This document shows positions 1 through 64,000 of a stretch of DNA of 64,000 nt, one piece after another. The position numbers were made by a program, and so were the translations under genes. The notes beneath the pieces were generated by a model that worked only from the letters and a program-made list of their open reading frames with translations, was not told the DNA's origin and did no database searches. Origin of the DNA: Escherichia coli (GTDB lineage Bacteria > Pseudomonadota > Gammaproteobacteria > Enterobacterales > Enterobacteriaceae); assembly GCF_009931435.1 (NCBI RefSeq), contig NZ_CP043414.1, one strand, 5' to 3'. Each line of letters starts with the position of its first letter. Position 1 is the stretch's first letter.

Positions 1-245
1 TGCTGAAAGCAGGGAGGCAAAGCGGGGAAAGCGGAGTCGATCGTTACTTTGAGCAACAGGTTTCGCTGGCGGCATTTACCGATGCAACGGCAACCACACT
101 TGATGATATACCCGTTACCTGGGCCAGCACGCCAGCGCGGGAACTTGGTACCACACTTGCGGATCGCATGATGCAAAAAATCACCCATGAAGAGACGCAT
201 TCACGCAATCTTATTATTCCCGCCCGGCTCATTGCGGCGAAATAA
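1..245 (+). CDS. malI: LacI-family maltose-regulon repressor MalI, 3' portion (5' end outside window)
   Basis: Open frame 3..245 ending in TAA at 243-245, C-terminus ...LIIPARLIAAK; lies directly upstream of hdhA as in K-12 gene order. Confidence 0.55.
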   Translation, partial: LKAGRQSGESGVDRYFEQQVSLAAFTDATATTLDDIPVTWASTPARELGTTLADRMMQKITHEETHSRNLIIPARLIAAK

Positions 246-356
246 TCCTCTCTTTATCTGCTATACCTGGTAGTGTCCTTTCCTCAAGGTTAATGATAAA
301 AAATGTGGCACACAGGCGGTGCCTTTTATTTTTACTGAAGTTCACAGGAGGTTTAT

Positions 357-1124
357 GTGTTTAATTCTGACAACCTGAGACTCGACGGAAAATGCGCCAT
401 CATTACAGGTGCGGGTGCAGGTATTGGTAAAGAAATCGCCATTACATTCGCGACAGCTGGCGCATCTGTGGTGGTCAGTGATATTAACGCCGATGCAGCT
501 AATCATGTTGTAGATGAAATTCAACAACTGGGTGGTCAGGCATTTGCCTGCCGCTGCGATATTACTTCCGAACAGGAACTCTCTGCACTGGCAGACTTTG
601 CCGTCAGTAAGCTGGGTAAAGTTGATATCCTGGTTAACAACGCCGGTGGCGGTGGTCCTAAACCGTTTGATATGCCAATGGCAGATTTTCGCCGTGCTTA
701 TGAACTGAATGTATTTTCTTTTTTCCATCTGTCACAACTTGTTGCGCCAGAAATGGAAAAAAATGGCGGTGGCGTTATTCTGACCATTACTTCTATGGCG
801 GCAGAAAATAAAAATATAAACATGACCTCCTATGCATCATCTAAAGCTGCGGCCAGTCATCTGGTCAGAAATATGGCGTTTGACCTGGGTGAAAAAAATA
901 TTCGGGTGAATGGCATTGCGCCGGGGGCAATATTAACCGATGCCCTGAAATCCGTTATTACCCCAGAAATTGAACAGAAAATGTTGCAACACACACCAAT
1001 CAGACGTCTGGGCCAACCGCAAGATATTGCTAACGCGGCGCTGTTCCTTTGCTCGCCTGCAGCCAGCTGGGTAAGCGGACAAATCCTCACGGTCTCCGGT
1101 GGGGGGGTACAGGAGCTCAATTAA
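357..1124 (+). CDS. hdhA: 7-alpha-hydroxysteroid dehydrogenase (SDR family)
   Basis: 255-aa ORF, GTG start preceded by AGGAGG, TGAGAGIG Rossmann motif, recognised HdhA sequence. Confidence 0.9.
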   Translation: MFNSDNLRLDGKCAIITGAGAGIGKEIAITFATAGASVVVSDINADAANHVVDEIQQLGGQAFACRCDITSEQELSALADFAVSKLGKVDILVNNAGGGGPKPFDMPMADFRRAYELNVFSFFHLSQLVAPEMEKNGGGVILTITSMAAENKNINMTSYASSKAAASHLVRNMAFDLGEKNIRVNGIAPGAILTDALKSVITPEIEQKMLQHTPIRRLGQPQDIANAALFLCSPAASWVSGQILTVSGGGVQELN

Positions 1125-1344
1125 TACACTAACGGACCGGTAAACAACCGTCCGTGTTGTTTACCGGGATAAACTCATCAACGTCTCTGCTAAACAACTG
1201 GCAACCAAATCACGGCTATTGGTTAACCAATTTGCGAGTGAAAAGTATACGAATAGAGTGTGCCTTCGCACTATTCAACAGCAATGATAGGCGCTCACCT
1301 GACAACGCGGTAAACTAGTTATTCACGCTAACTATAATGGTTTA

Positions 1345-1935
1345 ATGATGGATAACATGCAGACTGAAGCACAACCGACACGGACCCGGATCCTCAATGC
1401 TGCCAGAGAGATTTTTTCAGAAAATGGATTTCACAGTGCCTCGATGAAAGCCATCTGTAAATCCTGCGCCATTAGTCCCGGGACGCTCTATCACCATTTC
1501 ATCTCCAAAGAAGCCTTGATTCAGGCGATTATCTTACAGGACCAGGAGAGGGCGCTGGCCCGTTTCCGGGAACCGATTGAAGGGATTCATTTCGTTGACT
1601 ATATGGTCGAGTCTATTGTCTCTCTCACCCATGAGGCCTTTGGGCAACGGGCGCTGGTGGTCGAAATTATGGCGGAAGGGATGCGTAACCCACAGGTCGC
1701 CGCCATGCTTAAAAATAAGCATATGACGATCACGGAATTTGTTGCCCAGCGGATGCGTGATGCCCAGCAAAAAGGCGAGATAAGCCCAGACATCAACACG
1801 GCAATGACTTCACGTTTACTGCTGGATCTGACCTACGGTGTACTGGCCGATATCGAAGCGGAAGATCTGGCGCGTGAAGCGTCGTTTGCTCAGGGATTAC
1901 GCGCGATGATTGGCGGTATCTTAACCGCATCCTGA
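1345..1935 (+). CDS. uidR: TetR-family repressor of the uid operon
   Basis: 196-aa ORF with N-terminal TetR HTH, directly upstream of uidA. Confidence 0.9.
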   Translation: MMDNMQTEAQPTRTRILNAAREIFSENGFHSASMKAICKSCAISPGTLYHHFISKEALIQAIILQDQERALARFREPIEGIHFVDYMVESIVSLTHEAFGQRALVVEIMAEGMRNPQVAAMLKNKHMTITEFVAQRMRDAQQKGEISPDINTAMTSRLLLDLTYGVLADIEAEDLAREASFAQGLRAMIGGILTAS

Positions 1936-2272
1936 TTCTCTCTCTTTCCGCGGGCTGGTGACAACTGAGCCCGCGTTTCATATCGTAATTTCTCTGTGCA
2001 AAAATTATCCTTCCCGGGTTCGGAGAATTCCCCCCAAAATATTCGTCGTAGCCATATGTCATGAGAGTTTATCGTTTTTAAGATACCCGAACGAACGTTC
2101 GATTGCTTATTTTATGGCTTCTGTCAACGCTGTTTTAAAGATTAATGCGATCTATATCACGCTGTGGGTATTGCAGTTTTTGGTTTTTTGATCGCGGTGT
2201 CAGTTCTTTTTATTTCCATTTCTCTTCCATGGGTTTCTCACAGATAACTGTGTGCAACACAGAATTGGTTAA

Positions 2273-5505
<3,233 letters not shown>

Positions 5506-5543
5506 TATTCAATAAAAATAATCAGAACATCAAAGGTGCAACT

Positions 5544-6809
5544 ATGAGAAAAATAGTGGCCATGGCCGTTATTTGCCTGACGGCTGCCTCTGGCCTTACC
5601 TCTGCTTACGCGGCGCAACTGGCTGACGATGAAGCGGGACTACGCATCAGACTGAAAAACGAATTGCGCAGGGCGGATAAGCCCAGTGCTGGCGCGGGAA
5701 GAGATATATACGCATGGGTACAGGGAGGATTGCTCGATTTCAATAGTGGTTATTATTCCAATATTATTGGCGTTGAAGGCGGGGCGTATTATGTTTATAA
5801 ATTAGGTGCTCGTGCTGATATGAGTACCCGGTGGTATCTTGATGGTGATAAAAGTTTTGGCTTTGCCCTGGGTGCAGTAAAAATAAAACCCAGTGAAAAT
5901 AGCCTGCTTAAATTAGGTCGCTTCGGGACGGATTATAGTTATGGTAGCTTACCTTATCGTATTCCGTTAATGGCTGGCAGTTCGCAACGTACATTACCGA
6001 CAGTTTCTGAAGGAGCATTAGGTTACTGGGCTTTAACGCCAAATATTGATCTGTGGGGAATGTGGCGGTCACGAGTATTTTTATGGACCGATTCAACAAC
6101 CGGTATTCGTGATGAAGGGGTTTATAACAGCCAGACGGGAAAATACGATAAACATCGCGCACGTTCTTTTTTAGCCGCCAGTTGGCATGATGATACCAGT
6201 CGCTATTCTCTGGGGGCATCGGTACAGAAAGATGTTTCCAATCAGATACAAAGTATTCTCGAGAAAAGCATACCGCTCGACCCGAATTATACGTTGAAAG
6301 GGGAGTTGCTCGGCTTTTACGCGCAACTCGAAGGTTTAAGTCGTAATACCAGCCAGCCCAATGAAACGGCGTTGGTTAGTGGACAATTGACCTGGAATGC
6401 GCCGTGGGGAAGCGTATTTGGCAGTGGTGGTTATTTGCGCCATGCAATGAATGGTGCCGTGGTGGACACCGACATTGGCTATCCCTTTTCATTAAGTCTT
6501 GATCGTAACCGTGAAGGAATGCAGTCCTGGCAATTGGGCGTCAATTATCGTTTAACTCCGCAATTTACGCTGACATTTGCACCGATTGTGACTCGCGGCT
6601 ATGAATCCAGTAAACGAGATGTGCGGATTGAAGGCGCGGTTATCTTAGGTGGTATGAACTATCGGGTCAGCGAAGGGCCGTTACAAGGGATGAATTTCTT
6701 TCTTGCTGCCGATAAAGGGCGGGAAAAGCGCGATGGCAGTACACTGGGCGATCGCCTGAATTACTGGGATGTGAAAATGAGTATTCAGTATGACTTTATG
6801 CTGAAGTAA
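5544..6809 (+). CDS. uidC: outer-membrane glucuronide porin
   Basis: 421-aa ORF with signal peptide, third gene of uid operon. Confidence 0.9.
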   Translation: MRKIVAMAVICLTAASGLTSAYAAQLADDEAGLRIRLKNELRRADKPSAGAGRDIYAWVQGGLLDFNSGYYSNIIGVEGGAYYVYKLGARADMSTRWYLDGDKSFGFALGAVKIKPSENSLLKLGRFGTDYSYGSLPYRIPLMAGSSQRTLPTVSEGALGYWALTPNIDLWGMWRSRVFLWTDSTTGIRDEGVYNSQTGKYDKHRARSFLAASWHDDTSRYSLGASVQKDVSNQIQSILEKSIPLDPNYTLKGELLGFYAQLEGLSRNTSQPNETALVSGQLTWNAPWGSVFGSGGYLRHAMNGAVVDTDIGYPFSLSLDRNREGMQSWQLGVNYRLTPQFTLTFAPIVTRGYESSKRDVRIEGAVILGGMNYRVSEGPLQGMNFFLAADKGREKRDGSTLGDRLNYWDVKMSIQYDFMLK

Positions 6810-6817
6810 GAAAAAAC

Positions 6818-6845
6818 GCCGGAGAGAAAAATCTCCGGCATTTTG
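6818..6845. terminator. bidirectional intrinsic terminator between convergent uidC and ydgA
   Basis: GCCGGAGA/TCTCCGGC stem with T-rich runs on both strands. Confidence 0.6.
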
Positions 6846-6853
6846 GCTGTGAA

Positions 6854-8362
6854 TTACTGCTGCGGAATAGCGGGTACAGCCGGAACGTTTAATGCCGGCA
6901 TCGCAAACATGCCAACAAAATCTTCCAGTGGCATTTTCTGGCCGTTTAACGTGATCTGACCGTTAGCATATTGCAGGCTGGTGGTGATGGTATTGTCCTG
7001 CAAGGTGGTCAGACGGAACATCTGCCCCATTGCTGATGCACCTTCAACTTGCTGTTTCGCCAGTTTTTTCGCTTGATCTTCCTGATAACCTTCCAGCTTC
7101 GCTACCTGAGTCATCAACTCAGTTGCCATATCCACCGGAATGGTCAGTTTCGCATCCAGAGATTTAACCGAGCGGTCTACTTCCTGTGCCAGCGTTTGCG
7201 GCGCTTCTTTTGTCGTTGCCGGATCTTTCAGGAACAGCGACAGATTCAACGCACTTTCACCCTGACTGTTTTTCCAGCTTAACGGCGCGATAGTGATCAC
7301 CGGATCGCCTTTCAACATCAGCGGCAGGGCGCTAAAGAAGGCTTCCGTCACTTTCTCCTGATAAAGTTCGGGATTGTTGGCAATCTCTGGCTGTGCCAGA
7401 AGCGCCTGAGTTTGCGCGTTATATTGCTGACTAAACTGATGCCAGGCTTCGCCATCAATCTGGCCGACTTTTAAAGTCAGCTTGCCGCTGCCCAGATCCT
7501 GATTCTGTACCTTAAGGCTATTTAGCGAGTAATCCAGTTGGCTATTGATCGTTTTACCGTCATTGACCAGATCCGATTTACCGCTGATCTCCATGCCTTC
7601 CAGCAGTGCCAGTTCTTTGCCTTCCACTGAAATGGTCATTTTCTCCAGCGACAGTTTTTGGTTTCCTACGCGCTCACCAAAACTTGCCAGCGTGCTGGAA
7701 CCGTCGGTTTTCAGATTATTAAAGGTCAACTGCACTTTCTGGTTGTATTCGTTAACCGCGTCTATCCGACCACTTTGCGCCTCCCCTGAAAGGGAGATAG
7801 TTTTACCGTCTCTGTCAGCATTTAACTGGAACTCGCCGCCGCTAAAGGCGACTTTTTCATCCTTTTGCTCGTAATTCAGTGGCTTGAGCGAAATATCGGA
7901 ACTGGAATCACCGCTATAACCAATGCGGGAGTTAATCTCAAAAGGCGTTTCACCCTTTGCCATATCAAACAGTGGCTTGCTTACTTCGTTATTGACCAGC
8001 GTGGTTTGAATTGATGCCATAGACGGGATCAGGTTCAGTTTTTTAAGCTGGGCAAAGGGGAAGGGGCCATGATCAACTGATTCGTTGAAGATGACGCTCT
8101 GACCACTTTTAATCCACGGATTTTCTTTTCCGGCAACGGGTTTCACCAACAGCTGCAACTGGCTGCTGAATACGCCGCGATGATAGTTTTGATAACTTAC
8201 TTCCAGGTTGGATTCAGGAGCTGTCAGTTTGAGTTGCGCGTTCGCCTGCGCGACCATGTCTTCGAGATGGGTTTCTATCTTCTTGCCTGTATACCATGCG
8301 CCGCCTGTCCAGACTACGCCTAGCGCAACAATGACGCCTACCGCTACCAGCGATTTATTCAT
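6854..8362 (-). CDS. ydgA: DUF945 family periplasmic protein YdgA
   Basis: 502-aa ORF with N-terminal signal anchor; K-12 synteny. Confidence 0.85.
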   Translation of the reverse strand: MNKSLVAVGVIVALGVVWTGGAWYTGKKIETHLEDMVAQANAQLKLTAPESNLEVSYQNYHRGVFSSQLQLLVKPVAGKENPWIKSGQSVIFNESVDHGPFPFAQLKKLNLIPSMASIQTTLVNNEVSKPLFDMAKGETPFEINSRIGYSGDSSSDISLKPLNYEQKDEKVAFSGGEFQLNADRDGKTISLSGEAQSGRIDAVNEYNQKVQLTFNNLKTDGSSTLASFGERVGNQKLSLEKMTISVEGKELALLEGMEISGKSDLVNDGKTINSQLDYSLNSLKVQNQDLGSGKLTLKVGQIDGEAWHQFSQQYNAQTQALLAQPEIANNPELYQEKVTEAFFSALPLMLKGDPVITIAPLSWKNSQGESALNLSLFLKDPATTKEAPQTLAQEVDRSVKSLDAKLTIPVDMATELMTQVAKLEGYQEDQAKKLAKQQVEGASAMGQMFRLTTLQDNTITTSLQYANGQITLNGQKMPLEDFVGMFAMPALNVPAVPAIPQQ

Positions 8363-8384
8363 AATGATTATCCATAAAATGAAA

Positions 8385-8405
8385 TCAGGCGGACTGGCCG
8401 CCTGA
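8385..8405 (-). terminator. intrinsic terminator downstream of manA
   Basis: TCAGGCGG/CCGCCTGA stem followed by T-rich tract on minus strand. Confidence 0.55.
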
Positions 8406-8462
8406 AGGTGTTATAAGCCTTTAATAAGCTTAGCAAGAGATGTTAATTTTTTCAGTAAGCTC

Positions 8463-9638
8463 TTACAGCTTGTTGTAAACACGCGCTAAACGGCCGTGGC
8501 CTTTGACAGTCACCGGTGATTCGTTGGCGGCAATAAACGCTGATTCACCCGGTTTAAGCTGTAACTGCTGAGAACCTTTACACAGCGTTGCATCGCCTTC
8601 GACGCAGAACAAAATGGCGGCACTCTGCTGGCTGATGGTGGTTTCTTTATCACTAAGGTCATGCAGCGAGAAGGCAAAATCATCCACCGGAATCGGGAAG
8701 TCCAGTTCTGCACCTTGTTTCACTGGCTGGGTCAACAACTGGTTAGCCGGTTTGGCTTCGAACTTCACGTTGGCAACCAGTTCCGGAATATCAATATATT
8801 TAGGCGTCAGACCCGCACGCAGCACGTTATCGGAGTTCGCCATCACTTCCAGCGCCACACCTTGCAGGTAAGCGTGCGGCGTTTCAGCGAACAGGAACAT
8901 CGCTTCGCCAGGATTCAATTTCACCACATTCAGCAACAGCGGGGAGAACAGACCGCTGTCATCCGGGTAAAATTCAGAAATTAAACGAATCGTTTGCCAC
9001 GGTTCACCCTGCTGACTGTCGAGCGCCGATTTTAAAATCGCCAGCGCGCGGGATTTTTCTTCCCCCTGCATATTCAGCAGGCTGGCGAACAGTTCGCTTA
9101 AACGTTCGGCATCAGGCTGTTGTAAAAAGTGAGCAATCGCCGGATGTGCACCTGCGACTGGCTGGAGTAGGGAGACAATCTCGGAAAACTCACGAAACGC
9201 GTTCATCGCAAGGAAAGGCGTCAGCGCAAAAACCAGCTCCGGCTTGTGGTTAGGATCTTTATAGTTACGCTCAGCGGCATCCATCGGAATACCTGCAGCA
9301 TTTTCTTTGGCAAAACCGATTTCAGAATTGCGTTTGTTTGGATGAACCTGAATGGAGAGCGGCTGTGCTGCGCACAATACTTTGAACAGGAAAGGTAGTT
9401 CGCCAAAGCGTTTGGCAACGGCCTCTCCGAGCAGAGTCGATTTATCACTCTCAATCACATCACGCAGTGAAACGATATCTCCGGCGGCATTCTTCACCTG
9501 TGAACTGCTTTTCGGATGTGCGCCCATCCACAGCTCGGCCATCGGCTGGCTGGACGGATTTTCCATACCATAAAGTTCAGTCAACGCCGTTTTGCTGCCC
9601 CAGGCATAGTTTTGCACTGAGTTAATGAGTTTTTGCAT
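8463..9638 (-). CDS. manA: mannose-6-phosphate isomerase
   Basis: ORF 8463..9716; start set at internal Met (MQKLINSVQNYAWGSK...) giving 391 aa. Confidence 0.9.
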   Translation of the reverse strand: MQKLINSVQNYAWGSKTALTELYGMENPSSQPMAELWMGAHPKSSSQVKNAAGDIVSLRDVIESDKSTLLGEAVAKRFGELPFLFKVLCAAQPLSIQVHPNKRNSEIGFAKENAAGIPMDAAERNYKDPNHKPELVFALTPFLAMNAFREFSEIVSLLQPVAGAHPAIAHFLQQPDAERLSELFASLLNMQGEEKSRALAILKSALDSQQGEPWQTIRLISEFYPDDSGLFSPLLLNVVKLNPGEAMFLFAETPHAYLQGVALEVMANSDNVLRAGLTPKYIDIPELVANVKFEAKPANQLLTQPVKQGAELDFPIPVDDFAFSLHDLSDKETTISQQSAAILFCVEGDATLCKGSQQLQLKPGESAFIAANESPVTVKGHGRLARVYNKL

Positions 9639-9836
9639 GATCAATCCCTGTTTAAATGTGGAAATTAATCCCGCTATTAAAGCAAGAATCCTACGGGAAG
9701 TAACCTGGAGCAGCAAAAAGTCGTACTAGTCTCAGTTTTTGTTAAAAAAGTGTGTAGGATATTGTTACTCGCTTTTAACAGGGCAACGGAACACCCGCCC
9801 AGAGCATAACCAAACCAGGCAGTAAGTGAGAGAACA

Positions 9837-11483
9837 ATGTCAAACAAACCCTTTCATTATCAGGCTCCTTTTCCACTCAAAAAAGATGATACTGAGTATT
9901 ACCTGCTAACCAGCGAACACGTTAGCGTATCTGAATTTGAAGGGCAGGAGATTTTGAAAGTCGCACCCGAAGCGTTAACTTTGTTGGCGCGTCAAGCGTT
10001 TCATGATGCGTCATTTATGCTGCGTCCGGCTCACCAACAACAGGTGGCCGACATTCTGCGTGACCCGGAAGCCAGCGAAAATGATAAATATGTGGCGCTG
10101 CAATTCCTGCGTAACTCCGACATCGCGGCAAAAGGCGTTCTGCCAACCTGTCAGGATACCGGCACCGCGATTATTGTTGGTAAAAAAGGGCAGCGTGTAT
10201 GGACCGGTGGCGGTGATGAAGCAGCGCTGGCGCGCGGTGTCTATAACACTTATATCGAGGATAATCTGCGCTACTCGCAAAACGCGCCGCTGGATATGTA
10301 TAAAGAGGTGAATACCGGCACTAACTTACCAGCGCAGATCGATCTTTATGCCGTTGATGGTGACGAGTACAAGTTCCTCTGTATCGCCAAAGGTGGCGGT
10401 TCGGCAAACAAGACGTATCTCTATCAGGAAACCAAAGCGTTACTGACGCCGGGGAAACTGAAAAATTACCTGGTTGAGAAGATGCGCACGCTGGGTACGG
10501 CGGCCTGTCCTCCGTATCATATTGCGTTCGTTATTGGTGGAACTTCTGCAGAAACGAATCTTAAAACGGTGAAACTGGCTTCCGCTAAATACTATGATGA
10601 ACTGCCAACGGAAGGAAATGAGCACGGTCAGGCGTTCCGCGATGTGGAACTTGAAAAAGAATTGCTGATCGAAGCGCAAAATCTTGGTCTGGGTGCGCAG
10701 TTTGGTGGTAAATACTTCGCTCACGACATCCGCGTGATTCGCCTGCCACGTCACGGCGCATCCTGCCCGGTCGGTATGGGCGTCTCCTGTTCTGCTGACC
10801 GTAATATCAAAGCGAAGATCAACCGTCAGGGGATCTGGATCGAAAAACTGGAACATAATCCAGGCAAATATATCCCGGAAGAGCTGCGCAAAGCGGGAGA
10901 AGGCGAAGCGGTGCGCGTTGACCTTAACCGTCCGATGAAAGAGATCCTCGCACAGTTGTCGCAGTATCCCGTTTCTACACGCTTATCGCTGAATGGCACG
11001 ATTATCGTCGGTCGTGATATTGCTCACGCCAAACTGAAAGAGCGGATGGATAACGGTGAAGGGCTGCCGCAGTACATCAAAGATCATCCGATTTACTATG
11101 CGGGTCCGGCCAAAACGCCGGAAGGTTATGCCTCCGGTTCTCTTGGCCCAACGACCGCCGGACGGATGGATTCTTATGTCGATCAACTGCAAGCGCAGGG
11201 CGGCAGTATGATCATGCTGGCGAAAGGCAACCGCAGCCAGCAGGTGACGGATGCCTGTAAAAAACACGGCGGTTTCTACCTCGGTAGTATCGGTGGTCCG
11301 GCAGCAGTATTGGCGCAGGGAAGTATTAAGAGCCTGGAATGTGTTGAATATCCGGAACTGGGAATGGAAGCCATCTGGAAAATTGAAGTAGAAGATTTCC
11401 CGGCGTTTATCCTTGTGGATGATAAAGGAAATGACTTCTTCCAGCAGATACAACTCACACAGTGCACCCGCTGTGTGAAATAA
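9837..11483 (+). CDS. fumA: class I fumarate hydratase (Fe-S, aerobic)
   Basis: 548-aa ORF, recognised class I fumarase. Confidence 0.9.
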
Positions 11484-11488
11484 ACAGA

Positions 11489-11512
11489 GCCGCCCTTCGG
11501 GGCGGTTTTTTT
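11489..11512 (+). terminator. intrinsic terminator after fumA
   Basis: GCCGCCC-TTCG-GGGCGG hairpin followed by T7 run. Confidence 0.75.
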
Positions 11513-11625
11513 ACATGGCACGAAAGACCAAACATTTGTTATCAAATAGTAAATAATGAGTGAGCTAAAAGTTGCTTAACGAAAGCAAAACAGAAAGAAA
11601 AAATTAATCAGGTGAGGAGCAGGCC

Positions 11626-15333
<3,708 letters not shown>

Positions 15334-15336
15334 CGC

Positions 15337-16056
15337 TTATTCCCATGCATGAGGCGCAAAAAGATAGCCTTTGTTACGCACAGTTTTAATGCGATAAGGT
15401 TCTGCGGCGTTATCGAGCAGTTTTTTTCTTAATCGCGAAATAGCCACATCCACGCTACGATCCAGACCATCATAACTGACGCCACGTAAGTTCTTCAGCA
15501 ATGCATCGCGGTCCATGATTTGCCCGGCATGAGTGGCTAATTCCCACAATAATTCGAAATCAGCCGTCGAGAGCGAGATTTCAGCATTAGCCAGAGTGAC
15601 TACGCGGTTGATGGGATCGATAGTCAACGTGCCGAAATGCATGGCTTTGTAGGGAGTCAGCGTCGTTTCCTGAAGACCTTTGCTCAGTGTGGCTTGCTCA
15701 TTCTGACGCAAATGCAAACGTAAACGCGCTAACAAAACAGCAGGGGGCGTCGTTTTGAGAATATAGTCGCAGGCACCCATTTCTAGTGCCAGGATGTGGT
15801 TCATATCGCTATCGAGAGAGGTTAGAAGAACAATCGGTCCGGACCACTTTGCGCGTAAATCACGACAAATGGTCATGCCGTCCTTGCCTGGTAGCATGAT
15901 ATCGAGTAACACCAAATCCGGATTTTCTCGCAGAATAGTTTCTTCGGCCTGGTCGCCGCGCGGCTCTACGGTAACCTGCATATCATGTTTTGCCAGGTAC
16001 GCGGCAATCAGTGAACCGACTTCCGCATCATCTTCCACAAATACGATAGTGTTCAT
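15337..16056 (-). CDS. rstA: OmpR-family response regulator RstA
   Basis: ORF 15337..16116; start set at MNTIVFVEDD giving 239 aa. Confidence 0.9.
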   Translation of the reverse strand: MNTIVFVEDDAEVGSLIAAYLAKHDMQVTVEPRGDQAEETILRENPDLVLLDIMLPGKDGMTICRDLRAKWSGPIVLLTSLDSDMNHILALEMGACDYILKTTPPAVLLARLRLHLRQNEQATLSKGLQETTLTPYKAMHFGTLTIDPINRVVTLANAEISLSTADFELLWELATHAGQIMDRDALLKNLRGVSYDGLDRSVDVAISRLRKKLLDNAAEPYRIKTVRNKGYLFAPHAWE

Positions 16057-16184
16057 ATTATTCACGGTAGATATAAAAACGTCACAATACACCGCGCTGT
16101 TTTTACTTACTATCAATCGTTTCTAAACAAGGTTTCATCAGGTATTCTACTGGTGACTTGTTATGGAAGTGTTAAGGTAAAAAG

Positions 16185-16520
16185 ATGGGGCTGGTAATCA
16201 AAGCCGCGCTCGGTGCGCTGGTAGTGCTGTTGATTGGTGTTTTAGCAAAAACGAAAAATTATTATATCGCCGGGCTGATTCCACTTTTCCCGACCTTTGC
16301 GCTCATCGCGCATTATATTGTTGCCAGCGAACGCGGCATTGAAGCCTTACGCGCAACCATCATTTTTAGCATGTGGTCGATTATTCCCTATTTTGTTTAC
16401 CTGGCGTCGCTGTGGTATTTCACCGGAATGATGCGCTTGCCCGCCGCTTTTGTTGGTTCTGTTGCATGCTGGGGGATAAGCGCATGGGTGTTGATTATAT
16501 GCTGGATTAAGCTGCATTAA
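16185..16520 (+). CDS. ydgC: GlpM-family inner membrane protein
   Basis: 111-aa hydrophobic ORF; K-12 synteny. Confidence 0.8.
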   Translation: MGLVIKAALGALVVLLIGVLAKTKNYYIAGLIPLFPTFALIAHYIVASERGIEALRATIIFSMWSIIPYFVYLASLWYFTGMMRLPAAFVGSVACWGISAWVLIICWIKLH

Positions 16521-17239
16521 CGCAGATGACGACCGCCATCAAGAGGGAAACTGCGTCCGGTGACAAAGCAGCTGGTAAGTAAGTAATCGACCAGGTCGAT
16601 CACTTCTTTCTCGCCAGGCGCGGTTTTCATCAGTGATTTATTCAGCGCCTGTTGTCGATATTCGGCATCATCATGCTCATTAAACAGGATCAGCGATGGC
16701 GCAATAGAATTCACTTTCACTTCCGGTGCCAGCTTGCGGGCAAACGAGCGGGTCATATTATCCAGTGCCGCTTTGCTTGCAGCATAGGCAATATGTTTGT
16801 CGCTACCGCGCTCCACCACATAATCGGTAAAGTGAATGATATCGCTGGCGGCGTGTCCGTGCCCACGCAGTAATCTTTCCAGCGCGTGGTTAAGTAGGTA
16901 TGGGACATTAACGTGGATCTGCATCATGCAGGCCAGTACGTCGGTGAGTGGCATACCTGGTTTTTCTGCCATCCACGCACTGGCATTGTGCAACACCGCA
17001 CGCAGGCCGTGGGTGCTTTTTAGCACTTCATCGGCAAACGCCATCACACCGTCGTTGGTCGAAAAATCAGCCTGAATACACAGCGCACCCGCATTCATCA
17101 GCCCATCAATGGCAGGATAGTGTGTCCGATAGCTGACTATCACCGGTTGCTTTTGATTAATGAAATGCCATGCGAGGGCGAGGCCGATGCGACGGCCGCC
17201 TCCAGTAATTAATATTGGCAAGGGCTGGGTTTTACCCAT
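16517..17239 (-). CDS. folM: dihydromonapterin reductase (SDR)
   Basis: 240-aa ORF with N-terminal GGGRRIG Rossmann motif. Confidence 0.9.
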   Translation of the reverse strand: MGKTQPLPILITGGGRRIGLALAWHFINQKQPVIVSYRTHYPAIDGLMNAGALCIQADFSTNDGVMAFADEVLKSTHGLRAVLHNASAWMAEKPGMPLTDVLACMMQIHVNVPYLLNHALERLLRGHGHAASDIIHFTDYVVERGSDKHIAYAASKAALDNMTRSFARKLAPEVKVNSIAPSLILFNEHDDAEYRQQALNKSLMKTAPGEKEVIDLVDYLLTSCFVTGRSFPLDGGRHLR

Positions 17240-17275
17240 CGTTATCTCCTTTGCTATCCAACGATGGGATGAACG

Positions 17276-18658
17276 TTATCCCACCAGCATCCAGGTCGCC
17301 GGAACTGAGGCAATTAACAGCATGCCAATCAGCACCATTTCCTGACGATTCAGTACATTATCATGTGTATGCGTTTTACGCGCGTACAGGAAGACCAGTA
17401 GCCCTGGCGCATACAGAACGACGGACAACAGCAGATGCATTGGACCAGAGGCGTACAATAACCATAAGCCATAAATGCAGGCACCGACACCTACCGCTTT
17501 ATGCAGTGGACGGGTTGCAATTTTCAGCAAGAACGCGCCGACCAGGAAATAAGGCACCAGAATCATTTCTGAGGCGATGGTCAGCAATGTGTTGTAATCG
17601 GAACCGGTCAGCCAGATCAGTACCAGACAAATTTGCACGCAGATATTGGTCAGCCACAGTGAGGCGGATGGCGCGGCTTGTGCGTTCTGGCGCGCGAAAA
17701 TGCGCGGGAATGCTTTATGGGTGGCTGCCAGGAACGGAACTTCTGCCGCCATGATGGTCCAGCTTAAGTACGCACCGCAAACGGAAACGATCAAACCGGC
17801 AGCGATGATGATTTCGCCCCACGGTCCCATCATTTCCACCATCAGACCGGCCATTGACGGGTTACGAATTTCAGCCAGTTCAGGACGTGCTACCACGCCC
17901 AGCGAAAGCAGCGTTACCAGCAAGTAAACGCCCAGAGCGGAGAGAACCGCCAGCAGTGTTGCTTTACCTACATCACGTTTATTACGCGCACGCGCCGAAA
18001 CGACCACAGCACCTTCCACACCAATGAAAACCCACAGGGTGATCAGCATGGTGTTTTTCACCTGTTCCCATACCGGTACGCCAAGTGCAAGGCCAGTAAA
18101 GTCGAGCTTGAAGGTGTCCAGTTTGAACATCATCATCGCCAGCACAATAAACAGGCCCAGCGGCAACAATTTTGCCAGTGTCGCCACCAGGTTAATGCTG
18201 GCAGCGGTTTGTACCCCGCGCAGGATCAAAAAGTGAACAATCCACAATAAAGCCGAGGCACCGACGATCGATTGCCAGGTATTGCCATCGCCAAACAGAC
18301 GCAATTCCGGCGTGTCCGTAAAAAAGCTTAACGCGGAAAAAACGATCACCAGATAGGAGACGTTGGCGATAACCGCGCACAGCCAGTACCCCCATGCGGA
18401 ACAAAAGCCGATTAACTCACCAAATCCTTCGCGGGCATAGGTAAAGATGCCGCCGTCAAGCTCGGGGCGAATGCGTGTGAGGATCAGCATGGCAAAGGCC
18501 AGCAATAAAATGCCAGCACCAGTAATGCTCCAGCCGATGAGCAGTGCTGCCGGGCTGGCAACTGCCGCCATATTTTGCGGCAGACTGAAAACACCCGCGC
18601 CCAGCATTGAGCTTAATACCAGCGCGGTGAGTGCGCTCAGTCCCAGTTTCTTTTCCAT
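17276..18658 (-). CDS. ydgI: putative arginine:ornithine antiporter (APC family)
   Basis: 460-aa polytopic membrane ORF; K-12 synteny. Confidence 0.85.
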   Translation of the reverse strand: MEKKLGLSALTALVLSSMLGAGVFSLPQNMAAVASPAALLIGWSITGAGILLLAFAMLILTRIRPELDGGIFTYAREGFGELIGFCSAWGYWLCAVIANVSYLVIVFSALSFFTDTPELRLFGDGNTWQSIVGASALLWIVHFLILRGVQTAASINLVATLAKLLPLGLFIVLAMMMFKLDTFKLDFTGLALGVPVWEQVKNTMLITLWVFIGVEGAVVVSARARNKRDVGKATLLAVLSALGVYLLVTLLSLGVVARPELAEIRNPSMAGLMVEMMGPWGEIIIAAGLIVSVCGAYLSWTIMAAEVPFLAATHKAFPRIFARQNAQAAPSASLWLTNICVQICLVLIWLTGSDYNTLLTIASEMILVPYFLVGAFLLKIATRPLHKAVGVGACIYGLWLLYASGPMHLLLSVVLYAPGLLVFLYARKTHTHDNVLNRQEMVLIGMLLIASVPATWMLVG

Positions 18659-18795
18659 CGATATCCAGTGGTTAAAACGTGATTAGAAGAATAAATATTA
18701 GGGCAAAACGCATAAAAATGGAGTTTGCCACTGAAGCGCGGGATTTTACGAAGAGATGTGTCTGCATGCAATGGTCGTGGGGAAATTTGTGACTA

Positions 18796-18825
18796 AAAAT
18801 GCGAAAGGCGGCATTAAGCCGCCTT
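18796..18825 (-). terminator. intrinsic terminator after ydgH
   Basis: AAGGCGGC/GCCGCCTT stem followed by T5 on minus strand. Confidence 0.65.
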
Positions 18826-18843
18826 ATAGTGGTAACTGAATAG

Positions 18844-19788
18844 TTATTTATACAGATCTGCGCTAACGGTGAGGTTATTACCACGTTCCTGCCACTGGCG
18901 GGTGATGTGGTAATACTTAGCGCCTTTCTTCGCGGCACGTTTCGCAACCTGATAGGAGACTTCGGTCATGTTGCCATAGTTGCCAGAGAATTTGATGCTG
19001 TCGAATGGAACCATCATCGCTGCTGTTGCTTTGTTCAGTTCTTCGACTTTAGTACCATCAGGAAGCGTGACAGTGTAACGCCCGCCTTTTGATGACTGGG
19101 TTTCAAAGAAGCGACCAACTTCAGAACTTGGTGATGCGGTTGTCGCAACCCCTGGGATCTCTACTTTCTTCGCTGCTTCGCCACCCGCAGCCAGAGCTGC
19201 ACGTCCCGCTTCGGAATCTGCCGGGATCACATCCGGGCTTTGTACGACGCGTTTCTTAGCATCTTTTTTATAGATGAACGCTGTAATGCGCTGGTTACCG
19301 CCCTGGTTAGCATCGATTTGACGAACAATGTAGAAAGCGTAAGCGCCTTTCGCTTTTGCCGCTTTGGTGATGGCGTCATTGACTTCAGGCTGGCTACGAT
19401 AGAAGCCCTGAACGGTAACCGTATCAAACGGTTCAATCAGAACGGCCTGATCTTTTGGCAGTTCGACAACACCGTTGATAACGCGATTACTTGTTTCTTC
19501 GGCTTTTTCAGCATCGGCTTTATAGAGGTCAGCGACCACACGCCAGTTACCGCTGTTACCAAAATCAGAAGTGTCGACAACATAAAAAGAGGCGGCACCT
19601 TCTTTATCAGCGCGACGAGAAACGGCTTTCACCGCTTCGCCAATAGCATTAAAACGACCGGTAACCACTACACGGTCAAAAGGTTTAACCGCTGCCGCTT
19701 GCTCCGGTGTCAGTTCTGTTGCTGCGTTAACGGAAAAGGCCGTAGCAGAAAGCAGTGCCGACGCCAGGAGGGTGTTCTTAAGCTTCAT
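18844..19788 (-). CDS. ydgH: DUF1471 periplasmic protein YdgH
   Basis: 314-aa ORF with signal peptide and three internal repeats. Confidence 0.85.
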   Translation of the reverse strand: MKLKNTLLASALLSATAFSVNAATELTPEQAAAVKPFDRVVVTGRFNAIGEAVKAVSRRADKEGAASFYVVDTSDFGNSGNWRVVADLYKADAEKAEETSNRVINGVVELPKDQAVLIEPFDTVTVQGFYRSQPEVNDAITKAAKAKGAYAFYIVRQIDANQGGNQRITAFIYKKDAKKRVVQSPDVIPADSEAGRAALAAGGEAAKKVEIPGVATTASPSSEVGRFFETQSSKGGRYTVTLPDGTKVEELNKATAAMMVPFDSIKFSGNYGNMTEVSYQVAKRAAKKGAKYYHITRQWQERGNNLTVSADLYK

Positions 19789-20248
19789 AAAAATAATCCT
19801 TCGCCTTGCGCAAACCAGGTACTGGTATTGTTATTAACGAGAAACGTGGCTGATTATTGCATTTAAACGGTGTAACTGTCTGCGTCATTTTTCATATCAC
19901 ATTCCTTAAGCCAATTTTAATCCTGTTCAAATGACGGTCTATGCTTAAAAAACAGCCGTATCAGCATCAATACTACTGAAGCAACTGAATTGTATAAGTT
20001 AATTTAATGTTAAGTAATGATTCGTGCCGGGGCGATATCACGTTTTACCTGTCCACCGAAGATAATTATCAGTCTTTATCTAGCGTTCTAAGGTGTTTAT
20101 CCCACTATCACGGCTGAATCGTTAATATTTTGCGAGTTCACGCCGAAATACTGATTTTTGGCGCTAGATCACAGGCATAATTTTCAGTACGTTATAGGGC
20201 GTTTGTTACTAATTTATTTTAACGGAGTAACATTTAGCTCGTACATGA

Positions 20249-21844
<1,596 letters not shown>

Positions 21845-21851
21845 GGGGTAA

Positions 21852-23243
<1,392 letters not shown>

Positions 23244-23247
23244 ACTT

Positions 23248-23280
23248 GACGGCCTCTGCGGAGGCCGTCACTCTTTATTG
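23248..23280 (+). terminator. intrinsic terminator after pntB
   Basis: GACGGCCTC-TGCG-GAGGCCGTC perfect 9-bp stem followed by T-rich tail. Confidence 0.7.
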
Positions 23281-24302
23281 AGATCGCTTAACAGAACGGC
23301 GATGCTTTGACCTCCCGCTGTTTGTTCAAGCGCAATTTTGACAATAATTGTCAACGGCACGGAAAGCAGCATACCCACCGGTCCTAACAACCATCCCCAA
23401 AAAATCAACGACAGAAATACCACCAATGTGGAAAGCCCCAGCCCACGCCCCATGATCCGCGGCTCCAGAATATTGCCGAAGACCAGATTAATCAGCAGAT
23501 ATCCCGCCAGCACCAGCAACGCTTCGTAGAAGCCATTAAACACCAGTACCTGAGCGATAGGGGGGATTGCCGCGAGGACTGAACCAATATTCGGGATGTA
23601 ATTAAGCGCAAAGGCCAGCAATCCCCAGACAAAAGCGAAGCGAACATCGAGTGCGGCGAGCATCGCCCAGGCGACCAGGCCGGTGATGATGCTGATGGCT
23701 GTTTTCAGCACCAGATAATGAGACACACTGTCAATCGCGCGCTGAATCGCCGCCATCCCTTCAACCGGACGCGCCATCATTTGCTGAAATTTTCCGGGCA
23801 ATTGTGGCACTTCGAGCAGCATAAACAACACCGTCAGCAGCAATAAAAATATTGATGACATGGCATTAGATAACTGCGTCAATAAGTTGGTGAGCAACGT
23901 CATCGCCGCGTTCGGATCAATGTAATGCGCCAGTTGGTCAACTGAGACGTCAATCCCTACGCGTTGCAACAACGGCTCAAGAGCTTGCAGCGGCGTCATA
24001 ATAGAGTTGCGATATTGCGGTAACGTCCGCGTCAACTCGTTGAGCGCGGAACCCAGATAAGCTAACAGCAACACCATAGCCATCACGATGATGGTCATCA
24101 AAATCGACACCGCCAGTACACGCGGCACTCGCCAGCGGACCATGTGTTGCACCAGCGGGTTAAGAATAACAGCAATAAATAATGCGAGAATAAACGGCAC
24201 GATGATCTCGGCGGCAAAACGGATACCGCAGAGAATAATGACCAGCATTCCCAACATAATGACGATTTTTAGACCATTGAGCGTGATGATCGGCTTTGCC
24301 AT
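23268..24302 (-). CDS. tqsA: autoinducer-2 exporter TqsA (AI-2E family)
   Basis: 344-aa polytopic membrane ORF; K-12 synteny. Confidence 0.85.
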
Positions 24303-24713
24303 GCTTGTCCCCGTTTTTTCTTTCTTTGCTAATAATAATGTCTTTTTCGTTCCGTCATCATAACGAAAATCAAACTGCTCAGGTAAAGAAGTGAAAATAT
24401 TTTGAGTTAATTCTTAAGCTATGATACAAATCAGGCGTGTTCAACTACCGAGGACAATTATCATCCGCGATGATGAGAAGCAACACTGCGGATAATTGTA
24501 ATATTATGGACAATTTGTTCAGGACGTTATTTTCTACATTTACCCATCTTCGTACCTCATCCACTATTTTGCTCGTAGGTGAGCAGCACTGGCGCAACGC
24601 GCTTTAGTCCTTTCTTCTGCCTAACCTTGCGCTATGCGCGGGGCTTGATCACTTTGCTCTGGTTTCGCTGAATTGAGCGAAAGATAAAATAATTCTCTTG
24701 CAGGAGAAGGACG

Positions 24714-25079
24714 ATGTATATTTATTGGATTTTATTAGGTCTGGCTATTGCTACGGAAATTACCGGCACGCTGTCAATGAAATGGGCGAGCGTCAGTGAG
24801 GGTAATGGCGGTTTTATTTTAATGCTGGTGATGATTTCTCTGTCGTATATATTTCTCTCCTTCGCCGTTAAAAAAATCGCCTTAGGCGTAGCTTATGCGC
24901 TGTGGGAAGGTATCGGTATTTTATTGATTACCTTGTTTAGCGTTTTGTTATTCGATGAAAGTTTATCGCTGATGAAAATTGCCGGGTTAACGACCCTGGT
25001 GGCTGGGATTGTATTAATCAAATCAGGTACCCGTAAAGCGTGTAAACCTGAGCCGGAGGTGAACCATGGCGCAGTTTGA
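24714..25079 (+). CDS. mdtJ: SMR-family spermidine exporter subunit MdtJ
   Basis: 121-aa four-helix SMR ORF. Confidence 0.9.
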
Positions 25080-25395
25080 ATGGGTACACGCCGTCTGGCT
25101 GGCATTGGCAATCGTGCTGGAAATCGTTGCTAATGTCTTTTTGAAATTTTCTGACGGCTTTCGTCGCAAAATCTATGGTTTGCTCTCCCTGGCGGCGGTG
25201 CTGGCTGCCTTTAGTGCGCTTTCTCAAGCCGTTAAAGGGATTGACTTGTCTGTAGCCTATGCATTGTGGGGCGGATTTGGTATTGCCGCCACGTTAGTCG
25301 CAGGTTGGGTTTTGTTTGGTCAACGTTTAAATCGCAAAGGCTGGATTGGCCTGGTCTTGCTGTTGGCTGGAATGATTATGGTGAAGTTTGCCTGA
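25066..25395 (+). CDS. mdtI: SMR-family spermidine exporter subunit MdtI
   Basis: 109-aa SMR ORF overlapping mdtJ by 14 nt. Confidence 0.9.
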
Positions 25396-25400
25396 TGAAC

Positions 25401-25430
25401 ACGCTGCCCGTGCTGTCGGGCAGCGTTTGA
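25401..25430. terminator. GC-rich hairpin between convergent mdtI and ydgD
   Basis: ACGCTGCCCG/CGGGCAGCGT perfect 10-bp inverted repeat; weak U-tracts. Confidence 0.45.
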
Positions 25431-25433
25431 ATG

Positions 25434-26255
25434 CTATTTTTGCAAAAGTTGGTCTAGCTTGTCGCGAAAACCAGTGACAGAAATGGCCCGGTTATCGGCA
25501 CGCCAGCGATCTTTCGCGGCAGGAGCCGAACTTTGCACGCCAATTAACTGCCAGCCGTCATCGGTATGCAACATCAGAGGCGAACCGCTGTCACCCGGCA
25601 AGGTATCGCACTGATGTGACATCACCGACGTTTGCGCCCAGCCAGTTACTTCACAGTTTTGATGACTGTACAACGTATCGAGATGATCTTCAGGGTATCC
25701 CGCTTGAGTCACTTTTCGACCTGCCGCTTTTAATGCGGCGGTAAGTGCGGCTTTATCTCCCGCAAATAACGGCAATGGTGTAATGCCAGAAGGGGGATTA
25801 CGTAGCACAATCAAACCGAAGTCCCACGGCGCAGCTGCGGGAGGAACAATCCAACCATCCCCATCTGCTTTTAACCGCTTTCCCAGTGTCGGGTCAACGC
25901 GGCCTTCTATGTCGTGGATCTCATAGCGCCAAAGACCTTTATTTGACACAAAACGCAGCGCCACCGCTTTATCGGCTTTACCCTTTGGCGGCGTCAATAA
26001 ACAGTGTCCTGCCGTTAATGCCAGATTGGGTGCAATTAGCGTCGCCGTACATAAATTGCCGCTGGCCGTTTCCAGTTGCCCAACCGCATCCCACGGTGAT
26101 TGGGTCGTGTCATTCACTGGCACACGATCATCATGACCAAAAAACAGGGTGCTGACCTCATCGTTTGCCGATTTGGCAACGTCTGGTTTATCTGCAAACA
26201 CAAAAGCAGACGTCAAACTAATTGCACCCAACACTACTGCAATGGTTGTACGCAT
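25434..26255 (-). CDS. ydgD: putative trypsin-like serine peptidase YdgD
   Basis: 273-aa ORF with signal peptide, TAGHC and GDSGSP motifs. Confidence 0.85.
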
Positions 26256-26530
26256 ATCACACTCTGGTGGGTAATTATGATTATTAAAAGCAAACCCTCA
26301 TAAATACTATAGACGGGACGGGATGAAAGTGGGAGCAAAATCAGATAACTACGATCAGGAAAGATAAAAACGGGTGGCAATCAGTGCGCATAAAATAAGG
26401 ATGATAAGAATGAACTCAAAGCGATAACGGCCCACCATACTACCCTCCGCTAAAGGCGGTGCCAAACGTTACCCGCTTAGCACCGTAATTTTCAGGCGCG
26501 AGGGGGCGCGCCAGCATTACTGTTGAAAAC

Positions 26531-26839
26531 TTACGCTGCGGGTTGTGCAGCAGGTTTTGCCGGTTGCTGATGGCTGTGTTTCTTGGCGTGTTTCTTCGCT
26601 GCCTGCGCTTTTTGTTCAGGGGCTTTCTGTTCAGCTTTCGCATTTTTATGATGCTTTTTAGCCGCCTGCGCTTTCTGGGCAGGTGCTGCTTTATGCTGTT
26701 TTTTATGATGTGTAGTTTTCGCCGGCGCTGCTTTGGTGGTCGTCGCAGTCGGAGCAGGTGTGGTCGCAGTCTCTGCAGCAAAGGCGGCAGAAGACAGACC
26801 CATAGCAGCGGCAACAACCAGAGCTAATACTTTTTTCAT
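26531..26839 (-). CDS. asr: acid shock protein Asr
   Basis: ORF 26531..26866; start set at MKKVLALVV (102 aa); Lys/Ala/His-rich repeats. Confidence 0.85.
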
Positions 26840-27261
26840 TGTCATACCCTCAATTTGTTTTTTCATTTAACCCCACTGCGGGGCCGTTGAAATAACTATA
26901 TCCCTGGGAATGGCAGACTTCCGTGAGTGGTTGGTTTCAGCGTGTAACGATATGTACAAACGTTAAATAAATTACAGCGTTGATAATAACGTATTGTGAC
27001 TTAAGGGAAATTTAGCTACCAATAATAGTAGTCTTGATCGGGTTAACTATTTTACTACTTACAAAGCGGTAGAATAACTGCGCATCAGTAATAAATGACA
27101 CACAGCAAAATGAATCCGTTTATTTGGGTACTTATAATCCTGATGACACTAGATGCGCTGCGGGAATTGGCTGGCGCTTCGTCTATTTTAGGATGGCTAT
27201 TAACGTTGGTTTGAGCAGGCAATAAGTCCGGATGGGTATTTACCGCAGTCCGGACTTATTT

Positions 27262-28515
27262 TTAGGCGTGCAGACGACGATGCAAACGCGTCCCGACCAG
27301 CAGAGCAATGACCAGCATCAGAGCAATAAATGCGCCGACGCCGTTCCAGCCATAGTTATGCCAGAAAACACCACCCAGCGTCCCGGCAATACTCGACCCC
27401 AGATAGTAACTGAACAGATACAGCGAGGAGGCCTGGCCTTTAGCGCGTTTTGCGCGGGGGCCGATCCAGCTGCTGGCAACTGAGTGGGCTGCGAAGAATC
27501 CGGCTGAGAAGAGTAACATTCCGGCAAAGATTAGCCACAGCGAGCTGAATAAGGTCATCAGTAAACCAAACAGCATAACCCCCGTCGAAAACAACATCAC
27601 CGGACCGCGCCCATAACGGGTGGTCATGGTTCCGGCTTTGGGTGAGCTCCATGTACCGGTCAAATAAGCCAGCGATAATAAGCCAACCACGGCCTGACTG
27701 ACATGCCAGGGGGAGAGCATCAACCGATAGCCGATGTAATTAAACAGCGTGACGAACGACCCCATCAGCAAAAAGCCTTCTGCGAACAATAACGGCAATC
27801 CCCGGTCACGCCAGTGCAGACGAAAGTTGATAAATAACGTCTTTGGTCGCAGGGAAGTCGGGCGAAAATGGCGTGATTCCGGGAGGATTTTCCAGAACAT
27901 CAACGCCGAGGTCAGCGCGAAACAGCCGATAGCCGCCAGAGCAATTCGCCAGTTGAAAAAGTCCGTGAAGACACCGCTAATTAAGCGTCCGCTCATGCCG
28001 CCAATTGAGTTGCCGCTGATATACAACCCCATCGAAAAGGCCACGAAACTGGGGTGGATTTCCTCGCTAAGATAAGTCATGCCAACAGCTGCAACGCCAC
28101 TTAACGAAAGCCCAATCAAGGCGCGCATAATCAAAATGCCGTGCCAGCTGGTCATCATTGTCGAAAGTAACGTACAAATGGAGGCCAACAGTAGCGCCGT
28201 GACCATCACTGGTTTGCGACCAATGGCATCGGATAGCGGGCCAGTAAACAGCAAACCGATAGCCAACATCGCCGTTGAAATGGACAGTGAAATACTACTG
28301 TTCGCAGGCGTTAAGCCAAACTCCTGCGAAAGCACCGGAAGGATAGGTTGCACACAATAGAGAAGTGCGAAGGTTGCCAGTCCGGCAGAGAAAAGCGCCA
28401 GGGTGACGCGCATAAATTGCGGCGTACCGCGTTTAATAAATTGATTTGGCTGAGAAATGCTTTGCTTGTCAGTGACGCTTGCCGGAGCGCCATCAACAGT
28501 TGTAGTACGGCTCAC
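27262..28515 (-). CDS. ynfM: MFS transporter YnfM
   Basis: 417-aa 12-TM ORF; K-12 synteny. Confidence 0.85.
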   Translation of the reverse strand: MSRTTTVDGAPASVTDKQSISQPNQFIKRGTPQFMRVTLALFSAGLATFALLYCVQPILPVLSQEFGLTPANSSISLSISTAMLAIGLLFTGPLSDAIGRKPVMVTALLLASICTLLSTMMTSWHGILIMRALIGLSLSGVAAVGMTYLSEEIHPSFVAFSMGLYISGNSIGGMSGRLISGVFTDFFNWRIALAAIGCFALTSALMFWKILPESRHFRPTSLRPKTLFINFRLHWRDRGLPLLFAEGFLLMGSFVTLFNYIGYRLMLSPWHVSQAVVGLLSLAYLTGTWSSPKAGTMTTRYGRGPVMLFSTGVMLFGLLMTLFSSLWLIFAGMLLFSAGFFAAHSVASSWIGPRAKRAKGQASSLYLFSYYLGSSIAGTLGGVFWHNYGWNGVGAFIALMLVIALLVGTRLHRRLHA

Positions 28516-28621
28516 TTGAAATCCTTGCTAAATATGCCTGTGGATCAGGCTTATGAATAGATTAGGAAAATCGAATTGTTCTGTCTAATATATTAATAAT
28601 CTCAAATAAGATGTTTTAAAT

Positions 28622-29515
28622 ATGAATATTGAACTTCGTCATCTGCGTTACTTTGTTGCTGTTGCGGAAGAGCTGCATTTCGGGCGCGCCGCTGCCCGCC
28701 TGAATATTTCGCAACCACCGCTAAGTCAGCAGATTCAGGCGCTGGAGCAACAAATTGGTGCCCGACTGCTGGCACGGACCAATCGCAGTGTATTGCTGAC
28801 GGAAGCAGGAAAACAGTTTCTTGCAGATAGTCGGCAAATCCTGTCTATGGTGGATGACGCTGCCGCTCGCGCTGAAAGGCTGCATCAGGGCGAAGCGGGG
28901 GAGTTGCGCATTGGTTTTACTTCGTCCGCTCCTTTTATTCGGGCGGTGTCCGATACGTTATCGCTGTTTCGTCGTGATTATCCCGATGTCCATTTACAAA
29001 CCCGCGAAATGAACACTCGCGAGCAAATCGCTCCGCTCATTGAAGGAACGCTGGATATGGGATTGCTGCGTAACACAGCGTTACCGGAGACGCTTGAACA
29101 CGCAGTCATCGTCCATGAACCGCTTATGGCGATGATCCCGCACGATCATCCCCTGGCAAATAACCCGAGTGTAACGCTGGCTGAACTGGCGAAAGAACCC
29201 TTTGTCTTTTTTGATCCGCACGTAGGGACAGGGCTGTATGACGATATTCTCGGGCTGATGAGACGTTACAATTTGACGCCCGTCATCACTCAGGAGGTGG
29301 GTGAGGCAATGACCATCATCGGTCTGGTTTCCGCTGGTCTGGGTGTTTCAATTTTGCCTGCGTCATTTAAACGTGTTCAGCTCAACGAAATGCGCTGGGT
29401 GCCGATTGCTGAAGAGGATGCGGTTTCTGAAATGTGGTTGGTCTGGCCGAAACACCATGAACAAAGTCCGGCTGCGCGTAACTTTCGTATTCATCTGCTG
29501 AATGCTCTCAGGTGA
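28622..29515 (+). CDS. ynfL: LysR-family transcriptional regulator YnfL
   Basis: 297-aa ORF with N-terminal LysR HTH, divergent from ynfM. Confidence 0.85.
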   Translation: MNIELRHLRYFVAVAEELHFGRAAARLNISQPPLSQQIQALEQQIGARLLARTNRSVLLTEAGKQFLADSRQILSMVDDAAARAERLHQGEAGELRIGFTSSAPFIRAVSDTLSLFRRDYPDVHLQTREMNTREQIAPLIEGTLDMGLLRNTALPETLEHAVIVHEPLMAMIPHDHPLANNPSVTLAELAKEPFVFFDPHVGTGLYDDILGLMRRYNLTPVITQEVGEAMTIIGLVSAGLGVSILPASFKRVQLNEMRWVPIAEEDAVSEMWLVWPKHHEQSPAARNFRIHLLNALR

Positions 29516-29649
29516 GGGAAATTTCAGCGAAAAAGCCCGAAAAATGTGCTGTTAATCACATGCCTAAGTAAAAATTTGACGACACGTATTGAAGTGCTTC
29601 ACCATAGCCTACAGATTATTTCGGAGCGCGAAAATATAGGGAGTATGCG

Positions 29650-30870
29650 GTGGTTGCTGAAAACCAGCCTGGGCACATTGATCAAATAAAGCAGACCAAC
29701 GCGGGCGCGGTTTATCGCCTGATTGATCAGCTTGGTCCAGTCTCGCGTATCGATCTTTCCCGTCTGGCGCAACTGGCTCCTGCCAGTATCACCAAAATTG
29801 TCCGTGAGATGCTCGAAGCACACCTGGTGCAAGAGCTGGAAATCAAAGAAGCGGGGAACCGTGGCCGTCCGGCGGTGGGGCTGGTGGTTGAAACTGAAGC
29901 CTGGCACTATCTTTCTCTGCGCATTAGTCGCGGGGAGATTTTCCTTGCTTTGCGCGATCTGAGCAGCAAACTGGTGGTGGAGGAGTCGCAGGAACTGGCG
30001 TTAAAAGATGACTCGCCATTGTTGGATCGTATCATTTCCCATATCGATCAGTTTTTTATCCGCCATCAGAAAAAACTTGAGCGTCTGACTTCTATTGCCA
30101 TTACCTTGCCGGGAATTATTGATACGGAAAATGGTATTGTACATCGCATGCCGTTCTACGAGGATGTAAAAGAGATGCCGCTCGGCGAGGCGCTGGAGCA
30201 GCATACCGGCGTACCGGTTTATATTCAGCATGATATCAGCGCATGGACGATGGCTGAGGCCTTGTTTGGTGCCTCACGCGGGGCGCGCGATGTGATTCAG
30301 GTGGTTATCGATCACAACGTGGGGGCGGGCGTCATTACCGATGGTCATCTGCTACACGCAGGCAGCAGTAGCCTCGTGGAGATTGGTCACACGCAGGTCG
30401 ACCCATATGGGAAACGCTGTTATTGCGGGAATCACGGCTGCCTCGAAACCATTGCCAGTGTGGACAGTATTCTTGAGTTGGCACAGCTGCGTCTCAATCA
30501 ATCCATGAGCTCGATGTTACACGGACAGCCGTTAACCGTTGACTCATTGTGTCAGGCGGCATTGCACGGCGATCTGCTGGCAAAAGACATCATTACCGGG
30601 GTAGGCGCACATGTTGGGCGCATTCTTGCCATCATGGTGAATTTATTTAACCCACAAAAAATACTGATTGGCTCACCGTTAAGTAAAGCAGCAGATATCC
30701 TCTTCCCGGTCATCTCGGATAGCATCCGTCAGCAGGCCCTTCCTGCGTATAGTAAGCACATTAGCGTTGAGAGTACCCAGTTTTCTAACCAGGGTACGAT
30801 GGCGGGCGCTGCGCTGGTAAAAGACGCGATGTATAACGGTTCTTTGTTGATTCGTCTGTTGCAGGGTTAA
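29650..30870 (+). CDS. mlc: ROK-family global repressor Mlc (DgsA)
   Basis: 406-aa ORF, GTG start, Cys/His zinc motif (CYCGNHGC). Confidence 0.9.
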   Translation: MVAENQPGHIDQIKQTNAGAVYRLIDQLGPVSRIDLSRLAQLAPASITKIVREMLEAHLVQELEIKEAGNRGRPAVGLVVETEAWHYLSLRISRGEIFLALRDLSSKLVVEESQELALKDDSPLLDRIISHIDQFFIRHQKKLERLTSIAITLPGIIDTENGIVHRMPFYEDVKEMPLGEALEQHTGVPVYIQHDISAWTMAEALFGASRGARDVIQVVIDHNVGAGVITDGHLLHAGSSSLVEIGHTQVDPYGKRCYCGNHGCLETIASVDSILELAQLRLNQSMSSMLHGQPLTVDSLCQAALHGDLLAKDIITGVGAHVGRILAIMVNLFNPQKILIGSPLSKAADILFPVISDSIRQQALPAYSKHISVESTQFSNQGTMAGAALVKDAMYNGSLLIRLLQG

Positions 30871-30994
30871 CATTTTTTAACTGTTCTACCAAAATTTGCG
30901 CTATCTCAATTTGGGCCAGGAAAGCATAACTTAGACTTTCAAGGTTAATTATTTTCCTGGTTTATATTTGTGAAGCATAACGGTGGAGTTAGTG

Positions 30995-31690
30995 ATGCTG
31001 AAGCGTTTCTTTATTACCGGTACAGACACTTCTGTAGGGAAAACGGTGGTTTCCCGCGCATTGCTACAAGCGTTAGCCTCCCAGGGAAAAACGGTTGCGG
31101 GATATAAACCCGTAGCGAAGGGGAGCAAAGAGACACCCGAAGGGCTGCGTAATAAAGATGCCCTGGTGTTGCAGAGTGTTTCAACCATCGAACTGCCTTA
31201 TGAAGCAGTTAATCCTATCGCGTTAAGCGAAGAAGAAAGTAGCGTGGCGCACAGTTGCCCAATCAATTACACCCTCATTTCAAACGGCCTGGCAAACCTG
31301 ACCGATAAAGTCGATCATGTGGTGGTCGAAGGTACTGGCGGTTGGCGCAGTCTGATGAATGATTTGCGTCCGCTCTCTGAATGGGTGGTGCAGGAACAAC
31401 TGCCGGTGTTGATGGTTGTCGGTATTCAGGAAGGTTGCATTAACCATGCACTGCTGACAGCTCAGGCGATTGCCAACGACGGGCTGCCGCTCATTGGCTG
31501 GGTGGCTAACCGAATCAACCCAGGACTGGCGCATTATGCGGAAATCATTGATGTGCTGGGTAAAAAACTTCCAGCACCGCTCATTGGTGAACTGCCTTAT
31601 TTACCGCGCGCCGAACAGCGTGAACTGGGGCAATACATCCGCTTAGCTATGCTGCGCAGTGTGCTGGCGGTAGATAGAGTCACGGTGTAA
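30995..31690 (+). CDS. ynfK: dethiobiotin synthetase paralog YnfK
   Basis: ORF 30983..31690; start at [17 protein letters not shown] (P-loop), 231 aa. Confidence 0.85.
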
Positions 31691-32899
31691 CGTCCGCGAG
31701 ATTACCGACGCAATTACGCAGGCTATCAATAAACCGGGGAGTAGCTGATACTCCCCGGTCATTTCACATATCATCAACGTCGACATAATCGGCGCGTGCG
31801 TGGTTGCCGCCAACAGTGTCGCCATCCCGGTCAATCCGAGTAAAAGCGTAATTTCTTCGCCATCAGGGAACCATAATCCCAGGCTACGACCATACAACAT
31901 GCCAATGGCAAGACCGATAAATAGCGTCGGTGTAAAGACACCACCGGGTGCGCCGGAACCGCTACTCGCCAGCACGGCACACAGTTTACAAAGGAAGATC
32001 CCGCCAATGATCATTAACAGTGGTGGGGCGGTTAAAAAGGATTGTACGGTGCTATAGCCGTTGCCCCACACTGCAGGTGTGAACAGGGAAAGCAGACCCA
32101 CGATCAACCCGCCTAGTGCCAGTTGCCAGGGCGGCGCAAGTTTGAGACTCACAAATCCACGATGACAGGCGTTCATTAACGTTAACAACAGTGGTCCGCA
32201 CAGACCTGCCAGCACACCTGTACTGATAATCAGCGCATAGTCACGAGCCTGAACCGTCACTGAGAGTTGTACGCTGTAGAGTAACGCGTCGCTATGATTA
32301 ATCAGATTGCTAACCAGCAATGCCACGACGGCGGAAATAATCACCGGGCCGAGAGAGGCCAACATCATAGTGCCAAACAGCACTTCGGCTATAAATAAAC
32401 TGCCAGCAAGCGGGGCACGATAGGCCGCAGCCATTCCCGCCGCGGCCCCACAGGCGATCCATAATTTCCACTCCTGGCGTGGCGTAAAACGTTGGGCAAA
32501 ACAGGAGGCGGCAAGGGCAGCTAAAAGAATCATCGCACCTTCGCGACCAATTGCACTGCCGCTGGTTACTACCAGCAGCGAGGCAAGCGATTTAACCAGG
32601 CTTGCTGCGTAATCGAACTGTCCATCGGTTTGCAACGCTTCTATGTAATCGGTCGGCGCATGAGGGCGTTGTTGGGTAAATTTCTGCCAGCCCATCAGCA
32701 ACAAACCCGCCGCCAGTCCGCCGAGCGCCGGAGTTAGCAGCCGTCGCCAGGGGGAAAGGTTTGTCGCTGCATTGACCAGACTGCCGGAGTCATTATTGAG
32801 GAACAACCACTCCAGTAGCAGCATCGCGTGACGAAACGCGGCAACGGCAAAGGCCGCAAGAATACCGACTATTGTTGCGATAAGCAGACGGCGGAACAT
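31643..32899 (-). CDS. clcB: CLC-family voltage-gated chloride channel ClcB
   Basis: ORF 31643..32959; start set at [11 protein letters not shown] giving 418 aa. Confidence 0.85.
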
Positions 32900-33092
32900 A
32901 GTGCGCAGATCCGGATAGCTGTGTAGATGGTGCATGAGCAGAAATGGACAATGAAACACGAGCGACTATTTTGCGGCAAAACAGGTTATCGGCAAAAGCA
33001 GTGCGTGCTTAAAGCGATAAAATACGTGACGTTGTAACGTATTATTGCCGAATAACGCGTGATTGTCGCCATCCGGCAATATTGCGGCAACT

Positions 33093-33707
33093 TTATCGAA
33101 ACAGTGGTTTAACCGCGACAGGAATCAACAGTTGTGATTGCCATTGCGCCAGCGTTAAGCGAGCCAGTTCACCCAGCGCACGGTAGAAAGGGTGTTCTGC
33201 TTTTTCGATAAAAACGTCGAGAAAACGTGTTGACCACGGAAAAAGATGCCATGCCAGCAATTCTTCGCATTCTGTCTGGCGACCATTCTCCGCCAACCAT
33301 GCAACCATCAACAGCAGTGAGCCAAAATGATCTTCCGGTTCATTTTGCTTCATTTCAAACTGAATGCCTTTCTCGCGCATCCACTGACGAAGTGCCAATG
33401 TTGAATCGCCAAACATCACAGATTCGCGATCCAGCCAGACAGATCCCCATGGAGGAGACGGCAGAGCCCACGGGCCGACAAATAGACGCTGCCAGGCCTG
33501 GGTTCGAGTCTCTTCACTCTGTGTTTGAAACGCCGTCACCAGCGGCGCTAATGACGCTTCTGGTAGAGGCCACTGAGTTTCCCAGCCGTCACTGGTGAGT
33601 ACCGCAACCAGAGGTGCGGCTTCTGCACTCTCTGGAGCGTAATAAAACAGCGCGCCCAACACGCGCGCCGCGACAGAAAAATTATCTTGCTGTGAAAAAT
33701 GGGTCAT
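33093..33707 (-). CDS. dmsD: Tat proofreading chaperone DmsD
   Basis: ORF 33093..33716; start at MTHFSQQDNF giving 204 aa. Confidence 0.9.
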   Translation of the reverse strand: MTHFSQQDNFSVAARVLGALFYYAPESAEAAPLVAVLTSDGWETQWPLPEASLAPLVTAFQTQSEETRTQAWQRLFVGPWALPSPPWGSVWLDRESVMFGDSTLALRQWMREKGIQFEMKQNEPEDHFGSLLLMVAWLAENGRQTECEELLAWHLFPWSTRFLDVFIEKAEHPFYRALGELARLTLAQWQSQLLIPVAVKPLFR

Positions 33708-33749
33708 TCCTAACATCCTGAAATGTGCGGGTTGCCCCGCACCAATTTG

Positions 33750-34604
33750 TTAACCTGCAATAGCCATTCCTACCGTCATGTGCAGGCCATAAAAGAGCAC
33801 ACGCCCGATCATCTCACCGCCAAGTATGAGGATTAGCCCCAGAATAAGTCCGGCAACGTGAGGTTCACGGCGACGAATGAGCGGACAAAGCCAGCATCCT
33901 AGACCTGCGCATAACAATACCACACGCCAGACCTGTAAGGAGGCGTAATCTGGTACCAGTGCGCTGGCTTGTTGTACGGATGAGTGAATAGACGCCAGAG
34001 ACAAACCTTGCAGCACAATCACCCCGGCACAAGCGATCAGCGCCAGAACGCTAATGATGGCAAATGGTGTGGTATTAAATGTAACGCGGGCTGCCCGCAG
34101 AATTGCGGCAGCAAGTATTGGACCGCTCAATAAAACTGTCAGGAAGAAAGCCAGCGTAGTGTAACCGTTATGCCAGGTTGGCACAGTGTCGATTTGATAC
34201 ACGCAGGTCATCATCCAGACGAAAATGACGCCGAGCGCCATGCTGACAAGTAACCAGAGTTTCCCCAGCGCTTGCGGCATTTTACCAATGACCGCCACCA
34301 GCCACCATAATCCGCCAACGGCAAAAAATATTGAACCGGCAGCAATCTCGTTACTCAGGCCGGAAGCTCCGATTCGATTCAGCGAGTTAAACGCCCGCAG
34401 TGGCGATCCCAGGTGCATGACAGAGGCAATAAACCCGATGCCCATCAGCAGCCAGAGGAAAAACATGCCACGGACAATACGCTGACGGTCTGCGTCATTT
34501 TTGCTGGCGAACCAGCCGATTCCGCTAATAATCAGCGCGCCTACGACGCATTGGCCCAATACGGTAAAGATAACCAGTGGCCATTCGTGCCATCCATTTC
34601 CCAT
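33750..34604 (-). CDS. ynfH: DMSO reductase-like membrane anchor subunit YnfH
   Basis: 284-aa polytopic ORF, DmsC paralog. Confidence 0.85.
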   Translation of the reverse strand: MGNGWHEWPLVIFTVLGQCVVGALIISGIGWFASKNDADRQRIVRGMFFLWLLMGIGFIASVMHLGSPLRAFNSLNRIGASGLSNEIAAGSIFFAVGGLWWLVAVIGKMPQALGKLWLLVSMALGVIFVWMMTCVYQIDTVPTWHNGYTTLAFFLTVLLSGPILAAAILRAARVTFNTTPFAIISVLALIACAGVIVLQGLSLASIHSSVQQASALVPDYASLQVWRVVLLCAGLGCWLCPLIRRREPHVAGLILGLILILGGEMIGRVLFYGLHMTVGMAIAG

Positions 34605-34605
34605 T

Positions 34606-35223
34606 TTAAACTTCCTCCGGATTAGCCAGGTAACCAGTGGTATCGCCGGTCGGGCGGCTGTTGGCGTTAGGTTTGATTACGATATTAGGTTTTGTAAAAT
34701 GCGCGCGCGGCAGTGGCGCGACGGCAGCCAGAGTACCGTGTTTCTGGCGCAGTTCTTCAATTGGACCGAATTCAAGTGCACGCAGCGGGCAGGATTCGAC
34801 ACATATGGGTTGTTTCCCCTCGGCGACGCGCGAATAACAACCATCGCACTTCGTCATGTGTCCTTTTTCAGCATTGTACTGTGGCGCGCCGTACGGACAG
34901 GCCATGTGGCAGTAGCGGCAGCCGATACAAACGTCTTCATCAACCACCACAAAGCCATCTTCACGCTTATGCATTGCGCCGCTGGGGCAGACTTTTGTAC
35001 ATGCGGGGTCATCGCAATGGTTACAGGAGATGGAGAGATAATAAGCGAACACGTTCTGGTGCCAGACGCCATTATCTTCCTGCCAGTCGCCGCCAGCGTA
35101 TTCATAAATACGGCGGAAACTGACTTCCGGGCCAAGATCTTTAAAATCTTTGCACGCCAGTTCGCAGGTTTTACAGCCAGTACAGCGGCTGGAATCGATA
35201 AAAAATCCATATTGTGTGGTCAT
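34606..35223 (-). CDS. ynfG: 4Fe-4S ferredoxin subunit YnfG (DmsB paralog)
   Basis: 205-aa ORF with four CxxCxxCxxxCP clusters. Confidence 0.9.
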   Translation of the reverse strand: MTTQYGFFIDSSRCTGCKTCELACKDFKDLGPEVSFRRIYEYAGGDWQEDNGVWHQNVFAYYLSISCNHCDDPACTKVCPSGAMHKREDGFVVVDEDVCIGCRYCHMACPYGAPQYNAEKGHMTKCDGCYSRVAEGKQPICVESCPLRALEFGPIEELRQKHGTLAAVAPLPRAHFTKPNIVIKPNANSRPTGDTTGYLANPEEV

Positions 35224-35233
35224 GGGCTACTCC

Positions 35234-37660
35234 TTAAACCTTTTCGATCTGGACGAGATTGCTGTGCGACGGGTTTCCCTTTGCCAGCGGTGAAGGGCGG
35301 TGAGAGGTCAGAATATTGATACTGCCGCCGTGATCGACCCGGTCACCAAACATATCCGCTTTAAGCCACGCACCTTGCCCGATGGCGGTAACGCCAGGCA
35401 GAATACGCGGAGTCACTTTTGCGGCAATCAGCATTTCTCCATTATTGTTAAATACCCGCACTGTATCGCCATGACGGATACCGCGTGCCTGAGCATCAAT
35501 GGGGTTGATCCACACCTCTTGTGGGCAGGCCTGCTGTAACACATCAATATTGCCGTAACTGGAGTGGGTACGCGCTTTGTAGTGGAAGCCCGTTAGCTGC
35601 AGTGGATAGGTTTTGCGCAGGGGATCGTCCCAGCCATCAAAACCTGGGGTATACGCAGGAAGGGGATGAATTATTTCATCTTTTTTCAATTCCCATGTGT
35701 CAGCAATCGTCGCCAGCCGTTCAGAATAAATTTCGATTTTCCCCGAAGGTGTTTTCAACGGGTTTGCCTGTGGATCTTCACGGAATGCGCGGAAAGCGAC
35801 GTAATGTTCTTCCGGGCATTTTTTCTTAAAGATCCCGGTCGTTTTCATCTCCTCGTAGTCCGGCATCTCAGGGTTACGTTCCTTCGTTTTCGCATGGAGA
35901 TATTTGATCCATTCATGCTGACTGCGACCTTCAGTAAAGGTTTGATAAACGTCTGGTCCTAAGCGTTTGGCGACTTCACTCAGCATCCAGTAGATGGGTT
36001 TGCGTTCAAATTTTGCTGAGGTTGCGGGTTGGGCGAGGATCACATAGCCCATATTCCCTGCAGATTCATGAGAGATAAGGTCTTCTTGCTCTGTTGGCAT
36101 CAGGTCGGGCAACAGGATATCGCAATACTTAGCCGAGGCCGTCATGAAGTGGTCAATGCCAACAATCATCTCGCACTTGCTGTCATCCTGAAGCACCTCA
36201 TGGGTGTGATTGATGTCGCCATGTTGATTGATCAATGTGTTACTGGCGTAGCACCATAAAAACTTGATTGGCACATCCAGTTTTTCTTTTCCACGAATAC
36301 CATCACGGGTCGCGGTCATTTCCGTACCGTGGTCGATGGCATCTGTCCATGTAAAGACGGAAATCTGCGTTTTAACAGGATTATCAAGCATCGGGAACCA
36401 TTCGACCCCCAGATCCCAGCTACCTTCGCGTACACCTGAGTTGCCGCCGTTTATGCCGACGTTACCGGTGAGAACGGAAAGCATGGCAATAGCGCGGGAC
36501 GTTTGCTCACCGTTGGAGTGTCGTTGTGGCCCCCAACCCTGACAAATATAAGCAGGTTTTGCGGAACCGATCTCTCGTGCCAACTGGATAATTTTTTCTT
36601 CCGGGATGCTGGTGATTTTTGCTGCCCATTCCGGCGTTTTAGCTATGCCGTCAGGCCCTTCGCCCAGAATATAGGCTTTATAATGCGCGTTACGTGGTGC
36701 GTTGGCGGGCAGCGTTTTTTCATCGTAACCAACACAATATTTGTCGAGAAATGGCTGATCGACCATGTTTTCCGTAATCAGTACCCAGGCAATCGCACAG
36801 GCCAGTGCGCCATCGGTGCCGGGGCGAATGGGCAGCCATTCATCTTCACGCCCGGCAGCTGTGTCGTTATAACGTGGATCAATGACGATCATGCGTGCGT
36901 TTGAACGTTCGCGGGCTTGCTCGACGTAGTAAGTGACACCACCGCCGCTCATCCGGGTTTCTGCCGGGTTATTTCCGAACATAACGACCAGCTTCGTATT
37001 GGCGATATCATCCGGACTGTTGCCATCATTGGCACCGAACATATAACTCATTGCGGCACTGATCTGTGCGGTACTGTAGCTGCCATAGCGACTGAGAAAA
37101 CCACCACAAGAGTTCATCAGACGGTACGGGACGTTTGAGTTGGTGATGTTTCCGCCATCTACGCCTGTTCCGTACAGGACATGTACAGCCTCATTGCCGT
37201 AATCTTTTAGGATCCGCCGAAGATTATCACTGATGGTATCCAGGGCTTCGTTCCAACTTATCCGTTCAAATTTACCTTCACCGCGCTTGCCGACGCGCTT
37301 CATGGGATATTTCAGCCGATCAGGATGATTCATCCGTCGGCGGATAGAGCGCCCGCGTAAACAGGCCCGAACCTGATGATTGCCGTAAACGTCGTCACCT
37401 GTCGTATCAGACTCCACCCAGTACACAGTGTCATCTTTCACATGCAAACGTAACAGACAGCGGCTCCCGCAGTTAACGGTGCAGGAACTCCAGACCGCTT
37501 TCTCTTCTACCGGAGCCTCTGCCGCTCGGACCATTTGGGAAAATGGCAGAGTGAAAGCACTGCTTGCCAGCGCGAGACTGCCAAGTGCGGAGGTTTTCAT
37601 CAGACTTCTACGGCTGATTTCAGCCTTCATGAGCGCCTCTGTGGTATGGATTTTCATCAT
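35234..37660 (-). CDS. ynfF: Tat-exported molybdoenzyme catalytic subunit YnfF (DmsA paralog)
   Basis: 807/808-aa ORF (two adjacent Met codons), twin-arginine motif SRRSLMK. Confidence 0.9.
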   Translation of the reverse strand: MMKIHTTEALMKAEISRRSLMKTSALGSLALASSAFTLPFSQMVRAAEAPVEEKAVWSSCTVNCGSRCLLRLHVKDDTVYWVESDTTGDDVYGNHQVRACLRGRSIRRRMNHPDRLKYPMKRVGKRGEGKFERISWNEALDTISDNLRRILKDYGNEAVHVLYGTGVDGGNITNSNVPYRLMNSCGGFLSRYGSYSTAQISAAMSYMFGANDGNSPDDIANTKLVVMFGNNPAETRMSGGGVTYYVEQARERSNARMIVIDPRYNDTAAGREDEWLPIRPGTDGALACAIAWVLITENMVDQPFLDKYCVGYDEKTLPANAPRNAHYKAYILGEGPDGIAKTPEWAAKITSIPEEKIIQLAREIGSAKPAYICQGWGPQRHSNGEQTSRAIAMLSVLTGNVGINGGNSGVREGSWDLGVEWFPMLDNPVKTQISVFTWTDAIDHGTEMTATRDGIRGKEKLDVPIKFLWCYASNTLINQHGDINHTHEVLQDDSKCEMIVGIDHFMTASAKYCDILLPDLMPTEQEDLISHESAGNMGYVILAQPATSAKFERKPIYWMLSEVAKRLGPDVYQTFTEGRSQHEWIKYLHAKTKERNPEMPDYEEMKTTGIFKKKCPEEHYVAFRAFREDPQANPLKTPSGKIEIYSERLATIADTWELKKDEIIHPLPAYTPGFDGWDDPLRKTYPLQLTGFHYKARTHSSYGNIDVLQQACPQEVWINPIDAQARGIRHGDTVRVFNNNGEMLIAAKVTPRILPGVTAIGQGAWLKADMFGDRVDHGGSINILTSHRPSPLAKGNPSHSNLVQIEKV

Positions 37661-37717
37661 TACTCACTTATTGCTTTTCAAACAAAATGTCATGCCAGAA
37701 TTTATGGTTGTAGTGGG

Positions 37718-40144
37718 TTATATTTTTTCGATCTCGACCAGATTAGTGTGCTGCGGGTTTCCCTTCGCCAGTGGTGAAGGGCGCAGAGTGGTTAGCGTAT
37801 TTACACAGCCGCCGTGGTCGATTTTATCGCCAGACATATTGGCCTCGTGCCAGGCTCCCTGGCCCATAGCGCTAACTCCAGGGAGAATGCGTGGTGTCAC
37901 TTTGGCTGGTAGCCGAACTTCGCCACGATGGTTAAACACCCGCACCATATCGCCGTTGGCAATCCCACGTTTCTGTGCATCTATAGGGTTGATCCACACT
38001 TCCTGACGGCAGGCTGCCTTCAGGACATCAATGTTGCCGTAGGTCGAGTGAGTACGGGATTTGTAATGGAAACCAAACAGTTGCAGTGGGAAGGTACTAC
38101 GTTCAGGGGAGTCCCAGCCTTCAAAGGTTGAGGCATAAACCGGCAGTGGGCTTATCACTTCATCTTTTTCCAGTTCCCAGGTACGGGCAATTTCCGCCAG
38201 CTTGCTGGAATAAATTTCAATCTTACCGGAAGGCGTTTTAAGTGGATTTGCCTCGGGGTCGTCACGAAATGCTTTGTAGGCGACAAAATGACCATTGGGA
38301 TCTTTACGCTTATAGATACCCATTTTTTTCAGTTCGTCGTAAGACGGTAACGCCGGATCTTTGGCAAGCATTTTGGCGTACAGATGTTGTAACCATTGTT
38401 CCTGGGTGCGACCTTCAGTGAACTTTTGATAGACGTCAGGTCCAAGACGATTCGCGACTTCACTCAGGATCCAGTAAATCGGTTTGCGTTCGAATTTTTC
38501 GCTGGTGACTGGCTGGAGGAAAATGAGATATCCCATGTTACCGGCGTAATCGTTAGGAATAATATCTTCCTGCTCAACGGTCATCAGGTCTGGCAGCAGA
38601 ATGTCGGCATATTTTGCCGATGAGGTCATAAAGTTTTCGATGACCACAATCATTTCGCATTTCGATTCGTCCTGCAGAATTTCATGCGTTTTGTTAATGT
38701 CAGAATGCTGATTAACCAAGGTATTTCCCGCGTAGTTCCAGATGAACTTAATGGGCACATCCAGTTTATCTTTGCCGCGGACGCCGTCGCGGATTGCCGT
38801 CATTTGCGGGCCATGATCGATAGCATCCGTCCAGCTGAAGCAGGAGATTGATGTTTTGACCGGATTATCCAGCACCGGCAGGCGTTCTATGGTAATGGTA
38901 TAGGTGGATTCACGCGCGCCACTATTTCCGCCGCTGATGCCGACATTGCCCGTCAGAATAGGCAACATCGCAATAGCGCGTGCGGTCAGCTCACCGTTTG
39001 CCTGGCGTTGCGGTCCCCAACCCTGGCAGATATAAGCGGGTTTTGCTGTGCCGATTTCACGCGCCAGTTTGATGATACGGTCCACCGGGATACCGGTAAT
39101 TTGCGAAGCCCACTGCGGCGTTTTCGCTGTGTTATCATCACCTTCACCAAGAATATAGGCTTTATAGTGACCATTTTTTGGTGCATCTGCGGGTAAGGTT
39201 TTTTCGTCATAGCCGACGCAGTATTTATCGAGAAAAGGTTGATCAACGAGATTTTCGTTAATCAATACCCAGGCAATACCCGCAACCAGCGCGGCATCGG
39301 TGCCCGGGCGAATAGGAAGCCATTCGTCTTCACGACCGGCAGCCGTATCGGTATATCGCGGATCGATAACAATCATTTTTGCGTTCGATTTCTCGCGCGC
39401 TTTTTCAAGAAGATAAGTGATGCCACCGCCGCTCATGCGGGTTTCTGCCGGGTTGTTACCAAACATCACGACCAGCTTGCTGTTTTCAATATCCGTGGTG
39501 CTGTTGCCATCATTACTGCCGTAGGTGTAGGGCATGGCACAGGAAATTTGCGCGGTGCTGTAGGAGCCATACTGATTGAGTGAACCGCCGTAGCAGTTCA
39601 TCAGGCGTTTGACCGCCGAGGCTGATGGTGAAGAGCGGGTCATATTGCCGCCAACAATCCCCGAAGAGTACTGAATATATACAGCCTCATTGCCATATTG
39701 TTCGACGGTTTTTTTCAGGCTACTGGCGATAGTATCCAGGGCTTCATCCCAGCTAATCCGTTCGAATTTGCCTTCGCCGCGTTTGCCCACGCGTTTCATT
39801 GGGTAATTCAAGCGATCGGGATGATTAATACGCCGACGGATGGACCGACCGCGCAAACAGGCGCGTACTTGATGATTGCCATACTCGTCGCTGCCGGTGT
39901 TGTCAGTTTCCACCCAGGTGACTTCATTATCTTTAACATGTAGACGAAGTGCACAGCGGCTACCACAGTTGACGGAACAGGCACCCCAGACCACTTTTTC
40001 GCTGGCCTGTTGTACCGCTGCCGCTGCACTGCGCAGGGTGAACGGTAAAGAAAAACCGCCTGCAGCCAGCGCCAGAGAACCTATCGCGGTAGATTTAACG
40101 AGTGTTCTGCGGCTGATGCCCACCATTTGTTCATTTTTGGACAT
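37718..40144 (-). CDS. ynfE: Tat-exported selenate/DMSO reductase catalytic subunit YnfE
   Basis: 808-aa ORF, twin-arginine motif SRRTLVK, paralog of ynfF. Confidence 0.9.
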   Translation of the reverse strand: MSKNEQMVGISRRTLVKSTAIGSLALAAGGFSLPFTLRSAAAAVQQASEKVVWGACSVNCGSRCALRLHVKDNEVTWVETDNTGSDEYGNHQVRACLRGRSIRRRINHPDRLNYPMKRVGKRGEGKFERISWDEALDTIASSLKKTVEQYGNEAVYIQYSSGIVGGNMTRSSPSASAVKRLMNCYGGSLNQYGSYSTAQISCAMPYTYGSNDGNSTTDIENSKLVVMFGNNPAETRMSGGGITYLLEKAREKSNAKMIVIDPRYTDTAAGREDEWLPIRPGTDAALVAGIAWVLINENLVDQPFLDKYCVGYDEKTLPADAPKNGHYKAYILGEGDDNTAKTPQWASQITGIPVDRIIKLAREIGTAKPAYICQGWGPQRQANGELTARAIAMLPILTGNVGISGGNSGARESTYTITIERLPVLDNPVKTSISCFSWTDAIDHGPQMTAIRDGVRGKDKLDVPIKFIWNYAGNTLVNQHSDINKTHEILQDESKCEMIVVIENFMTSSAKYADILLPDLMTVEQEDIIPNDYAGNMGYLIFLQPVTSEKFERKPIYWILSEVANRLGPDVYQKFTEGRTQEQWLQHLYAKMLAKDPALPSYDELKKMGIYKRKDPNGHFVAYKAFRDDPEANPLKTPSGKIEIYSSKLAEIARTWELEKDEVISPLPVYASTFEGWDSPERSTFPLQLFGFHYKSRTHSTYGNIDVLKAACRQEVWINPIDAQKRGIANGDMVRVFNHRGEVRLPAKVTPRILPGVSAMGQGAWHEANMSGDKIDHGGCVNTLTTLRPSPLAKGNPQHTNLVEIEKI

Positions 40145-40243
40145 AACTCACTCCCTGTTCTTTATCGTTATATAAAAGTTTATATATTGAATATTTAGCG
40201 CGCTAACAATAGAGGGAGTCTACCCATTTTGGGTTAAGAATTA

Positions 40244-40257
40244 TTAATGCATATCAA
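40244..40257 (-). promoter_or_regulatory. FNR-like binding site upstream of ynfE
   Basis: TTAAT-GCAT-ATCAA, one mismatch to TTGAT-N4-ATCAA, about 100 bp upstream of ynfE start. Confidence 0.35.
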
Positions 40258-40342
40258 TAGAAGGGTATGAGTAATAAGGCGGGATTATGTTGTATGTTCA
40301 TATCGCCGGACCTGTTGAATCCGGCGTTTAGTCAATAATGTG

Positions 40343-40648
40343 TTACTGCGGTTCGGCAGGCGCGCCATCCTGAGTAGACTGCGCGGGGGCAGAGACATTA
40401 CCGCTGGTGGTGCGGGTGTAAAGAATTTTATGCGTATCATTGGCGCAATGCCCGACGACCTGGGAATCAGGCTGATCAACCTGGTCATTGGGTACAATAC
40501 TTAACGTGAAGCTGCTTTCGGGTACGCCATTATTGATAATGCGCTGTGATATATCGCTCTGTATGCGCTCACAGGAAACCGGCACGGCGAGTACCGCGGG
40601 TGAGGTGAGTGCGAGCAGAAGCGCGGCACAGCAAGTTGAGAGTTTCAT
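40343..40648 (-). CDS. ynfD: DUF1161 secreted protein YnfD
   Basis: ORF 40343..40690; start at MKLSTCCAALLLA (101 aa) with signal peptide. Confidence 0.8.
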   Translation of the reverse strand: MKLSTCCAALLLALTSPAVLAVPVSCERIQSDISQRIINNGVPESSFTLSIVPNDQVDQPDSQVVGHCANDTHKILYTRTTSGNVSAPAQSTQDGAPAEPQ

Positions 40649-40755
40649 CATAAGCTCCTTACGCGAATATAACTTCTTTAAGCATAGCATTTAACGTGTA
40701 AAGTACTGTATTTGCTACTATGATTGAGAATCATCTCTACTGTCTGGTGACTGTT

Positions 40756-41466
40756 GTGAAATACAAATTACTACCATGCTTACTCGCGATATTACTCACA
40801 GGATGTGACCGCACAGAGGTAACACTTTCATTTACCCCTGAGATGGCCAGTTTCTCTAATGAATTCGATTTTGATCCGCTGCGTGGTCCGGTAAAAGATT
40901 TCACTCAGACATTAATGGATGAGCAAGGGGAAGTAACGAAGCGTGTTTCGGGGACTTTGTCGGAAGAAGGCTGTTTTGATTCACTCGAATTACTGGATCT
41001 GGAAAATAATACCGTGGTTGCCCTGGTATTGGACGCCAATTATTACCGTGATGCCCAGACGCTGGAGAAAAGAGTTCGTTTGCAGGGAAAATGCCAGCTA
41101 GCAGAATTACCTTCTGCCGGGGTGAGTTGGGAAACCGATGATAATGGCTTCGTGATTAAAGCCAGCAGCAAACAGATGCAGATGGAATATCGCTATGATG
41201 ATCAGGGTTATCCGCTGGGTAAAACCACGAAAAGTAACGACAAAACATTATCTGTTAGCGCTACGCCATCAACGGATCCGATCAAAAAATTAGATTACAC
41301 AGCGGTTACTTTACTGAATAATCAACGGGTAGGTAATGTAAAACAGAGCTGTGAATATGACAGTCACGCCAATCCGGTGGACTGTCAGCTAATCATTGTT
41401 GATGAAGGAGTAAAACCCGCCGTCGAACGGGTTTATACCATCAAAAATACAATAGATTATTATTAA
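40756..41466 (+). CDS. ynfC: UPF0257 lipoprotein YnfC
   Basis: ORF 40720..41466; GTG start giving MKYKLLPCLLAILLTGC lipobox, 236 aa. Confidence 0.8.
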   Translation: MKYKLLPCLLAILLTGCDRTEVTLSFTPEMASFSNEFDFDPLRGPVKDFTQTLMDEQGEVTKRVSGTLSEEGCFDSLELLDLENNTVVALVLDANYYRDAQTLEKRVRLQGKCQLAELPSAGVSWETDDNGFVIKASSKQMQMEYRYDDQGYPLGKTTKSNDKTLSVSATPSTDPIKKLDYTAVTLLNNQRVGNVKQSCEYDSHANPVDCQLIIVDEGVKPAVERVYTIKNTIDYY

Positions 41467-41468
41467 TG

Positions 41469-42029
41469 CTATTGTGCGGTCGGCTTCAGGAGAGTCTGCC
41501 CCGGTGTTTTGTGCTCTGCCAGATACTGATGCTGGAATATGCACATACGAATGGCATTACGATATTGACCATTAATAAAGAACTCATGCATCAATTCACC
41601 TTCAACCGTAAAGCCAAGCTTACGGTAAATGTGAATTGCTTTTTCGTTCTCTTTATCGACGATCAGATACAGCTTATAAAGATTGAGAACGGTGAAGCCA
41701 TAGTCCATTGCTAATTTTGCGGCGCGGGTAGCCAGACCTTTCCCCTGATATTCCGGGGAGATAATTATCTGAAATTCTGCGCGGCGATGGACATGGTTAA
41801 TTTCCACCAGCTCCACCAGACCGGCTTTTTCGCCGTCACATTCCACCACAAAGCGCCGTTCGCTCTGATCGTGAATATGCTTATCGTACAGATCAGAGAG
41901 TTCAACAAAGGCTTCGTAGGGTTCCTCAAACCAGTAACGCATCACACTGGCGTTATTGTCGAGTTGATGTACATAGCGTAAATCTTCACGCTCCAGCGGG
42001 CGTAGCTTAACACTGTGGGCGCTTGGCAT
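41469..42029 (-). CDS. speG: spermidine N1-acetyltransferase
   Basis: 186-aa GNAT ORF, recognised SpeG. Confidence 0.9.
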
Positions 42030-42063
42030 AACGTGTCCTTACATTCCTTAAATCAATAACAGG

Positions 42064-42405
42064 TTAGGGGGTAATAACGCGGCCAGTTCGACGGTCCAGG
42101 CAGCGCAATGTATTTGGCTCCCAGTAGGCATTGATATTGGCGCTTTGCTCACATTTATCGCGGTTATCAAAAGCGGCGTCGGCTTTATCCCACTCTTTTT
42201 CAGTGCGTTTATTCACTTTCTGGCGCAGATTGCGCGTGTCATTCCATTGCTCTTTTTCCATAGCGGCGTGCTGGCGGCTTTGTGCACTGTCGCCAGACTC
42301 AATCACCAGTTTGTTAGTTTCGGCATGAACAGTTGTGCTCAATGCCAGTGTGCAAGGCAGCAGAAAAGCGAGCAGGCCAATTCGTTTGCTGAGAGTAGTT
42401 TTCAT
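42064..42405 (-). CDS. ynfB: UPF0482 secreted protein YnfB
   Basis: 113-aa ORF with signal peptide. Confidence 0.8.
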
Positions 42406-42539
42406 AATTCATTCCCTGTATGAATGATTAAAGGTGATTCTACACCATCCACTGCGAACGCAAAACGTACCAGGAGGATGTTTATATTGATGATATTATG
42501 TCGTCCTATAACTATACATGATGTCAATAAGTGACAAAG

Positions 42540-42866
42540 ATGATTAAAACAACGTTACTGTTTTTTGCTACTGCGCTGTGTGAAATTATTGGATGCTTTC
42601 TGCCCTGGTTGTGGTTAAAACGAAACGCCAGTATCTGGCTGTTGCTTCCGGCGGGGATTTCTCTGGCACTGTTTGTCTGGTTGTTAACGTTGCATCCTGC
42701 GGCGAGTGGGCGTGTTTACGCGGCTTATGGTGGCGTTTATGTCTGCACGGCGTTGATTTGGCTGCGCGTTGTGGATGGCGTAAAACTGAGTCTTTATGAC
42801 TGGACGGGGGCGTTGATTGCGCTTTGCGGCATGTTGATCATTGTTGCGGGCTGGGGGCGCGCGTAA
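42540..42866 (+). CDS. ynfA: UPF0060 inner membrane protein YnfA
   Basis: ORF 42531..42866; start at MIKTTLLFF giving 108 aa. Confidence 0.8.
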
Positions 42867-43071
42867 GGACATAAATCCATTTTATCAATAAGATACAAGG
42901 AAGTGTCAGCTGACAAAAGGTATTCTATTTCATCTTTTGTCAACCATTCACGGCGCAAATATACGCCTTTTTTTGTGATCACTCCGGCTTTTTTCGATCC
43001 TCATACTTGTATGGTAGTAGCTCAGTTGCGTAGATTTCATGCATCACGACAAGCGATGCAAGGAATCGAAC

Positions 43072-44286
43072 ATGAAGATCGTAAAGGCTGAAGTTTTTGT
43101 TACCTGTCCGGGGCGTAATTTCGTCACATTAAAAATCACCACTGAGGACGGTATTACGGGCCTTGGGGATGCCACCCTCAATGGACGTGAGCTTTCCGTG
43201 GCCTCTTATTTGCAGGATCACCTTTGTCCGCAGCTTATTGGTCGCGATGCACAGCGTATCGAAGATATCTGGCAGTTTTTCTATAAAGGTGCTTACTGGC
43301 GTCGCGGTCCGGTGACGATGTCGGCCATTTCAGCGGTTGATATGGCGCTGTGGGATATTAAAGCCAAAGCTGCCAACATGCCGCTTTACCAGTTACTCGG
43401 CGGCGCGTCTCGTGAAGGGGTGATGGTTTATTGCCATACCACCGGTCACAGTATTGATGAAGCTCTGGATGATTATGCCCGTCATCAGGAGCTGGGATTC
43501 AAAGCCATCCGCGTGCAGTGCGGAATCCCTGGTATGAAAACCACCTACGGCATGTCGAAAGGCAAAGGTCTGGCTTATGAACCCGCAACCAAAGGACAGT
43601 GGCCGGAAGAGCAGCTGTGGTCGACGGAGAAATACCTCGATTTCATGCCGAAATTGTTTGACGCGGTACGTAACAAGTTTGGTTTTAATGAACATTTGCT
43701 GCATGACATGCACCATCGCTTAACGCCTATTGAAGCGGCGCGCTTTGGTAAAAGCATTGAAGATTATCGCATGTTCTGGATGGAAGACCCGACGCCTGCG
43801 GAAAACCAGGAATGCTTCCGCCTGATTCGCCAACACACCGTCACGCCAATTGCAGTGGGTGAAGTCTTCAACAGCATCTGGGACTGCAAACAGCTGATTG
43901 AAGAACAACTTATCGACTATATCCGCACCACGCTGACTCACGCGGGGGGGATTACCGGTATGCGCCGGATTGCCGATTTTGCTTCGTTGTATCAGGTACG
44001 TACTGGCTCACACGGTCCTTCCGATTTGTCACCAGTCTGCATGGCTGCGGCGCTGCACTTTGATCTGTGGGTCCCCAATTTCGGTGTCCAGGAATACATG
44101 GGCTATTCCGAACAAATGCTCGAAGTCTTCCCGCACAACTGGACTTTCGATAACGGCTATATGCATCCGGGAGACAAACCGGGTCTTGGCATCGAATTCG
44201 ATGAAAAGCTGGCGGCGAAATATCCCTATGAACCTGCTTATCTGCCAGTCGCACGTCTGGAAGATGGCACGCTGTGGAACTGGTAA
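43072..44286 (+). CDS. rspA: starvation-sensing protein RspA (enolase superfamily, mannonate dehydratase-like)
   Basis: ORF 43039..44286; start at [10 protein letters not shown] giving 404 aa. Confidence 0.9.
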
Positions 44287-44297
44287 GGAGTAAGATA

Positions 44298-45317
44298 ATG
44301 AAAAGCATTTTAATTGAAAAACCGAATCAACTGGCAATTATCGAACGCGAAATACCCACCCCGTCAGCGGGTGAAGTTCGAGTAAAAGTGAAACTTGCCG
44401 GAATTTGTGGTTCAGATAGCCATATTTATCGTGGGCATAATCCTTTTGCGAAATATCCGCGCGTCATTGGACATGAATTCTTTGGCGTCATTGATGCAGT
44501 GGGTGAAGGCGTGGAAAGCGACAGAGTCGGTGAACGCGTTGCTGTCGATCCGGTGGTCAGCTGTGGGCATTGCTATCCGTGCTCTATAGGTAAGCCGAAC
44601 GTTTGTACGACACTGGCTGTATTAGGTGTGCACGCTGACGGTGGTTTCAGTGAATATGCCGTGGTGCCGGCAAAAAATGCGTGGAAAATTCCTGAAGCAG
44701 TGGCCGATCAATATGCGGTGATGATCGAACCTTTTACCATTGCGGCTAACGTTACCGGTCATGGTCAACCGACTGAAAATGATACCGTTCTGGTTTACGG
44801 TGCAGGTCCAATCGGCCTGACGATCGTTCAGGTATTAAAAGGCGTCTATAACGTTAAGAATGTGATTGTTGCCGATCGCATTGATGAACGACTGGAAAAA
44901 GCGAAAGAGAGCGGGGCAGACTGGGCGATTAATAACAGCCAGACACCGCTTGGCGAGATTTTCGCTGAAAAAGGCATAAAGCCGACATTAATTATCGATG
45001 CGGCTTGTCATCCTTCAATCCTGAAAGAAGCCGTAACGCTGGCTTCTCCAGCGGCACGTATTGTATTGATGGGCTTCTCCAGTGAACCGTCTGAAGTGAT
45101 TCAGCAAGGAATTACCGGAAAAGAACTCTCTATTTTCTCTTCACGCTTAAATGCAAATAAATTCCCGGTCGTTATCGACTGGTTAAGTAAAGGGTTAATT
45201 AAACCAGAAAAACTAATTACCCATACGTTTGATTTCCAGCATGTTGCTGATGCCATTAGTTTATTTGAACAGGATCAAAAGCATTGCTGCAAAGTCTTAC
45301 TCACTTTTTCTGAATAA
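44298..45317 (+). CDS. rspB: starvation-sensing protein RspB (Zn-dependent alcohol dehydrogenase family)
   Basis: ORF 44274..45317; start at MKSILIEKPN giving 339 aa; GHEFFG and CGxCxxC zinc motifs. Confidence 0.9.
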   Translation: MKSILIEKPNQLAIIEREIPTPSAGEVRVKVKLAGICGSDSHIYRGHNPFAKYPRVIGHEFFGVIDAVGEGVESDRVGERVAVDPVVSCGHCYPCSIGKPNVCTTLAVLGVHADGGFSEYAVVPAKNAWKIPEAVADQYAVMIEPFTIAANVTGHGQPTENDTVLVYGAGPIGLTIVQVLKGVYNVKNVIVADRIDERLEKAKESGADWAINNSQTPLGEIFAEKGIKPTLIIDAACHPSILKEAVTLASPAARIVLMGFSSEPSEVIQQGITGKELSIFSSRLNANKFPVVIDWLSKGLIKPEKLITHTFDFQHVADAISLFEQDQKHCCKVLLTFSE

Positions 45318-45374
45318 TACCAATAACGGCGAGTAAGTAGTACGCATCTTACCTCTTTTTTAGAGATAACCATT

Positions 45375-45467
45375 ATGACAATAGAAAAACACGAAAGAAG
45401 CACTAAGGATTTGGTGAAAGCAGCAGTATCGGGATGGCTGGGCACTGCGCTTGAATTTATGGATTTC
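45375..45467 (+). pseudogene. ydfJ: 5' fragment (31 codons) of ydfJ-like MFS metabolite:H+ symporter gene, truncated by prophage insertion
   Basis: ATG at 45375 gives MTIEKHERSTKDLVKAAVSGWLGTALEFMDF (the G-x-x-LEW/F-DF motif preceding TM1 of MHS transporters), then diverges and stops after 11 codons beside the integrase gene. Confidence 0.5.
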
Positions 45468-45504
45468 AAGAGTCATACGTGTCAACTATTTGATAAATAT
45501 TAAA

Positions 45505-46800
45505 TTAATTTTTCATTGCTTCGTTATGGGGCATGGTTGGGGCAAACTCGCTTAACTGTGTATTTAACAAAGCTACCTGTGCATTATTGTTTTCAGACAT
45601 CCATTTTCCGTATACCTGAAATACCATTTGCGCATCTGCATGGCCCATCTGGTTTGCTATAAATGCTGGGTTAGCACCAGCTGTCAGCGACCAGCAGGCA
45701 TAAGTATGTCTCGACTGATATGATTTTCGATGGCGGAGTCCGGCACGTTTTATCGCTGCGTCCCACATCTGCCTTATTGAGTCAACGGTAAAATGGTCAC
45801 CATAATTTTTTACTCTCGCTGACACTTCAGGTTGAAAAACAAAGGTGCATTTATGTTTTTCTGTTCTGCCATACTCTCTGAGGTGAACATCAATGATATG
45901 CTCTTTGCTCAGTCTCGTTAATGTCATCTGACTCCGGAGAGCGTCGATTGCTGGCTTAATAAGATGAATGACCCGATTGGTTCCCGCCTGTGTTTTTGGT
46001 ACCGTGAAACGGTCTTTTGCTAAATTTCTCCTGATCATCATTGTTCCATTTTTCAGATCTATGTCCTCCCATCCAAGTGCACACAGCTCACCAGGGCGAA
46101 CGCCAGTATAAACAGAAACACACCATAAATTTTTGGCTTGCTGATTTCTGCACGCATCGATAAGACGGATGAATTCCTCCCGCGAAAGAGGATCCGGAAT
46201 GGTTCTTGATTCCTTTAATGGCGAGATCCCCTTAAACGGGTTATCTGCCAGGTAACCGTTATCAACACCAAACTGGAACACGGCGTTAAGATTTGTCATG
46301 TAATTATTTACAGTTACAGCCGATCTCCCTGGTTGTGTAACAATATAGTTACTTTTGGGGATCTGGTATCCAGTCAGTAGCTCTTTACGAACCTCCAGTA
46401 ATTTTTCTTTATTAATCGATGAGGCAAGATTTTTTTCACCGATTATGCTCAGGATATTTTTGATGACGGCACGGTATGTGTTGAGTGATGTTTTTGCGAC
46501 TTCAGTTTCTTTCAGTGCCAGAAATTTTTCAGCCAGTTCTTTTATGGTTAAATCTTGTCGGGCCTCACCAAATTTTTCCAGATTGCGTGAGGAGGGAAAC
46601 TGTTTTGCATAGTCGAAAACACCAGTTTTTATTGCGTAACAAACAGAGGCGCGTAGCTCACCTGCAACGCGCCTGTTTTTTGCTGTGTCAGGAACCCCCA
46701 GGTTTTCCCTGACTCTTACGCCTTTATAAACAAACCAGATACGTAATTTCCCTCCATGGTTTTCCACGCCTGTCGGATATTTCATTTCAACTTCTCTCAT
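45505..46800 (-). CDS. int: tyrosine site-specific integrase
   Basis: 431-aa ORF (start possibly at second Met, 46785); C-terminal RHRKSYQSRHTYAC...VYGKW tyrosine recombinase motifs. Confidence 0.9.
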   Translation of the reverse strand: MREVEMKYPTGVENHGGKLRIWFVYKGVRVRENLGVPDTAKNRRVAGELRASVCYAIKTGVFDYAKQFPSSRNLEKFGEARQDLTIKELAEKFLALKETEVAKTSLNTYRAVIKNILSIIGEKNLASSINKEKLLEVRKELLTGYQIPKSNYIVTQPGRSAVTVNNYMTNLNAVFQFGVDNGYLADNPFKGISPLKESRTIPDPLSREEFIRLIDACRNQQAKNLWCVSVYTGVRPGELCALGWEDIDLKNGTMMIRRNLAKDRFTVPKTQAGTNRVIHLIKPAIDALRSQMTLTRLSKEHIIDVHLREYGRTEKHKCTFVFQPEVSARVKNYGDHFTVDSIRQMWDAAIKRAGLRHRKSYQSRHTYACWSLTAGANPAFIANQMGHADAQMVFQVYGKWMSENNNAQVALLNTQLSEFAPTMPHNEAMKN

Positions 46801-46819
46801 TAGTTAGTGTGGCTTTTAG

Positions 46820-47071
46820 TCAAGTAAGATGACGTCTTGGTCTTGCTGATGCCTGGCGCTCAATCCAGCGATCAATTTCTTCCAGGTTGTAAAAGCATGG
46901 ACTGTTATCCCATGGCATACCGTCATGAGCGACATGCTTATATTCCCTTCCTTCCATAAACGATTTTTCCCGGGCCTTTTTTAACGTACCTTTTTTTATT
47001 CCTTTCAGCGCAATTAACTGCTCTTCGGATACCCATTTGCCGGGAGAGACAATCATGATTACTTCGCTCAT
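46820..47071 (-). CDS. xis: lambda Xis-like excisionase
   Basis: 83-aa ORF directly upstream of int; shares the GREY core with lambda Xis. Confidence 0.65.
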   Translation of the reverse strand: MSEVIMIVSPGKWVSEEQLIALKGIKKGTLKKAREKSFMEGREYKHVAHDGMPWDNSPCFYNLEEIDRWIERQASARPRRHLT

Positions 47072-47143
47072 CGATTTCTTTATCTCTTACATCAGACGAG
47101 CGCCGGTTGCAGAATACCAGTCACAACCGGCGACAGTTGAACA

Positions 47144-49615
47144 TTAAGAATCAGCCTGACTCGGGATCAGTTTTTGCCAGATAGCTGAAACGCATTTTGC
47201 CTGGTAACGGGCGTCATCAAGTGCATTATGGCGCTCACCTTCGAATGGAATAGCCGTTCTGGCATCGAAGTCTATGGCTTTCCCCAGCTCAACGATTGTG
47301 CGTACATCGCGATCGTTGTAGTAACGCCACGGGCAGGGGATCCCCTGCCGTTCGTATGAACGGCGCAAAATCGTGTTGTCGAAGTTGGCTCCATTTCCCC
47401 AGACCTGAACAAAAAATTCACCGGAGTTTTCGTCGATAAATTCCCGCAATTGTAACAGTGCATCATCTAACGGGATTTCATCGGTCATAATGGCAGATTG
47501 CGCTTCGCGTGATTGTTTAAGCCACCATTTAATGGTGTCCCGATCAATGACTCCGCCAGCAGTTTCCAGATCGATAGTCTTACTAAATTCCGGTCCCATA
47601 TCTCCGGTTTGCGGATCGAAAAATATTGCACCTATTGAGATAATCGGGGCATCGGGATTTTTTCCCATGGTTTCAAGGTCGATCATCAGATGAATCCCCG
47701 CTCTGCTGGTGGATGTGAGATTATGATGACCGTTCGCCTTAATTAAGGGATCTGACGCCTCGCCAGTTTCACTATCGCTGGCATGATGCTGATTGCCGCC
47801 AGTGTTCTCCTTGTGCTGATGCGCAGTGCCTTCCATTTCCTCCGGATCATTTTCCTGAACTTCAGGCTGATTCTCTCCATCGAATATTTCCTGGTATGTT
47901 GCGTCACCCATCACCGCACCACAATCAGGGCAGTTGCCGCCACCGCTATGACCGCAGGCGGTGCAGATCTTTTCCGGTTCCTGTTGCACTACTGGTTCAG
48001 GTTGTTTCGTTTCTGGCTCGTTTTGTTGCGTATTTGGGCTGTTTTGTTCCGCTTTCTGGTCGTTCTGTTCCGTTTCTTGCTGGTTCTGGTTCACAGAATC
48101 GCGGGTCTGGATCCCCTTAACCCATTTCGGATCATTCGGGTCGCTAATCCCTTCAACAAATTCACCACGTGATACTGCAAGCAGTTCATCGGCGTCAGGC
48201 TGGCTGATATTGGCTGCCTGCATAATTTTGTTTACTTCGTCAGCGGTAACTTTTACTGACCCTGGTTGTGCGGTCGTGTCAGATGCACCAGTATTTTGTT
48301 GTGAACCTGAGTATGTACCGTTTTTGCGGGCGAAATATTCTTCTTTCGTGATTTCAGTAGCCCCAGCAGACAGCGCCTTATCCAGACCAGAAAGTTTGTT
48401 TGCGCGACCGTATTTTTCGCCATCCTTGTCGGTGAAGAGGAAGTAGAACGGCCCCTCACGTTCTACAGATGGTTCGACTTCCACTTTGCATTCGGTTTTT
48501 TCGTTGTCTGGAATTGCCGTTTCCACTGCATCAGTTTCTGGTACTGGCGACGAGAGAGTATCAGTTGCGCTCTGATTTGTTCCTTCATCTTCAAACACGC
48601 CCTTTGTAGTCAGGTATTCAGTAATGTATTTGTTCAGTGCCACAGGGTCTTTGTGAATGTCGATCGGACGTTCACGGACAAGGCCAAAAATAGTCTGGCG
48701 GTCGTAGCGAAGGGCATCAGGCTGTTTGCGCATTGATGCCGAGATACGCTTCCAGTCTTCGCGGTCGTTGTCGATAACTTCATTTTTTGCCCAGCGATGG
48801 ATGCTGCCGTCAATGTTTCCGGCATCTACATCACCAGGCCAGAGAGCGTAGGCCAGTTCGTCATCCAGTGTTTTCCATGTCTGCTTGTATTCGCGATGAA
48901 TGGCAGCAATGACCGGGTTGATTTTTCCTGTTGAATTTTCAGTGTGCTGTTGATTGGCTCTGGCGCGGGCGAGATCAACAACAGACGTGTATTTTCCGGC
49001 TTCCTTGCGTTCACCTTCGCGACGTTTTTTCCAGATGCGCATCTCTGCCTGAATTTCGGGCCATTTGGCACCAGGCTTACATTTATGCTTAACCCACCCG
49101 ATGGCATGCAGCTTAAGCTCCGGATACATAGCGTTAACTTCTGGCATTTTCATCAACGCTTCAACGATATGGCCGTCGAATGTTGCCATGTCTTCCTGCA
49201 ACAATTCCTGTGCGCTAATCACCATATCAACAGTGATGTTTTCACATGTGTGGAACTTAACCATGACAGCGTTCTGTACTTCAGGGGCTAGGTTGTCAAA
49301 AGTGACGTTCATCGGATCGGATTCAGTCTCGACCGGGACAAAGGAAGCAGACGCCTCATCCCAGCGGTTTTCCTGCATATATTCAGCATCCCAGGAATCG
49401 AGGGCAGGGCGGGGTATACCGGGTTTATCCTCGCAAACAAGAAATTTATAAGCGCAGTCCTGAGCAGCCGGATAATGTTCCAGGAATTGCCAGTGAAATT
49501 TTGCGCGGGCGCGACGTTCATCACCGGCTTCAATGGCAGTGGCTACAGCGACGGCACCTTCTTCCTTTATTGCCTGTTCGTCCGGAATGGCGGCGCAAAT
49601 AAAGACTTTACTCAT
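47144..49615 (-). CDS. prophage exonuclease with C-terminal DEDDh 3'-5' exonuclease domain
   Basis: 823-aa ORF; MIDLETMG (Exo I), WGNGANFD (Exo II), H-x4-D (Exo III); CTACG...CPDCG zinc knuckle; Q/E/N-rich linker. Confidence 0.8.
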   Translation of the reverse strand: MSKVFICAAIPDEQAIKEEGAVAVATAIEAGDERRARAKFHWQFLEHYPAAQDCAYKFLVCEDKPGIPRPALDSWDAEYMQENRWDEASASFVPVETESDPMNVTFDNLAPEVQNAVMVKFHTCENITVDMVISAQELLQEDMATFDGHIVEALMKMPEVNAMYPELKLHAIGWVKHKCKPGAKWPEIQAEMRIWKKRREGERKEAGKYTSVVDLARARANQQHTENSTGKINPVIAAIHREYKQTWKTLDDELAYALWPGDVDAGNIDGSIHRWAKNEVIDNDREDWKRISASMRKQPDALRYDRQTIFGLVRERPIDIHKDPVALNKYITEYLTTKGVFEDEGTNQSATDTLSSPVPETDAVETAIPDNEKTECKVEVEPSVEREGPFYFLFTDKDGEKYGRANKLSGLDKALSAGATEITKEEYFARKNGTYSGSQQNTGASDTTAQPGSVKVTADEVNKIMQAANISQPDADELLAVSRGEFVEGISDPNDPKWVKGIQTRDSVNQNQQETEQNDQKAEQNSPNTQQNEPETKQPEPVVQQEPEKICTACGHSGGGNCPDCGAVMGDATYQEIFDGENQPEVQENDPEEMEGTAHQHKENTGGNQHHASDSETGEASDPLIKANGHHNLTSTSRAGIHLMIDLETMGKNPDAPIISIGAIFFDPQTGDMGPEFSKTIDLETAGGVIDRDTIKWWLKQSREAQSAIMTDEIPLDDALLQLREFIDENSGEFFVQVWGNGANFDNTILRRSYERQGIPCPWRYYNDRDVRTIVELGKAIDFDARTAIPFEGERHNALDDARYQAKCVSAIWQKLIPSQADS

Positions 49616-49707
49616 TTTGTTTTACCTCATTACAGATTTAAGGGTGAACAAATCCCTGCCATTGCTGGCATATAAGAATGAAATCGGATGTTTATTACGG
49701 AACTGTT

Positions 49708-49899
49708 TTAAAGACCTGCCGGGATTTCGTTATTATCCTGGTGAATAACTTTATCGACCGGGTAACAGTTACCGGGAATTTTCTGTTCGGTTGCTGCAGT
49801 CACACACTCCTGCATTGTCCTGTGAACACTGACTGCAATATCAACTGGCTCTCCGGAAACAAGAAAAACTGTCAGAACAAGTGCAAATGCTGTATTCAT
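49708..49899 (-). CDS. ydfD: small lysis-inducing protein YdfD-like
   Basis: 63-aa ORF from MNTAFALVLTVFL (hydrophobic N-terminus); start overlaps dicB stop in ATGA. Confidence 0.6.
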   Translation of the reverse strand: MNTAFALVLTVFLVSGEPVDIAVSVHRTMQECVTAATEQKIPGNCYPVDKVIHQDNNEIPAGL

Positions 49900-50084
49900 T
49901 GCCAGCATCCTTTTTGTATCGGACGTAAACGGGCCAACATTGAAAGAATGCATATTTTATTTAATAGCTCCCGTTCGTGTTTTCTCTTGTTAATGGCATC
50001 TTCAGTAAATACAGGGTTACTGATAGTGACACCAATTTCAAAACAACCTTCAGACGTATTAACGTTTGGTAATAACGTTTCCAT
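49896..50084 (-). CDS. dicB: cell-division inhibitor DicB
   Basis: 62-aa ORF METLLPNVNTSEGCFEIGVTISNPVFTEDAINKRK..., recognised DicB. Confidence 0.85.
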   Translation of the reverse strand: METLLPNVNTSEGCFEIGVTISNPVFTEDAINKRKHERELLNKICILSMLARLRPIQKGCWQ

Positions 50085-50255
50085 TATCGCGTCCTCAACA
50101 ATGAATTTTGTGATGCGGTGCCTGGTGCTTCCAGGTGACGTTAACCAGTTAACAATTAACGCCGGATACAGAGAATCCACCCATAACACTGTTTTTGGTT
50201 TTAACTGTTCCGCGTGCGCTCAGCCGCATTCACCGCATCACAAAATTCACTTTAA

Positions 50256-50311
50256 AAAGGGCGGCAGAGCAGTCACGGAGTAAAACTGATACCGCCAAAC
50301 GTCACCAGAAA
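50256..50311 (-). ncRNA. dicF: DicF small regulatory RNA
   Basis: Minus strand reads TTTCTGGTGACGTTTGGCGGTATCAGTTTTACTCCGTGACTGCTCTGCCGCCC plus T-run, matching DicF as recalled; about 170 nt upstream of dicB. Confidence 0.75.
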
Positions 50312-50652
50312 ATTGATAACAGAGGGCGTTGCAGCGGGGTTGTCACTTAAGCGTATGGTCAACCTGACAACCCGGTGTCCTCAACGGGGGAAGGAATAAC
50401 CCCGCCATACTTACCGCCGCGCCATTTCGCGGATTGCCACAACCGGAAGCGCACGGTCGACGAAAATTTAACGACAGGCTATCTATGAACCAGCTACCTC
50501 GCCGTGCGCTTTCGCGTTATGGTCTGACTTTTCAGGGAAATATCCTTTCAGTAAACTGTCAGTGCCGGATGCTCACCCGTGTCCGGCGCAAGCACTCCAC
50601 CTTACCCGTGGAGAACTCCTTAATTACCAACCTTAGCTTCGTTGGTTAGCTA

Positions 50653-50871
50653 TTAACGCGGGTATGTAATCATTCTGGCAATGGTTAATGCCGCTGCTTT
50701 TTCCAGATTGGTGATATCCTGCTCCAGAGAGGACAGATTTTCAGCCTGCTTAGCCCTGACTTCATTAGCCCATTTCAGATCCTGCGCTGCATTAATTTTC
50801 TGGTGCATCCACTCATAAAGTTCATCATTGGTATAGTCTGGCGCGATGATGACGGGTTCTCGTTTCTGCAT
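50653..50871 (-). CDS. ydfC: YdfC-like prophage protein
   Basis: 72-aa ORF in the dicB operon position. Confidence 0.6.
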   Translation of the reverse strand: MQKREPVIIAPDYTNDELYEWMHQKINAAQDLKWANEVRAKQAENLSSLEQDITNLEKAAALTIARMITYPR

Positions 50872-50900
50872 ACTGATTCCTCGCGGTGCTGTTTCGCTTA

Positions 50901-51029
50901 TCAGCCATTAGATTTTGCCGAACTGGAAAGCGCCTGTTTAAATTCGTTGAAGCTGTGAGCTTCTTCGCCTTCGGCAAGGCCTTCGAAGTATTCTTCGTAA
51001 GCCTTTTCCATGATTGTGTCGAAATCCAT
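50901..51029 (-). CDS. ydfB: YdfB-like small acidic protein
   Basis: 42-codon ORF (MDFDTIMEKAYEEYFEGLAEG...) found by manual translation; below ORF-track cutoff. Confidence 0.5.
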   Translation of the reverse strand: MDFDTIMEKAYEEYFEGLAEGEEAHSFNEFKQALSSSAKSNG

Positions 51030-51030
51030 A

Positions 51031-51186
51031 TCACCCACCTGAATTTCTTTCCAGCCAGCGACGCGCTCCAGATTCGGTTTTAAACGTTTTGCTTTTGGTA
51101 TACGTCATTGCGGTGAACGTACCGTCCTGGTTGGGGAACACGCCACATACCAGAGATTCGCTGTTGCCAAGATTGATAGTATCCAT
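51031..51186 (-). CDS. ydfA: YdfA-like prophage protein
   Basis: 51-aa ORF from MDTINLGNSESLVCGVF; first gene downstream of the repressor. Confidence 0.6.
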   Translation of the reverse strand: MDTINLGNSESLVCGVFPNQDGTFTAMTYTKSKTFKTESGARRWLERNSGG

Positions 51187-51451
51187 GCTGACCTCATTTC
51201 CCCTTAACGCCGGGGTAGCGGAACAAAAACCTGCTGCATAGTTATTAAAGTTGTACCCTGCCGTCATGTTCTTACGCCTCGGGCTGGCTACTTAACCCCT
51301 GACCACTGCCTGGTAACTCGAAGTATTGCCCTGCATTCTGTGGAGCGGGGTGAGTTGGTATGAAAAGAAGGATACCCATAGGTATTTAAAAAGTAAATAC
51401 CCATGGGTGACTTTTTGCAGTGTCTTAACTGGTGACTAGTTGTTTGGTGAG

Positions 51452-51871
51452 CTATGATGCGTTTTGTGCTTTCTTTTTACGGATTTCTTCGTAGATCATA
51501 TTGTAATACTGTTTTTTCTCTTCAAGAGTTTTTAATAAGTTATCCGCTTCACTTTCTGGCAGTTCGTCTAAGAGATCTAAAAAAATACGTTGTCGTGGCG
51601 TTAGAACCCTTGTTTCATAACTGGAGGCTGTGTTCGTTGATGATGAAACGATACCATCCATCCATCCCCGGGGTAACCCAAAGGACTCTTCGATAATCTC
51701 CACCATATCATCAGCGATCCGTTTTTTTCCCTTTTTCCCCTCTGGGTACAACATTCTTGATACATAAGAAGGCTCGCGCCCGATCTTTCTGGCCACGTTA
51801 ACCGCTTTACCATCGCATTTCTCATCACGAATTTTGATGAGTTGCTGTCGTCTAAATTCATATTTGTCCAT
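51452..51871 (-). CDS. prophage repressor, DicA-like C-terminal domain with distinct N-terminal HTH
   Basis: 139-aa ORF; HTH-like VARKIGREPSYVSRM; C-terminal LDLLDELPESEADNLL resembles DicA; no SD before ATG. Confidence 0.7.
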   Translation of the reverse strand: MDKYEFRRQQLIKIRDEKCDGKAVNVARKIGREPSYVSRMLYPEGKKGKKRIADDMVEIIEESFGLPRGWMDGIVSSSTNTASSYETRVLTPRQRIFLDLLDELPESEADNLLKTLEEKKQYYNMIYEEIRKKKAQNAS

Positions 51872-51971
51872 AGGTAAATAATAGATGCGATTACTGCAAG
51901 GTAAACAACCTGTGGGTATTGACTTTTGTTTACCTGTAGGTATTCTTTGCTGTGTTTACTAAGGAGTAGCT
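51872..51971. promoter_or_regulatory. divergent promoter/operator region of the immunity switch
   Basis: AGGTAAATAA (51873), AGGTAAACAA (51899) and inverted TTGTTTACCT (51927) repeats around TTGACT; AAGGAG RBS for cro-like gene. Confidence 0.5.
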
Positions 51972-52253
51972 ATGGAAGAATTAAGAATATTTCTCAATTC
52001 TCTTTCGTCAGATGAACAGCGTATGTTTGCATGCGAGTGTGGTACCAGCATCGGTTATCTAAGAAAGGCATTGAGTAAAGGTCAAGTGTTAGGGGCATCG
52101 TTATGTGTCCTTATTGAGCGAGCCAGTAATGGTGAAGTTACACGTCAGCAACTAAGGCCTTTTGATTGGATGAATATTTGGCCCGAGCTGGAAGATACCA
52201 AAACGTTAACACAACCACTTTCTAGGAGCTTGATTCATGAAAATCAAGCATGA
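51972..52253 (+). CDS. Cro/YdaS-like HTH regulator
   Basis: 93-aa ORF divergent from repressor with AAGGAG RBS. Confidence 0.65.
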   Translation: MEELRIFLNSLSSDEQRMFACECGTSIGYLRKALSKGQVLGASLCVLIERASNGEVTRQQLRPFDWMNIWPELEDTKTLTQPLSRSLIHENQA

Positions 52254-52662
52254 ACACATCCGCATGGCGATGAATGCCTGGGCGCATCCGGACGGTGAAA
52301 AAGTTCCGGCAGCTGAAATAACCAGGGCTTATTTTGAACTGGGTATGACGTTCCCAGAACTGCATGACGACAGCCATCCGGAAGCCCTGGCTCGCAATAC
52401 CCAGAAAATTTTCCGCTGGGTAGAGAAAGACACCCCTGATGCAGTTGAAAAAATTCAGGCGTTGTTACCAGCGATCGAAAAGGCAATGCCACCTTTGCTG
52501 GTGGCCAGAATGCGCAGCCACAGTTCAGCTTATTTTCGGGAGCTGGTGGAGACGCGGGAGCGACTGGTGAGAGACGCTGATGATTTTGTCGCAGTGGCAA
52601 TCGCCGGTTTCAATCAGATGAACCGTGGTGGCCCGGCAGGAAATGCTGTGGCAGTGCATTGA
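52237..52662 (+). CDS. YdaT-like (CII-like) regulator
   Basis: 141-aa ORF starting MKIKHEHI as in Rac YdaT (recalled); 17-nt overlap with preceding gene. Confidence 0.55.
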   Translation: MKIKHEHIRMAMNAWAHPDGEKVPAAEITRAYFELGMTFPELHDDSHPEALARNTQKIFRWVEKDTPDAVEKIQALLPAIEKAMPPLLVARMRSHSSAYFRELVETRERLVRDADDFVAVAIAGFNQMNRGGPAGNAVAVH

Positions 52663-52733
52663 GTGATAATAGCCATATCGAATCGCTTCCGGCAACTCGT
52701 GAGTAAAAAGATTCGGTATCAGAAGAGGTGAGT

Positions 52734-53804
52734 ATGGCTAACGCCTGGCTCAGATTATGGCATGACATGCCAAATGACCCTAAGTGGCGAACAATTGCCA
52801 GGGTGTCAGGGCAGCCAATTGCAACAGTGATGGCAGTGTATATCCACCTCCTGGTGAGCGCGTCACGAAATGTCACGCGAGGTCACATTGATGTCACGAC
52901 AGAAGATTTGGCAAGTGCGCTCGACGTGACAGAAGAGGTAATTGATTCAATTTTGCAGACGATGCAGGGGCGGGTACTTGATGGTGATTTAATCACTGGA
53001 TGGGAAAAACGCCAGGTGCTTAAAGAGGACAACGGCAATATTTCGCAAACCGCAAAATCTCCTGCAGAGCGCAAGAGGGCGCAGCGAGAGAGGGAAAGAA
53101 AGCGGGAACAAAATGGCGATTGTCACGGCGCATCACGAAATGTCACGCACATGTCACGACGAGTCACGACAGATAAAGATACAGATAAAGATACAGATCA
53201 AGAAGATCAAAACACTATGGTCCATGGCGTAAAAAACGCTACGAACCAGGCAGGGGATGTTCAGACCGTCAATCCTGGTCAGCCAGCAGGCACGACACCG
53301 GAAGCCGATTCAGCGTATGCGCTGAAACCCGATTCGGGCGCTGTGCAGCAGGTGATGACCCAAAGGCCGGAACAATCACACCAACTGCAGCAGCCTGAAG
53401 CCGATTCCGCCATTCAGCGGGAAGCCGATCGGGTAGTCCCGGAAAACACCGGGCTGTCTGTGGGACGAGTGGATTATCCGGATGTGTTCGAACAGGTCTG
53501 GCGGGAGTACCCGTTGCGTGCCGGAGCAAACCCGAAGAAATCCGCTTTCAGTGCCTGGAAGGCCAGATTACGCGAGGGGGTGCCACCAGAGGCCATGCTG
53601 GATGGCGTGAGGCGTTACGCAAGATACTTGGCGGCTACCGGGAAAACGGGAACGGAATTTGTTCAGCGAGCGACGACGTTTTTTGGACCGGACCGGAATT
53701 TTGAGAACCCCTGGTTGCTCCCGGTAAGCGGCACGAACAACCAGCGTTGTGTGAATCATATTTCTGAACCGGATAACGAAATTCCGCCGGGCTTCAGGGG
53801 GTAA
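52734..53804 (+). CDS. replication-module protein (YdaU-like, putative initiator)
   Basis: ORF 52728..53804, ATG at 52734 after AGAGGTGAG; N-terminal WLRLWHDMPNDPKW; contains iteron clusters and an acidic DKDTDKDTD linker. Confidence 0.6.
   Translation: MANAWLRLWHDMPNDPKWRTIARVSGQPIATVMAVYIHLLVSASRNVTRGHIDVTTEDLASALDVTEEVIDSILQTMQGRVLDGDLITGWEKRQVLKEDNGNISQTAKSPAERKRAQRERERKREQNGDCHGASRNVTHMSRRVTTDKDTDKDTDQEDQNTMVHGVKNATNQAGDVQTVNPGQPAGTTPEADSAYALKPDSGAVQQVMTQRPEQSHQLQQPEADSAIQREADRVVPENTGLSVGRVDYPDVFEQVWREYPLRAGANPKKSAFSAWKARLREGVPPEAMLDGVRRYARYLAATGKTGTEFVQRATTFFGPDRNFENPWLLPVSGTNNQRCVNHISEPDNEIPPGFRG
52861..53169 (+). repeat. iteron-like repeats (putative prophage origin) inside the replication gene
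   Basis: GTCACG-type motifs at about 52862, 52872, 52882, 52893 (inverted at 52925) and 53122, 53132, 53142, 53153, 53163; TCACGAAATGTCACGC occurs twice. Confidence 0.55.
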
Positions 53805-53844
53805 GTGTTAATTTCTGGTCATGAGGTAATTTTCAGGAGGGCTT

Positions 53845-54270
53845 GTGGCAAAAGTTTTTACACAAGAAGAGCGGGAAAAAATTAAAGGGCAGGTTGTTGA
53901 ACTCGTACGCCAGAGTGGGCGCGAGACGTTACGACAACTGGAAACTAAAACTGGGGCAACAAGATATCTGATGAGCGTTCTGGCCAGAGAGCTGGTTGCC
54001 AGTGGCGATGTATACAACTCTGGTTACGGGTTATTCCCGTCTGAACAGGAGCGTAAGGACTGGCAAAATGCCCGTAAAAAGCTCTCAAGGGCAAAGCTGA
54101 AGAAACCATCTGCGGTTGATCCGGACCTTATCTGGTCATTACCTGACGGAGAAATACGTCGCTACGATAGTTGTCTAAACATAATCTGTCGCGAGTGCCG
54201 GAAGAGCGAAGTTATGCAGCGCATTATGGCATTTTATCAGGGAAATGTTAGGTATTTTAGACGTTACTAG
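53845..54270 (+). CDS. hypothetical basic protein (141 aa), replication-module associated
   Basis: GTG start 7 nt after CAGGAGG; GC similar to prophage backbone; no family recognised. Confidence 0.55.
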   Translation: MAKVFTQEEREKIKGQVVELVRQSGRETLRQLETKTGATRYLMSVLARELVASGDVYNSGYGLFPSEQERKDWQNARKKLSRAKLKKPSAVDPDLIWSLPDGEIRRYDSCLNIICRECRKSEVMQRIMAFYQGNVRYFRRY

Positions 54271-54497
54271 ATTAAAGGGCATTAGTTCAGATATGCATTG
54301 ACATTTTCATGGCACAAGGTAGAGCTAGCGTGGTTGTTCGCTTTGTGCCAAGAGTGGTCATTGATAATATTTTGGTGGGTTACATCTGTCAATGTTTCAG
54401 GTGATATGATATACAAATAGCCAGACTTAGACTGGCATGCTGTTTATTTTTATATTATGGGTGTGCCACATGGATTTAAAACTTATTGAGATATGAC

Positions 54498-55523
54498 ATG
54501 GATACTTTTCATAATATTTTGCTTGAGCACATAGACAGCCTTTTAAAAGAGAGACTTGATTTATCTGGTGACGCTGATATCGAAAAAGAAATTAATAACC
54601 TAATTCCCAAAATAGTCATTGTCGTTAAAAAATCTCTTATTGGCTCGGCCAATGCAATGCTTAGAGAACATCGTTCTCTTTGTGATGAATTTGTTGAGAG
54701 AAATATTTCAAGATGGGCAGAGGCTTTTGATTTGCTCGAAACACTTATAGTGATATGCACGGAGTCCGGTGAAGAGTTCAATCGTTCTTATAGACCACAA
54801 GCTGCCTCTGAAGAGGATGTGGTTTTTGATTTAGTCGTTCGGCATCACGCAAGAGCTTGCCACATCGCCAACGAAATTTTGTGTCTCTTAAAGAATGGAT
54901 TTGCAGATGCTGCCCAAGCGAGATGGCGAGCACTTCATGAGGTAGCAGCCACAGCTATGTTTATAGCAAAGCATGGAAAAGAGTGTGCTGAGCGCTTTTA
55001 CTACCATGAAGTGGTTGATTCATATACTGGAATGTTGGAACACAAAAAGTACGAGCACCGGTTAGAAGCAAAAGGTCCAACTATTGAAGAAATAGCTGAG
55101 TGCAAAGTTCAATTTGATCTATTAATAAAAAAATACGGCAAAAAATATGCAGATAATTATGGGTGGGCATCTTATATTTTCCCTAACCATAATAAAGTGG
55201 GGTTTGGAGCTATTGAGAAAGATGTTCAGTTAGAACACATGCGCCCTTATTATAAGTGGGCGAGTCAGAATGTACACACCGGTTCCAAGGCAATGAGAAA
55301 TAGGCTTGGTCTCTGTGAAACTGGTGATGATATATTATTGGTCGGGCAAAGTGATTCAGGAATGGCTGATCCAGCCCATGCTACTGCTATTAGTTTGATG
55401 CAGATTACTGTGACACTTTTATTCTTAAAACCAACCATTGATCATGCCGTCATTTCAAAAATAATACAGGATTATTCTGATGAGATTGGAAATGTATTTC
55501 TTAAAATTGATAAGGGTAATTAA
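54498..55523 (+). CDS. orphan AT-rich hypothetical protein (341 aa from ATG; 345 aa from TTG at 54486), function unknown
   Basis: Uninterrupted 1-kb ORF; visibly AT-rich versus flanks (about 38-40% GC by eye); no TM segments, no P-loop; no recognised homologue. Confidence 0.7.
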   Translation: MDTFHNILLEHIDSLLKERLDLSGDADIEKEINNLIPKIVIVVKKSLIGSANAMLREHRSLCDEFVERNISRWAEAFDLLETLIVICTESGEEFNRSYRPQAASEEDVVFDLVVRHHARACHIANEILCLLKNGFADAAQARWRALHEVAATAMFIAKHGKECAERFYYHEVVDSYTGMLEHKKYEHRLEAKGPTIEEIAECKVQFDLLIKKYGKKYADNYGWASYIFPNHNKVGFGAIEKDVQLEHMRPYYKWASQNVHTGSKAMRNRLGLCETGDDILLVGQSDSGMADPAHATAISLMQITVTLLFLKPTIDHAVISKIIQDYSDEIGNVFLKIDKGN

Positions 55524-55905
55524 AAATTGGAAAAGTGATAGTATATTCTTGTTTTTTTACTGGTAATTAAATGTTTTTAAAGTTACTAGTTCACACCTAT
55601 CGAACGTCCGGTCTTCGCCCAAAGCGGACTAGAAGGTTAGCTTGCGTCGGATTTGGCGTATTTAAAGAATCGCTGGTGGTTACTGGTTGTTGTGTTCCAT
55701 TTCTACAGAACAAAATCACAGAAACTATACCCAATAGTTGTATCTCATCAATGATGAGAGAGCCTCATATTTATCAGGACTGGTGTACGTCCAATACAGG
55801 AGGTTGTCGTGCTGGTTCTCAAATGTGCGCTGGCTATTGCAGCTGTAATGGCAATTTATTGTCTTGCTGTTGTTCTTATGGATCGCCTTTCTGATTGATT
55901 TTATA

Positions 55906-56109
55906 TTGGCCAGGTGACGGGAGTTAAGTAGAATGGCTGCGGGTGCTTGAGGCTATCTGTCTCAGGCATGAACACCAAAGGCAGATAGAGAAAAGCCCCA
56001 GTTAACATTACGCGTCCTGCAAGACGCTTAACATTAATCTGAGGCTCAATCTATGAACGGCAAATCTAGGTTAGCCTCTTACGTGCCGAAAGGCAAGGAG
56101 AAGCAGGCT
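55906..56109 (+). promoter_or_regulatory. hok promoter and 5' leader
   Basis: TTGGCC-17 bp-TAGAAT; leader GCGGGTGCTTGAGG (55939-55952) complementary to 3' CCTCAATGCACCCGC (56315-56329), consistent with hok fold-back pairing. Confidence 0.5.
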
Positions 56110-56265
56110 ATGAAGCAGCAAAAGGCGATGTTAATCGCCCTGATCGTCATCTGTTTAACCGTCATAGTGACGGCACTGGTAACGAGGAAAGACCTCTGCG
56201 AGGTACGAATCCGAACCGGCCAGACGGAGGTCGCTGTCTTCACAGTCTACGAACCTGAGGAGTAA
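56110..56265 (+). CDS. hokD: Hok/Gef-family type I toxin
   Basis: 51-aa MKQQKAMLIALIVICLTVIVTALVTRKDLCEVRIRTGQTEVAVFTVYEPEE, near-identical to K-12 HokD/RelF as recalled. Confidence 0.9.
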   Translation: MKQQKAMLIALIVICLTVIVTALVTRKDLCEVRIRTGQTEVAVFTVYEPEE

Positions 56266-56333
56266 GAGACTTGGCGAGGGAGAAATCCCTCGCCACCTCT
56301 GATGTGTCAGGCATCCTCAATGCACCCGCACTT

Positions 56334-56358
56334 AACCCGCTTCGGCGGGTTTATTTTA
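56334..56358 (+). terminator. intrinsic terminator of hok mRNA
   Basis: AACCCGC-TTCG-GCGGGTT hairpin followed by TATTTTAT. Confidence 0.7.
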
Positions 56359-56723
56359 TCTGTAAATATTTTTATAAAAATAATGCCCACACACAGCATA
56401 AAACAAAAAGTATCACAGATAAAAAAGGAGCGTAATGTGCAGATTTGTTGTTTTCCATATTTACTCACTTTAACATAATCAATATTGATATGGTTGTTGT
56501 TTCGGTGGTTTCAAACGAGATGTTATGGTGATCTGGTAAAATTGCATAACATTAAAATTTAATTTATCTAATCGCTTTTAATAATAAGCGTTGTGTTTAT
56601 CCCAATAATCTGTTGTTTGACTTTTATTCCATTAATGTAGGGGCTTTACACTGGAACCAGTTTATTTATACTTTATACGCCAGCCTGAACAACTGGCACC
56701 TGCTGCGCCAGCAGAGACAACCG

Positions 56724-57002
56724 ATGGCGCACGATACCAAATTACACAATTCTGATGATTCTGCCGTCTTTGCCAGCAGGTGCGGACGGCGTTTTCATGC
56801 ATTCAAATCGGACTGGTTCCAGCATCCACCATGCACTGAAGAGCAGGCTGAATGGATAATTCAGTGTTACCGCAGGCGCGGATACGAGGTTAAAAAAGCC
56901 CTTAGCCTCGACTACCGTCACTGGATAATCTCAGTCAGATTGCCTTACTCCGAACGCCCACCGCGTCCGTCCCACACATTCCAGCAACGCATCTGGAGGT
57001 AA
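56724..57002 (+). CDS. rem: Rem-like prophage protein (start uncertain; ORF opens at 56613)
   Basis: ORF upstream of ydfU in the K-12 Qin rem position; start chosen at first ATG. Confidence 0.45.
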   Translation: MAHDTKLHNSDDSAVFASRCGRRFHAFKSDWFQHPPCTEEQAEWIIQCYRRRGYEVKKALSLDYRHWIISVRLPYSERPPRPSHTFQQRIWR

Positions 57003-57003
57003 C

Positions 57004-58053
57004 GTGCGGGTATTACTTCGACCTGTTCTGGTACCGGAACTCGGGCTGGTGATCGTTAAGCCGGGCCGTGAATCCATGCCGGTATTCCACAATACCCGGT
57101 TACTGGTGGAGCCGGAACCGAAAAGCATGCGTAATCTGCCGTCCGGGGTCGTTCCTGCCGTTGGCCAGCCGCTGGCGGAAGACAAAACATTGCTGCCGTT
57201 TTTTAGTAACGAACGGGTGATTCGTGCTGCTGGCGGCGTTGGCTCATTGTCTGACTGGCTATTACGTCATGTTACATCCTGCCAGTGGCCTAATGGCGAT
57301 TACCATCACACTGAAACAGTCATTCACCGTTATGGTACCGGCGCAATGGTGTTGTGTTGGCACTGCGACAACCAACTGCGTGACCAGACATCGGAATCAC
57401 TGGAGCTGCTTGCTCAACAAAATCTGACAGCATGGGTGATTGACGTCATCCGTCACGCAATAAGCGGTACGCAGGAGCGGGAATTATCTTTGGCTGAATT
57501 ATCCTGGTGGGCGGTCTGCAATCAGGTGGTGGATGCACTACCTGAGGCTGTATCGCGTCGTTCGCTGGGATTACCAGCGGAAAAAATCTGCTCGGTGTAC
57601 CGCGAAAGCGACATCGTACCGGGAGAGCAGACCGCCACCAGCATATTGAAACAACGCACAAAAAATCTTGCACCGTTGCCTTACGCCCACCAGCAACAAA
57701 AACTACCACAGGAAAAGACGGTGGTAAGCATCACCGTTGATCCAGAGTCTCCGGAATCTTTCATGAAGCTGCCTAAACGTCGCCGCTGGGTTAAGGAGAA
57801 ATACACACGTTGGGTTAAGACACAGCCGTGTGCTTGCTGCGGTATGCCAGCCGACGATCCGCATCATCTGATTGGTCACGGGCAGGGCGGAATGGGAACA
57901 AAAGCACATGATCTCTTTGTGTTGCCTTTGTGCAGAAAGCATCACAACGAGCTGCATACGGATACAGTGGCATTTGAAGAGAAGTATGGCTCCCAACTGG
58001 AGCTGATATTTCGTTTTATCGATCGCGCGCTGGCAATTGGCGTACTGGCGTAA
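57004..58053 (+). CDS. ydfU: YdfU-like protein (DUF968) with C-terminal HNH-like Cys/His motif
   Basis: 349-aa ORF, GTG start; CACCG...DDPHHLIGHG...CRKHHNELH. Confidence 0.8.
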   Translation: MRVLLRPVLVPELGLVIVKPGRESMPVFHNTRLLVEPEPKSMRNLPSGVVPAVGQPLAEDKTLLPFFSNERVIRAAGGVGSLSDWLLRHVTSCQWPNGDYHHTETVIHRYGTGAMVLCWHCDNQLRDQTSESLELLAQQNLTAWVIDVIRHAISGTQERELSLAELSWWAVCNQVVDALPEAVSRRSLGLPAEKICSVYRESDIVPGEQTATSILKQRTKNLAPLPYAHQQQKLPQEKTVVSITVDPESPESFMKLPKRRRWVKEKYTRWVKTQPCACCGMPADDPHHLIGHGQGGMGTKAHDLFVLPLCRKHHNELHTDTVAFEEKYGSQLELIFRFIDRALAIGVLA

Positions 58054-58066
58054 GTGGAGAACGAGC

Positions 58067-58819
58067 ATGAACCTTGAAGCCTTACCAAAATATTACTCCC
58101 CAAAATCTCCAAAATTGAGCGATGACGCTCCAGCGACAGGCACCGGTTGTTTAACAATTACGGATGTAATGGCAGCGCAGGGGATGGTGCAGTCGAAAGC
58201 ACCACTTGGGTTGGCCTTATTTCTGGCAAAAGTTGGTGTTCAGGACCCTCAGTTTGCGATTGAAGGCCTGCTAAATTACGCGATGGCACTGGATAACCCG
58301 ACATTGAACAAATTGAGTGAAGAAATCCGGTTACAGATTATTCCTTACCTCGTGAGTTTTGCCTTTGCTGATTACTCCAGGTCTGCGGCAAGTAAGGCTC
58401 GCTGTGAGCATTGTTCAGGTACGGGATTTTATAATGTATTGCGCGAAGTGGTGAAACACTACAGACGCGGGGAATCTGTAATCAAGGAAGAATGGGTGAA
58501 GGAACTATGTCAGCATTGCCATGGTAAGGGCGAAGCCAGCACAGCGTGCAGAGGGTGTAAGGGTAAAGGGATTGTTCTGGATGAAAAAAGAACCCGGTTT
58601 CATGGCGTACCGGTATATAAGATTTGTGGGCGTTGTAATGGAAACCGGTTTAGTCGTTTACCGACCACGCTGGCACGACGTCATGTCCAGAAGCTGGTAC
58701 CAGACCTGACCGATTATCAGTGGTATAAGGGGTATGCGGACGTCATTGGTAAACTGGTAACAAAGTGCTGGCAGGAAGAAGCATACGCGGAAGCGCAATT
58801 GAGGAAGGTGACGAGATAA
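58067..58819 (+). CDS. quuQ: late-gene antiterminator Q-like protein
   Basis: ORF 58037..58819; start at MNLEALPKYY (250 aa); four CxxC zinc-finger repeats. Confidence 0.85.
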   Translation: MNLEALPKYYSPKSPKLSDDAPATGTGCLTITDVMAAQGMVQSKAPLGLALFLAKVGVQDPQFAIEGLLNYAMALDNPTLNKLSEEIRLQIIPYLVSFAFADYSRSAASKARCEHCSGTGFYNVLREVVKHYRRGESVIKEEWVKELCQHCHGKGEASTACRGCKGKGIVLDEKRTRFHGVPVYKICGRCNGNRFSRLPTTLARRHVQKLVPDLTDYQWYKGYADVIGKLVTKCWQEEAYAEAQLRKVTR

Positions 58820-58850
58820 ATGATTTTTGCTGAAGATGGCGACATGATGT

Positions 58851-58879
58851 TTGCATTTTTCAAAAAATATGGATAAAAT
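58851..58879 (+). promoter_or_regulatory. candidate late promoter (pR'-like)
   Basis: TTGCAT-17 bp-TAAAAT, about 30 bp after Q stop and 50 bp before a strong terminator. Confidence 0.35.
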
Positions 58880-58926
58880 TTTTTCAACGATGGGCTTTGT
58901 ATACCCGACGTTAAGAAAAAGTAGAA

Positions 58927-58955
58927 AACCCGCTGATGAGCGGGTTTTGTGCTTT
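58927..58955 (+). terminator. intrinsic terminator after Q (tR'-like)
   Basis: AACCCGCT-GATG-AGCGGGTT stem followed by TTGTGCTTT. Confidence 0.7.
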
Positions 58956-59240
58956 AAATGGGGCAATGGTAATGTTGAATCTCATCCCGGGACTCATGTC
59001 TGTTAACTTATTATTTAGCTGGTGACTTGGTTATTTGCCTGATGTTTAAAATGTTTTCTTCCAGTACAATGCCCCTAAACACAATGAGTCTGCTTATTAT
59101 ATTATTAGCAGAGCTATTACGGCCAAAGTACAGCATAAGCTTTTAAAGCCAATCAACCAGTCATCAAGACAGACGGGGTTATTCATAAAAACTCTCCATG
59201 TGTGATCCGATGGGGCCTGAAATTAAAGCTTTAATATAGC

Positions 59241-59453
59241 TCATGAAAGGTAAACATTGGCAGCTGAAGGGCCACGCAGACCATTTATCCGGCAAAATTC
59301 CACGCGTAATCCGGTGGTAATTTCTTCTGCATCGCGGAGATTGAGCGCTGAAACATGAAGCTGGACATCGATACGACCATCGGATGGGGTGATAAGACCC
59401 TTGCCGCTTTTGCCGTCAAAGGTTTTGACAATTCCTGTCATTTTACGGGACAA
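59241..59453 (-). CDS. cspF: cold-shock-domain protein CspF-like
   Basis: 70-aa CSD ORF divergent from cspB. Confidence 0.85.
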
Positions 59454-59753
59454 AAAAATTCCTTAATACTGATAACTTGGCGCACTATACACACGTTCCT
59501 GAAGAAAGCTATAGTTTTTTGATGGGGTTGAAGATGGCTGGATGTCTAAAATAAACATTGCTTCATATGTTCAACTATGCGTTAATGATTGCGTCGGTTT
59601 GAAGAACAGACGATATACGAAGTAGTTTACTAAAGCAGTTCTCATTTCAGGTGTTATTCACTTATTCCTTCTTTGAGTCTCTCCAATTAAGTACGAAGTC
59701 GTTTCTGTTATGCAAACCATTTATGCCGAAAGGCTCAAGTTAAGGAATGTAGA

Positions 59754-59969
59754 ATGTCAAATAAAATGACTGGTTTAGTAAAATGGTTTAACGCTGATAA
59801 AGGTTTCGGCTTTATTTCTCCTGTTGATGGTAGTAAAGATGTGTTTGTGCATTTTTCTGCGATTCAGAATGATAATTATCGAACCTTATTTGAAGGTCAA
59901 AAGGTTACCTTCTCTATAGAGAGTGGTGCTAAAGGTCCTGCAGCAGCAAATGTCATCATTACTGATTAA
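59754..59969 (+). CDS. cspB: cold-shock protein CspB
   Basis: 71-aa ORF with RNP1-like KGFGFI motif; about 300-nt upstream leader typical of cold-shock genes. Confidence 0.9.
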
Positions 59970-60250
59970 AATTCATCGCTCGTCTGTATACGATAACGAA
60001 GAAGGCTGATGCCTGAGTAGAGATACGGACAGAGTAGTGAATATTGGATTTCTTTAATAAAAATTAAGGAGGTCCAATACATGAAACAATGGCCAGCATA
60101 TTTGGCAAAATCTTAATCAGGAAAAGTATGCTAACCATTGTGGTGAAGTGCAGGTTTGCTGCATGAATAGTTTTACAGCAGAAGCTAACTGCTGGCATGG
60201 CAAAACAAAGTGCGTAAGTGGATGACTCCCACAAAAAGCACCACAATCTC

Positions 60251-60275
60251 AAACCCGCTCAGGCGGGTTTTTTAT
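60251..60275 (+). terminator. intrinsic terminator
   Basis: AAACCCGC-TCAG-GCGGGTTT hairpin followed by T4. Confidence 0.7.
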
Positions 60276-60332
60276 TATCTGCTTTAAATATATTATTAAA
60301 ATATAAAAAATACTTGTTACTAATAAAATCAA

Positions 60333-60503
60333 TCAGGCTACAGCTTTAAGATTTGTCTGGAATACTTTGTTGCAATGAGGGCAGATCAAAAGGGCACCTT
60401 TTTGTACTCTTGAAAAACTGTGTTCTGACTCTTGGGTGCAGTTTGGGCAGGAACATTTAACGAGATAATTACGGCGTGATTTTGAGTCTTTACGTTCTGA
60501 CAT
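60333..60503 (-). CDS. ydfK: YdfK/YnaE-like zinc-ribbon protein
   Basis: ORF 60333..60554; start at MSERKDSKSRRNY (56 aa) with AGGAAA RBS; CSCPNC...CPHC. Confidence 0.6.
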   Translation of the reverse strand: MSERKDSKSRRNYLVKCSCPNCTQESEHSFSRVQKGALLICPHCNKVFQTNLKAVA

Positions 60504-60722
60504 AGGCTTTTCCTGTATAAATGGCCGTATACAGTACACTAAATATGAAAACATTTCTCGTATTATTATTTTATATATGACTTTCTTTCAAAATAATTAC
60601 TCACATTTTTAATGTGTATGTTTCTTTAGCGCCGTTGAGAACAGCGTGTGCTGTCAAAACTACCCCGTAGACTCCGATCTTTTCAAACATATTGCACCAT
60701 CCGTGTACATCGGGGTGAGGAT

Positions 60723-60938
60723 ATGAAATCAATGGATAAGTTAACAACAGGTGTTGCCTATGGCACATCGGCGGGTAATGCTGGTTTCTGGGCATTGCAG
60801 TTACTCGATAAAGTAACTCCGTCACAGTGGGCTGCAATCGGTGTGCTGGGTAGCCTGGTTTTTGGCCTGCTGACGTATCTGACAAATCTTTATTTCAAGA
60901 TTAAAGAAGACAGGCGTAAGGCTGCGAGAGGAGAGTAA
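60723..60938 (+). CDS. essQ: phage 21 S-type pinholin (dual-start)
   Basis: ORF 60648..60938; start at MKSMDKL (Met1/Met4) after GGGGTGAGG RBS; 71 aa resembling S21 as recalled. Confidence 0.85.
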
Positions 60939-60942
60939 TCCA

Positions 60943-61250
60943 ATGACTCAAGACTATGAACTGGTCGTGAAAGGAGTCCGTAATTTTGAGAATAAAGTTA
61001 CGGTAACTGTAGCCTTACAGGACAAAGAACGCTTTGACGGTGAAATTTTTGACCTGGATGTCGCCATGGACCGTGTTGAAGGAGCTGCGCTGGAGTTTTA
61101 TGAGGCAGCAGCCAGAAGGAGCGTCCGGCAAGTCTTCCTGGAAGTAGCAGAAAAATTGTCAGAAAAAGTTGAGTCTTATCTGCAGCATCAGTACTCCTTT
61201 AAGATTGAAAATCCTGCCAATAAGCACGAGCGTCCTCATCATAAATATAT

Positions 61251-61254
<4 letters not shown>
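60943..61254 (+). CDS. ydfR: YdfR-like protein (DUF1327)
   Basis: 103-aa ORF between holin and endolysin. Confidence 0.7.
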
Positions 61255-62278
<1,024 letters not shown>

Positions 62279-62641
62279 GGTAATATTAAATCGGAACATT
62301 TACATCGCGGAATGTAAAATTTAAATAAAAAGGACTCTTCCATGAGCCAAAATTCCTGAAATCTTAAGGGTAAGATAAAAGGTCTTAATCAGAATGACAC
62401 GTTATTATTAATAAATAAAGCTATTCTTTCATTGCTGTGTTTTTCTTTACAAAAGTAATCCTTGCTATGGGTGGTTAATCATGCGTTAATGGTGTTCTGG
62501 TTTGTTACAAATTTATCTGAAGCAGTCATTGTTATAATTTTATTATTTGTACCTCTTGAGATTTCCTTGTTGGTTTTTCTCTCTGATATTTTTTTTCGGA
62601 CCATTCTGCCCAAGGGCTAATTTCTTCAAAAGGTAATAATT

Positions 62642-62854
62642 ATGTCTAACAAAATGACTGGTTTAGTGAAATGGTTTAACCCTGAAAAAGGTTTTGGTTT
62701 CATCACGCCGAAAGATGGCAGCAAAGATGTGTTTGTCCATTTCTCAGCAATTCAGAGCAACGATTTCAAAACATTAACTGAGAATCAGGAAGTTGAATTT
62801 GGTATTGAGAACGGACCTAAAGGCCCTGCCGCTGTTCATGTAGTGGCGCTTTGA
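62642..62854 (+). CDS. cspI: cold-shock protein CspI
   Basis: 70-aa CSD ORF with KGFGFI motif and AT-rich leader. Confidence 0.9.
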
Positions 62855-63058
62855 GGTAGACAATATTACAAACCATATTCACTTTAGATGCCCGTGTTGT
62901 CATGGTTCCCAGTATAGAACATCATCTTTTGATGTTTCTGACATGAATCCTTTCGGGGCAAAATGTATCTTTTGTAAATCAATGATGATTACATTTGATA
63001 ATATTTCACAATACTTAAATGCCAGCCGTCTGTCGTTGGATTTAAAAAAGTGAAAATG

Positions 63059-63081
63059 AAGGCTCCTTCGGGAGCTTTTTT
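63059..63081 (+). terminator. intrinsic terminator after cspI
   Basis: AAGGCTCC-TTCG-GGAGCTTTTTT. Confidence 0.7.
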
Positions 63082-63125
63082 GCTTGGTATCTATTCGATG
63101 GATACTCACATACTACGGTAACATC

Positions 63126-63356
63126 ATGAAAAAAATCATAGTTTTTTTTAACTCTGAACCAGCAGTGGTAGTGCCAGCGATGACTGGAGTTAACACCATC
63201 ATGCGTGAATATCCAAATGGCGAAAAAACACACCTTACTGTAATGGCCGCAGGGTTTCCATCTCTGACCGGAGATCATAAAGTCATTTATGTAGCCGCGG
63301 ATCGACATGTTACTTCAGAAGAAATTCTGGAAGCAGCAATAAGGCTCTTGAGTTGA
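63126..63356 (+). CDS. hypothetical protein (YnfN-like position)
   Basis: ORF 63084..63356 (TTG); first ATG at 63126 gives 76 aa; identity not recognised with confidence. Confidence 0.4.
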   Translation: MKKIIVFFNSEPAVVVPAMTGVNTIMREYPNGEKTHLTVMAAGFPSLTGDHKVIYVAADRHVTSEEILEAAIRLLS

Positions 63357-63527
63357 TTTGATGCTATTGTATTGATAATTCAGGAAAATTCTCTTTGTCT
63401 GTTTGTGTAAAATTTAGACTATCGTATGTTGATTATTGCGATGTTTCATCTTATCTTTTACACGTTTGCACCATATAATCGACTTACTGTGTAACTGGAA
63501 AGTCATAACAGACTAAAAGAGGAAATG

Positions 63528-63701
63528 ATGAATATTGAAAACTTAAAAACAAAAGCAGAAGCAGATATTTCTGAATATATAACAAAAAAAATTATTGAAC
63601 TTAAGAAAAAGACCGGGAAAGAAGTTACCAGTATTCAGTTTACCGCACGGGAAAAAATGACGGGTCTTGAAAGCTATGATGTCAAGATTAATTTAATCTG
63701 A
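63528..63701 (+). CDS. gnsB: GnsA/GnsB-family protein
   Basis: 57-codon ORF by manual translation (MNIENLKTKAEADISEYITKKIIELKKKTGKEV...), AAGAGGAAA RBS; below ORF-track cutoff. Confidence 0.75.
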   Translation: MNIENLKTKAEADISEYITKKIIELKKKTGKEVTSIQFTAREKMTGLESYDVKINLI

Positions 63702-64000
63702 TGTATTCAATAATAAAATTTATCCATAAACCTCGTTTTTACGGGGTTTTGTTATATTTGAATGGTTCCGAATATCTAAATCACAATTGTTGATGGTTTT
63801 TATTAAACCAATGCAGTCCGGCTCAGGAGTGAGAGAAGCCGGACGTTATGGTTTAGCGTGGTAAGATCTGTGTAGTTTTCTGGATGCTTTCAGTAAATAG
63901 TAATGAGTTATCAAAGGCATAGTAATATCTTTGGTGTTCCTGGATATTTGTAACCCATCGGAAAACTCCTGCTTTAGCAAGATTTTCCCTGTATTGTTGA

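Follow-up and report, generated by a model that had tools for sequence, protein, structure and literature searches.

The gene considered here occupies positions 57004-58053 (+ strand) of the window, i.e. the whole 64,000-nucleotide stretch of Escherichia coli DNA that was analysed, and is an intact, GTG-initiated open reading frame of 349 codons (349 residues; the coordinates include the stop), as delimited by the ORF listing, by identity with K-12 YdfU and by the RefSeq annotation. A GGAGG Shine-Dalgarno sequence (56995-56999, +) lies 4 nt 5' of the GTG, within the 3' end of the preceding open reading frame. A sequence-only reading of the locus had described the product as YdfU-like; it is 97% identical, over all 349 residues and with twelve amino acid differences, to YdfU (b1560) of the Qin cryptic prophage of K-12, and the gene is K-12 ydfU in another strain, the ortholog of Qin-prophage YdfU. 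The surrounding 3 kb are 99.8% identical to Qin-like prophages in other E. coli, where RefSeq labels the gene ydfU, 'DUF968 domain-containing protein', and parts of this neighbourhood are matched in 5057 of 5426 complete E. coli genomes.

The host element is a Qin-like defective lambdoid prophage, and the gene order in the window, i.e. replication genes, a DUF5677 gene, hokD/sok, a 92-aa ORF, ydfU, Q, cspF/cspB and lysis genes, is lambdoid. The position just upstream of Q, as described in the earlier reading, is correct, the next gene, ydfT (58067-58819, +), lying directly 3' of ydfU and encoding a Q-type late-gene antiterminator that matches Pfam Antiterm/Q (PF03589, E=4e-54). The start of the Q gene is placed by RefSeq at 58067, giving a 250-aa product and a 13-nt gap after ydfU; the ORF lister uses a TTG (58037), which makes the gene overlap the end of ydfU. 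Further downstream lie a divergent cspF-like gene (59241-59453, -) and a cspB-like gene (59754-59969), the 5' leader and start of which are spanned by an Rfam cspA thermoregulator match (59593-59985, +; 158.8 bits).

The K-12 ydfU locus has the same neighbours (hokD upstream; ydfT/Q, cspF and cspB downstream), but has rem directly 5' of ydfU, where the window has a 92-aa hypothetical ORF (56724-57002, +), without relBE at that position. The 92-aa ORF is unrelated to the K-12 Rem protein that occupies the same position in MG1655, and has no Pfam or PADLOC match. Since it contains the ydfU ribosome-binding site and its stop codon (57000-57002) ends 1 nt before the GTG, the two genes may be translationally coupled. 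A promoter-like site (10/12 matches) lies nearby at 56645-56672. The hokD/sok type I toxin-antitoxin locus (55941-56351, +) comprises an Rfam sok match (55941-56115, 110 bits), the hokD coding sequence, ending at 56265, and a terminator-like hairpin at 56334-56351. The stretch that separates the replication module from hokD encodes, at 54486-55523 (+), a 345-aa DUF5677 protein (E=6e-34); it has no PADLOC match and its gene looks like an accessory (moron-type) gene.

The C-terminal region of YdfU (aa 246-349; 57739-58050, +) has the features of a His-Me finger (HNH) nuclease domain, preceded by a conserved basic segment, D246..P257-K258..W. The peptide in which HNH-type Cys/His/Asn spacing had been noticed, CACCGMPADDPHHLIGHGQGGMGTKAHDLFVLPLCRKHHNELH, is located as described, at aa 276-318 (57829-57957, +), and was assessed by alignment, conservation and predicted structure. 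Pfam DUF968 (PF06147) is matched by aa 160-346 over the whole model, at 257.7 bits against a gathering threshold of 27.8 (E=7e-77), and PHROG 96, 'HNH endonuclease', is matched over the full length (E=1e-171); given these scores, the HNH motif match is far beyond chance. Related models come close or fall short: HNHc_6 (PF16784), which covers Orf-HNH fusions of Gram-positive phages, scores 25.6 bits, just under its threshold of 26.6, with a precomputed PF16784 match present in some close YdfU homologs, and RecA_dep_nuc (PF16786), the family of P1 Ref, scores 18.4 bits against a threshold of 26.9. No NCBIfam model matched YdfU.

YdfU was aligned with 35 diverse full-length homologs (26-79% identity). 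In profile comparisons by hhalign, E values of 1.3e-5 to Ref and 1.8e-5 to YbcO were obtained, in a register pairing C276/C279 with Ref C96/C99, H287/H288 with H112/H113 and C310-x2-H313-H314 with C130-x2-H133-H134. In a search of PDB sequences with a profile of the C-terminal domain, YbcO ranked top (E=0.013), followed by the McrA and IscB HNH domains; PDB sequence searches with the whole protein, the C-terminal 99 residues or the full-length profile gave nothing relevant, and Foldseek gave no significant match (best E=0.49). YbcO of prophage DLP12 (PDB 3G27; Pfam DUF1364), a 'putative nuclease', differs from YdfU in being a 96-aa single domain that lacks the N-terminal domain, and in having one His at the strand-1 position (AH), where YdfU has HH. 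The structure prediction (pLDDT 88) has a strand at 285-288, a long loop, a second strand at 306-309 and a helix at 311-319. This predicted topology, with a β-hairpin and α-helix core, is that of the ββα-metal fold; the non-nuclease zinc ribbon that would have spoken against the HNH interpretation is absent from the model. The DUF968 and PHROG 96 matches, the alignments to Ref and YbcO and the predicted fold thus all support the view that the YdfU C terminus is an HNH nuclease domain of the DUF968/YbcO/Ref group, as the sequence-only reading had proposed.

Catalytic and metal-ligand roles of individual residues were assigned by alignment rather than from coordinates, and conservation was scored over the 150 best cluster representatives at 50% identity. 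The putative catalytic residues are H287 (79/87), H288 (80/86), D303 (88/89), H314 (77/85) and H318 (76/83), and the putative structural zinc ligands are C276 (77/80), C279 (66/84), C310 (74/87) and position 313, which is H or C in 67/86; every catalytic-type residue is present in the window protein. H287 and H288 lie at the end of strand 1, whose final residue, H288, corresponds in the alignments to Ref H113 and YbcO H32, and H314 and H318 lie on the helix at 311-319. The canonical Asn is absent as such, its loop position being taken by the near-invariant Asp303, while Asn315 of the 'HHNELH' within the quoted peptide is variable. The second and third cysteines are missing jointly in a subset of homologs, the usual pattern in HNH branches without zinc.

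When compared with alleles 87-88% identical, YdfU has a dN/dS of 0.10 overall and 0.05 in the HNH domain, which is by this measure its most constrained part; the gene is thus under purifying selection, although the prophage is defective. For the loci of this comparison, the search with the C-terminal alignment returned only near-identical E. coli prophages, and the diverse gene context discussed below was drawn from annotated phage records. Alleles of the SfII type share ~94% identity with the window protein across the HNH domain (dN 0.03) and 58% overall, dN being ~0.56 for the N-terminal domain and ~0.53 for the middle region. Such domain-wise mosaicism suggests either intragenic recombination or very unequal constraint.

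The remainder of YdfU comprises an N-terminal domain (aa 1-158; 57004-57477, +; PHROG 11007) and a middle helical region with a low-confidence linker (aa 159-245; 57478-57738, +), which includes the start of DUF968 (aa 160) and a segment predicted to be disordered (aa 230-239). The N-terminal residues 1-158 have a confidently predicted fold (pLDDT 92), including a β-hairpin (105-118) that leads into a helix (119-125), and carry a second conserved zinc-type site. The putative ligands are C93 (84/85), position 101 (H/C, 82/85), C118 (85/86) and position 121 (C/H, 84/85), part of the site being embedded in the motif L-C-W-H-[CH]-D-N at aa 117-123 (nt 57352-57372); the site is better conserved than the HNH motif. 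Compared by hhalign, the N- and C-terminal profiles align at E=0.083 in the register expected, C93 being paired with C276 and LC118 with LC310; a reversed control gave 0.89. There are hints here of a degenerate second His-Me module arising by internal duplication, too weak for us to claim it.

Gram-positive DUF968 proteins have been described as Orf-like domains fused to an HNH zinc finger (Curtis et al., PMC4118853); a lambda Orf/NinB-like N terminus of this kind is undetectable in YdfU (E=0.46). In four database proteins (P0146, P0188, P0190 and P0254) the N-terminal 150-250 residues of YdfU are fused to tail-tip J, collar or tail-fibre domains, which are most likely deletion chimeras of decaying prophages rather than real architectures.

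By tblastn the YdfU family was found in 186 phage records, among them those of inducible or plaque-forming phages of Escherichia, Shigella, Klebsiella, Salmonella, Yersinia, Edwardsiella and Vibrio. In the inspected loci (the window and L005, L006, L087-L089, L091, L092 and L094) the homolog is the last early gene, directly 5' of a late-gene activator, which is a PF03589 Q in the window and in Yersinia YeP1, a PF06530 Q in SfII and an Stx2a phage, a DUF1133 protein in a Klebsiella phage and Edwardsiella EPP-1, and Lpa in P1, SJ1 and a P1-like contig. The exceptions are one metagenomic contig with a small ORF between homolog and activator, and another with RusA downstream. It may be that this recurrent adjacency reflects lambdoid module order alone, or it may reflect more. 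In five of the loci RusA is encoded one or two genes upstream of the homolog, which means that YdfU does not simply stand in for RusA. RusA and a KilA-N or Rha protein are often encoded just 5' of the homologs.

Phage P1 carries one branch of the family. Its pdcB gene (AF234173, 88540-89583; 'unknown function') encodes a full-length YdfU homolog, 26% identical over 91% of the protein (DUF968 E=4e-50), which shares with YdfU the N-terminal C...C...LCWHHDN motif and the position directly 5' of the late-gene activator gene (lpa). PdcB retains the four zinc cysteines and Asp303, but compared with YdfU has HH replaced by PY, H314 by Q and H318 by E; since the catalytic-type histidines are replaced while the zinc cysteines are kept, PdcB, judged by its sequence, has probably lost nuclease activity. 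The related P0212, in a P1-like context, likewise lacks His287/288, His314 and His318 and keeps the fold. Catalysis thus appears not to be needed for the function of the family in every phage. P1 pdcB is nonessential and dispensable for plaque formation, whereas pacA and pacB are essential (PMC10695390), and pdcB insertion mutants are viable (PMC10067587).

Drawing on gene identity, predicted fold, residue conservation, purifying selection and gene order, we infer metal binding, catalysis, a substrate and a biological role for YdfU as follows. A structural zinc would be held by C276, C279, C310 and H313; the general base that activates the attacking water would be His288, at the end of strand 1, and a catalytic divalent metal would be held by His287, His314 and His318, with Asp303 in place of the canonical Asn. 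The N-terminal ~160 residues would form a separate zinc-binding domain (C93, H101, C118 and C121), most likely for DNA or substrate recognition. Since ydfU is the final delayed-early ('nin region') gene ahead of the late activator Q, its product would be made only during lytic development. The most likely substrates of YdfU in lytic growth are intermediates of phage DNA recombination or replication, which it would cut in a manner comparable with NinG/Rap, RusA and P1 Ref. The reading that YdfU is a two-module protein, i.e. a metal-dependent HNH endonuclease acting on such intermediates, with substrate recognition by the N-terminal domain, is the one we consider reasonably probable.

An endonuclease acting on phage intermediates is favoured because ydfU has the same position as lambda NinG/Rap and DLP12 YbcO. 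The lambda NinG/Rap protein (PF05766), for which a functional analogy with YdfU is favoured, is a branch-specific endonuclease; it is of the HNH type, growth does not require it, and its gene lies in the nin region a short way upstream of Q (PMC5714182; PMC10695390). YdfU itself does not belong to the NinG family, having no Pfam NinG match at E<=1 and a marginal hhalign match (E=0.0056) that spans just 18 columns at the zinc knuckle. Upstream of K-12 ydfU there is a strong Rho-dependent terminator, among the strongest measured in vivo (PMC9160355), in keeping with silence of a nin-region gene in the lysogen; with the prophage also being defective, ydfU may rarely be expressed.

The probable loss of catalysis in P1 PdcB shows what the family may tolerate and so keeps alive a rival in which YdfU is mainly a non-catalytic zinc-finger protein with a DNA-binding or regulatory role, binding DNA or the target region of the late activator without cutting it. 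PdcB and its relatives keep the architecture and the site 5' of Lpa despite their substitutions, the N-terminal zinc motif varies even less than the HNH residues do, and the homologs lie directly 5' of late activators from four unrelated families. We nevertheless regard this as rather unlikely, given that the catalytic-type residues are all intact in the window protein and in ~90% of cluster representatives, and that the HNH domain is the most constrained part (dN/dS 0.05), as expected of an enzyme with occasional inactive offshoots. The four-family adjacency, the N-terminal motif as the most conserved part of the protein and the P1 branch without catalysis also prompt the idea of a tandem of two modules derived from His-Me fingers, in which an ancient, catalytically degenerate, zinc-binding one precedes a usually active C-terminal one, the conserved role of the family being tied to the switch to late expression or to late DNA processing rather than to general recombination; this we think improbable. 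A strictly Ref-like activity, in which YdfU would be inactive alone and cut only DNA in a RecA filament or D-loop, is unlikely. P1 Ref (PDB 3PLW, PF16786, 186 aa) is an HNH endonuclease that depends on RecA, but the Ref Pfam model remains under threshold for YdfU, and the long core-helix insertion of Ref (the 'helical finger', which carries H153; ~18 extra residues after HHQH) has no YdfU counterpart. Where Ref has a disordered basic N terminus, YdfU has a folded 160-aa zinc domain. The presence in P1 of both Ref and a YdfU homolog speaks for separate roles of the two.

Defence and toxin systems often contain HNH domains (PMC5714182), and ydfU is intact in a defective prophage, near hokD/sok and the DUF5677 gene, so that a nuclease directed at the host or a competitor (superinfection exclusion, defence or toxin), encoded by a prophage accessory gene, has to be considered. 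It is a very improbable reading: neither YdfU nor its two upstream neighbours has a PADLOC-DB match at E<=0.01, no immunity or antitoxin partner is conserved beside ydfU, and in functional temperate phages (SfII, Stx2, Klebsiella, Yersinia and P1-like phages) the gene is part of the conserved core order and not of a variable island. Some phage HNH proteins act with terminases (cited in PMC4330346) and in P1-like elements the homolog is encoded two genes 5' of pacA/pacB, but a terminase-associated role in cos or pac cleavage during packaging is scarcely credible, given the Q gene and lysis cassette that separate the ydfU and terminase genes in lambdoid phages, the dispensability of pdcB set against the essential pacA/pacB, and the absence of the catalytic histidines from PdcB.

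The HNH assignment of YdfU is correct but already known from the Pfam clan structure, PHROGs, GenBank phage annotations and a 2017 survey. In that survey of His-Me finger proteins, DUF968 and DUF1364 form 'group 7', for which Qin YdfU (NP_416078) and YbcO (3G27) are named and RusA and Q noted as neighbours (Jablonska et al., PMC5714182), and 'HNH endonuclease' labels are carried by homologs in GenBank, e.g. SfII gene 47 and Stx2a_WGPS2 gp24. A literature search found no nuclease assay or other experiment for YdfU, and none for full-length homologs; ydfU is among the uncharacterized genes in a 2024 y-ome paper (PMC11551758). The new points are modest, i.e. a predicted second zinc domain, a P1 branch that is apparently inactive and the repeated position of homologs next to late activators. 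Among uncharacterized E. coli prophage genes ydfU is one of the most widespread, and it is present also on Stx2 phages; the value of the analysis is practical, in the residues that it singles out for mutation (H288, D303 and H314; C93 and C118) and in P1 PdcB as a natural inactive comparator. Such mutants, together with the comparator, could test a role for YdfU as a nin-region recombination nuclease.

Follow-up and report, generated by a model that had tools for sequence, protein, structure and literature searches.

ECS025, a small RNA of Escherichia coli K-12, as the terminated leader of a probable lambda-type Q-pR'-tR' cassette in the Qin cryptic prophage

In phage lambda the Q gene is followed by a sigma70 promoter (pR'), a pause element, a terminator (tR') and the lysis genes, and a Q-dependent late cassette of this kind has been defined in general terms (Yin et al. 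2022; Wells et al. 2016). The -10-like AACGAT of lambda is a sigma70-dependent pause element required for Q loading (Yin et al. 2022; Wells et al. 2016). The Q-binding element (QBE) sits between the -35 and -10 boxes (Wells et al. 2016). It is bipartite, and the contacts fall at positions 1-4 and 11-13 (Yin et al. 2022). A -35-like element by the pause site docks sigma region 4 in lambda; it is accessory and lies outside the general definition of the cassette (Yin et al. 2022). Gene 23 with P-late in P22 and gene 17 with pR' in phi80 belong to the same Q family, carry the pause motifs AACGATGG and AACGCTGGG, respectively, and have a short leader of about 60-75 nt that runs to an intrinsic terminator. 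The Q21 and Q82 cassettes follow the same logic, with a Q-binding site and a sigma-dependent pause ahead of a terminator, but their Q families are structurally unrelated, their Q proteins bind as dimers and the pause is positioned differently (+25 in phage 82). The study of Stx pR' regions by Zhang et al. 2018 contains nothing specific to Q proteins of the QuuQ type, which are the subject here.

The region lies in Qin, a cryptic prophage of E. coli K-12, and the window (the whole 64,000-nt stretch of DNA that was analysed) is 99.9% identical to K-12. Position x of the window is position 1701308 - x of NC_000913.3, and the plus strand of the window is the minus strand of K-12. The genes are arranged in the order ydfU, ydfT/quuQ, cspF (minus strand), cspB, ynfU (minus strand), essQ, ydfR, rrrQ, rzpQ and cspI. 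An earlier note, made from the letters alone, had proposed a TTGCAT-17-TAAAAT promoter shortly past the Q stop, a terminator downstream of it, a short terminated transcript like the lambda 6S RNA, and lysis genes about 1.8 kb further on with csp genes between. All four proposals hold up against the comparisons and the published data assembled below. We consider it very probable that 58851-58955 is the late regulatory cassette of Qin, made up of pR' with its sigma70-dependent pause element and of tR', and that it is cognate to the upstream QuuQ/YdfT; its transcript would most likely be extended by Q into the lysis genes. The biology is that of a textbook lambda-type Q/pR'/tR' cassette, and its transcript has already been published under another name. 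The features are as follows.

58067..58819, plus strand: Q antiterminator gene ydfT/quuQ (250 aa), from the PF03589 and 7UBM matches and the K-12 annotation as ydfT
58851..58856, plus strand: pR' -35 hexamer TTGCAT, invariant in 33 distinct QuuQ-type sequences and in the same place as the annotated phi80 pR' -35 TTGCAT
58857..58873, plus strand: 17-nt spacer TTTTCAAAAAATATGGA, candidate Q-binding element by inference from the invariant blocks TTTCAAAAAA and TGG
58874..58879, plus strand: pR' -10 hexamer TAAAAT (TAAAAT, TAAGAT or TAGGAT in relatives)
58886..58894, plus strand: start of transcription at A58886, together with the sigma70-dependent pause element AACGATGGG, from lambda identity, P22 annotation and the published start
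58886..58912, plus strand: 5'-terminal RNA hairpin predicted from folding and comparison, with AACG.UGGG paired to CCCG.CGUU
58913..58924, plus strand: A-rich single-stranded linker AAGAAAAAGUAG, unpaired in the minimum-energy and centroid folds and variable in relatives
58925..58955, plus strand: tR' intrinsic terminator, a stem-loop at 58925-58948 with U-tract UUUUGUGCUUU, from the hairpin, Term-seq and homology
58886..58952, plus strand: terminated pR' leader RNA of ~67 nt, the sRNA ECS025, from published transcript ends
60723..62278, plus strand: lysis cassette essQ-ydfR-rrrQ-rzpQ, the first late genes downstream, from ORFs and annotation

Judged by its sequence, YdfT/QuuQ is an antiterminator of the lambda Q family. 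A profile search matches it to Pfam PF03589 (E = 3.6e-54), to the lambda Q structure 7UBM (cryo-EM chain; E = 4.6e-36) in the two stretches 1-120 and 160-250, and to a second lambda Q structure, 4MO1 (E = 1.1e-23). The model for the DnaJ central domain, DnaJ_CXXCXGXG, also scores above its curated Pfam cut-off in QuuQ, which has four CXXCXGXG zinc motifs (in the region of protein residues ~113-200) whereas lambda Q has two. The two extra motifs are added by an insertion of about 40 aa that falls in the zinc-ribbon 'arm', the part which in lambda touches DNA and sigma region 4. Long Q proteins are also found in phi80 and in Klebsiella and Salmonella phages (254-273 aa).

The Q ORF stops with TAA at 58817-58819, and 31 nt beyond the stop begins the promoter at 58851-58879, with TTGCAT, a 17-nt spacer, TAAAAT, a further 6 nt and then AACGATGGG. 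Such hexamers alone prove nothing, because promoter-like sites occur here at the background rate (15 in 8 kb in a consensus scan, against 16.7 +/- 3.8 in shuffles) and this one scores only 9/12. By contrast with the hexamers, the composite TTGCAT-N16-18-TAAAAT-N5-7-AACGAT has a single match in the window, and 100 shuffles gave none. The site was identified as pR'/tR' because of homology, selective conservation and a mosaic boundary at 58948, and not because of the motif alone.

The promoter can be aligned with lambda pR' base for base; at the start of transcription, AACGATGGG at 58886-58894 is identical to lambda pR' from +1 to +9 and places the -10-like AACGAT at +1 to +6; the pause element is thus present as a motif, and pausing is predicted from it. 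Lambda and Qin also agree in the 17-nt spacer and in the 6-nt gap between the -10 box and +1. They differ in the -35 box (TTGCAT in Qin, TTGACT in lambda) and in the accessory element: lambda has a -35-like TTGACT beside the pause element, one base upstream, whereas the bases there in Qin are TTTTTT (58879-58884) before C58885. Within rstB there are two more copies of AACGATGGG, at 17235 and 17260, in opposite orientation to each other (17235-17268). We considered these as Q-related sites and judged them to be a chance inverted repeat.

Conservation in this region is selective. Among 33 distinct QuuQ-type sequences, the -35 box has no variable column out of 6, the pause element has 2 of 9 and the spacer has 4 of 17, with the TTTCAAAAAA and TGG blocks invariant. 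In the 3' coding end of Q and the upstream intergenic stretch about 60% of the columns vary, and the most variable promoter segment is that between -10 and +1 (5/6), a T/C-rich segment that reads TTTTTC in Qin. The Qin spacer equals the lambda spacer at 11 of 17 positions when the two are compared directly, and its conserved blocks resemble the bipartite lambda Q site, which suggests a candidate Q-binding element. Phi80 has in common with Qin the TTGCAT -35 box and a TGGA just ahead of the -10 box. The Q proteins of Qin and of P22 or phi80 are 33-37% identical and, since their spacer (putative Q-binding) sequences differ, are probably not interchangeable.

The mapping of the 5' end and the Northern analysis that the earlier note had called for are already to be found in published K-12 data. 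In the dataset of Romero et al. 2014 there is a Class I start, meaning TAP-enriched and at the leading edge of transcription, at U00096.2 1640444-1640447 on the reverse strand. The same dataset has an sRNA named 'ECS025' in the cspF-ydfT spacer, at 1640375-1640447 and 72 nt long by global RNA-seq. We took the offset between genome versions as 1976, which fits the 3' end of the cspB 5'-UTR (1639658 versus 1641634). This places the start cluster at window 58885-58888, which is 6-7 nt past the -10 box and compares with a predicted +1 at 58886. This start was recorded in uninduced K-12, so the sigma70 promoter that follows Q needs no phage factor for its activity. Shinhara et al. 2011 described ECS025 as a 60-nt contig of small-RNA sequencing with a predicted sigma70 promoter, and detected it as a ~65-nt Northern band in both total and low-molecular-weight RNA. 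It was present in every condition tested, with a 2-3-fold increase in cold shock and no change on mitomycin C or UV (Shinhara et al. 2011). The lack of a response to mitomycin C or UV fits a constitutive pR', and offers no hint that the late operon is activated in K-12.

The other end of the RNA is an 'orphan' Term-seq 3' end at 1642356(-), or window 58952, listed by Adams et al. 2021 in three of three growth conditions. It lies 8 nt past the G-C stem of tR' and 133 nt past the ydfT stop. Taken together, the published 5' start and 3' end give a primary transcript of 67 nt, 58886-58952. Constitutive sigma70 initiation at about A58886 and termination at about 58952 thus produce a stable RNA of ~67 nt, which is ECS025. 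A constitutive short RNA is likewise made in lambda, but the 6S RNA has 193 nt, and the Qin leader is nearer in length to the short leaders of the P22/phi80 type. The 2014 table of Romero et al. records ECS025 as absent from EcoCyc, EcoGene, Rfam, BSRD, NCBI Gene and RegulonDB, and in the papers and searches that we consulted there was neither a link of ECS025 to pR'/tR' nor a named Qin pR'.

A second Term-seq 3' end, at NC_000913.3 1642188(-), corresponds to window ~59120 (+), 168 nt beyond tR' and antisense to ynfS. It was listed in one of three growth conditions, apparently LB at OD 2.0 (stationary phase), and suggests either some Q-independent read-through of tR' or a separate start or transcript.

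The 67-nt RNA is predicted to fold with -26.2 kcal/mol (z = -5.55). Its 5'-terminal hairpin, in which the pause element as transcribed (AACGA, +1 to +5) pairs with a downstream (U/A)CGUU around a loop of 6-13 nt, recurs in 9 of 11 lineages, where shuffles give an expectation of about 0.16 per lineage. The hairpin is present in 51 of 76 distinct leaders; the comparison took in window 58886-58912 and the loci L003, L100, L093, L095, L097, L098, L101 and L104-L263. We entertain, as a tentative and rather doubtful idea, that the ECS025 leader is more than a by-product, either acting in trans like StxS or through a function of the 5'-terminal hairpin itself. The hairpin could shield a very long late mRNA from 5'-end-dependent decay, or it could be a stopper that holds the RNA threaded in the Q nozzle.

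A stronger form of this idea, namely that the RNA is primarily a free-standing gene (a moron) for a trans-acting regulatory sRNA and that its position after Q is incidental, seems to us unlikely. ECS025 is stable, constitutive and induced by cold, and it is sRNA-like in shape, with a 5' hairpin, an A-rich single strand containing ARN-like triplets and a terminator hairpin. There is also a precedent in StxS (EcOnc15, of Stx1 and Stx2a phages), a pR' leader able to act in trans; StxS and IsrK (of Gifsy-1) are, like ECS025, short constitutive RNAs made in the lysogen from an antitermination-controlled late promoter. StxS, however, belongs to another Q/pR' type, is processed from a 258-nt transcript, is bound by Hfq and has known targets, unlike what is known of ECS025: lower levels in an hfq mutant were named by Shinhara et al. 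2011 for ECS007 and ECS009 only. A trans role of ECS025 is without a known target, and would add to the pR'/tR' function and not replace it. Conservation, moreover, falls on the DNA-level elements (promoter, spacer and pause element), whereas the linker, where a seed would be placed, is the most variable transcribed part. An Rfam scan of 55000-64000 assigned no family to 58886-58952, its only matches being cspA thermoregulators and sok. The sok antitoxin RNA lies at hokD, at 55941-56115 (+).

The terminator of the proposed cassette is the 10-bp hairpin AAAACCCGC-TGATGA-GCGGGTTTT at 58925-58948, which begins 45 nt past the -10 box and is followed by GTGCTTT; its U-tract has just four uninterrupted U. 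The arms are symmetric (A-tract and T-tract), and on structural grounds the hairpin could act in both directions. Read differently, it would serve mainly to end ydfT (early) or convergent cspF-ynfS transcription, with the promoter hexamers there by chance. The symmetry would suit this reading, as would the fact that the scan calls the hairpin a minus-strand terminator, the chance rate of promoter-like hexamers and the short distance from the ydfT stop to the RNA 3' end. Against it stand a TAP-enriched, leading-edge start at the proper distance from the -10 box, a Northern band of the size of the short RNA, and the listing of the 3' end of Adams et al. on the pR' strand only. The phages, in addition, show the module without cspF. 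We therefore regard this reading as very improbable.

The phage comparison was made at two depths. Homology that spans the Q gene, the promoter and the terminator is found in SfV, mEp460, Ayreon, SKA5, Stx2c-converting phages and Salmonella phages, and in most of these records it ends at 58948, the end of the terminator stem. This argues that the promoter and terminator are passed on together with Q, independently of cspF; SfV, Ayreon, Stx2c phages and Salmonella phages have the module but not cspF beside it. The site equivalent to tR' is annotated as a terminator in SfV and Ayreon. The tR' hairpin is retained in 23 variants while its loop changes freely. Covariation is weak, since the first IMG/VR scan gave only relatives of at least 94% identity: the changes are mostly one-sided (G-C to G-U) and a single pair shows a double change, and the retention is consistent.

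Two further scans with distant Q proteins as queries gave the family-wide picture. The same layout recurs in lambda, HK620, P22, SF6, phi80, SPN3UB, and in a Klebsiella, a Proteus and a Yersinia phage (Q identity 33-42%), and consists of a -35 box, 17 nt, a -10 box, 6-7 nt and (A/T)AACG(A/C)TGGG. [quoted passage not shown] The motif is present in 76 distinct family leaders, 72 of which have a terminator-like site. The implied leader RNAs are about 55-80 nt long (median 62), and the lambda leader of 193 nt is the outlier.

Beyond tR' the arrangement in Qin is unlike that in lambda. The holin start at 60723 lies 1.84 kb downstream, and the intervening DNA holds cspF (minus strand), cspB and ynfU (minus strand), in other words about 1.8 kb with csp genes, one of them antisense, between tR' and the holin. 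A scan also finds a terminator-like site after cspB, at 60251-60270. One might suppose that late transcription really starts from a promoter directly before the holin gene essQ and that the site after Q is a relic. Such a gap, with csp genes that have their own promoters, is unusual for lambda, and a weak promoter-like site does occur at 60570-60597. However, phages with this holin type are alike only from about 12 nt before the start codon, so that no promoter travels with the holin, and the available part of the start sites of Romero et al. 2014 has no reverse-strand start between cspB and essQ. In other phages with the QuuQ-type module, too, the holin is preceded by 1.5-2.5 kb of accessory genes with additional terminators. 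PhiR42_1, a complete phage, has the same Q-pR'-tR'-csp-lysis-structural order, its block running on into terminase, head and tail genes as expected of a late operon. A late promoter immediately upstream of the holin, the outcome that the earlier note had named as speaking against its proposal, is thus without support, and we give this explanation very little weight.

PhiR42_1 (L102, PV340562.1) has a genome of 48.7 kb and, across the late switch, shares 99.9-100% identity with the window. It begins with immunity of the dicA/dicC type, followed by relBE, hokD and Q; the csp genes come next, then the lysis genes, lambda-like head and tail genes and pinQ. This genome gives a picture of Qin in its intact state.

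Least credible of all is that the site codes for a small protein, the 51-codon ORF at 58851-59006, a hypothetical protein according to one phage record, that of PhiR42_1: we rejected this ORF as a gene on its start position (a TTG inside the -35 box and upstream of the mapped transcription start), on the missing ribosome-binding site (the only in-frame AUG in the RNA, at +4, has a 3-nt leader and none, and its frame enters the terminator without a stop codon) and on a pattern of conservation that tracks promoter elements and not codons.

We return, then, to a Q-dependent late cassette, and propose the following course of events by homology to lambda. Host RNA polymerase initiates at pR', and sigma region 2 would then rebind the non-template AACGAT at +1 to +6, pausing the early elongation complex. 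QuuQ would bind the conserved spacer between the -35 and -10 boxes and, probably with NusA, load onto the paused complex. Polymerase modified in this way by Q would then ignore tR' and later terminators, including that at 60251-60270. Read-through would run antisense through cspF, then through cspB, and into essQ-ydfR-rrrQ-rzpQ, and in intact relatives would continue to the structural genes; it is gene order that points to this Q-dependent read-through into the late genes. The K-12 prophage is cryptic, and so normally the short RNA alone would be made.

On this reading, an orphan K-12 small RNA and an 'orphan' Term-seq 3' end gain a functional identity. Judged by its sequence, the late switch of this cryptic prophage has also stayed intact, which bears on how the lysis and cold-shock genes of Qin could be activated. 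SfV, mEp460-like phages and a set of Stx2c-converting phages have this Q-pR'-tR' module at the head of their late regions. The properties of the module may set the late-gene output in those phages, and perhaps their toxin output. We also considered a link to the 'Q21' PCR marker of low-toxin STEC and rejected it: the primer sequence occurs in none of the loci that were compared, and the Q described here is of the lambda family and not of the Q21 family.

Other RNAs surround the cassette. Rfam places cspA-type thermoregulator leaders before cspB (59593-59985, +) and before cspI (62496-62881, +), and the late operon therefore includes cold-shock genes with their own regulatory RNAs. Upstream, the space between rem and ydfU gives rise to IGRSTe, an intergenic transcript of 123 nt known from the literature, at window 56677-56800 (+), which is U00096.2 1642532-1642655(-). 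IGRSTe starts from a site of its own, and Term-seq gives it a 3' end at 1644572(-), window 56736.

In one Stx2c-converting phage (L008, 2560-5188) the Q-pR'-tR' module is followed by a lipoprotein-like ORF, a DNA methylase, tRNA-Met and tRNA-Arg, and its Q differs from the 'Q21' allele that serves as a PCR marker in STEC typing. Phage HannyBb (L006) has a degenerate copy of the promoter directly after Q, with the -35 box TTGTAT and the pause motif AATGATGAG, and 1.6 kb downstream a second, intact copy of a Qin-like pR'/tR' preceded by a remnant of the Q 3' end (865-1060 and 2499-2755). This double promoter looks like a recombination scar.

Follow-up and report, generated by a model that had tools for sequence, protein, structure and literature searches.

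A structured RNA domain of about 160 nt follows the cold-shock gene cspB in a Qin-type lambdoid prophage of Escherichia coli and, on comparative sequence evidence, is a candidate new RNA family travelling with mobile cold-shock (csp) genes of the Enterobacteriaceae. We are highly confident that the fold seen conserved in the alignments, and its association with csp genes, are real. Taken together, the results are probably best explained by a conserved structured domain, located at the 3′ end of mRNAs from mobile cold-shock genes, that would act in cis on their stability or regulation; the role considered by itself, cis control of mRNA stability or expression, is proposed tentatively. This covariation-supported fold is carried by the K-12 Qin prophage and by functional phages, and we found no Rfam family, annotation or literature for it. 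Cold-shock mRNAs serve as a model for regulated decay and temperature sensing, with attention so far directed at their 5′ untranslated regions (UTRs), and a conserved 3′ domain on mobile csp genes would, if true, open a way to study the tuning of a host stress-response protein by phages and plasmids.

A preliminary description of the window (the whole 64,000-nt stretch of DNA that was analysed) had drawn attention to this site because of a consensus Shine-Dalgarno (SD) sequence, an 11-codon mini-ORF and a terminator, which were read as a small protein, a leader peptide or a short regulatory transcript. The last of these suggestions survives in part, in that the region is a conserved RNA; the small-protein and leader-peptide alternatives found no support.

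A conserved RNA domain behind cold-shock genes

The last 9 kb of the window form the late region of the prophage, which is 98.5% identical to K-12 Qin and lies in reverse orientation. Genes run in the order ydfU, the Q-like antiterminator gene ydfT/quuQ (ending at 58819), ynfS (−), cspF (−) and cspB (+), followed by the mini-ORF and RNA segment in an unannotated gap and then by ynfU (−), the holin gene essQ (60723), ydfR, rrrQ, rzpQ and cspI (Table 1). Positions 59700–60700 recur at 100% identity in many E. coli chromosomes, and the 366-nt segment after cspB is at least 94.8% identical in the functional phages Tritos, 2H10, PhiR42_1 and HannyBb. On the minus strand of K-12, the mini-ORF starts at 1641227 and the RNA domain occupies about 1641058–1641223; the MG1655 RefSeq record carries no annotation at this site, while the neighbours YnfU, YnfS, YnfQ and YnfR are annotated there. 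The covariance model built for the domain (R1) detected no second copy in the window and none after cspI.

Table 1 Positions of genes, signals and RNA elements around the cspB–ynfU interval
Feature	Position in window	Strand	Basis or remark
cspA-type 5′ UTR before cspB	59593-59985		Rfam RF01766, 158.8 bits, E = 5.9e-43
cspB, cold-shock protein gene	59754..59969	+	ORF list; RefSeq annotation of identical sequence
Module A, hairpin directly after csp stop (tentative)	59984..60035	+	alignments; RNAalifold
Shine-Dalgarno TAAGGAGGT	60065-60073	+	perfect 9-nt complement of 16S rRNA 3′ end
Mini-ORF, 11 codons and stop, MKQWPAYLAKS	60081-60116	+	ATG AAA CAA TGG CCA GCA TAT TTG GCA AAA TCT TAA
Conserved structured RNA domain (model R1), ~160-165 nt	60085..60250	+	covariance model, 154.5 bits, E = 2.9e-35
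Optional P1 extension	ACAAU 60086-60090 with AUUGU 60137-60141	+	
P1, long hairpin	60091-60104 with 60124-60136	+	
Closing helix Pc	AUUGUGGUG 60137-60145 with CACCACAAU 60240-60248	+	
P2	60148-60153 with 60159-60164	+	
P3	60177-60181 with 60189-60193	+	invariant loop AAGCUAA
Invariant single strand AAAGUGCGUAAG, 12-mer	60206-60217	+	
P4	60217-60221 with 60228-60232	+	
Intrinsic terminator AAACCCGC-UCAG-GCGGGUUU then UUUUUU	60251..60276	+	
ynfU, convergent zinc-knuckle small protein gene	60333..60503	-	RefSeq annotation

The fold was obtained with RNAalifold from a MAFFT alignment of 16 representatives and was not fitted to any prior model. It comprises five helices (P1, Pc, P2, P3 and P4) with 34 pairs, 11 of which are kept through double changes; in the predicted arrangement, P1 stands beside a four-way junction in which Pc encloses P2, P3 and P4. 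At these pairs, 97.8% of the cells are paired, compared with 91.3% after shuffling, and every one of the five helices is at least 95% paired. The covariation score is 0.261, compared with 0.141 for shuffled alignments (0 of 500 shuffles reach the observed value) and 0.04–0.10 for register-shifted controls, so that compensatory changes exceed both kinds of control. That the fold belongs to the csp-sense strand follows from conserved G·U pairs, such as one in P1 that reads UG in 15 of 16 sequences. A specific partner is suggested by the single-stranded 12-mer and the P3 loop, both invariant, although their invariance is partly due to ascertainment because the patterns used for collection required both sequences. 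The independent lineages behind these comparisons number only about seven.

Protein coding on either strand does not explain the conservation. Every frame on both strands is interrupted in some lineage, and insertions or deletions of 1 and 2 nt fall inside the RNA core. A protein-coding remnant was accordingly rejected for both strands, given the stop codons and frame-breaking indels in other lineages. This includes a 62-aa ORF antisense to the RNA domain (60064–60252, −), which is open in the Qin lineage, appears as a hypothetical protein in phage PhiR42_1 and is probably a spurious gene call.

A second hairpin, module A, is a tentative addition to the conserved structure. It combines conserved internal-loop sequences (ACGAAGA ... 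CCUGAGUAGA) with a variable and apparently covarying outer stem, and it is found in the Qin and Cyrano lineages and in those that we label L025, L092, L080 and L081, but is absent in the PHB10 type. RNAalifold on seven sequences gave 15 pairs, 10 of them with double changes, with a weak folding term. The internal-loop sequences resemble a loop-E or sarcin-ricin motif. Sequestration of the SD by AUCUC (60246–60250), as drawn in a single-sequence minimum-energy fold, was considered and rejected, the partner not being conserved even in phage 2H10.

The distribution of the domain follows that of csp genes. A sensitive search with the segment after cspB returned ~80% relatives of its 3′ part in phage PHB10 and the phage-plasmid Cyrano. 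Each of the two lies behind a csp gene and contains a strongly conserved block of ~140 nt, with no SD or mini-ORF. A further search, seeded on the two invariant stretches, collected at least 120 IMG/VR contigs that reduced to 46 distinct versions, all 46 of them on the csp strand and at a short, constant spacing from the preceding csp stop codon. Applied to one genome per species, a relaxed pattern gave 18 loci, of which 16 were confirmed by the covariance model (in Enterobacter, Kluyvera, Kosakonia, Phytobacter, Superficieibacter, Escherichia sp. and MAGs) and two were chance matches. Across all 62 distinct copies, the RNA lies on the same strand as csp and the model starts 70–114 nt 3′ of the csp stop codon. 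Carriers range over E. coli phages, phage-plasmids, Enterobacter, Kluyvera, Kosakonia and Phytobacter, and the RNA-linked csp genes fall into at least seven lineages with only about 60% protein identity. An RF01766 5′ UTR lies upstream of every csp copy tested, which indicates that these genes are of the cold-inducible type.

Genes resembling cspF and ynfU often flank the csp–RNA unit (the YnfU homologue of PHB10 is 61% identical, E = 2e-25) and are absent in the phage-plasmid lineages. Because these neighbours are dispensable, the invariant link is that between csp and the RNA. Genes downstream of the RNA differ between lineages, the neighbour in Cyrano being a convergent dnaE.

Several features of the wider neighbourhood were recorded alongside. 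A cassette made up of cspF-like (−), csp (+), RNA and ynfU-like zinc-knuckle (−) parts occupies 59241–60503 of the window and 1684–2808 of PHB10 (L004), and the PHB10-type cassette sits between an integrase with an SOS-response peptidase and umuC. Since the four parts are common to Qin-type lambdoid phages and to the unrelated PHB10-type elements, the cassette appears to move as a unit. PHB10 also has an above-threshold match to the Rfam sRNA STnc100 (RF02076) at 3788–3989 (+), about 1.2 kb downstream of the csp cassette (52.7 bits; gathering score, 47). In phage Cyrano (L003, OV696614), an intact csp gene at 2130–2345 (+) is unannotated in the phage record; it has an RF01766 5′ UTR (187.6 bits) and the 3′ RNA domain, and it fills an 850-nt ‘empty’ gap between hicB and dnaE.

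Place in the transcript and possible roles

A strong terminator had been described about 135 nt downstream of the mini-ORF, and this was borne out, as it starts 135 nt past the stop codon. Its stem (60251–60270) has 8 bp, including five GC pairs, and is followed by TTTTTTATTA, the T-run extending to 60276. The Qin, Cyrano, L025 and L092 lineages all keep the terminator, and its loops covary among them. Copies of the PHB10 type have no GC-rich hairpin; a U-run comes immediately after Pc instead, so that their transcript would end right at the domain. In the Qin lineage, the terminator follows the domain within ~5 nt. Between the cspB stop codon and 60251 we found no other terminator, and on the + strand from 59970 to 60250 no promoter-like site, which makes a 3′ UTR of ~300 nt the simplest reading. 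On this reading, cspB and the RNA domain would be co-transcribed, the terminator at 60251, the first after cspB, would form the 3′ end of the cspB transcript and positions 60081–60275 would be the distal half of its 3′ UTR. Position and strand relative to csp are constant in 62 of 62 copies.

In the reading that we favour, the folded module at the 3′ terminus would act in cis and set the lifetime or expression of the mRNA, possibly by blocking 3′-to-5′ exonucleases or by recruiting an RNA-binding protein. PNPase is said to degrade csp mRNAs selectively after cold acclimation, and binding of ProQ at the 3′ end of cspE mRNA reportedly protects it from RNase II. It counts against the simplest form of this reading that a five-helix domain of ~160 nt is more elaborate than an exonuclease stop alone needs. 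In the Qin lineage, the mini-ORF frame runs straight through the 5′ arm of P1, and its translation would melt that helix.

Published transcript ends bear on when the domain might be made. Within the part of the Term-seq tables of Adams et al. 2021 that was available to us, the only 3′ ends given for cspB, which are strong ones, lie at 1641634 (5′ UTR) and 1641537 (early ORF), the latter in a table that is presumably the Rho-dependent (bicyclomycin) set, and nothing is given near 16410xx. As far as these entries go, 3′ ends confined to the 5′ UTR and early ORF suggest that the 3′ UTR may be barely transcribed at 37 °C. If cspB transcription does end prematurely at that temperature, as these ends imply, most transcription of the 3′ domain may take place after cold shock.

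Small RNAs derived from 3′ UTRs are common in enterobacteria, and a trans-acting sRNA, either cleaved from the cspB 3′ UTR or separately transcribed, is an unlikely alternative that nevertheless accounts for several features. AAAGUGCGUAAG and/or the P3 loop AAGCUAA would then be the site for a target or protein, and the terminator would be an Hfq or ProQ module. The intrinsic terminator with its U-tail, the invariant unpaired stretches flanked by covarying helices and the movement of the element among unrelated contexts (the lambdoid late region, the integrase–umuC interval of PHB10 and the phage-plasmid Cyrano) would all suit such a molecule. However, no promoter-like site was found on the + strand between 59970 and 60250, the PHB10 type is without a GC-rich terminator hairpin and the element never occurs without a csp gene 70–114 nt upstream. 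At ~160 nt with five helices, the element also does not look like a typical Hfq sRNA; the search patterns account in part for the invariance of its putative seed, and no complementary site was found in the element's own csp mRNA.

The domain can also be drawn in two conformations. The segment AUUGU pairs either with the ACAAU that lengthens P1 or with a second ACAAU (60244–60248) that completes Pc, and each of these pairings covaries and is 91% paired. The predicted energy difference between the conformers ranges from −5 to +6 kcal/mol by lineage, and the favoured conformer differs accordingly. It is conceivable, but we think rather unlikely, that the domain is a new family of structured regulatory RNA on mobile Enterobacteriaceae csp genes that works as a conformational switch sensing a protein, a ligand or temperature, with the mini-ORF recruited to flip it. 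The sensed cue would in that case set the fate of the csp mRNA, and ribosome traffic through the P1 arm, starting from the Qin-lineage mini-ORF, would flip the switch.

Two more specific schemes were tried and rejected. A thermometer-like shift between the two alternative helices failed because the energy difference is unchanged between 37 °C and 15 °C. Pairing of the 12-mer or the P3 loop with the same csp mRNA (5′ UTR to 3′ UTR) gave duplex energies equal to those of shuffled controls, at inconsistent positions.

The mini-ORF and the late-transcription context

The 11-codon frame is present as first described, and it is laid over the RNA domain. The SD is located in the linker that separates the structured domain from module A, codons 2–7 (AAA CAA UGG CCA GCA UAU) supply the 5′ strand of P1 and of its extension, and codons 8–11 fall within the variable apical part of P1. 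A spacer of 8 nt had been reported, which holds only when counting from AAGGAGG; from the full 9-mer it is 7 nt (CCAATAC). An A/U-rich upstream tract and AAA as the second codon add to the appearance of a good initiation region. The earlier view that such signals are unlikely by chance depends on how the site is defined: base composition predicts 0.03 occurrences per window of the full 9-mer with an ATG, whereas AAGGAGG with an ATG 4–10 nt downstream is expected about 0.66–0.69 times per 64-kb window, counting both strands. The window holds a single TAAGGAGGT, and the same site is the sole AGGAGG followed by ATG. The initiation signal thus beats chance somewhat, not overwhelmingly.

A similar frame noted elsewhere in the window was also recovered, with AAGGAG at 56425 and an ATG at 56435 opening 12 codons (MCRFVVFHIYSL; 56425–56473, +). 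Its spacer is only 4 nt, which makes it the weaker candidate. It lies ~170 nt after hokD, within a 354-nt segment (56353–56706) for which K-12 Qin has no counterpart, the rem region being there instead.

Conservation of the frame in related prophages had been proposed as a check, and the outcome was negative. The SD and frame are restricted to the CspB/Qin lineage, a group of copies at least ~95% identical to each other. All diverged lineages that keep the downstream RNA lack both, namely the Cyrano, L025/L030, L092, L080, L081 and PHB10-type lineages, and so do the 16 species genomes. Escherichia sp. E1V33, a close relative whose CspB is near-identical and whose terminator is the same, has lost the SD, the mini-ORF and P1 entirely. 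Within the Qin lineage we compared 137 copies (16 haplotypes). The start, stop and length of the mini-ORF are kept in 137 of 137, but all five distinct substitutions in the frame are non-synonymous (P5L, A9V, K10I, S11T and S11P) and none is synonymous, a small number that amounts to absence of support for selection on the peptide and not to proof of neutrality. There is accordingly no excess of synonymous changes of the kind expected for a small-protein gene. Two further substitutions weaken the SD, which reads AAGGCGG or AAGGAGA in some haplotypes. Per 100 nt, substitutions number 13.9 in the mini-ORF and 13.4 in the unstructured upstream UTR, whereas the RNA core has 7.5 and the terminator 3.6. 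The K-12 change from CCA to CTA (‘P5L’) turns a C·A mismatch in P1 into a U-A pair.

From these comparisons, the SD and 11-codon frame are best described as a Qin-lineage-specific addition in the linker that overlays P1. The peptide is most likely neither under selection nor the functional product. Whenever the mRNA is made, ribosomes may well translate the mini-ORF, and its translation could matter in the Qin lineage because the initiation signals are better than chance readily gives (0.03 per window). A textbook-looking SD and mini-ORF would thus be a young, unconstrained feature, and a gene call here would add a false small protein.

That the mini-ORF encodes a functional 11-residue peptide, or a leader peptide controlling terminator read-through toward the lysis genes, is therefore improbable. 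The near-ideal initiation context, rarer than expected by chance, and the intact frame in all Qin-lineage copies speak for it, as does the overlap with P1, through which ribosomes would remodel the RNA; there is also a resemblance to the Rfam family Trp_leader, which is sub-threshold (21.7 bits versus a gathering score of 41) and comes mainly from the terminator. Set against this are the absence of frame and SD in all diverged lineages, their deletion in E1V33, the exclusively non-synonymous changes and the eroding SD, and the frame is also unannotated in MG1655 RefSeq, despite several surveys for small proteins. For a leader in particular, 135 nt and an independently folding junction separate the stop codon from the terminator, and no anti-terminator pairing is evident: Pc (to 60248) and the terminator (from 60251) do not overlap, and the AUUGU alternatives leave the 60251–60270 stem out, so that mutually exclusive terminator and anti-terminator helices of the trp type are lacking. 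Nor is there a regulated gene immediately downstream on the same strand, as the next one, essQ, is 450 nt away and ynfU is convergent; with downstream neighbours also differing between lineages, an attenuator is unlikely. Late transcription at essQ is moreover expected to be Q-antiterminated from a PR′-like promoter just after Q.

The region just after Q has features of its own. A promoter-like site, TTTGCA-18-TAAAAT (58850–58879, +), follows the Q-like antiterminator gene directly, and downstream of it lies the hairpin AAAACCCGCTGATGAGCGGGTTTT (58925–58948) with a T-rich tail, whose stem is similar to that of the 60251 terminator. From its sequence, the interval 58850–58955 (+) is a plausible PR′–tR′ late-leader module for a short RNA of ~65 nt. 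One phage record has an annotated 51-aa ORF in this interval.

It is extremely unlikely that the segment after cspB is itself the late-promoter leader, a PR′-to-tR′ ‘6S-like’ transcript whose terminator is a tR′ read by Q-modified polymerase: it does lie between the Q gene and the holin gene, late transcription must pass the 60251 terminator and the terminator–holin distance (~450 nt) is similar to that in lambda, but the site at 58850–58879 with its hairpin and T-run is the better PR′–tR′ candidate, which argues against the 60251 terminator being the late tR′, no promoter-like site precedes the element and the RNA also follows csp genes far from Q and lysis modules (PHB10, Cyrano and Enterobacter chromosomes).

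Comparison with known systems

No Rfam 15 family reached its gathering threshold on 60000–60300 or on the PHB10, Cyrano and Kluyvera homologues, with matches inspected up to E values of 1–10. Sub-threshold matches to Trp_leader, isrK, P9 and AaHKsRNA82 were set aside as driven by the terminator. Our literature search found no paper on an RNA in the cspB 3′ UTR, on the csp cassette or on the mini-ORF peptide.

Five known systems offer points of likeness. Like the leaders of the lambda 6S RNA, StxS and Gifsy-1 IsrK type, the element is a short RNA region that ends in a terminator and lies between Q and the lysis genes of a lambdoid prophage; unlike them, it is not promoter-proximal to Q and is tied to csp rather than to the late operon, and the isrK resemblance is sub-threshold (18.3 versus 50) and comes from the terminator only. 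The trpL and pheL attenuators (Trp_leader, RF00513) likewise have a short ORF with a strong SD upstream of a structure and terminator, and in the element, too, the mini-ORF overlaps one helix arm. In contrast to these attenuators, it has no regulatory codons, no alternative to the terminator stem, no downstream operon and an unconserved ORF, and its Trp_leader score of 21.7 is far below the threshold of 41.

Like the sRNAs derived from 3′ UTRs, such as CpxQ, SroC, DapZ and SdhX, the element combines a location at an mRNA end, a shared terminator and conserved unpaired stretches; it is much larger and more structured than these, and one of its lineages is without a canonical terminator hairpin. 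With the cspA thermoregulator (RF01766) it shares being a structured, conserved RNA of the same mRNA class. However, RF01766 covers the 5′ UTR and coding region, and its match here ends at 59985, before the element, which folds differently, belongs to the 3′ region and gives no match to the RF01766 model; energy calculations gave no temperature-dependent shift between its alternative helices.

A further parallel, drawn by description only, is the reportedly ProQ-bound 3′ end of cspE, which is likewise a structured element at the 3′ end of an mRNA of the cold-shock family and for which the same role is proposed as here, protection from 3′ exonucleases and control of mRNA lifetime. Whereas the cspE element is essentially a terminator hairpin, the element described here would add to the mRNA end a covarying multi-helix domain of ~160 nt, and it is found only on mobile csp genes.
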